Positions 1-33,918 of a DNA stretch of 33,918 bases are shown here, in pieces; positions within the stretch are counted from its first letter, which is position 1; each line of letters begins with the position of its first letter. Source of the stretch: Thermotogota bacterium (lineage in GTDB: Bacteria; Thermotogota; Thermotogae; Petrotogales; Kosmotogaceae); contig JAYEJL010000181.1 of NCBI GenBank assembly GCA_034660555.1, forward strand, positions 1 to 33,918. The letters run 5' to 3'. The notes beneath the pieces were generated by a model. That model was not told the DNA's origin. It worked only from the letters and a program-made list of their open reading frames with translations, and searched no databases. The translations under genes were made by a program, and so were the position numbers.

Positions 1-2
1 CC

Positions 3-116
3 TACCTTTACTATGAGGGTAAAGATCTCTCAGAATCTAAAAATCCATCATCACCAAAGGAGCAAGAAACTTCTGAATCAACGGAAACGCTAGAATCTAA
101 AGAAAAAAAGAAGTGA
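3..116 (+). CDS. 3' end of a gene entering from the left edge (charged low-complexity C-terminal tail)
   Basis: Open frame from the edge reads YLYYEGKDLSESKNPSSPKEQETSESTETLESKEKKK, with TGA at 114-116. Confidence 0.5.
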   Translation, partial: YLYYEGKDLSESKNPSSPKEQETSESTETLESKEKKK

Positions 117-230
117 TTTTTAGCTTCTTAAGATAGTTATATCTTACTAACCAGGACCTTGAATGTTTAACGCACTAATTCTTCGAATACATATGATTAC
201 TTTCTATTTAAAGATAATTCCTCCTAATTA

Positions 231-239
231 TGTTATAAT
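231..239 (+). promoter_or_regulatory. Extended -10 sigma70-type promoter (TGtTATAAT)
   Basis: Perfect TGnTATAAT 11 nt upstream of the AGGAGG SD at 251-256. Confidence 0.6.
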
Positions 240-263
240 GTATATGACAAAGGAGGAACTATT

Positions 264-383
264 ATGAAAGGAAAGAAAATTAGAAAAACAGTTCCGGATA
301 ATGAAGAAATAATCTTAACAGATGAAGAATTAAATCTTCTAGAGGTAACCTTTAAAGAAAGAAAAAATCAGAATAACAAGTAA
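264..383 (+). CDS. Small 39-aa protein (not in ORF track) upstream of the B12 radical SAM gene
   Basis: AGGAGG at 251-256, 7-nt spacer, ATG 264. Reads MKGKKIRKTVPDNEEIILTDEELNLLEVTFKERKNQNNK, with TAA at 381-383. Confidence 0.65.
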   Translation: MKGKKIRKTVPDNEEIILTDEELNLLEVTFKERKNQNNK

Positions 384-419
384 ACAAACTTCAATGAAGT
401 ATTGAGGGGGGGCGCAGTA

Positions 420-1787
420 ATGAATGTACTATTAATTAACCCACAAAATACTGGGTATTACTATAAACTTGGTGCTTTTTATCCACCTCTTGGTATGGCT
501 TATATAAGTTCTTATTTAAAGAAGCACGGTCACAACGTAAAAATGATAGATATGAATGCTGAAAGATTTGATTACAAAGATTTTGATTACAGCCAATTTG
601 GTCTTGTTGGTATTTCAACTGACACCGTAAGATTCCCTCTTGTTGTTGATATATCAAGATATGTAAAGAAATGCAATGTTCCATTGGTACTTGGAGGTCC
701 CCATGCAGCTGCGGATTACAAGCGTATCCTTCGTGACAATATTGCAGATTATGTAGTTTTTGGAGAAGGTGAGATACCTACATGTCAACTTGCAAGTGAA
801 CTTGAAAAAGGAAACAGATATCCTGAGTTAGACGGATTGGCTTATTCTAAAGACGGGTCAATAATATCAAAGAAACAGGATTTCATTAAGGGCCTTGATA
901 ATCTCCCCTTTCCAGACAGAGACGGCCTTCCATTAAACAATTACAAATCGCGTTTTGATAAAAATCCTGCTACAAGTATCATTACTTCTCGTGGTTGCCC
1001 GTTTAACTGTGAATTTTGCTCAGCATCACAATTTATGGGCATGAAATGGAGAAAGCGAAGCAATGAAAGTGTACTGGAAGAAATAAAGTTGCTTGTTAAT
1101 AAGTATGGTTATAAATCCATAATTTTCTTTGATGATAATTTTACACTTGACCCTAAAAGGGTTATTGACATCTCTGAAAAAATAATAAAAAACGATCTAA
1201 AAATTAGCTGGTGGGCTTTCTCACGGGCAGATGAAGTAATTGATAATGAAGAAATGCTTGAAGCTCTATCAGCAGCAGGTTGTAAAATGCTTTTTATTGG
1301 TTTTGAAAATATAAATGACGAAATTTTAGAAGAATTCAATAAGAAATTGAGCGGTTCAATAGCCCTTTCAGTCGTAGAAAAACTTAAAAAATTCAACATC
1401 GACACTTTTGCCAGCTTCATAATGGGTGGCCTTAAAGATACCAAAGACAATGTTGTAAAAAACATGAAGTTTTCAAGAAAACTTGGTGCGGAGATTGTCC
1501 AGTTTTCAGTTCTTACTCCATACCCAGGTACAAGACTTTTTACAAAATTAAAGGATAAGCTTTTTAAGAAAAGCTATGAATACTATGATGGAACTCATCT
1601 TGTATTCAAACATCCAAATTTCACTTCATCACAGCTTAGAAGGCTTTTTATGAGAGCTTATTATTATATTTACACCGATCCGAAAAAGCTTTTTAATAGA
1701 GGTTTCCCGTTTTTCTGGAAAATGCTCACTTCCACCACAAAAAACAAAATTCGATACCTCCCAAAAATCTGTCCTGATATTAAATAA
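420..1787 (+). CDS. Cobalamin-binding-domain radical SAM protein (class B methyltransferase-like)
   Basis: N-terminal B12-binding domain (PPLGMAYI, VLGGPH, GEGE) and CxxxCxxC motif SRGCPFNCEFC. Start moved to ATG 420, after a G-rich SD. Confidence 0.9.
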   Translation: MNVLLINPQNTGYYYKLGAFYPPLGMAYISSYLKKHGHNVKMIDMNAERFDYKDFDYSQFGLVGISTDTVRFPLVVDISRYVKKCNVPLVLGGPHAAADYKRILRDNIADYVVFGEGEIPTCQLASELEKGNRYPELDGLAYSKDGSIISKKQDFIKGLDNLPFPDRDGLPLNNYKSRFDKNPATSIITSRGCPFNCEFCSASQFMGMKWRKRSNESVLEEIKLLVNKYGYKSIIFFDDNFTLDPKRVIDISEKIIKNDLKISWWAFSRADEVIDNEEMLEALSAAGCKMLFIGFENINDEILEEFNKKLSGSIALSVVEKLKKFNIDTFASFIMGGLKDTKDNVVKNMKFSRKLGAEIVQFSVLTPYPGTRLFTKLKDKLFKKSYEYYDGTHLVFKHPNFTSSQLRRLFMRAYYYIYTDPKKLFNRGFPFFWKMLTSTTKNKIRYLPKICPDIK

Positions 1788-1832
1788 TCATATATTAACA
1801 AATAATCGATGCCATTAAAAAGGGGTGATTTT

Positions 1833-2300
1833 ATGGCATTAATTATCAAAAGCGTCTTTGGTGAAGGTGAAGTTATTCCTACAAAATTCACCTGTGAAGG
1901 AGAAAATGTAAGCCCATTATTAAAAATCAAGGGAATCAATGAAAAAGTCTCTTCTCTAGCAATAATTCTTGATGATCCTGATGCACCAATGAAAACATTT
2001 GTGCACTGGGTAGCATGGAACATAGAGCCAACAAAAACCATACCCGAAGGTATACCAACATCAAAAGAGGTCACATATCCAATCAATATCGTACAGGGAA
2101 AAAACGATGGAAAAGGTTTTGGCTATATGGGACCCTGTCCGCCGAAAGGCCACGGAGTTCATCACTATCATTTTAAGGTATACGTTCTTGATACTAAACT
2201 AGATTTAAAACCAGGTTCAAGTAAAAGGAAGTTTCTCAAAGCAATAAAAGACCACATCATTGATCAAGCAGAATTAGTGGGCACATATGAACGCAAATAG
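1833..2300 (+). CDS. YbhB/YbcL family PEBP (Raf kinase inhibitor-like) protein
   Basis: DDPDAP, FVHW, YMGPCPP and HHYHF motifs. SD AGGGGTGA precedes ATG 1833. Confidence 0.93.
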   Translation: MALIIKSVFGEGEVIPTKFTCEGENVSPLLKIKGINEKVSSLAIILDDPDAPMKTFVHWVAWNIEPTKTIPEGIPTSKEVTYPINIVQGKNDGKGFGYMGPCPPKGHGVHHYHFKVYVLDTKLDLKPGSSKRKFLKAIKDHIIDQAELVGTYERK

Positions 2301-2313
2301 ACAATTAAACATT

Positions 2314-2351
2314 AGCAAAACCGCATCGCTTAAAAGATGTGGGTTTGCTTT
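2314..2351. terminator. Probable bidirectional intrinsic terminator between convergent genes
   Basis: agcaaaaccgcatc / gatgtgggtttgct inverted repeat (one G-U pair, one mismatch) with an 8-nt loop. Confidence 0.65.
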
Positions 2352-2381
2352 ATAGCTTAAATTTTGAACAAAAATAAATTA

Positions 2382-3029
2382 TCATTTGATCTTTTTATTT
2401 GAATAATCTATGGCATCCACCGGACAAATATTTTGACATTTGAAGCATGTTAGGCATTCATTCTTTTCAATGGTACATTTATCCCCGTCAGTTTCTTTCA
2501 GAACTGCATAAGAAGGACAAACCCTTGAACAGTTACCACAGGAAATGCATTTTGACTTATCTATATTCAACTTAAATCTGGAGATTTTTGAAGTTAGACT
2601 TAAAATGGTACCGTAAGGGCAAAGAAATCTATGCCAAAAATTTTCTTCAAAGAATAGTGTAAGCAGCACAGCAGCTCCCAAAATAAATAAGATAAAGTTT
2701 ATCTGAACACCCGCTGTCCTCAAAAAAAGCATTGTTGAAACAACACCAATTAAAACCACCCAACGCAACCATTCGTTTCTAAGAGCATTATGTGTTTTAA
2801 GTCTCTTGATTCTTAATTTTCTTTTAATCCATAATATTGGTCTTAAGACAGTTTCTATAGGGCATATCCACCCACAGTAAATTCTCCCGAAAAATAAGGA
2901 AATGAATATAAATCCGCCAAAAAGTAGTAACCAGATCTGAATCTTTCCCTGTACTAAAAGGAAAACAAACAGTATCATGGCTAAAATCTCAGTGATAATT
3001 CTGATTTTATCTTTGTTTTGTTTTTTCAT
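2382..3029 (-). CDS. Membrane 4Fe-4S binding protein (NapH/MauN/YccM-like polyferredoxin)
   Basis: GRIYCGWICP and FLCPYG motifs, TM helices, two C-terminal CxxCxxCxxxCP motifs. AGGAGG SD precedes ATG 3029. Confidence 0.88.
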   Translation of the reverse strand: MKKQNKDKIRIITEILAMILFVFLLVQGKIQIWLLLFGGFIFISLFFGRIYCGWICPIETVLRPILWIKRKLRIKRLKTHNALRNEWLRWVVLIGVVSTMLFLRTAGVQINFILFILGAAVLLTLFFEENFWHRFLCPYGTILSLTSKISRFKLNIDKSKCISCGNCSRVCPSYAVLKETDGDKCTIEKNECLTCFKCQNICPVDAIDYSNKKIK

Positions 3030-3096
3030 TTTTCCTCCTGAAAAAGTCTGCTTTCCCAATACTAGATGAATTTCAGGAGTTATGCTGTAACATGTG

Positions 3097-3270
3097 TCAC
3101 GTTTTTTTATTTCTTCTTATTTCGAGTACAGATACTATAATTGCAATTATCCCTATAATAAACTTAAGCGATATTGACCAGCTGGGCTCTTCAAATTCTT
3201 CCATATAAGGAGTTATGGTTCCCATCAATAGTGAAATAACTCCTACTACAAAAAGAACAATTTTAGACAT
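3097..3270 (-). CDS. Small 57-aa two-TM membrane protein (not in ORF track)
   Basis: GGAGGG SD at 3280-3275. Reads MSKIVLFVVGVISLLMGTITPYMEEFEEPSWSISLKFIIGIIAIIVSVLEIRRNKKT: two hydrophobic segments and a basic tail. Confidence 0.75.
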   Translation of the reverse strand: MSKIVLFVVGVISLLMGTITPYMEEFEEPSWSISLKFIIGIIAIIVSVLEIRRNKKT

Positions 3271-3294
3271 AATACCCTCCTTGTTTTAGATACA

Positions 3295-3690
3295 TTAAAT
3301 TTCTTTTATATAAGGTTTGATATCAAGCACTGGGGTCCCGTTTATCAGATCAATTCCCTGAATATGAAGTATATTATTTTTTATTTCAAGTAATTTTGTT
3401 ATTGAAAGTGCTATTGGGTTTGGTCTATGAGGAGATCTAGTTGAAAATACTCCTCTCAATTTGTTATCCGTCCTTGGTATGGTCATTAAAGAGTAGCCCT
3501 GGGATTTATGTAAGTAGGAAATAATTATAATGTATTCAAATCTTTCAAGGCCATTAATACCATCAACATAAACAGGATATATTTCCACAGTTGCTATCGT
3601 ATTTGATGAATAACTTACTTGAGGTGGCGCATCTTTTTTGTTAATGAAAGGTGAATGAATTACACCAATAGACTGTATCTCAAACTTCAA
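3295..3690 (-). CDS. tsaA: tRNA m6t6A37 methyltransferase TrmO/TsaA family
   Basis: IGVIHSPF, GVFSTRSPHRPNPIALS and GTPVLDIKPY motifs. TTG start overlaps the upstream TGA. Confidence 0.92.
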   Translation of the reverse strand: MKFEIQSIGVIHSPFINKKDAPPQVSYSSNTIATVEIYPVYVDGINGLERFEYIIIISYLHKSQGYSLMTIPRTDNKLRGVFSTRSPHRPNPIALSITKLLEIKNNILHIQGIDLINGTPVLDIKPYIKEI

Positions 3691-4520
3691 TTAATGACAT
3701 CCTTTACGAGAAAAGTAACTGTGTAAAATTTTACTGTTTTTTCGACATCTTTACTAACCGTTAATTCCAGCGTTGCTTCGTATTGACCGGTGTTGTATTT
3801 GCCAAGTTTTATTGTCTTTTGTGGATAGGTAAAAGCCTGGGTAACAAAGTCACTTTCTGAAGGTGCATCCAGCTCTGCTTTCACTATGAACTCTCTACCT
3901 TTCTTATAAACTTCATTAACCTTCAAAGAATATCCACCTGTCGGTTTTTCTCCAGCAGAAATCAGAAAAAATAAATTATCATTCGCAGATACTTCTTCAG
4001 TAATTTCAGCTTTGCTATCAACCACATTGAGAGCATTTATGCCAGCGATTCTTGTAGCAGCATTTTTTATGGAAATTACATCAAATAGTTGTTTTATTGG
4101 CAGGAATTCTGAGCCGTGAATCTCAATATTAAAAAGTTTGATTCTTTCAATGTTTTTTGATGAAATTACTATATGCGGTTCAATATTATAATACAGATTT
4201 GTTTCTGTGATCGAAATACTTTTTGTAATATAAGCATCTGAAAACTCTATCTCGAGTACAGCCTCTTTATTAATATCTTCATTGATGTTGGGTTTAAATA
4301 TCCAGCCTTTGATTAAAAAAACAAATCTGTCTGTTCCAAGTTTTGACATATCCTTTATTTGCAAACTCATGCTTCTTGTACCAAAATACTCAAAACTTAG
4401 ATTTTCGCAATCCTTTGACACCGGGTTAATAATTAGCATGGTTTCATTGAAGTAGTTCAGTGAAAACACTGAAACAAAAATCAAAATAAACAAAGCTAAG
4501 AACAATGCTTTTTTTATCAC
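3687..4520 (-). CDS. Secreted protein with C-terminal PrcB-like domain
   Basis: Signal-peptide-like N-terminus from GTG 4520 (SD AGGTG). C-terminal GEKPTGGYSLKV...VTQAFTYP is typical of PrcB_C. Confidence 0.75.
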   Translation of the reverse strand: MIKKALFLALFILIFVSVFSLNYFNETMLIINPVSKDCENLSFEYFGTRSMSLQIKDMSKLGTDRFVFLIKGWIFKPNINEDINKEAVLEIEFSDAYITKSISITETNLYYNIEPHIVISSKNIERIKLFNIEIHGSEFLPIKQLFDVISIKNAATRIAGINALNVVDSKAEITEEVSANDNLFFLISAGEKPTGGYSLKVNEVYKKGREFIVKAELDAPSESDFVTQAFTYPQKTIKLGKYNTGQYEATLELTVSKDVEKTVKFYTVTFLVKDVIN

Positions 4521-4635
4521 AGCAGACACCTGCTTATATGAGAATAATATTACCCTTATATTGTAGAATATTATCATCTTAAATAAAAACTACTTAATAA
4601 ATTATTGTAAACATCAAATCTATGGAGGGAAAATA

Positions 4636-5040
4636 ATGGCAAAACTAATGAGAGTAATTAATAGAGAACAATGCATTGGTTGCTACAGCTGTATGTTTGC
4701 ATGTTCTAGAGCCTGGGAGAATGCACTGACCGTGGAAAAAGCAGCTTTACGGGTCAAGAATTATCCAGGTGTTGAAGGCGCTTTCTCAGTCAGGATATGT
4801 TATGGCTGTACAGAGCCTGATTGCGCCTCTGTCTGTCCCACAGACGCGCTGAAACCAAGAGATGGTGGTGGTGTTAAATTTGATTCTACAAAGTGCATAA
4901 ATTGTGGTGAATGTATAAAAGCATGTATCCCTGGAGCCCTACAATGGGATACAGAAAATAAGGTTCCATTAGTATGTAGACATTGTGGTATTTGTGCAGA
5001 TTATTGCCCAAATGATGTCCTGGCACTGGTGGAGGTATAA
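4636..5040 (+). CDS. Multi-4Fe-4S electron-transfer subunit, partner of AOR
   Basis: Four Cys motifs (CIGCYSCMFAC, CYGCTEPDCASVCP, CINCGECIKACIP, CRHCGICADYCP). GGAGG SD. Ends 2 nt before the AOR gene. Confidence 0.9.
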   Translation: MAKLMRVINREQCIGCYSCMFACSRAWENALTVEKAALRVKNYPGVEGAFSVRICYGCTEPDCASVCPTDALKPRDGGGVKFDSTKCINCGECIKACIPGALQWDTENKVPLVCRHCGICADYCPNDVLALVEV

Positions 5041-5042
5041 AT

Positions 5043-6800
5043 ATGCGAAAGTTCTATATGCTTGATATAAATTTATCTAATAAGGAATATTCAAAAAAAG
5101 ACATTACTGGATATTTCAAAAACTGGCTTGGTGGTACCGGTGTAGCCACAAAAATGCTCACTGAATCATGCAGTAATGATGTAACACCTTATTCTACTGA
5201 GGCTCCCATAATTTTCGCAATAGGTCCGCTAAACAATCTTTATCCTGTTATGACAAAAACAGTATGCTTGTTCAAATCACCACTCACAAACAATTTAGGA
5301 GAATCTCATGCTGGTGGAAGACTGGCACTTGCCATGTATGAGGCTGGTTACCATGTTATTAAAATAACAGGCAAATGTGAAAAACCAACATTTCTAGAAA
5401 TTGAAAACGAATCAGTAAAATTTCATCAAGCCTATTCATTGAAAGGAATGTCTGCCCTCGCAACACATAGAGTCATTAGAGATCGGATTGATTCTATTGG
5501 TAAGCGTTCAGTTATAAGAATTGGACCTGCAGGAGAAAGAAAGTCCCCAATAGCCTGTGCTACAGTTGATTCTTCAAGACATTTCGGGAGATTAGGTCTT
5601 GGAGGTGTAATGGGATCAAAGAATCTTAAAGCTATTGTCATTTCTGGTAATAAATACTGGTCTATTGAAAACAAAGGAAAATACAATAAGCTATACACTG
5701 ATTTATATAAAAAAGTCGTTGAATCAGACGCAATGGCTAAGTATCACGATCTAGGAACTCCAATGAATGTTATTCCCTTAAACAAAATCAATGGATTGCC
5801 AACAAGAAATTTTTCTCAGGGCTTTTTCGAAGGTTCAGAAAGTATTTCAGGTGAAGAATTCGCAAGTGAAAATCTTGCTCAGCAAATCGCATGCGCTGGT
5901 TGTCAAATAGGGTGCATTCACATGGCTACGTACAGAGAACCCTTTAACGAAGAACATCATATGTATAAAACTTCAAAAGTTTCTTATGATTATGAATTAA
6001 TATATGCTTTGGGTTCAAATCTTTCTATAGATTCAACGAAAACAATTTTAAAACTTCTACATTTCATCGAAAAACAGGGATGGGATGCTATCAGTATAGG
6101 ATTGACTCTCTCCTGGGCTACTGATACTTTTCAAAAGGGAATAATAAGTAACAACGATACCAACGGACAAATAATTAATTATGGTGATGGTGAGAATTAC
6201 TTAAAAGTTCTGGAAAATATTGCAAAAGGTAAAAATAAATTTTTCGGAGATCTTGAAAAAGGAGCTTATTATTGTTCCAAGATCTATGGAAACACCGAAA
6301 GTTCAATAGTTTTCGGAAAAAATGAGGCTCCTGGATACATAACGGGAATGAACGCATTTCTTGGTTTTGCTACTGGTGTAAGGCATTCTCATCTGGATAG
6401 TGCTGGTTACTCTATTGATCAAGCGATTCTAAAAGAACCAACAGGTAGAAAACAACAGGTTGAATCACTATACAATGAGGCACTATGGAGAATGATTTTT
6501 AATTCTCTTGTTGGATGCCTTTTTGCAAGAAAAATTTATTCAAAAGAAGTGATTCTTGATGCTCTTGAAACAGCTGGAATAAGTGGCTGGACTGAAAATA
6601 AATTTAATGAACTTTCACATAGAATTCATGGTTTAAAATATAAATTTAAAATGGACAATGGATTTAGTTTTAAAGAATTAGAATTGCCCAAGAAATTACT
6701 TAACGTATATACTTCTAATGGAAAGCTTAATCAAGAAGATTTCTATAAGGGAGTAAATCAATATCTGAATTATGTGAAAAGTGATCTAAAGAAGATTTAG
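5043..6800 (+). CDS. Aldehyde:ferredoxin oxidoreductase (AOR/WOR tungstoenzyme family)
   Basis: KSPLT..ESHAGG, IGPAGE, GRLGLGGVMGSKNLKAI, CxxCxxxC (CAGCQIGC) and a C-terminal SLVGCLF cysteine. Confidence 0.92.
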   Translation: MRKFYMLDINLSNKEYSKKDITGYFKNWLGGTGVATKMLTESCSNDVTPYSTEAPIIFAIGPLNNLYPVMTKTVCLFKSPLTNNLGESHAGGRLALAMYEAGYHVIKITGKCEKPTFLEIENESVKFHQAYSLKGMSALATHRVIRDRIDSIGKRSVIRIGPAGERKSPIACATVDSSRHFGRLGLGGVMGSKNLKAIVISGNKYWSIENKGKYNKLYTDLYKKVVESDAMAKYHDLGTPMNVIPLNKINGLPTRNFSQGFFEGSESISGEEFASENLAQQIACAGCQIGCIHMATYREPFNEEHHMYKTSKVSYDYELIYALGSNLSIDSTKTILKLLHFIEKQGWDAISIGLTLSWATDTFQKGIISNNDTNGQIINYGDGENYLKVLENIAKGKNKFFGDLEKGAYYCSKIYGNTESSIVFGKNEAPGYITGMNAFLGFATGVRHSHLDSAGYSIDQAILKEPTGRKQQVESLYNEALWRMIFNSLVGCLFARKIYSKEVILDALETAGISGWTENKFNELSHRIHGLKYKFKMDNGFSFKELELPKKLLNVYTSNGKLNQEDFYKGVNQYLNYVKSDLKKI

Positions 6801-6845
6801 TTTGGATTTAAATATACTGGTAAAAACAAATATGGCACTTCAGTA

Positions 6846-7196
6846 TTAACTACAATCCATTTTATTATCGTTGTTCCAAAACACTGTAACTATTTCAAGG
6901 TATCTATCACGGATTGCTATAACTGCAGTTAATTCGTCGTCAAAGACCTTGATTCTATTGCTTTGTGTTATACTCGTTTTAATCTTCTCTGAATCAAGAA
7001 GATTGAAAACTCTTTCCGGATCAATTTTTCTTTCATCCATTCTATGAATTGCATGAGGTGAAAAAGAAACTTTAAGTGTTTTTTCATCTATATCTACGCT
7101 AGTTAAACTGTCATGCTTATAGTCTTCTTCCTGAAAACTTTTTACTATTAGTGCAACGATAATTATTCCAATTGTAAGACCAATAATGTATAACAT
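6846..7196 (-). CDS. Membrane-anchored DUF4258-like domain protein
   Basis: SD AAGGTGA precedes ATG 7196. N-terminal hydrophobic helix, then FSPHAIHRMDERKI ... IVTVF pattern. Confidence 0.7.
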   Translation of the reverse strand: MLYIIGLTIGIIIVALIVKSFQEEDYKHDSLTSVDIDEKTLKVSFSPHAIHRMDERKIDPERVFNLLDSEKIKTSITQSNRIKVFDDELTAVIAIRDRYLEIVTVFWNNDNKMDCS

Positions 7197-7224
7197 TCCT
7201 ATCACCTTCATATAAAATAGAAAT

Positions 7225-8853
7225 ATGGGCGAACTCACAAAATTAATTAAATGGCGTATTCTGGAAAATTATAACATCTTTACAAGACATGGAATAAAGA
7301 GTATTGTAGTTATTCTGGCAGCTGCTGGGTTAGTGGGGTTGCTAGTTTTCCCGTTTGTTTTCTATATTAGGGATTACTTCATTCCAAATTTCGAAGAATT
7401 GGCAGAACTAGCGCCAAGGCTACAAGAATTAACTGGAGTGGATCTAAATACTTTAATAGTAGCATTTTTATCATCTGTAATATTTGTTATAATGCTTGGA
7501 AGTGATTTACCAGTTGCCGTATCAAATTTATTTTTCTCTGACAGAGTTCAATTCATGTTAAGCACACCTGTAAAATCATTAAATATTTTTAGATCTCAAA
7601 TGCTGGAAGTTCTTGCTGCTGGAAGCTTGCCATTGTTGCTTTTTGTCCCAATTTTTTTGAGTGCTTTGAGCGGACTAGGTTTTTCCGGAATAGACTTTGT
7701 TTACGCACTTTTTCTTCTGATTTTATACATAATTAATATTTTAATGTTAACCACACTGGTTTCTTTCTTAGTAGTTTTTATTGCCATGGGAAGAATACTA
7801 AAATATATTTCTGTAATAATGACTGCTTTTACATTATTTGCCTTTGTTTTTACACTAAGGTTCCTAGATTTCTCCCAAATAGATCTTGCGAAACCACAGG
7901 AAGTAGTGCAGAAGTTCTCGGGTTTTCAGGAAGTATTGCTATCAAGATTTCTCCCGTGGAGTCCTTTTGTTAACGCTATTGTTGGCGACTATGAAGATAA
8001 AATTATTTATATGGTTTACTTCATTATCGTAGCATTAATTACTGATACAGTAGGAAGATTTCTTTATAAAAAAACTATTCATTCTATCCATAGTTATACC
8101 TCAAAACCAATGAACAAATATAAAGTAACTGAAAAGAGATTACCTGTATTCCTTTCATTAATGAAGAAGGAATTGATGCTTGTATTTCGTGAACCTAAAC
8201 TTGCATTTGCCTTTATATATCCATTGTTCTTTGTTCCAATAATTAGTCTGGCCAATCCATTTTTATTGAAAGGTGGAGGCGTTATTCAGCTTATTGGTTT
8301 AAGCGTATTTCTTATTTGCAATTACACAACAGTTTCCTCAACAGCTCTTTTTGCATTTGAAAGGCAAATCAAGGAATATCGAAATACATTTCCCATTAAT
8401 TCATTGACAAAAGCATTTGCAAAAGGTTTAACAATCTTCTTAATTTATACGTTTATTGTAATTGCTTTGGTACTATATTTTAGGATTCGAATTCCAGAAT
8501 ACTCTGGTTTTATCACTACATTTATGGTTCTACTATTACCATCGGAATTTGTCCTGGCTTTATTTGGAGGTACTTTAGAAAAACACCATGGTACAGGTGA
8601 ATCTAAGAACGTTTTTAAATCGCTTACTTTCACAGGGGCTGTGCTTTCATTTATATTTAGTTCGTTAATACCTGTTTTCTCCAGTCTTTCTTTGGCCCTT
8701 TTAAAATCTGAAAATATCGACTTTTTCATTACTTTCCTCGGTTTACCGATTTCTGGCTTTCACCGGCTACTTTTTGGACTATTTATTCCTATAGCTTTAT
8801 GGATAACATTGTTAATGTGGTTTATAAAGGTTTTTAGAACTGAACGCAATTGA
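7225..8853 (+). CDS. Large polytopic membrane protein, putative ABC-2-type permease
   Basis: Many TM segments, with MLSTPV and LMKKELMLVFREP motifs typical of duplicated ABC-2 permeases. Confidence 0.75.
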   Translation: MGELTKLIKWRILENYNIFTRHGIKSIVVILAAAGLVGLLVFPFVFYIRDYFIPNFEELAELAPRLQELTGVDLNTLIVAFLSSVIFVIMLGSDLPVAVSNLFFSDRVQFMLSTPVKSLNIFRSQMLEVLAAGSLPLLLFVPIFLSALSGLGFSGIDFVYALFLLILYIINILMLTTLVSFLVVFIAMGRILKYISVIMTAFTLFAFVFTLRFLDFSQIDLAKPQEVVQKFSGFQEVLLSRFLPWSPFVNAIVGDYEDKIIYMVYFIIVALITDTVGRFLYKKTIHSIHSYTSKPMNKYKVTEKRLPVFLSLMKKELMLVFREPKLAFAFIYPLFFVPIISLANPFLLKGGGVIQLIGLSVFLICNYTTVSSTALFAFERQIKEYRNTFPINSLTKAFAKGLTIFLIYTFIVIALVLYFRIRIPEYSGFITTFMVLLLPSEFVLALFGGTLEKHHGTGESKNVFKSLTFTGAVLSFIFSSLIPVFSSLSLALLKSENIDFFITFLGLPISGFHRLLFGLFIPIALWITLLMWFIKVFRTERN

Positions 8854-8860
8854 ATATGCA

Positions 8861-8869
8861 TGATATAAT
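8861..8869 (+). promoter_or_regulatory. Extended -10 promoter for the MoxR operon (TGaTATAAT)
   Basis: Perfect TGnTATAAT in the 55-nt gap before the GGAGG SD and ATG 8909. Confidence 0.6.
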
Positions 8870-8908
8870 CGTTCAGAAATATAATTAACGTAGCTCGGAG
8901 GTATAACA

Positions 8909-10000
8909 ATGAAAGTTGAAGAAGTAAAATACTTAAGTAAAAAGATAATGGACGCAAATGAAGTTCCACTTGTTTGGGGACACTTTGGAGTTGGCAAAAC
9001 AGATCTGGCCAGAGAAATTGCTGAAGAAACTAACAGAGAGCTTATAATACTTGTTATTTCACAAATGGAGCCAGGGGACCTAATTGGATTGCCTTCGCGT
9101 GGTGAAGATAAAACAGAGTTTTTAAAACCAGATTGGTGGCCTGAACACGGAAATGTAATCTTAATGATTGATGAAATCAACAGAGCCCATAGATCAATAA
9201 GAAATGCCATAATGCAACTGCTTATCGACAGGAGGATTCACAATCATTTTCTACCCGAAGGAAGCTGGGTTCTGGCTGCTGCAAACCCCCCAGATGAGGA
9301 ATACGATCAAGTTGAACTTATCACTGACCCTGCATTCATGTCAAGATTCTTCCATCTTGAGATAACTCCAACACCTGAAGAATGGATAAATTGGGCAAAT
9401 TCGATGAAAGTACCAGCGGACATTACGAATTTTATTAAAGAATATCCAGAATTTCTTTCAAGAGATACTGTGGTATCCATGAGACTTGAACTTAGACCAA
9501 GTCCAAGAAGCTGGTATAAACTCGGTAACGTTTTCAAATCACTGGATGAAAAAGATATTGAAAAATTTGGCTATCCCATAGCAGCCGGTATGATTGGCCC
9601 TGAAGCAGCGAGAACGTTTATTAATAGAATTGAAGGAAAGCTAATTCTTCCCCAGGTAGAAGATGTTTTACTTAATCTTGACAATAATACAATAAAAAGA
9701 ATAGAAAACATGAATATATCGGCAGTAAGTGCGCTTGTTTCTAGAATTACCAAGTATCTTTCTGAACTAAGTGAGCCAAAACTTCAGGAGATTATGGAGA
9801 AGATTCCTAAATTAGCATCAAATTTGCTTAAACTTGGAAAGATAATTCCTAAAGATTCCTTTTTTGGCATTATAAGACATATTGTATATAAGATGCAGAA
9901 AGAGAAAGGCCTGAGAAGAGTTTTCTTTGAAAAGCTCATTGAAGAGCTTGCAGTTGATGATGAAATCCTTCATTTCTTAGAAAAGAGGGAAAATAATTGA
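8909..10000 (+). CDS. MoxR-type AAA+ ATPase (TM0930-like subfamily)
   Basis: Walker A GHFGVGKT, Walker B LMIDEINRA, sensor-1 AAANP, DPAFMSRF arginine finger, PSPRSW sensor-2. Confidence 0.9.
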   Translation: MKVEEVKYLSKKIMDANEVPLVWGHFGVGKTDLAREIAEETNRELIILVISQMEPGDLIGLPSRGEDKTEFLKPDWWPEHGNVILMIDEINRAHRSIRNAIMQLLIDRRIHNHFLPEGSWVLAAANPPDEEYDQVELITDPAFMSRFFHLEITPTPEEWINWANSMKVPADITNFIKEYPEFLSRDTVVSMRLELRPSPRSWYKLGNVFKSLDEKDIEKFGYPIAAGMIGPEAARTFINRIEGKLILPQVEDVLLNLDNNTIKRIENMNISAVSALVSRITKYLSELSEPKLQEIMEKIPKLASNLLKLGKIIPKDSFFGIIRHIVYKMQKEKGLRRVFFEKLIEELAVDDEILHFLEKRENN

Positions 10001-11187
10001 ACAGTGATATTGTTCAGGAAGCAGTAATTGAAATTTCAAGGGATAGCCCCTTTTACAATTACCTGTTTATGTTTATAGAAAGGTTACCTAGTTCAACTGT
10101 AAGAACACTTAAACTCAGGGTATCATCATCAGGTAATCTTCAGTTACTTTATAATCCTGAAATTTTAGGCAACAAAGACTTTTTGCTCGTGCAGGCGCTT
10201 CTTAAGCATGAATGTTTACACATAGTAAACGGTCATATTCTAATTTCTGTAAAAAATAAAAGAGATAGAACCCTGTGGAATCTGTGTATGGATGCAGCAA
10301 TAAATCAATACATTCGAGAAATAGATGTCTTGAGTATGCCCCTTGACAAATTATTACTTGAAGGCTGTGGGACTGATAACGAGAATTTCTTTGTTTCTCC
10401 ACCTGGTTCTCTTCCGGGAAAAATTGCTGAAGAATATCATGATTGGGCAATAGACTTTATGAAAAATAACAATACAGTTGATCTTGAAGTAATCGAAACT
10501 AATATGACTATGCCTGATTCGCATGAAGAATTTGGTGATTTTGAAATACCTCATGAATATATTGTTGAGCTCTTAAAGAATGTTATTGCAGAAACCTATG
10601 AAAAAGCCAAGGATGGTGTGCCAGAGGGAATAGAATCCTCCATATCGTTGCTCTTAAATAAACCCATACTTGATTGGAGAACTATTATCAGAAGATTTAT
10701 AGGTTCATCTCTTCATGTAGGCAGATATCGTACACCAATGAAGCCAAACAGACGTTACGATGATCAACCTGGCTGGAGAAATGATTACGCAGCAAAGGTT
10801 GTTATTGTAGTTGATACAAGCGGTAGCATAATCGAAGAAGAGTTCAACTCTTTCTTCAGCGAAATCGATGCGTTGACACGAATAACAGATTCACGTATAT
10901 GGCTTGTTCAGGTTGATGAAGCTGTTCAATCAGTGATGCAGTACTCAAAAGGAGTGTGGAAAGATTTAAAACTAATAGGTCGAGGCGAGACCGATCTCCA
11001 ACCTGCCATAGATTATGCGCAGGAAGAATTGCGCCCAGAAGGGATAATTGTATTTACAGACGGTTATACTGACTTACCGGTAGTGAAAAGAAAAGTCTTG
11101 TTTGTATTGTCCAGTAAATGTAACGACACGTTCTTTGATGACTGCGAAAATATTTATGGTCGTTCGTCAGCGGTGATAGTTAAATGA
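9997..11187 (+). CDS. DUF2201-type protein: HExxH metallopeptidase-like domain plus VWA domain
   Basis: KHECLH and WNLCMDAAIN in the N-terminal domain; MIDAS VDTSGS, GRGETD and FTDG in the VWA. TTGA overlap with the ATPase. Confidence 0.9.
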   Translation: MNSDIVQEAVIEISRDSPFYNYLFMFIERLPSSTVRTLKLRVSSSGNLQLLYNPEILGNKDFLLVQALLKHECLHIVNGHILISVKNKRDRTLWNLCMDAAINQYIREIDVLSMPLDKLLLEGCGTDNENFFVSPPGSLPGKIAEEYHDWAIDFMKNNNTVDLEVIETNMTMPDSHEEFGDFEIPHEYIVELLKNVIAETYEKAKDGVPEGIESSISLLLNKPILDWRTIIRRFIGSSLHVGRYRTPMKPNRRYDDQPGWRNDYAAKVVIVVDTSGSIIEEEFNSFFSEIDALTRITDSRIWLVQVDEAVQSVMQYSKGVWKDLKLIGRGETDLQPAIDYAQEELRPEGIIVFTDGYTDLPVVKRKVLFVLSSKCNDTFFDDCENIYGRSSAVIVK

Positions 11188-12056
11188 GTATTTACAGTGG
11201 TCCCAAATTACTTGAAAAGGATTTTATTGGTTATTACCAAGATCTAAAGGATAAATTAGCTACAGAATCAAAAGTACTTACTGAGCGGGAAGATTTGCTT
11301 GAAACCCGATTTGGACACTTCTGCACAACAATTGTAAAAGATTCTTTTTCGAGATTTCCTGTGCTTTCATTCTTTGTAGATTCAGAAGGGAAGAGTTTTT
11401 TTGGAATTTCTTCTTCCAACCCACTTGAAACTTCCAGTGCCATATATCGATTTACAGACCTGACACTATTAGAGAAAAGCAAGTCGATTTATAAAGAGTT
11501 ATTTCCTGAAAGTTTATCCCAGAAGGTACAAAGGGTTATACTGCAATATCCTTTAAAATTAAATTTTATAGCAATTTGTGGGAATGAAAGATTAATAAGA
11601 AGAGAGAAATTAAAGGACACAATGTCGGGCACAAATTACATGACTCTTTCAGAAAGGATAAATGATTCACTTTACAAAAGATTTCTGGAAGCATTTCGAA
11701 AATGGATCAATTTCCCTAAGGGATCGATCTTAGTTTTTCCCTATCAGGATAAAGTAAAATATGCCCTTGGAATTCCTAATTTTGATTATCGTATTGATTC
11801 ATCTATAATTATTGAATTTTCGAGGCTTTTCAGAAAAACCGTGATAGATAAAGTGCCTTTTCTAAAACAAACAAGCGTGACACCTGATATGAATCTAAAT
11901 ACAACCGTTGCCACTGTTTTCGAATCGAATCTTCTGCATGCTGAAAAAATAATTAATAAACTCGATGATTTCTATTCTTTGTATTATGACACTATTAATA
12001 AAGCTGTTTTATCTGTACAATCCAGTGTAAATGAAAACATAGATAATTTTAAATGA
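11184..12056 (+). CDS. Conserved hypothetical protein (possibly Thermotogota DUF4895-like)
   Basis: 290-aa ORF coupled by an ATGA overlap to the VWA gene. Family call is from recalled synteny only. Confidence 0.6.
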   Translation: MSIYSGPKLLEKDFIGYYQDLKDKLATESKVLTEREDLLETRFGHFCTTIVKDSFSRFPVLSFFVDSEGKSFFGISSSNPLETSSAIYRFTDLTLLEKSKSIYKELFPESLSQKVQRVILQYPLKLNFIAICGNERLIRREKLKDTMSGTNYMTLSERINDSLYKRFLEAFRKWINFPKGSILVFPYQDKVKYALGIPNFDYRIDSSIIIEFSRLFRKTVIDKVPFLKQTSVTPDMNLNTTVATVFESNLLHAEKIINKLDDFYSLYYDTINKAVLSVQSSVNENIDNFK

Positions 12057-12093
12057 ATGTTTGATAAATAATTATTCTTACCAGGAGATTGTT

Positions 12094-12654
12094 ATGCCTG
12101 ATTTTAGAACGCATATTTCAATTGGTCTGTATACTTATCCCATCTATATAGCAGCGTTTATAGGAATAACTGAAGTTTTTAATATTAAATTCACCATCAC
12201 CGCTCCATTTATATGCATAGGTTATTTACTCTATATTTTAGGCAGCGATTTGCCTGACATAGATTCGCACTCTGCTTTGATTAAACGTACAACAGAGGTA
12301 ATTTTATCTGCCATTGTTTCAGCTATTTTTTATATAAGCGTATCCTATCCATTTTTTCAGGATTATTTAATTGATTTCACAAATTCAAACGCTTTAGGCA
12401 TTGGAACTTCTTTCGCCATATCTGTTCTCATAGGATTTGGAGTGTCCAGAGTAATCGACCTTCTCTCGCATAGAGGATTTATGCATACACTTATCGCAGC
12501 TATTTGTTTTGCTTTACTTATTAGCGCGATTTATCTTTTATCAGAGGGATTTCAAATAACAGATCCGGTGGTTATTACAAATTCACTATATATTTCTCTT
12601 TCAGGTTTTTTTGGATACCTTCTACATCTAATTGCTGATAGAATTAAAGCATAG
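12094..12654 (+). CDS. Membrane-bound metal-dependent hydrolase (YdjM/DUF457 family)
   Basis: MPDFRTH, GSDLPDID, SHRGFMHTL and GYLLHLIAD motifs. SD AGGAG precedes ATG 12094. Confidence 0.88.
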   Translation: MPDFRTHISIGLYTYPIYIAAFIGITEVFNIKFTITAPFICIGYLLYILGSDLPDIDSHSALIKRTTEVILSAIVSAIFYISVSYPFFQDYLIDFTNSNALGIGTSFAISVLIGFGVSRVIDLLSHRGFMHTLIAAICFALLISAIYLLSEGFQITDPVVITNSLYISLSGFFGYLLHLIADRIKA

Positions 12655-12689
12655 GGCGATTTTGGTTATAAAGGGGGAATAATTTTTCA

Positions 12690-12971
12690 ATGAAAGATAA
12701 AAAGGGTATGAAGGGAATTAGATTGTTTTTTGAGCTTATCTACTTCCCCGTTATCTTTGCTCTCTTATTTATGTTAATTGGTGGATTTATTATAGGTCTT
12801 TGGCTATCTATTATTGGTCTTTTTGGAATTATTTTGATGATTTATTTACGTTATAAAATGTATAAGAAGATTGCTGATGAGTTGTATTCTGATGAGACTG
12901 TTGACTCTGGAGGTACAAAAGAAGTTAGTGAAGCTTCAAATAATGATATAGAAAAGGGGGAAGATGAATAA
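12690..12971 (+). CDS. Small two-TM hypothetical protein with acidic tail
   Basis: 93 aa, SD AGGGGGA, hydrophobic N-terminal half. Confidence 0.7.
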   Translation: MKDKKGMKGIRLFFELIYFPVIFALLFMLIGGFIIGLWLSIIGLFGIILMIYLRYKMYKKIADELYSDETVDSGGTKEVSEASNNDIEKGEDE

Positions 12972-12983
12972 ATCTTCCCCTTT
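12957..12983. terminator. Bidirectional intrinsic terminator between the MoxR operon and infB
   Basis: ggggaagat-gaataa-atcttcccc perfect 9-bp stem, with an A-run before and a T-run after. Confidence 0.7.
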
Positions 12984-13001
12984 ACTATACTAAAAATATC
13001 T

Positions 13002-15089
13002 TTATTGATTTTCATTAAAATCAAGTGTTCTTCGAACCTGCTTTTTTATGCGGAATTCAAGTTCATCTCCTTTTTCTATGTCTTCGAATTCTTCTAGTTT
13101 GATACCACATTCTTTTGGTGCCTCGATTCTTGATACATCGTCTTTGTAATGCTTTAAGGTTTCTATAGGTCCATCATGGATTTCTTCACCGTTTCTATAT
13201 ACACGTACTTCGCCTTTCTTCTGCACGTGTCCATCGGTCATCTGTACACCTGCAATATATCCAACTTTCTTTATTCTGAATACTTCTTTTACCTCACCAT
13301 GACCGGTTGTTTCATCTATTTCTTCTGGCTCAAGCAATCCTTCAAGTGCCTTCTTAAAATCATCTATAAGTTCAAAAATAATATCATAAGTCCTTATTTG
13401 AACATCTTCTACCTCTGCGTCTTTTCTTGCTTCACTATTAGGCTTAACGTTAAATCCCAATATAACTGCATTCGATGCTGCTGCAAGCATTACATCGCTT
13501 GAATTTATTGAACCTATACCCGAATGTATTACCTCAATATGCACTTCTTCTGTTTCCAGTCTCGCAACTGATTGTTTTAAAGCTTCTACAGTACCAAAGG
13601 AATCCGCTTTGATAATGAGATTAAGTGTTTTTGTTTCTTCACCTTCTGAGGTTTTGGCAAACTCTTCCAGCTTTACTCCTTTTTTACCTTTTATCATTGA
13701 TTCTTTTGATTCTTTCTTTTCAGCACTTTCTTTTACTTCTCTTGCTTGATCAAGTGTTTCCACAACGTACATTATCTCGTTCACATCAGGAACTTCATCA
13801 AAACCCAGTATTTGAATGGGTTCAGATGGTTTCGCCTCTTTCACTCGTTTACCTGTTTCATCAATTAGTGCTTTTACCTTACCAAGTGTGGAACCTGCAA
13901 CCAGGTAGTCACCTCTTTTTAAAATGCCATCTTTTACAATGGCATTGGCCAGTGGACCAATGGCTTTATCAAGTCTGGATTCAACAATAACACCTCTTGC
14001 CGGACCCTCTGGAACACAGCGAATTTCGTTCATTTCAGCAACAAGTAGCACCATTTCCAATAACTCATCTATACCCTTTCCATTAAGTGCTGAAATGGGA
14101 ACTGTTATTGTATCTCCACCCCAATCTTCTGGAACTAAACCAAGTTTAGAAGCCAATTGTTGTTTGGTCATTTCTACATTTGCATTGGGTTTATCAATTT
14201 TATTGATAGCAACTACTATCGGAACATTTGCTGTTTTGGCATGATCAAAAGCCTCCACAGTTTGAGGCATAACACCATCGTCAGCCGCAACTACTAAAAT
14301 TACAATGTCAGTTGCCTGTGCCCCTCTGGCACGCATTTCAGTAAATGCTTCATGACCGGGAGTATCAATGAATGTAATCAGTTTATTATTGACGTGAATT
14401 TGATAAGCACCAACAGATTGGGTTATTCCACCCGCTTCACTTTCAGCTACCTTCGTTTTTCTTAAGTGATCCAGCAATGTAGTTTTACCGTGGTCAACAT
14501 GTCCCATTACCGTGACAACAGGTGGTCTCTGAACCAAATTTTTCTCATCTTGATACAGTTTTTCAAACTTTTTCTTCAATGCTTCTACTGGATCAATTAT
14601 TTCTTCCCTTTGGAGTTCAATTTCGCAGTTATATTCCCTGGCAATTTTTCTTGCTTCTTCCAGACTCAATGTTTGTGGTGGACGTAATACTATACCTTTT
14701 GAAAAATAATCTCTAATAATCTTTGCAACGGGAGTATTCATCTTTGAAGCAAGCACATTTAGTTTTAGCTCTTCAGGTTTTACATAGATCTTCTTTATTT
14801 CTGTCTCTTTATCTTCTGTTTTTTCTTTCCTTTTTGCTTTTTTCTCTTCTTCTTCAACTTCTTCTTTCTCTTTTTCCTTTTTGTGTTTCGACTTTTTCTT
14901 TGTTTTTACAGTAGTTTTTTCTTCCTCGGTTTCAACTTCATACAGACCAAGAATTATGTTAACCGTTTCATCGTCGAGAACTGACATGTGGCTTTTTGTT
15001 GGAATATCAAGTTCTTCAAGCTCATCCATTAATTCTTTTGTTGATATTTTTAGTCTTTTTGCTAGTTCATATACACGGGTCTTGGACAC
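13002..15089 (-). CDS. infB: Translation initiation factor IF-2
   Basis: IF2_N (RVYELAK), RPPVVTVMGHVDHGKT, DTPGHEAF and NKID motifs. GGAGGTG SD precedes GTG 15089. Confidence 0.98.
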   Translation of the reverse strand: MSKTRVYELAKRLKISTKELMDELEELDIPTKSHMSVLDDETVNIILGLYEVETEEEKTTVKTKKKSKHKKEKEKEEVEEEEKKAKRKEKTEDKETEIKKIYVKPEELKLNVLASKMNTPVAKIIRDYFSKGIVLRPPQTLSLEEARKIAREYNCEIELQREEIIDPVEALKKKFEKLYQDEKNLVQRPPVVTVMGHVDHGKTTLLDHLRKTKVAESEAGGITQSVGAYQIHVNNKLITFIDTPGHEAFTEMRARGAQATDIVILVVAADDGVMPQTVEAFDHAKTANVPIVVAINKIDKPNANVEMTKQQLASKLGLVPEDWGGDTITVPISALNGKGIDELLEMVLLVAEMNEIRCVPEGPARGVIVESRLDKAIGPLANAIVKDGILKRGDYLVAGSTLGKVKALIDETGKRVKEAKPSEPIQILGFDEVPDVNEIMYVVETLDQAREVKESAEKKESKESMIKGKKGVKLEEFAKTSEGEETKTLNLIIKADSFGTVEALKQSVARLETEEVHIEVIHSGIGSINSSDVMLAAASNAVILGFNVKPNSEARKDAEVEDVQIRTYDIIFELIDDFKKALEGLLEPEEIDETTGHGEVKEVFRIKKVGYIAGVQMTDGHVQKKGEVRVYRNGEEIHDGPIETLKHYKDDVSRIEAPKECGIKLEEFEDIEKGDELEFRIKKQVRRTLDFNENQ

Positions 15090-15411
15090 TAACGACACCT
15101 CCAGATTTTGACTTCTTCAGTATCTTATTAGCCAGAATTCTGTCCGTTACTCCAACAGCAGATATTTCAGACTTTCCAATACTTTTTCCCAATCGTTTTT
15201 TGTTTATGTCTTTCAATATAATTATAACTACATTTTCTCTTTTGCATAACCCCAGTAGATAATCACGTAAACTCTTCCCTGCATCTTCTGCCAGTACAAC
15301 TATAATGTTTTTCTTATTATATATAGCTTTTTTTATGGGTTCTTTTCCAAAAACAATATTACCTGATTTTTTGCATATTCCTAAAAGGTTCAAAATTTCC
15401 GTTTTTCTAAT
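15067..15411 (-). CDS. L7Ae/L30e-family RNA-binding protein (YlxQ/RplGA-like), probable AUU start
   Basis: LLGICKKSG, VLAEDAG and LGKSIGK motifs. GGAGG at 15423-15419 lies 7 nt before an in-frame ATT at 15411. Overlaps the infB start by 23 nt. Confidence 0.85.
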   Translation of the reverse strand: MRKTEILNLLGICKKSGNIVFGKEPIKKAIYNKKNIIVVLAEDAGKSLRDYLLGLCKRENVVIIILKDINKKRLGKSIGKSEISAVGVTDRILANKILKKSKSGGVVSVQDPCI

Positions 15412-15424
15412 AAATATGCCTCCA

Positions 15425-16078
15425 CTATTCCTTCACTTCGTAATCAAGGACAACTACATCAAGATCATAATCTTTCAAATCACCAGGTGTTTCAAGAACC
15501 AGAAAATCCTTTTCCTGATGATCATCGAAATAGCTTAGGAAATCATCCACAGTTTTTATAGGCCAGTCAGAAATTACTTCTGTTTTGAAGTGCATAGGAA
15601 TAACTATTTTTGGTTTTAATTGTTTTGAAAATCCTGCTGCTATATCTGGTTCAAATGTGTATTTACCACCTGCCGGAACAAATAATATGTCAGGATTCGT
15701 AATAAAATTGACAACATCTTCTGAGGGAATCGCGCCAAGATCACCAAGATGAACTATTCTAAAACCTTCTGGTGTGGTTATCTTAAAAATGATATTATTA
15801 CCCCTCTTCTTTCCTTGTTCATCATCATGGAAAGAACTATATCCTTCAATCTTAAAGCCTTTAACCTCACCTTCAATTATGTCATCTTTTATTATTTGAA
15901 AATCACCTTTTAATAGATGATGCGCATTATGATCGAAATGCTGATGGCTTTCTAATACGAGATCAGGTTTTATTTCGGGCAAACTATAACCGACAGTCTC
16001 ATCAAAAGGGTCAGTTACAATTACTTTATTGCCACTTTGTATTAAAAAACAGGCGTGTCCAAACCATCTAATTTTCAT
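15425..16078 (-). CDS. MBL-fold metallo-hydrolase (UlaG/Lactamase_B_3-like)
   Basis: MKIRWFGHACF, TDPF, SHQHFDH, HLGDLG and IPMHF motifs. Confidence 0.92.
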   Translation of the reverse strand: MKIRWFGHACFLIQSGNKVIVTDPFDETVGYSLPEIKPDLVLESHQHFDHNAHHLLKGDFQIIKDDIIEGEVKGFKIEGYSSFHDDEQGKKRGNNIIFKITTPEGFRIVHLGDLGAIPSEDVVNFITNPDILFVPAGGKYTFEPDIAAGFSKQLKPKIVIPMHFKTEVISDWPIKTVDDFLSYFDDHQEKDFLVLETPGDLKDYDLDVVVLDYEVKE

Positions 16079-16096
16079 AGATATCACCCCAAACGA

Positions 16097-16120
16097 ATTA
16101 TATCATGCTTCTGATAGAAT
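16097..16120. promoter_or_regulatory. Back-to-back extended -10 promoters for the infB operon (-) and the MMPL gene (+)
   Basis: TGaTATAAT on the minus strand at 16105-16097; TGaTAGAAT on the plus strand at 16112-16120. Confidence 0.55.
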
Positions 16121-16147
16121 ATTCTTAAGGAGGAGTGAAAGAGAAAG

Positions 16148-18280
16148 ATGTTCAAACTGCGTTTTGCTGTAATAATCATAACAATATTTATATCATTAAT
16201 CGCAATAATTGATATGAGCGATGAAATAAAAATCGATACTGATCCACAGGCTTTCATTCCAGAAAATGAGTATGTAAAAAGTTATAGACTCTATGCTGAG
16301 AAAACCGGTACCCTAAACACCGGAATGTTTCTAATTGAAATGAGTGAAAAGAAGGATCATTTAATAGAAGCACTTGATTATCTTAGAACTTCACTATACA
16401 AGCATGTAGGTAATGGCATTGATAGAGTATTCAGCCCTCTAGACGCTATACAGTTTAGAATTACCTCACTTTTACCACTAAGATTTGAAACCACTAATAT
16501 TCTTAATAATATAGATGATCTTGAACATCTAATTGAAGATCCGCTTTACAGTAACTTTCTTGTTTCAAAAGACGGAAAATATGTAAATACATTCTTTTGG
16601 ATGTCGGAACTCGAAAATAAAGAGTCTCTAACTGCAGCTTTAGAAAAAATCGAAAGAGAATTGGAGGAGGAGTACAATCTTGAAGCAATGGTTTTTGGCG
16701 AATTCCTCATTCAAAAAACTCTTTTTGATTACATAAAGCAATCCACATTTTTATATCCACCATTGATCATACTGATTATCGTTGTTTTATTTGGAGTTAC
16801 ACTTAAAGATTTCTGGCTGGGGTTAATTGCTATCATTCCTTCTGTTGTCGCTGTTGTTTTTGCTTACTGGTTAATGATCAGATTCAATATTACTATCAAC
16901 ACTTTGACAACTCTGGTCGGTTCTTTAATTGTTATTATTGGTTCTGTTTACGGACTTCATGTTACAAAAAGGCTACTGATCAATAGAGAAAAAGCAACAT
17001 CTGACTTTGAGTTGTTCAAGATTGCTCTGAGAGAAGAAATCGTACCAATAATGTTTTCTTCTTTTACCACTGTGGCTGCTTTTATGTCTTTTATATTTTG
17101 CCCTATGAGGGCTTTCAAAATGTTTGGTTTGTTCATTTCGATTGGTCTAATGATAACGGCTCTTTACGCTTGCTTTTTATTACCTTTTTTCGTCAATGTT
17201 AAGGTTAAGCATCATCATCAAAGACCTATTAAACTGGAATTCCTTGTTATACCCAGCAAGAATGTTTTGAATATACTGAAGTATGTTTGTGTAATTATAA
17301 TTGTTGCAGGAATCTTTTCAATTCCATTTGTAAGAGTTTCTACCGATGAACTATCATATCTTTCCAGTAATAGTGAACTAGTTACCAGTGCTGAAAATAT
17401 AAGAGAAAGCTTTGAATATTTGATTCCATACTATGTTGTGATTGATAAACCAGAACACAATAAATTTTCAAGTGATGCTGATTTTTTAACTACGATTAAT
17501 AGTGAACTGCAGAAAATTGAACATATAAATGGAACAAAAAGTTTGATGGATGTTTCTAAATCTACTGGTTTTGGACTGTCAGTTTTAAGTTCTCCTTTGC
17601 TTAAAGATACTGGCCTAGGTTCATTTTTAACAACCTTTGTAACAGAGGACGATTATATCATTATAGTCAACTCTACAGTAACGGATACAAAAAAAGCAGG
17701 TGAAATGGAAACCGAAATAAACGAACTTCTCGATTTTTATAACCTTACTGGTAATGTGTATTCACCTGTCTTAATATGGAAAAGAATAAATAATGAAGTT
17801 GTTATAAATCAAACTGTAAGCATGCTTGGTGCACTTGCTGTCATCTTTCTGTTAACTGCTATCTTATTAAAGAGTATTACAGATGCAACTATGTCAATTA
17901 TTGGCGTTATTTCAGCCATAATGTCTGCTTTCATAGCAATGGCAATTTTTTCAATACCTCTGGAAATAGGCACATCGATTGTTTCTGTTATGCTTGCAGG
18001 AATCGTCATTGATTATTCCATTCATCTCAAAATTTGGCAAAAACGTGATCAAAAAGGTTATCCTGAGGTTGTCAAGACAGTAGTGGCTAATTCATACGCC
18101 TTAGCTCTTGGATTTTCTGTGCTTCTGTTTTCTCCACTCAAGCTATATGCTAGAGTTGCAGTTATTGTGGTAATTGGTGTCCTTGTAGGCAGTTACATTA
18201 CTATCTCTGTTCTATCAGGCGAAAAATTCGTGAAAATCCTAAATAGATTCAAGTTGATAAAAAGAAGAAAAAAGAATTAA
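16148..18280 (+). CDS. MMPL/RND-superfamily transporter
   Basis: Two repeats of TM + large extracytoplasmic loop + TM bundle, with IDYSIH and SSFTTVAAF motifs. AGGAGG SD. Confidence 0.88.
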   Translation: MFKLRFAVIIITIFISLIAIIDMSDEIKIDTDPQAFIPENEYVKSYRLYAEKTGTLNTGMFLIEMSEKKDHLIEALDYLRTSLYKHVGNGIDRVFSPLDAIQFRITSLLPLRFETTNILNNIDDLEHLIEDPLYSNFLVSKDGKYVNTFFWMSELENKESLTAALEKIERELEEEYNLEAMVFGEFLIQKTLFDYIKQSTFLYPPLIILIIVVLFGVTLKDFWLGLIAIIPSVVAVVFAYWLMIRFNITINTLTTLVGSLIVIIGSVYGLHVTKRLLINREKATSDFELFKIALREEIVPIMFSSFTTVAAFMSFIFCPMRAFKMFGLFISIGLMITALYACFLLPFFVNVKVKHHHQRPIKLEFLVIPSKNVLNILKYVCVIIIVAGIFSIPFVRVSTDELSYLSSNSELVTSAENIRESFEYLIPYYVVIDKPEHNKFSSDADFLTTINSELQKIEHINGTKSLMDVSKSTGFGLSVLSSPLLKDTGLGSFLTTFVTEDDYIIIVNSTVTDTKKAGEMETEINELLDFYNLTGNVYSPVLIWKRINNEVVINQTVSMLGALAVIFLLTAILLKSITDATMSIIGVISAIMSAFIAMAIFSIPLEIGTSIVSVMLAGIVIDYSIHLKIWQKRDQKGYPEVVKTVVANSYALALGFSVLLFSPLKLYARVAVIVVIGVLVGSYITISVLSGEKFVKILNRFKLIKRRKKN

Positions 18281-18299
18281 TAAATCTTGGCTATGTGAA

Positions 18300-18851
18300 C
18301 TATTTATGAGAAAGCTCGATTTTTTTTATAGTTATTCCTTCTAAAGAAAAGAGTGTAAGCTCTACTTTATTACCAAGCGTTTTTATAACAGCATATGAAC
18401 CTCCTGTATCATCTTTAGGTAATGATGCACTTCCAGGATTTAATAAAACCTTATCATTTTCCTTTCTTAACTCTGCAATATGGGTGTGCCCTCTAATGAA
18501 TATGTCAGCATCTTTGTTTATTTCATGATGGCCGTGAAAGATAACCACGCTCAAACTGTTTACTTTGATTTCCTTCACGGTAAACAGATTGTTTATGTTC
18601 ATTATCATTAAATCTACGTCTGCATCACAATTACCACGAACACCAATCAAACGATTTTTGTTTTCTTTAAAAAAGTTTGCTAATTTTTCCGGATAATACC
18701 CATCAGGAATTCGATTCCTTGGACCATGATAAAGAAAATCTCCCGCATGAATCATGTAATCAAATTTTTCTTCATTATTTAGTACCTTTTTCAACTTATC
18801 GTATGATCCGTGAGTATCCGATACCACAAGATATTTTATTTGTTCAGCCAT
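18300..18851 (-). CDS. yfcE: YfcE-family metallophosphoesterase / phosphodiesterase
   Basis: SDTHGS, GDFLYHGPRN, VRGNCD, GHTH and NPGS motifs. Confidence 0.9.
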   Translation of the reverse strand: MAEQIKYLVVSDTHGSYDKLKKVLNNEEKFDYMIHAGDFLYHGPRNRIPDGYYPEKLANFFKENKNRLIGVRGNCDADVDLMIMNINNLFTVKEIKVNSLSVVIFHGHHEINKDADIFIRGHTHIAELRKENDKVLLNPGSASLPKDDTGGSYAVIKTLGNKVELTLFSLEGITIKKIELSHK

Positions 18852-19477
18852 CGGAAATAGATCACCGCGCCTTTCTCGATGTTTACTTCAACTTTATTGC
18901 TTATTGAAACATTTGATGTTCCAAAAGGTTTGTTAAAGGGCATCTTTTTTTGATTAATTTCGTGTTCAAATCCCTTTAAAGTTACCAGCGGAATGTTTTC
19001 ACCCACCGGCAGAATTGACCATAACTCTCCTTTTTTAGCATCCAATAAGTTATTGCCCGACAATACACTGCTTATTAAGTTTTCACTATTAAATAAAACA
19101 TTCATTTTCTCAGAATAGGAATACAATAAATAAATTGTTGTAAGAAAATGATCGGGTCTATCTCCCAAAGCATTTAACAATTGCACTTCGTTAAAACCCC
19201 GCTTATACATTTCATTTAGGGCAAGTTCTGTGTCAGTTTCATCTTTACTTGTTCCAAAACTCATTATTTCCACGTAGTTTTCCCTGCACCAGGTTAATGC
19301 TTTTTTGTCGATTGAATCAAGATCACCTATTAATAAATCCGGTAACATTCTAATTTCAAAAAGAAGGTTTGCTCCAGAATCAACTGCCACAAGATAGTCA
19401 GCTTCATCAATTTTTGAAATATAAAACTCGTCTGAGGAATCTCTTGATCCTCCTAGAATTAGTGCAGCTTTTTTCAT
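18836..19477 (-). CDS. thiN: Thiamine pyrophosphokinase
   Basis: AVDSGA, GDLDS, KDETDTELAL, GDRPDH and GTSN motifs. Confidence 0.93.
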   Translation of the reverse strand: MKKAALILGGSRDSSDEFYISKIDEADYLVAVDSGANLLFEIRMLPDLLIGDLDSIDKKALTWCRENYVEIMSFGTSKDETDTELALNEMYKRGFNEVQLLNALGDRPDHFLTTIYLLYSYSEKMNVLFNSENLISSVLSGNNLLDAKKGELWSILPVGENIPLVTLKGFEHEINQKKMPFNKPFGTSNVSISNKVEVNIEKGAVIYFRWLNK

Positions 19478-20625
19478 TTTTTATTCTCGATAATTCTACG
19501 ATATTTGTTTACTGTTCGCCTGGCCACTTTAATACCTCTTTCTTTCAGCATTTGTGATATTTCTTTATCACTACATTTTCCTTTATTTATAAGAATTTCT
19601 TCAATAGTTTCCATAGCTTTCTCTCTTTTTTGCATATTACCAAAAAAGTATCTTAGTGGTAGTACACCACGTGGAGTCTGAATAAATTTGTTTTTTACTG
19701 CTCTACTTATAGTTGAAACAACCACACCCAGATCATCAGCAATATCTTTCATCTTCAAAGTTCTTAGTTTATCAGATTTGTTAAGTAGATAAGTATGATT
19801 CGCTTCTACAATTTTTTTGCCAATAAAAATTAGTGTTATACGCCTTCTTTCAAGAGCTTCGACATAAAAGTTGGCTTCTTTTAGTTTTTTTCTTAGAAAT
19901 TTCTCTTCCTCACCTGAACCTTCATTTATAATCTTTTTATAATTATCATTAATATTGATTGCCAATCCACAACTTCCCGCTGTTACAATAAATTTCTTAT
20001 CTACATAATCTATGTATATATCAGGTTCTATGTATCTTACAGGTTTACCGTCGTCATATCCAGAAGAAGGATATATTCCTTTGCCCAAAATTCTTTCCAT
20101 TTCTGCTTTACTGCATGAGAAAACCCCATCAAAACCGCCATTACGAAGCTTTTCTATAACCCTATTTAATAAACTGATTCTGATTGCTGAACCTTTCGAA
20201 ATACTTTTAGTGCTTTCAGTCAGCATTCCGTGTCCGTCCATTTTGTCTTTCATTGCCTCAAATGCAGTAAATTCTTCTTTATCAAGTATTAGGTAGGCAA
20301 ATTCGCTTAACAATTCTGAAAATGATTTTCTTGGTCCTTCTATTCTTTCAAAATTCCATTTTTCGGTTTCTCTCTCTTGATTACTCATGTATATTGTATA
20401 TTCATCATCAGAATTGTATTTATCATCATCCTCAATTTTTAGCTCATCTATTAACTCGTAATCTTCATCTTCAATCTCCAACAATGGATTTTCTTCTACT
20501 ATTTGATGCAGCTCAACATTCAACTCAAGTGAATTTAGTTGTAAGAGTTTTAATGCATTCTGTACTTCAAGTGTTAATTTTTGACGTTGCTCTAATTTTT
20601 GAGACAGATCTTGTTTCATTCGCAT
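19474..20625 (-). CDS. rpoN: RNA polymerase sigma-54 factor (compact form)
   Basis: Q/L-rich region I ending ENPLLE, HTH STISRAV..K...TPRG, RpoN box VARRTVNKYR. Confidence 0.92.
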   Translation of the reverse strand: MRMKQDLSQKLEQRQKLTLEVQNALKLLQLNSLELNVELHQIVEENPLLEIEDEDYELIDELKIEDDDKYNSDDEYTIYMSNQERETEKWNFERIEGPRKSFSELLSEFAYLILDKEEFTAFEAMKDKMDGHGMLTESTKSISKGSAIRISLLNRVIEKLRNGGFDGVFSCSKAEMERILGKGIYPSSGYDDGKPVRYIEPDIYIDYVDKKFIVTAGSCGLAININDNYKKIINEGSGEEEKFLRKKLKEANFYVEALERRRITLIFIGKKIVEANHTYLLNKSDKLRTLKMKDIADDLGVVVSTISRAVKNKFIQTPRGVLPLRYFFGNMQKREKAMETIEEILINKGKCSDKEISQMLKERGIKVARRTVNKYRRIIENKK

Positions 20626-20761
20626 TTAACCACCCGATACAATTATATGTTATAACTTAGCTAATTTATAAATCTATTTAGTCCAACTAATATAATTTTA
20701 CATAATATATTTTATTAGACAAAAACACATTTTTTATAAATGAAATTATTCATTATTTAAT

Positions 20762-20776
20762 GTAGAATAATTATAA
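20762..20776 (+). promoter_or_regulatory. Possible PerR/Fur-family operator upstream of the cupin-fprA locus
   Basis: gTAGAATAATTATAA differs at one position from TTAnAATnATTnTAA. The region is very AT-rich, so a chance match is plausible. Confidence 0.3.
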
Positions 20777-20835
20777 ACTGTAATATAGGTGGTGATATTT
20801 TGATATACAAAGAATGTAAACGATAAAATAAAACT

Positions 20836-20857
20836 GGTTCTTCCACAAAGTATCTGA
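20836..20857 (+). repeat. ISL3 terminal inverted repeat (downstream end)
   Basis: ggttcttccacaaagtatctga. Confidence 0.85.
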
Positions 20858-21278
20858 CTAGAGCATCATAACCTTCACTTTGAATGGTATCGTTGGATAT
20901 GCCTTTGTTAACTACTTTCTTAGCACTTCTTGCACTCATGTTCATAGCGATCTCTTTGATCTTCTTGGTTAACCTGTTCGTTCTTCTTCCATATTTGTCA
21001 ACAAACGATAGTGTTTCTGAAAAGAGTGGTCTATTGCAGTCGGGGTTCCTACAAAAGAAGAGTCTCTTGTGAATTATGATCTTGACCATCTTCTCCTGAA
21101 TAGGTAAGTCTGAAATTGTCCTGGGATACACTGAGTGCACGCTCTTTGATTTCGCTCCACAGTAGGGACAGGTTTCTTCGACAGTGTCTCTCTTTGCATG
21201 AAGCTCTATTGTCTCTTCTCCAACAACAGCCTTGATAAGTACCAAATCCGAATCCAATGTTTTCAGTAGCTTTTCCAT
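20836..21278 (-). pseudogene. Truncated ISL3 transposase (zinc finger and start of HTH only, no DDE domain)
   Basis: ATG 21278 after SD AAGGGGGA. CPYCG..VHSVYPRTISDLP..FFCRNPDC..FSE..RRTNRL, then runs into the terminal repeat (FVEEP) and on into the flank to a stop at 20757. Confidence 0.85.
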
Positions 21279-21339
21279 TTGCTGAATCCCCCCTTGATCA
21301 AATAAGAATACCTTAATTGTACTCCTTTTTGTTAAGTTT

Positions 21340-21361
21340 TCAGCTTCGTTGCGGAAGAACC
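21340..21361 (-). repeat. ISL3 terminal inverted repeat (upstream end)
   Basis: Minus strand reads ggttcttccgcaacgaagctga. Confidence 0.85.
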
Positions 21362-21362
21362 A

Positions 21363-21641
21363 TTTTCTTGTTATCACAGGTGGTCAGTATATGATAGTCA
21401 TTCACATCAAGCGGTAGTAATAAAAATTGAACCAGGTGGTGTACTTAAACCCCACAAAACCCCAGTTAATATTTTTATCTATGTGATTGATAGTGAAGGC
21501 TTTTTTTCAGCTGGTAATGAAAAAGAGAAGCTTAATAAGAACGGATTGGTAGAAATTCCAAAGGAAATACCACATGGTATAGAAAACAGTTCTGGCAGCA
21601 GATTAACCGTAATGGTACTTAAGGCTCCAAAACCTCAATAG
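21363..21641 (+). pseudogene. Cupin-domain gene remnant lacking its start
   Basis: Frame reads YDSHSHQAVVIKIEPGGVLKPHKTPVNIFIYVIDSEG...EIPKEIPHGIENSSGSRLTVMVLKAPKPQ, TAG 21639-21641. No N-terminal in-frame start codon with SD between the IS end and the domain. Confidence 0.8.
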
Positions 21642-21656
21642 AAAAGGAGGCTTTAT

Positions 21657-22841
21657 ATGGGAATTAAAATCATGCCATAGGTAAAATGGGTTGGTAAGGT
21701 AGATTGGGAACTTGAAACATTTCATGGAGATGACTATTCAACACATAGAGGTTCCTCCTATAATTCTTATGTAATTGAAGACGAATTTAATGCATTGATT
21801 GACACTGTATGGGCTCCTTACGCCAGGGAATTCATAAAAGAGCTTGAGAAAGAAATAAATCTAGACGACATTGATGTAATAGTAGCAAATCACGAAGAAA
21901 TAGATCACAGTGGTGCACTTCCTCTCTTAATGGAACGCATACCGGATAAACCTATTTACTGCACACATAATGGCGTTAAATCACTTCAAGGCCACTATCA
22001 CAAAGTCTGGAATTTTAATCCTGTCAAAACCGGAGACAAACTAAATACTGGTAATCATGAACTTATGTTTATTGAAGCACCAATGCTTCACTGGCCTGAC
22101 AGCATGTTCACTTACATGACAGGTACAAATATCTTGTTCAGCAATGATGCCTTTGGTCAACACTACGCTACAGAATTGCTCTATAATGATCTGGTTGATC
22201 AGGCGGAGCTATATCAAGAAGCAATAAAATACTACGCAAATATATTGACTCCCTTTAGTACTCTTGTAAAAAAGAAGATAGAAGAATTTGCTTCATTAAA
22301 TCTACCTCTTGATATGATTTGTACCAGTCATGGAGTTATCTGGAGAGATAATCCCATGCAAATTGTTGAAAAATACCTTAGCTGGGCAGATAAGTACAGT
22401 GAAAATCAAATTACCATAGTATATGAAACCATGTGGGGCGGCACAAGAAGAATGGCCGAAGCAATATCAGAGGGCATAAAGGCAAATTCTAATGTAACTC
22501 TTAAACTACTAAATGCAGGTAAGGCCGACAAAAATGATATTATTACTGAAATTTTTAAATCCAAAGCCATATTGCTGGGTTCTCCCACAGTAAATAAGGG
22601 TATTTTATCTTCTCTAGCCGGTCTTCTTGAAGAAGTCAAGGGACTGGGGTTTAAAGGAAAGAAAGCGGGATCTCTTGGTACTTATGGCTGGAGCGGAGAA
22701 AGTGTTAAAAGATTAGAATCAATACTTGATGGAGCAGGCTTTGAATTAGTTACAGAGGGAATTTTTGAGAAATGAGAACCTGATGAAAATATTCTTGATA
22801 ATTGTAGAGAGTTTGGCCAAGATTTTGCAAAAAAAGTCTAG
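21657..22841 (+). pseudogene. fprA: Flavodiiron protein (FprA/NorV-type) with two in-frame stops
   Basis: AGGAGG + ATG 21657. MGIKIMP*VKWVGKVDWELETFHG (TAG 21678-21680), HxExDH, LHWPD, SNDAFGQH, flavodoxin domain, then EK*EPDE (TGA 22773-22775) continuing to TAG 22839-22841. Confidence 0.9.
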
Positions 22842-24346
22842 CACCTATTGATTTTCTTTAGCAAATCGAACACTTTAGAATAAGCACCAGTAACATCATG
22901 TATGGTGCAGCTTCTTTGATTTACATTAGCCATTTCAGCAGCTTTCCCCATAATGTAAGAACCCAGAGAGGCTGCATCATAACCATTCATATTTTGTGCC
23001 ATAAAAGCTCCTATAGTTCCGGAAAGTAAATCACCACTACCGCCCTTTGCAAGTCCAGTATTTCCTGTCATGTTCAGGCGTATGTCCTTATCTTTATCGC
23101 TAATAATTGATGTTGATCCTTTTAATATAAGAGTTGTTTCCCATTCACTGGCATATTCTCTTACCAATTCAACGTTGTTAATCAACTCATTTATTCCTTT
23201 GCCTGTTAGTTTTGATAATTCTCCTGGATGTGGTGTAATAACTGTATCATCAATATTTTTGAGTAGCTTCATATCACCTTTTATTGCCAAAAGTGCATCG
23301 GCATCTATTAGCACCTTTGATAAATCGAGATTTGAAAGCATCTTCAGTAAATCAAGTACAAAGTTCTTACTTTCCAATTCCCTTCCAATTCCAGGACCAA
23401 TCACAAGTACATCTACGTCTTTCATGATTGGTAAATCACTTTCAACAAGATTCTTTTTTTCAGAACCATAAGCAATAATCTGAGGGACATTATTTCTTAT
23501 TACTTTCTGTACCTTCTCTGGAGTATAAGTTATTACCTTTCCACAACCTGAAATAATTGCACCTTGAGCTGCCATTAAAGGCGCACCAGTATAAACTTCG
23601 TTCCCTCCTACTATCATTACCTTTCCATATGAGCCTTTGTGCCCCCATGGATCTCTATCGGGCAGTAGTTCTTTTGCTAGTTTTGAATCAATACATTCAC
23701 ATTTTGCGAATTTATTGATTATCTTTTCAGGAAAACCAATATTTTTAACTATCAATTCACCTGTGTAATATTTTCCTGGTTGCAAATAATGCCCAATTTT
23801 TGACAGTCCAAATGTTACGGTTACATCAGCTAAAAAAGCTATTTGATTTACTTCACCAGTGTTACCATTGATTCCCGAAGAAATATCAATGGCCACTCTG
23901 CTACATTTATGACTGTTTATCACATTAAACACATCTATGATTTTACTTGGTAATGTACCTTTAAATCCCGTTCCAAAAATTCCATCAACTACGACTTCAG
24001 AATTTTTTATATCAGCAATTAAATCATTAAAGTTATCGATTTTTTTTATGGCACCTCCAATATCAGCAAATAAATCACGGTTATGTATACAGTTTTTAGT
24101 TTTTGGATTTTTCCATGAATAAGCTATAACATCGTAGCCACTGACCTTCAATCGTCTTGCAAGTGCATAACCATCTCCGCCATTGTTACCAGGACCACAT
24201 AAAATCAGTACTCTTCCTCCGAATTTTTCTTTAATTACATTCATCACTTCAATTGAAGCAGATTCCATTAGAACAAGTGAAGGTACACCCATTTCAATGG
24301 TTTCCTTATCTATAGATTTCATTTCATCTGGAAATACTATTTTCAT
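22838..24346 (-). CDS. nnr: Bifunctional NAD(P)H-hydrate repair enzyme (epimerase + dehydratase)
   Basis: LMESA, GPGNNGGDG, DGIFGTG, HKGSYG, GPGIG, DADAL, TPHPGE and GGSGDLL motifs. Confidence 0.96.
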   Translation of the reverse strand: MKIVFPDEMKSIDKETIEMGVPSLVLMESASIEVMNVIKEKFGGRVLILCGPGNNGGDGYALARRLKVSGYDVIAYSWKNPKTKNCIHNRDLFADIGGAIKKIDNFNDLIADIKNSEVVVDGIFGTGFKGTLPSKIIDVFNVINSHKCSRVAIDISSGINGNTGEVNQIAFLADVTVTFGLSKIGHYLQPGKYYTGELIVKNIGFPEKIINKFAKCECIDSKLAKELLPDRDPWGHKGSYGKVMIVGGNEVYTGAPLMAAQGAIISGCGKVITYTPEKVQKVIRNNVPQIIAYGSEKKNLVESDLPIMKDVDVLVIGPGIGRELESKNFVLDLLKMLSNLDLSKVLIDADALLAIKGDMKLLKNIDDTVITPHPGELSKLTGKGINELINNVELVREYASEWETTLILKGSTSIISDKDKDIRLNMTGNTGLAKGGSGDLLSGTIGAFMAQNMNGYDAASLGSYIMGKAAEMANVNQRSCTIHDVTGAYSKVFDLLKKINRC

Positions 24347-24433
24347 GCTAATCCCTCCAAAAAAATTATATCACTAATAAATGACACTGTTTTAGTACAA
24401 GTAAACCCTATATTTAGATAAAAATTATGATTA

Positions 24434-24463
24434 TTGACTTTCTTTAATAAAAAGGTGTATATT
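24434..24463 (+). promoter_or_regulatory. Sigma70-type promoter TTGACT-N18-TATATT
   Basis: Both hexamers match consensus at 5/6. Predicted start about 24469-24470. Confidence 0.6.
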
Positions 24464-24466
24464 GAA

Positions 24467-24488
24467 ATTGGATGTCCGGACATCCAAT
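24467..24488. promoter_or_regulatory. Perfect 22-bp palindrome over the predicted transcription start (operator and/or 5' hairpin)
   Basis: attggatgtccggacatccaat is its own reverse complement. Confidence 0.7.
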
Positions 24489-24509
24489 CTTAAACCGGGA
24501 GGTGATAGA

Positions 24510-24554
24510 TTGGTATATAAAAGCAGTCTAATTGAGGTGATTTTTGAACCTTAG
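24510..24554 (+). CDS. Candidate 14-aa peptide MVYKSSLIEVIFEP
   Basis: GGAGGTGA at 24498-24505, TTG 24510, TAG 24552-24554. Confidence 0.4.
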   Translation: MVYKSSLIEVIFEP

Positions 24555-24586
24555 TTACCTTCCGGACTTAAATTTAGTCTGGTCAT

Positions 24587-24612
24587 GCCACGGCTTTGTC
24601 GTGGCCTTTTTT
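24587..24612 (+). terminator. Intrinsic terminator
   Basis: gccacggc-ttt-gtcgtggc stem followed by cTTTTTT. Confidence 0.8.
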
Positions 24613-24628
24613 ATGGGAAAATTTGTTT

Positions 24629-24637
24629 TGTTATAAT
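24629..24637 (+). promoter_or_regulatory. Extended -10 promoter for the Fe-ADH gene
   Basis: TGtTATAAT downstream of the terminator, 40 nt before ATG 24678. Confidence 0.6.
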
Positions 24638-24677
24638 TTATATTGAATATAATTTCATATCAAGGAGAGGTGATAAT

Positions 24678-25841
24678 ATGTATAAGATTACTTCATTTCT
24701 ACCAACGAGAATTATATTTGAAGTGTCTGCAGTAAAGAGATTACCAGAAGAAGCTAAGAAATTAGGCAAAAAAGCAATGATAGTAACAGGAAGACACAGC
24801 ACGAAAGAATCTGGTCTGTTGGACAGAGTAAAGAAGTTACTCAAAGATGCTGGTATAGAATCTATTGTTTTTGATAAAGTTATCCCAAATCCGCTGAGTA
24901 CTCATGTAGATGAAGCAGCTGATATAGCAAGGAAAGAAAATATTGAATTTGTAATAGGACTTGGAGGCGGCAGCCCAATTGATACCGCAAAATGTGTTGC
25001 GGTAGCTGCAATAAATGATGGAGGTATCTGGCGATTCGTTGATGTGGAAAAAGATGATATACCTGCAAAAGCATTACCAATTATAGCAATACCAACTACT
25101 CATGGAACCGGTACAGAGGCTGACCCATTTGCCGTACTTACCAACCCTGAAACCAAAGAAAAGATAGGTACAGGATATGATGTAACATTTCCTGCTGTAT
25201 CTTTAGTTGATCCTGAAGTAATGTTAACTCTTCCAAAAGACCAAACTGCTTATACATCCATGGATGCTTTTTACCATTCAATTGAAGCATTTCTTAATAT
25301 AAAATCAAACCCTTACTCTGATTTACTTGCACTTGATTCTATGAAAAGAGTTGTCACTAATCTTCCTGTTGCTTTTGAAGATGGCAGTGATATTGAAGCC
25401 AGAACAGAACTTACATGGGCGAATATTGAAGCCGGAATAACTGAAACTTTAACCGGTGTTATTGCCAATCATTGTATTGAACATGGACTGAGTGGATATT
25501 ATCAGGAGATCACTCATGGTCTTGGCCTTTGCATAACTGGGCCATATCTTTTTGAACATTTCTTTGATGATGCGTATCATAAACTTGCTGTTGTTGGCAG
25601 GGAGGTTTTTTCTGTTAACGAATATGACGATAAGAGAGCTGCCCGATTAATGATCACCAAATTACGCTTTTTCCAGGAACAATTCAATTTAAATAAAAAA
25701 CTCTCAGGACTTGGTGTGAAAAAAGATGTTCTTGAGAAAATTGCATCAACAGCTTATCGTACAATGAAAGGCATTGTTGTAGAATCTCCAGGTAATTTAG
25801 AAGAGAAAGATTTACTACAAGTACTTGAAATGTCTTATTAA
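24678..25841 (+). CDS. Iron-containing alcohol dehydrogenase
   Basis: GLGGGSPIDTAK, IPTTHGTGTE and metal ligands DAFYH/NHCIEH/THG. SD GAGGTGA precedes ATG 24678. Confidence 0.95.
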   Translation: MYKITSFLPTRIIFEVSAVKRLPEEAKKLGKKAMIVTGRHSTKESGLLDRVKKLLKDAGIESIVFDKVIPNPLSTHVDEAADIARKENIEFVIGLGGGSPIDTAKCVAVAAINDGGIWRFVDVEKDDIPAKALPIIAIPTTHGTGTEADPFAVLTNPETKEKIGTGYDVTFPAVSLVDPEVMLTLPKDQTAYTSMDAFYHSIEAFLNIKSNPYSDLLALDSMKRVVTNLPVAFEDGSDIEARTELTWANIEAGITETLTGVIANHCIEHGLSGYYQEITHGLGLCITGPYLFEHFFDDAYHKLAVVGREVFSVNEYDDKRAARLMITKLRFFQEQFNLNKKLSGLGVKKDVLEKIASTAYRTMKGIVVESPGNLEEKDLLQVLEMSY

Positions 25842-25857
25842 GTTAGATTTGTTTATT

Positions 25858-25885
25858 AAGAAGAGTCCATTGGGCTCTTCTTTTT
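25858..25885. terminator. Intrinsic terminator after Fe-ADH (convergent genes)
   Basis: aagaagagtcc-att-gggctcttctt followed by a T-run. Confidence 0.75.
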
Positions 25886-26600
25886 ATTCAAATGTTTTAT
25901 AATACATTTCCTTGAATTTACCGAAAAAATCTGTAGTTTCCATAAAATCAACTTTTTCAAACTCAAACAGTAACCACTCTTTTTTGAATCTTTCAGAAAT
26001 TTTAAGAGTTTTGGGAAGAGGTAGAAATCCATTTCTCTTACTAAATGTCAAATCAATATTAATCATATTTGGAACGTACCCTCCACCACCAATAAGACTT
26101 AGAAATCTCATTCTCGTTTCATCTGGAACTATACGATATTCAACCTGGTTTTGATCATCTACAACCATCCATTTGTAATTTCTTTCATCAAGTAACCCAT
26201 CAAAAAAATTTGAAAGTATGTTGGCAATTAATGTAAATTGATTTTCCACGCGATATTGCTTCCAGGGGTCTCCTTTTACGACACTAAAAATTATATTCTC
26301 ATTATTCAAAAACACAAAACCAATTTCTTCTAACTCCTCAGGTTCACTGAATTCAATAAACCAATTACCGATATTATCTTTCTTAAAATTAAAAAACAAA
26401 ACCACATCAATAATTTCATCGTTATCTTCCTGTTGCGCAATATGAAAGGTAACCCTTACATCCATATCAATAAGTTCATTTTCTGATAATACAGTTAAAA
26501 ATTGAGTCAATGTACTGTAATCATTTTCTTTGTTGGCATTAACAGCTAACAAAAAAACAAAATTTGATAAAATTAAGCATATAAGTATTATTTTTTTCAA
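25884..26600 (-). CDS. Secreted hypothetical protein, possibly LolA-like fold
   Basis: GGAGG SD + TTG, signal peptide MKKIILICLIL..., beta-rich sequence with FSEPEEL. Fold call is tentative. Confidence 0.6.
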   Translation of the reverse strand: MKKIILICLILSNFVFLLAVNANKENDYSTLTQFLTVLSENELIDMDVRVTFHIAQQEDNDEIIDVVLFFNFKKDNIGNWFIEFSEPEELEEIGFVFLNNENIIFSVVKGDPWKQYRVENQFTLIANILSNFFDGLLDERNYKWMVVDDQNQVEYRIVPDETRMRFLSLIGGGGYVPNMINIDLTFSKRNGFLPLPKTLKISERFKKEWLLFEFEKVDFMETTDFFGKFKEMYYKTFE

Positions 26601-26699
26601 GTTTATTCCTCCATAAAAAAGTATATCAGAACATCTTTATCGAAAATAAAATCAGTCAGGTTAGTCAAGTATAATATAAATGGAATGGGGGTGTTCTAA

Positions 26700-28100
26700 T
26701 TGAATTCTTCATCTAAACAAAAATTCTTTGCTTGTGTTATTGCAACTTTATTAATTAGTGTAATGATGGTAGGTACAGGGAATTTTGAATTAATATTATT
26801 CCCTGACATATCTTTTAACAATTATCCTTCAAGAGAATTTGATTATACTCCAACACTTTATGATTTAATACGATTTTACAAAGTTCCATCACTTGCCTCA
26901 TTTGGTTTCAGTTTTTCATCTAGTGATTTCAAAGCACTTATGTTTGCTGAAGTAAGACAGGATTTTTCCGCCTTTTTAAGAGGCTTTGATTGGGGTAATC
27001 TTCCCATTTGTGTAGATCCTTCACTTCCTTTTCCGGATGGTAATTATCCAATAATAGGTTTCATGGAATATTCACCAGATAATTTTTATTTTTCTATAGG
27101 AAGAAGAAAATTAAAGTGGGGACCAGCAACATATGATCTTGCTCTTTCAAGTATTTCACCTTATTATGATCACTTTTGGTTTGAGTACAATGATAGCTGG
27201 CTAAGTGATGGTAAAATGCAGTACAATTTTTTCACAATATCTGCAGATGAGAAGGTTTACAATGATAGACCCAAAACCTTAATTGGTCACAAGATACTAT
27301 TTTTGGGCGATTGGCTTTCTGTTGGGTTGGGAGAACTCAATTTAATTTATGGGAGGATACCCGATTTACAAGATCTCAGTCCTCTTATTATTTATCATCA
27401 TAGCTATCAGGAAAGTTCAAATGTTATAGCTATTGCTGATTTTAAAGCAGATTTTGGAAGAATTGAAAGTTACGGAGAATTTATCATGGATGATTTCAAC
27501 CTCTCTAGTGAATCGGTAGACTCTAACCCAACAGCTTTGGGCTTTTTTGCAGGAGTAAAATATAATCTCATTGATGGCGAGCAATTTCAGTCCTCAGGGA
27601 TGCTTTATGAAGATCATGAAATCTGTGATAGAAAAATTAATAATGGGGGACTTTGGATTGGATATGAATATTATCGTACAACCACTTACCTATATAACAG
27701 AGGTACTGAAATTGGCAAATTTACATATCCAATTCTCCTAAATGTAATGGCGCTTGATAGCTGGCCAGTTATAAATTATCCCTTTGGTTTCCCATATGGT
27801 GCAAATGCAAGACTACACTTGATTAAGGCAGATTATGAGCGTAAGAATTTAAAGGCTGGTTTAAAATTTGAATACCTTACAAAAGGCAGTTATGGTATTC
27901 AAGATGATTACAATAAGCCCTTTGACCTTGACTGGTATGAAATGACAGAACCTGTTAAAAACAGTTTTATTATCTCTGGTGAAATGCAATTGAGATTGTT
28001 TAATGCCGATCTTATTATTAGTGAAATCGGTATAAAGTTTAAAAAAGAGTCGACAAAATATTTCTTTAATATCGGTTACGGAAAACGCTTTTCTTTCTAA
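26700..28100 (+). CDS. Probable outer-membrane beta-barrel, capsule-assembly Wzi-like
   Basis: Signal peptide, IGRRKLKWGP..LALS, YGEFIMDD, FGFPYGAN, C-terminal YGKRFSF barrel signature. Confidence 0.7.
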   Translation: MNSSSKQKFFACVIATLLISVMMVGTGNFELILFPDISFNNYPSREFDYTPTLYDLIRFYKVPSLASFGFSFSSSDFKALMFAEVRQDFSAFLRGFDWGNLPICVDPSLPFPDGNYPIIGFMEYSPDNFYFSIGRRKLKWGPATYDLALSSISPYYDHFWFEYNDSWLSDGKMQYNFFTISADEKVYNDRPKTLIGHKILFLGDWLSVGLGELNLIYGRIPDLQDLSPLIIYHHSYQESSNVIAIADFKADFGRIESYGEFIMDDFNLSSESVDSNPTALGFFAGVKYNLIDGEQFQSSGMLYEDHEICDRKINNGGLWIGYEYYRTTTYLYNRGTEIGKFTYPILLNVMALDSWPVINYPFGFPYGANARLHLIKADYERKNLKAGLKFEYLTKGSYGIQDDYNKPFDLDWYEMTEPVKNSFIISGEMQLRLFNADLIISEIGIKFKKESTKYFFNIGYGKRFSF

Positions 28101-28144
28101 AATAATTAATTATTTAAGTATCTTAAAATTTGGAGGTGCATTTC

Positions 28145-29104
28145 ATGGAATATAGAAAAGTAGGAAAATGGGGTCTAAGAATCAGTGAACTTTCACTTGG
28201 CTCCTGGCTAACTTTTGGTAAACAATTAGATATTGATGGTGCAAAGAATATTGTAAGAATGGCTTTCAAAAATGGAATTAATTTTTTTGATTGTGCTGAA
28301 GCTTACGCCAATGGTATGGCAGAGTCGATGCTAGGTCAAGTATTGAAAGAATTTAAAAGAGAAGATTATGTTGTTTCAACAAAGATATTCTGGGCAGGTA
28401 AAGGGCCAAATGACTCAGGGCTTTCAAGAAAACATCTTCTTGAAGGAATCTGGAATTCATTAAAAAGAATGCAGCACGATTATGTAGATTTAGTATACTG
28501 CCACAGACCAGATCCTGAAACACCCATAGAAGAAACAGTGCTGGCAATGGACTATATCATTCGAAATGGACTTGCTCTTTACTGGGGAACATCCGAATGG
28601 AGTGCCGAACAGATTATATCAGCTCATAAAGCTTGTGAAGATTTTAACTGTGTTCCACCTGTTGTCGAACAACCTCAATACAACATGCTGGAAAGAAATA
28701 AAGTAGAAAATGAGTTTTTACCACTTTATGAAAATTATGGCATGGGACTAACCACTTTCAGCCCACTGGCTTCCGGATTATTAACAGGAAAATATAATAA
28801 TGGAATACCCAAAGGTAGCAGATTTGATGTTTTTCCAGAGCTTAAAAAGCATTTTGAGAAAAGCGGCCTATTTGATGAGAAAATTATTGGTAAAGTAAAG
28901 AATATAGGACAAATTGCGAATGAGCTGGGTGTAAAACAGACTCAATTAGCAATTGCATGGGCATTAAAGAACAAGAATGTCAGCAGCGTTATACTTGGTG
29001 TCAGCAAAACGGATCAACTTGAGGACAATCTGAAATCCATCCTGGTAAAAGAAAGAATTGATGATAACATAATGAATAAAATCAATGATATTTTAGAAGG
29101 TTGA
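28145..29104 (+). CDS. Aldo/keto reductase (Kv-beta-like subfamily)
   Basis: GLRISELSLGSW, FDCAEAY, STK, YCHRPD, WGTSEW and SPLASGLLTGKY motifs. GGAGGTG SD precedes ATG 28145. Confidence 0.95.
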   Translation: MEYRKVGKWGLRISELSLGSWLTFGKQLDIDGAKNIVRMAFKNGINFFDCAEAYANGMAESMLGQVLKEFKREDYVVSTKIFWAGKGPNDSGLSRKHLLEGIWNSLKRMQHDYVDLVYCHRPDPETPIEETVLAMDYIIRNGLALYWGTSEWSAEQIISAHKACEDFNCVPPVVEQPQYNMLERNKVENEFLPLYENYGMGLTTFSPLASGLLTGKYNNGIPKGSRFDVFPELKKHFEKSGLFDEKIIGKVKNIGQIANELGVKQTQLAIAWALKNKNVSSVILGVSKTDQLEDNLKSILVKERIDDNIMNKINDILEG

Positions 29105-29111
29105 ATAAAAA

Positions 29112-30422
29112 ATGAAGCGTAATAATTTAAGAAAATGTTTCTTTTTTTTAATTCTGCTGTCTCTTTTTTCCATATCTATTTTTTCTATTAATTTGAAATT
29201 TGAAGCCGGTTATCTTAATAATCAAATACATAGAGACAACTATTTTGATGCTATTGGTATTGAATTAGATATACCGTTATTTTCTATGATTCGATATCAT
29301 CTGGGATGCGGTTTTATTCACGATGGACAGAGACTAAGTGGTTGGGAAGATGAATTAATTGGACATAGATGGTATAACAGTTCCGGTTACTTCTACCATG
29401 AATCAGATAAACTATCTATAAAATTAGGACTACAAAACTTTTCGATTGGACTTGGAGATAAATATCCATTATTTTTTAGAGAAGAAATCGGCTCATTCAA
29501 TGGGCTTTCTCTAGAATGGTCACCAACCGATTATTTCACCTTAAGAAACAGCCTTATTCTTGTAAGGTTTGCTCCCTATGGGGTTGTTGGAGCAGAAGGT
29601 AATGCTGGGTTTTCAAAAAGTTTATATCATAGAAGTTACACATTCAAACATAATGAACTTAAATTTGGGTTTCATGACTCAATCTTTTTTATAGACAGAA
29701 ATTTTGATCCATGGTACGTTTTTTCGTTATTGCCATATACCGCTGTTCAGGAAATCAGGCATATGTCAGGACCTGAGAAAGAGCAAATAAATGATAACGC
29801 TATGATAGGAGCTTTTATAAGTTATGAGCCTGGAAAAATACGTCTTTACACAGATCTTCTTATTGATGATATAAACGCCAACGCGATTTTTGATCCCTCA
29901 AATCAAACTGTGACTAAACTCGCTGCAAATGCAGGCGCTGATTATCATATTGATTCATTAACTCTTAGTCTTGAAGGAGCAATATCTACCGCATATGTGT
30001 TTGCAAGGACCCATTCTTCTTTACCCTATGAATATTCAAAAGGAGAAAAAGAAAATGTTAAAAATTACATAATTGAAGAAAATATGCTTGGATATAAGTA
30101 TGGGGAAAATAGTTCAAGTTTCATTTTTGAACTGGAACATACCTTTGGGTTCTATGGGAGCTATGAAAACGTTCTTATAGGAACCAGAGAACCCTGGAAT
30201 CCATGGCATGGAGAATCAACATATGAGCAGGGTATGAATTTTTTCCTTGGAGGGGTGAGTGAAACAAGAAATATTTTAAAAGTCGGATTTAGGAAGGACT
30301 TTACGCTTTTTTCAGAATTATCAAAAATAGACACTTTCTTTGGCATTTGCATTAAAAATATCAACAATGAAAATACCTATCTACCTCTATTAGGAATCTT
30401 AATATCTCTTGATTGGAGGTGA
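29112..30422 (+). CDS. Second probable Wzi-like outer-membrane beta-barrel
   Basis: Signal peptide; NDNAMIG, LYTDLLIDD and LGYKYGEN occur in the same order as the matching motifs of the 26700 protein. Confidence 0.65.
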   Translation: MKRNNLRKCFFFLILLSLFSISIFSINLKFEAGYLNNQIHRDNYFDAIGIELDIPLFSMIRYHLGCGFIHDGQRLSGWEDELIGHRWYNSSGYFYHESDKLSIKLGLQNFSIGLGDKYPLFFREEIGSFNGLSLEWSPTDYFTLRNSLILVRFAPYGVVGAEGNAGFSKSLYHRSYTFKHNELKFGFHDSIFFIDRNFDPWYVFSLLPYTAVQEIRHMSGPEKEQINDNAMIGAFISYEPGKIRLYTDLLIDDINANAIFDPSNQTVTKLAANAGADYHIDSLTLSLEGAISTAYVFARTHSSLPYEYSKGEKENVKNYIIEENMLGYKYGENSSSFIFELEHTFGFYGSYENVLIGTREPWNPWHGESTYEQGMNFFLGGVSETRNILKVGFRKDFTLFSELSKIDTFFGICIKNINNENTYLPLLGILISLDWR

Positions 30423-30426
30423 TATT

Positions 30427-30849
30427 ATTCTGATAAATAAAGATAATGGGTTATTATTTATGAGATTTGACGACGGTGATTCTTTTGTGGAAGCTCTAAA
30501 CTTTAAACTAAGTGAAATGGGACTTAATTCCGGAATAGTAATTAGCGGAGTAGGTATGTTGAAAATGGTGACACTTGGATGGTTCAATTTGGATACTTCT
30601 GGATATGAACACTCCACATATTCCGAACCACATGAAGTTCTTTCACTATCCGGAAATGTTTCTTCAAAAGATGGTAACTCTTTTGCTCACATACATGCAT
30701 CTTTAGCAGGACGAGATAACAGGGTTATCGGTGGTCATCTGTTTTCAGGAACGGTATGCAATACAATTGAACTTTTTTTACTGGAAAGTAAAGCATTAAA
30801 GCTTAAACGTCAGCAGGGTGATACATTTAGACCATTAGATTATAAATAA
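30427..30849 (+). CDS. PPC/DUF296 domain protein
   Basis: MRFDDGD, SGVGML, EVLSLSGNV, HIHASL and GGHL motifs. Start uncertain: ATT 30427 or CTG 30430 fits the GGAGGTGA SD; the track uses TTG 30409. Confidence 0.88.
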   Translation: MLINKDNGLLFMRFDDGDSFVEALNFKLSEMGLNSGIVISGVGMLKMVTLGWFNLDTSGYEHSTYSEPHEVLSLSGNVSSKDGNSFAHIHASLAGRDNRVIGGHLFSGTVCNTIELFLLESKALKLKRQQGDTFRPLDYK

Positions 30850-30898
30850 CTTGCATCACTTTTTTTGTGATATTGAATATTAAGTAGGTGATTTTTTT

Positions 30899-32010
30899 AT
30901 GCTCGAAAGAATAAAATTTCGAAAGAAGAAACGAAGCGTACCCGGAACTTCTCCTGGAACTATTTTAGTTGATGAAACAATGACTAAACCAATAGTTGAT
31001 TTTTTTGACTATAACAAAGATTCCTTTAATGAAAAAACTCTTGATGATCTGGAAAACATTACTAACATTGGTGAAATAGATGAAAACACTTTAAGATGGA
31101 TAAATATTCAGGGACTTGGAGATGAAAGTCTTCTTCGCTCTCTTGGAAAAGTGTTTTCTATCCACCCACTTGTACTGGAAGATATTGTAAACACTCCACA
31201 AAGGCCCAAAGTTGATTATTATGATAATTATGTTTTTTCTGTAATGCGAATGTTCAGGCTCACCAAAAACAATCATATTATCTCAGAGCAAATAAGCATA
31301 ATAACAGGAAGAAATTTTGTTATAACCTTTCAGGAGAAGCTGGGAGACTGTCTTGATCCATTAAGAGAAAGGATAAGAAATAATAAAGGAATTATAAGAA
31401 AAATGAAGGCAGATTATCTTTCCTATGCAGTTATGGACACAATATTTGATAATTATTTCCCTGTTCTGGAAAAAATTGGAGATGATGTAGAAGAACTTGA
31501 AGACAAAATGACCTCCGGGGCAACAGAAACAGAATTGAAAATGCTCCATGAGGCAAAACACAACCTTCTCGCTTTTAGAAAAGAACTATGGCCTTCAAGA
31601 GAAATGGCTGGAAAACTTCTGCGCGAAGATACTCATTTGATAAGTAGCGATGTTAAGCTATATCTACGTGATAGTTATGATCATATTGTTCATATTATTG
31701 ATATTGTTGAAACATACAAGGAGCTTAGTACAGAGCTTATGAACATATATCTTTCATCTCTTAGCAATAAGCTTAATGAAGTTATGAAGGTTTTAACAAT
31801 AATCTCTACAATTTTTATGCTCTTTCTTTTATTGCCGGAGTTTATGGGATGAATTTTGAGTTTATGCCTGAACTTGAATACAAATACTCTTACTTTATTT
31901 TGCTGGGAATTATGTTCACGATTGGAATTACAATGTTATTCGTGTTTTTCAAAATTGGCTGGTTGGGTTCGAAGTTGAAAAGAAAAAGCAAAAACATTAA
32001 TAAACACTAA
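30899..32010 (+). pseudogene. corA: Magnesium/cobalt transporter CorA with a 1-nt deletion near 31820
   Basis: WINIQG, IHPLVLEDI, QRPK, YLRDSYDH and NEVMKVLT motifs. The shifted frame continues LSFIAGVYGMNFEFMPELEYKYSY...GWL to TAA 32008-32010. Confidence 0.9.
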
Positions 32011-32013
32011 TGG

Positions 32014-32361
32014 TCATTTTCCAAATTGTTCATCATATTGATCGTTGATTATTGGAACAATGTAGTACATGGGTTCTTCGTATGGATGGATTTCTCGAAT
32101 TACTTCAACCACATTGTTTATGTACTTCTTTTCGCATATGAATTCAACCTTTCCCTCTTTTCCGCTTTCTACATAATTAACTTTTCCTTTGTAGGGATTT
32201 GATCCTTCCAGAGGTCGCCAGTATCCTTCTACCAATGAAAAAGAGATACAGTTATCATATTTTCCAAGACTGCAAGCACCTGCATCATTTAACTTATTTC
32301 TAAGAGTTTCAACGTATTCAGCAGGAATAAAGACTTCAAATTTGACATATTTATATTCCAC
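32014..32361 (-). CDS. Stand-alone NIF3/YqfO PII-like domain protein
   Basis: KFEVFIP, AGACSLGKYDNC, RPLEGSNPYKG and HPYEEP motifs. GAGGTG SD precedes GTG 32361. Confidence 0.85.
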   Translation of the reverse strand: MEYKYVKFEVFIPAEYVETLRNKLNDAGACSLGKYDNCISFSLVEGYWRPLEGSNPYKGKVNYVESGKEGKVEFICEKKYINNVVEVIREIHPYEEPMYYIVPIINDQYDEQFGK

Positions 32362-32431
32362 ACTAAACACCTCATAACTTTTTACCTAATAATCATTGCT
32401 TAAGAACTATAAACTATTATAAACAAATTAT

Positions 32432-33184
32432 TTATTTTTTAAGAAAATAATTGTGGAGTTCCTCAAATTCTATTTTTGGTTCCAAATTGAATATTTCTTT
32501 TTTCACTGTAAAATTTACCAAACCACTTTGTTCAAGTTTTTTTATGTAATCGATTATTTCATTAATATCTAACATAAGGTATTTTAGTTTATATGATCTT
32601 AAAATATTAATTGGTATCTGTTTTTGGTCAAAAAGGTAAAAAAGAGCAAATGCAAAAGTCTCCAGCGAAGGTTTAAAGTTATTAACAACTATTGATTCTT
32701 TATTACTATAGGTAATATTTGAAAACTCGAGTAAATCTATGAAATTTTTAACAGCTTTCTTCAATTTTTTTTGGTCTAGATGAGTAAGCTGATCAGCATA
32801 ATCATAGATTTTGTTCATTTCTATCTGGCTTTTTCCCTCTTTTGAAGATTTTAAAATCATATTTACAGCCAAATCAGCCATAACCCTGTCACAAACACAA
32901 CTAATCCAGAAAATCAACTCATTCTTAACCTGTGTAGGAAGATCATTTGAATTTATCATTTGGCTCATAATTTCAAAATATCGAAAATCAATTGCATCCA
33001 GGAAGTAAGTTTTAAACCAGTTCCATATCTCATTCTGTACTCTTTCAGAGGATGCAAATGGATTATCTTTATAAAAGCATTTCTTAACCATTGATATTTT
33101 ATGTTTATCTTTTATTTGCTTAATAAAATATACTGGATAATTCGGATCATCATAATCGACAAGAACTGATGATGTTGTCCACAA
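32432..33184 (-). CDS. Hypothetical protein resembling BrxA/DUF1819 family
   Basis: SD AAGGTGA + TTG 33184. Pattern WTTS..NPF..ELIFW..DRVMAD..FAFALFYL..L.QSGLV recalls long-form DUF1819 proteins. Not verified by search. Confidence 0.55.
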   Translation of the reverse strand: MWTTSSVLVDYDDPNYPVYFIKQIKDKHKISMVKKCFYKDNPFASSERVQNEIWNWFKTYFLDAIDFRYFEIMSQMINSNDLPTQVKNELIFWISCVCDRVMADLAVNMILKSSKEGKSQIEMNKIYDYADQLTHLDQKKLKKAVKNFIDLLEFSNITYSNKESIVVNNFKPSLETFAFALFYLFDQKQIPINILRSYKLKYLMLDINEIIDYIKKLEQSGLVNFTVKKEIFNLEPKIEFEELHNYFLKK

Positions 33185-33615
33185 ATTATCACCTTCTCTA
33201 TTTAACATAAACTTAGTATAACATTATTTTATGCAATATATTAACTATAATTTCACTTTATTTTTCATAAATTAGCGTAATTTTTGAGAAAGTTCAGGAA
33301 ATAATTATTTACTAGAAGTGTCTATCTGATAAGGCTTACAAAAATGAATAATTTGTTTTTTTATCAAGATCGGTTGATTTATCAGTAATTTCTTCATCAT
33401 ATTTTTTTAGATGTTCGGTTTACTTACTATTCATATTACTTTGTCATCTATCAATGGCAGAATGGTTTTTTAATGAAGTATCTGCAAATCATCTGCATAA
33501 AAATTGAACTTCAATATCAGTAGAGAACATATTATGAAGTGATTAATCAAAAATTCTTTGTGCTCGAACGGTTAAAGAAAGCAAGATTTTAAATCTAATT
33601 TATATCACCAGTATG

Positions 33616-33642
33616 AAAAAAGCTCCCCAATTAGAGGAGCTT
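33616..33642 (-). terminator. Intrinsic terminator for the right-edge gene
   Basis: Minus strand: aagctcctc-taatt-ggggagct followed by a T-run. Confidence 0.75.
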
Positions 33643-33660
33643 CGGAAATTGTTATAAAGT

Positions 33661-33918
33661 TTATTTGTTTTCTTTGGCTAATTTAACAAGTCCTATAATT
33701 GTTATGAAACCACCTATAAAGAATACAATCCAGCTAGTCCAGTTTAATGAAAGTTGCATTGCCATTTCCTGTTGCATTTGAGGAAATTCATTTCCAAATT
33801 GACCAAAATTACCCATCTGATTCTGGAATGAATTATACGATGAAATATCACTCATGAATGTGAAAAATCTAAACATAAAAATACCTATACTTACCAGACC
33901 GGTAATCCATACTAATTC
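33661..33918 (-). CDS. 3' part of a membrane protein entering from the right edge
   Basis: Frame stays open to the window end (ELVWITGLVSIGIFMFRF...). Two hydrophobic segments flank a Q/N/M-rich loop. Confidence 0.7.
   Translation of the reverse strand, partial: ELVWITGLVSIGIFMFRFFTFMSDISSYNSFQNQMGNFGQFGNEFPQMQQEMAMQLSLNWTSWIVFFIGGFITIIGLVKLAKENK

Follow-up and report, generated by a model that had tools for sequence, protein, structure and literature searches.

A candidate stand-alone small RNA with a predicted three-way junction, conserved within one genus of Thermotogota

The DNA between nnr and the iron-containing alcohol dehydrogenase (Fe-ADH) gene of this Thermotogota bacterium is best read as encoding a new, genus-restricted, stand-alone small RNA (sRNA). 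It was studied as part of the window, the whole stretch of 33,918 nucleotides that was analysed. The sequence-only reading had left three identities side by side: an undescribed sRNA of about 143 nt, a switchable mRNA for a micro-peptide, or an attenuator-like leader. We found a structured unit that runs from promoter to terminator, finds no match in Rfam at threshold and is under purifying selection. These features favour the sRNA, while the attenuator leader and the functional micro-peptide were not borne out. We tentatively prefer, with confidence a little short of even, the interpretation that the locus is a gene in its own right, whose product is a stable RNA of about 143 nt that functions as such and not via a peptide, most likely as a riboregulator in trans.

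Layout of the unit and its predicted fold

The unit is flanked by nnr, a bifunctional NAD(P)H-hydrate repair gene on the minus strand (22838..24346; Pfam Carb_kinase 8.8e-48, YjeF_N 6.7e-42), and by the Fe-ADH gene on the plus strand (24678..25841; Pfam Fe-ADH 1.2e-54, ADH_Fe_C 4.2e-34). An extended -10 of nnr, TGATATAAT, can be read from the sequence at 24373-24365 on the minus strand. Between the two genes, all on the plus strand, lie a promoter-like site, a 5' stem, a three-way junction, a linker and an intrinsic terminator. Promoter, stems P1 to P3, Shine-Dalgarno sequence (SD), TTG start, TAG stop, competing hairpin and terminator were all found where the sequence-only reading had placed them.

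The promoter-like site (24434..24463) has a -35 of TTGACT (24434-39), an 18-nt spacer and a -10 of TATATT (24458-63), and agrees with the consensus at 10 of 12 positions. Spacing from the -10 puts the predicted +1 at G24470, which is the first base of the terminal stem. Promoter-like sites were not in excess in this region (3, against 3.2 +/- 1.4 in shuffled sequence), so the support for this one comes from conservation and not from scan frequency. Across four species the -35 never varies and the -10 reads TATATT or TATAGT; the conserved block starts at the -35, and the DNA just 5' of it is unalignable. At the other end, the terminator (24587..24612) is made of an 8-bp stem with a UUU loop (24587-605), a C and six U residues (24607-12). 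A scan of the region found this one terminator, against 0.3 +/- 0.5 in shuffles. It is kept in the four species with one loop indel and one G-U/A-U change, and its pair probability in the ensemble is 0.97-0.99.

The predicted RNA begins with a terminal stem-loop, GGAUGU-CCGG-ACAUCC (24470..24485), that forms a perfect 16-bp palindrome in the DNA. A single-stranded stretch, AAUCUUAAA (24486..24494), follows and is partly unpaired in the ensemble. The junction itself (24495..24565) consists of P1 (24495-505/24555-65; 11 bp, of which 2 are G-U), P2 (24506-12/24524-30, loop 24513-23; 7 bp, 1 G-U) and P3 (24532-38/24548-54, loop 24539-47; 7 bp, 2 G-U), with linkers of 0-1 nt between them. Its stems pair two SD-like purine runs with two anti-SD-like pyrimidine runs. 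An A/U-rich linker, ACUUAAAUUUAGUCUGGUCAU (24566..24586), leads on to the terminator and carries the 3' arms of two further helices, the competing hairpin (24576-82) and a long-range helix (24577-82).

We found that the full RNA folds at -51.6 kcal/mol with a z-score of -4.44, a value that none of 200 shuffles equalled. The sequence-only reading had named a fold no better than shuffled controls as grounds for giving up its proposal. The junction stands well clear of this on the plus strand, with z of -4.9 at 37 C and -5.2 at 65 C and 0 of 300 shuffles equal at either temperature. On the minus strand the corresponding values were -1.1 and -0.3, equalled by 35/300 and 104/300 shuffles; the strand specificity is due to the five G-U pairs. 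In the ensemble, P1 to P3 have pair probabilities of 0.90-0.94 at 37 and 60 C, and the junction is present in the minimum free energy (MFE) structure at 37, 55, 65 and 75 C. These calculations show, within the energy model, a fold that is specific to the plus strand and stable to heat. An RNA thermometer is disfavoured by the same nearest-neighbour predictions, because the P1 that hides the SD falls only from 0.94 at 37 C to 0.91 at 60 C and P1 to P3 persist in the MFE at 75 C.

The competing hairpin (24562-68 with 24576-82) had been proposed to strip the base of P1. Its complementary arms are present, but as a switch it finds no support, having an equilibrium probability of 0.00-0.01. The 5' hairpin (24470-85) is likewise minor at equilibrium (0.01-0.09), and the MFE structure pairs 24476-81 with 24577-82 in its place; the alifold consensus includes the 5' stem. 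At equilibrium most of the RNA is paired and few bases are left free.

Conservation, distribution and possible traces of transcription

The 143-nt core is 94.4, 95.8 and 95.1% identical to that of three congeners. The coding sequence of nnr is 89, 72 and 73% identical among congeners and that of ADH 79 and 75%, with 65 of 148 four-fold sites in ADH identical (44%). Second codon positions of the neighbour gene are less well conserved than the RNA; the ADH promoter region is conserved too (84-98%). Within 24470-24586 there are seven variable sites among the four genomes and one more in a metagenome contig, none of them among the 62 stem bases. All variable positions fall in loops, linkers or the terminator. 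Every stem base of P1 to P3 is invariant in the four species, the five G-U pairs included, and changes within the junction are confined to two loops. Outside the junction, the 5' stem (24470-85) is invariant in 4/4 species, AAUCUUAAA is invariant but for a one-base deletion within its A run in one congener (G003), and the linker is invariant over 24573-85 and variable at 24572 and 24586.

Covariation on P1 to P3, to which the sequence-only reading had looked for confirmation, was not seen. None of the 43 predicted pairs shows a compensatory change, and there is no covariation to test because all variable positions lie outside the stems. Taken at the level of aligned sequences, the comparison shows strong purifying selection on the RNA. 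An RNA that stays nearly unchanged beside drifting neighbours probably has a function.

Model R1 detected the RNA in four of 151 Thermotogota genomes, which all belong to one genus. At the family level (25 genomes) the four genus members score above 185 bits and all others at most 27.8 bits, and at the order level 4 of 51 genomes are positive. Eight sub-threshold loci aligned mainly through their terminators; the best of them, in G014, was rejected since it folds differently (z -2.0). A pattern scan of 185,579 species with both P1 arms exact, which a changed P1 would escape, returned the same three MAGs only. The same exact-arm pattern in metagenomes gave two loci, neither matching R1 at E <=1, and blastn in distant mode gave no match in plasmids and phages. 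In a fifth species of the genus (G001, 92% complete) neither the RNA nor, with these queries, nnr and the ADH orthologue were found, so a loss of the RNA there cannot be inferred. In the homologue and synteny search suggested at the outset, four species of one genus conserve the RNA, and it was found at none of 27 tested ADH-orthologue loci of other genera (none beats E 0.68 against the model). The genus is uncultured and has been found in oil-field, brine and digester samples.

The claim that the element belongs to no known riboswitch or other Rfam family held up, in that Rfam 15 gave no match at gathering thresholds over the whole window. A tRNA/tmRNA scan of 24300-24750 found none, and no prior description was found in the open-access literature.

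Sequencing runs gave a possible trace of the transcript. An RNA library contains a 146-nt contig corresponding to 24469-24613. This is a weak hint of expression because assembly-graph breaks explain contig ends too; contigs from that study's DNA run end at 24469 as well, and another contig of the RNA run spans 24316-24498 and crosses the promoter. Cover in these runs consists of assembled contigs with one depth figure per contig, so depth cannot rank the parts of the locus.

The buried reading frame and competing explanations

The junction encloses a ribosome binding site and a complete short reading frame. The SD GGAGGTGAT (24498-506) is followed by a 3-nt spacer and a TTG start at 24510, from which a 14-codon frame, MVYKSSLIEVIFEP, runs to a TAG stop at 24552-54, so that SD, start and stop (24498..24554) are all bracketed by the fold. 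We found 28 copies of GGAGGTGAT in the genome; 17 precede ORFs of at least 50 codons, and 11 of these do so at 3-nt spacing. By this count, GGAGGTGAT with a 3-nt spacer and a start codon is the standard ribosome binding site of the genome. The match of GGAGGTGAT to the anti-SD is presumed, the 16S 3' end being absent from the assembly.

The frame is intact in 4/4 species, but most of it is encoded by stems that never vary in any case, so its intactness carries little information. Five changes occur in it, one synonymous and four non-synonymous (Y>H, S>G, I>V, E>K), with four at first codon positions. They give no sign of selection on the peptide, although five changes make weak evidence, and the functional micro-peptide of the sequence-only reading is disfavoured on this count. 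Another SD with a TTG behind it (24534-46) is peculiar to this genome, which shows that chance can produce such pairs here. The second frame, which would run from TTG 24544 through the terminator, was rejected: the relatives lack its start and have the frame shifted.

It is unlikely, though deserving of some weight, that the RNA is a dual-function or small mRNA in which P1 opens in response to a protein, an RNA, a ligand or extreme heat, the 30S subunit loads, and either the peptide or the act of translation, unfolding the whole junction, is the output. The canonical binding site with its preferred spacing, the frame kept intact in all four species and its bracketing by the fold speak for it, as does the precedent of Spot 42, an sRNA within which the 15-residue protein SpfP is encoded (as presented in PMC8916003). 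Yet the substitution pattern is the one expected without peptide constraint, the intact frame is barely informative, the start codon is TTG, the second SD-plus-TTG pair suggests that a chance origin is possible, and P1 and the junction withstand the temperatures given above. A related proposal, to which we give a low probability, treats the RNA as a self-contained riboregulator gated by translation. The junction would cage a ribosome binding site of the strongest type and the 14-codon frame until a ligand, protein, RNA or stress opened P1. A single ribosome pass would then unzip P2 and P3 and free the anti-SD-like strands 24548-65 and the linker, turning an inert rod into an active regulator or the reverse, with the act of translation and not the peptide as the signal. 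If true, this would explain why every stem base is frozen, beyond what pairing alone needs, and would represent a stand-alone switch coupled to a micro-ORF.

A cis-acting leader, in which transcription from 24434-63 reaches ADH and the junction sets termination against read-through, appears quite improbable. The arrangement invites it: the RNA lies directly 5' of ADH on the same strand in three of the genomes (G000, G003 and G004; the G002 contig stops before ADH), and a junction followed by a terminator is a riboswitch-like layout. The 5' part of ADH (24670-24732) has no RNA-library contig cover, against 387 in the DNA run, though uncovered parts prove nothing. Against it, neither the MFE structures from 37 to 75 C nor the ensemble contained a pairing that competes for either terminator arm, which leaves the RNA with no antiterminator. 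In addition, the extended -10 that the sequence-only reading had assigned to ADH proved to be conserved: TGTTATAAT (24629..24637), a match at the sequence level that lies outside the RNA and between its terminator and ADH, is invariant in 4/4 species. An attenuator is unlikely because there is no antiterminator and ADH keeps this extended -10 of its own. Orthologues of ADH are present in 60 of 151 Thermotogota genomes, and the RNA is nonetheless missing from the 27 foreign loci; in G011, ADH follows a co-directional gene by about 30 nt. The relatives of ADH also include P0002 and P0005, at 88% and 77% identity. The attenuator-like leader is thus not sustained. A leader-peptide attenuator in particular was rejected, as MVYKSSLIEVIFEP has no codon run, its stop lies 33 nt 5' of the terminator stem and an antiterminator is lacking.

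Two further readings place the function in the surface of the fold or in the DNA. In one, which we regard as improbable, the junction is a protein- or ligand-binding scaffold serving as decoy, platform or orphan aptamer, and an A4/U5 contact between the loops perhaps keeps P2 and P3 next to each other. Stems and linkers that are near-invariant beyond pairing needs, with five unchanged G-U pairs, would suit such a role, as would the want of an outstanding mRNA target. The A tract (24519-22) and the U tract (24541-45) persist between variable flanks, and the sole change, A>G at 24522, would still allow pairing with U; this pattern concerns five variable sites and is statistically not meaningful. 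The junction has almost no unpaired bases for a pocket, the neighbouring genes suggest no partner protein, and CsrA was not found in the genome (95.5% complete). In the other, which is very improbable, the block is promoter or operator DNA, with the 16-bp palindrome as a repressor site or with shared control of nnr and ADH, and the fold is incidental or due to chance. The perfect palindrome at the predicted +1 and the conservation of the adjoining ADH promoter region are in its favour. However, 143 contiguous conserved nucleotides go far beyond operator size, the fold has z of about -5 on the plus strand against about -1 on the minus strand, and variation avoids the stems. Palindrome sites at <=3 mismatches number 32, against 28 in the control, with one other site at <=2 mismatches, so the genome shows no regulon of such sites.

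The preferred reading as a stand-alone sRNA has its own difficulties. No compensatory change is seen in any of the 43 pairs, few bases are free at equilibrium, a purely non-coding RNA would not be expected to carry a canonical ribosome binding site, and the contig break at 24469 is mirrored in the DNA run while another RNA-run contig crosses the promoter. Nor does any target stand out from shuffled controls. Among 2011 putative start regions (crude gene calls), complementary 10-, 11-, 12- and 13-mers numbered 18, 8, 3 and 0, against shuffled means of 19.2, 5.5, 1.4 and 0.3, and the best seed duplexes were equalled or beaten by 35/40, 24/40 and 24/25 shuffled seeds. The start regions of ADH and nnr were unremarkable, at ranks of 0.26 and 0.76 for the 5' stretch and 0.92 and 0.12 for the linker. 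Candidates from whole-RNA duplexfold were rejected as loop-ridden artefacts.

For the stand-alone sRNA we propose the following mechanism. A sigma-70-type promoter would drive transcription from G24470 as far as the terminator, which would be constitutive. The heat-stable three-way junction would keep the ribosome binding site and the 14-codon frame shut and may form the rigid scaffold of a riboregulator acting in trans. Targets and, putatively, Hfq would make contact with the invariant unpaired stretches (24486-94 and 24573-85), with the A/U-rich linker and with the U-tailed terminator.

Relation to known RNAs and significance

The closest likeness is to Hfq-type trans-acting sRNAs. The unit is intergenic, about 143 nt from promoter to terminator and narrow in range, and consensus scans and conservation give it, at the sequence level, the own promoter and U-tailed intrinsic terminator of that class. 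An A/U-rich stretch just 5' of a terminator fits an Hfq-binding module, and here one precedes a U6 terminator. The genome also encodes Hfq (PF17209, 92.2 bits against a cut-off of 27, at G000:C84:1017-1208). The RNA differs in having a closed three-way junction as its body where Hfq-type sRNAs have a row of hairpins with a free seed; in addition, our scans gave it no target, and the binding of Hfq is presumptive.

SgrS/SgrT and RNAIII/hld are dual-function sRNAs with very short ORFs. The present RNA resembles this class, and Spot 42/SpfP as presented in PMC8916003, in that a tiny ORF with a credible-looking ribosome binding site lies within a small structured RNA. It differs in that stems bury the SD and the entire frame, translation would start at TTG and the few substitutions show no peptide constraint, and it has no sequence similarity to Spot 42, SgrS or RNAIII.

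At permissive E-values, the best Rfam match in 24340-24690 was PrrF (RF00444), with 27.6 bits and E 0.0078 in that 351-nt search; the others reached at most 15.7 bits. PrrF is a Pseudomonas RNA. The order of parts is alike, with a TTGAC promoter, two hairpins and a terminator. Membership was rejected since the score falls far below the gathering threshold of 90, the match skips the 55 nt that contain P2 and P3, and one PrrF hairpin is unmatched.

Purine-type 'tuning fork' riboswitches share a P1 that encloses two hairpins, an intrinsic terminator thereafter and the possibility of a loop-loop contact. In contrast, the RNA described here has junction strands of 0-1 nt, no antiterminator and a predicted promoter between its terminator and the next gene. 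It also matches no Rfam riboswitch and has no gene-family link beyond one genus.

Hardly any sRNAs have been described for the Thermotogota. A table in one review has a single annotated sRNA for Thermotogae (PMC9029176), and the multi-omics account of T. maritima gives 13 putative ncRNAs and a definable secondary structure for none of them (PMC3636130). The reach of the present RNA is narrow, being one uncultured genus, so the gain is local unless its mechanism proves new. Its predicted fold persists at 75 C and its conservation exceeds that of its neighbour's second codon positions, so it may offer a clean entry point to RNA regulation in thermophiles with unusually strong ribosome binding sites. 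It would also show how such organisms silence a perfect ribosome binding site inside an RNA.

Layout and distribution of the unit

The assembly holding the window comprises 2.1 Mb in 188 contigs, the window being contig C181. A 331-nt gap between nnr, a bifunctional NAD(P)H-hydrate repair gene on the minus strand (22838-24346; Carb_kinase 8.8e-48, YjeF_N 6.7e-42), and the plus-strand gene for an iron-containing alcohol dehydrogenase (Fe-ADH, 1.2e-54; true start 24678) houses the RNA unit, whose features all lie on the plus strand. A promoter-like site (TTGACT, 18-nt spacer, TATATT; 24434-63) has 10/12 consensus matches, and the predicted +1, G24470, seven bases 3' of the -10, opens a perfect terminal stem-loop (24470-85). 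Reading of the sequence then gives three stems joined by linkers of 0-1 nt: P1 (24495-505 with 24555-65; 11 bp, two G-U), P2 (24506-12 with 24524-30) and P3 (24532-38 with 24548-54). The SD GGAGGTGAT (24498-506) stands three bases 5' of TTG 24510, which opens a 14-codon frame ending at TAG 24552-54. Further 3' are an alternative hairpin (24562-68 with 24576-82), a terminator (8-bp stem, 24587-605, then T6) and the extended -10 of ADH, TGTTATAAT (24629-37). Every element named by the sequence-only reading (promoter, P1-P3, SD, TTG, TAG, hairpin, terminator, ADH -10) was recovered where it had been placed. Taken from the sequence, the anatomy looks like that of a stand-alone sRNA gene, with a conserved promoter, a +1 at the terminal stem, a rigid body, an A/U-rich stretch and a constitutive U-tailed terminator.

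We found that nnr has its own extended -10, TGATATAAT (minus strand, window 24365-24373), which a consensus scan missed because there is no -35 and from which the nnr 5' UTR would be about 12 nt long, starting at the SD. Adjoining nnr is an ORF of the flavodiiron-protein type (21795-22775; metallo-beta-lactamase/ODP and flavodoxin domains), and the neighbourhood has a redox flavour (flavodiiron protein, NAD(P)HX repair, Fe-ADH).

BLASTN against 41 related genomes identified full-length copies in three congeneric species, at 95% (G002) and 91% (G004 and G003) identity over 207 nt. With a covariance model (R1) built from the four copies, the RNA was found in 4 of 25 genomes of the family (each above 185 bits), 4/51 of the order and 4/151 of the phylum. 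The search across Thermotogota that had been proposed thus yielded conserved relatives, but within one genus only. A pattern demanding both P1 arms found no carrier beyond the same three MAGs among 185,579 species' genomes; in metagenome contigs it found two loci, neither matching the covariance model. Plasmid and phage collections gave no match to the RNA. No copy was found in the fifth species of the genus (92% complete); since nnr and the ADH orthologue were also not found there with the queries used, the locus may simply be unassembled.

Weaker family-level matches scored at most 27.8 bits and aligned mostly via terminators. The best, in another genus (G014), was rejected as a homologue, having a different fold. 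This unit (L032:1455-1667) has a 31-codon ORF behind GGGAGGTGA, then hairpins and a terminator, and lies 5' of a 328-codon ORF; in stem and tail (GCCACGG..CCGTGGC, T run, TATGG) it nearly matches the RNA here, and it scores 27.8 bits with R1 without forming the same junction.

Conservation and folding of the RNA

The 143-nt core is 94.4% (G002), 95.8% (G004) and 95.1% (G003) identical among the congeners, compared with 89, 72 and 73% for the flanking nnr coding sequence and 79 and 75% for ADH coding sequence; DNA directly 5' of the -35 is unalignable. Between this genome and G004, ADH codon positions 1, 2 and 3 are 88, 95 and 54% identical, and 65 of 148 four-fold sites are identical. Set against these values, conservation of the core equals or exceeds that of second codon positions, at a distance where silent sites are near saturation. 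This sequence comparison argues for selection on the RNA and is the strongest result of the analysis. The ADH promoter and 5' UTR region (24613-24677), with TATAAT boxes at 24632-37 and 24648-53, is well conserved too: identity is 84-86% in G004 and G003 (58-65 nt compared) and 98% in G002, where 41 nt can be compared.

The 143-nt RNA has a predicted energy of -51.6 kcal/mol versus -33.8 +/- 4.0 for dinucleotide shuffles (z -4.44; 0/200 as good), so the possibility that it folds no better than shuffled sequence failed. For the junction alone (24495-24565) z was -4.9 (37 C) and -5.2 (65 C), and none of 300 shuffles was as good at either temperature; the reverse complement gave -1.1 and -0.3 (35/300 and 104/300 as good). 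It is therefore the five G-U pairs that tie the fold to the strand bearing the promoter and terminator. P1-P3 are kept in the minimum-energy structure at 37, 55, 65 and 75 C, with pair probabilities of 0.90-0.94 (37 and 60 C). These models point to a fold beyond chance.

The competing hairpin, which had been proposed to strip the base of P1, reaches an ensemble probability of at most 0.01 and is disfavored. The 5' hairpin (24470-85) has an equilibrium probability of just 0.01-0.09; the minimum-energy structure instead closes the RNA by pairing 24476-81 with 24577-82, and on thermodynamics alone either of these two 5' conformers may form in the cell.

Seven places vary in 24470-24586 among the four genomes (one base of the A run 24491-94; 24515, 24516, 24540, 24546, 24572 and 24586), and a metagenome contig adds an eighth, 24522. 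All eight lie outside the 5' stem, P1, P2 and P3, which together make up 62 bases; by hand, (55/117)^8 is about 0.002. Compensatory changes, suggested as an R-scape-type check on P1-P3, were found at 0 of 43 predicted pairs in the four-copy alignment. Support for the fold therefore comes from its energy, its strand asymmetry and where the variation falls, and not from covariation. In the loops, an A4 tract (P2, 24519-22) and a U5 tract (P3, 24541-45) are kept as surrounding positions vary; the sole tract change, A>G at 24522, still allows pairing with U. The tracts may form a loop-loop contact, at sites too few for statistics.

The small reading frame and the ADH gene

The genome contains 28 copies of GGAGGTGAT, of which 17 have a start codon within 3-5 nt and an ORF of at least 50 codons; 11 of these 17 use the 3-nt spacing seen here. 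GGAGGTGAT, three bases and a start codon make up the standard ribosome binding site of the organism, and the site of the 14-codon frame is real-looking. The assembly lacks the 3' end of the 16S rRNA. The 14-codon frame is uninterrupted in each of the four species. Its five substitutions comprise one synonymous (GTA>GTG) and four non-synonymous changes (Y>H, S>G, I>V, E>K), the latter all at first codon positions, a pattern expected of unconstrained change limited to RNA loops and therefore no evidence of peptide selection. In four genomes and one metagenome contig these few changes gave no sign of it. Of the proposed switchable micro-peptide mRNA, the conserved frame and ribosome binding site stand; peptide constraint is not supported.

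A 31-codon frame also begins at a second SD-plus-TTG pair (24534-46) and extends from TTG 24544 through the terminator (24544-24639). It was rejected, being confined to this genome: in the relatives the start reads TTA and a 1-nt indel in the loop shifts the frame. Eighteen bases of the P3 5' arm and loop (24529-24546) equal the ribosome binding region, SD included, of a topoisomerase-I-like gene (G000:C60:2601-2618; about 1501-1518 of locus L003; E 0.03 in this genome), whose GTG start is placed two bases 3' of where the TTG stands in the RNA. The same 17-mer also appears in the congeners, the fifth species included. The identity could be chance or mimicry of that site.

An attenuator-like ADH leader had also been considered. 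At all temperatures tried, neither arm of the terminator had a competing partner (minimum-energy or ensemble), and the terminator itself has a pair probability of 0.97-0.99. ADH has its own extended -10 between the terminator and the gene, as had been noted, and this is invariant in 4/4 species. ADH orthologues occur in 60 of 151 Thermotogota genomes, and the RNA was present at none of the 27 other-genus loci tested; in G011, another Thermotogota genome, ADH lies about 30 nt after a transaldolase-like gene of the same direction. These data suggest that the RNA is probably not an ADH leader, and a cis leader is improbable.

Expression data and mode of action

Runs containing DNA of the unit come from metagenomes of brine, oil-field, crude-oil, aquatic and sediment origin, most with only about a tenth of the sampled words; in four runs compared with the window, that share consists of relatives' contigs over the conserved core and flanks. 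Depth in runs is a single figure per contig. In one RNA library, X9, a 146-nt contig covers 24469-24613 end to end, and the ADH 5' part (24670-24732) is uncovered, against a cover of 387 in the study's own DNA run. Contigs of that DNA run likewise break at 24469, 24498 and 24592/24595, where co-occurring strains diverge, and a further X9 contig (24316-24498) spans the promoter. The 146-nt contig is a weak hint of a transcript.

No riboswitch or other Rfam family was matched at threshold, in agreement with the sequence-only reading. The best permissive match, PrrF (27.6 bits versus a gathering score of 90), was rejected; it reflects just the order promoter, hairpins, terminator.

That the unit represents some kind of genuine, selected and structured RNA element is probable in our view; a DNA-level element or chance seems highly improbable. 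Our tentative preference is for a trans-acting riboregulator in which the junction would serve as scaffold and would also keep a perfect ribosome binding site silent. The closest in working is an Hfq-type sRNA, and Hfq is encoded in the genome (92 bits); CsrA was not found there. No candidate target emerged: complementary 10-13-mers in 2011 crudely called start regions were at shuffled expectation, the best seed duplexes were equalled or beaten by 35/40, 24/40 and 24/25 shuffled seeds, and the nnr and ADH start regions were unremarkable as targets. Sites like the 24470-85 palindrome formed no family in the genome (32 versus 28 in the control). A structure-gated micro-ORF or dual-function RNA, which the intact frame would suit, is a less likely reading; dual-function sRNAs such as Spot 42, reported to encode a 15-residue protein (PMC8916003), are also a closest likeness. 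A protein- or ligand-binding scaffold is unlikely.

We found no earlier description of the RNA in the open-access literature. Table 1 of one review has a single annotated sRNA for Thermotogae (PMC9029176), and one account of 13 putative T. maritima ncRNAs describes no secondary structure definable at 80 C and four with small ORFs without peptide evidence (PMC3636130). The proposal of an undescribed sRNA of about 143 nt held up on its conserved core, its fold and the Rfam result. The RNA is convincingly selected and folded and belongs to no described family; it makes a new family within a known kind of sRNA, confined to one genus, in a phylum where known sRNAs are very sparse.
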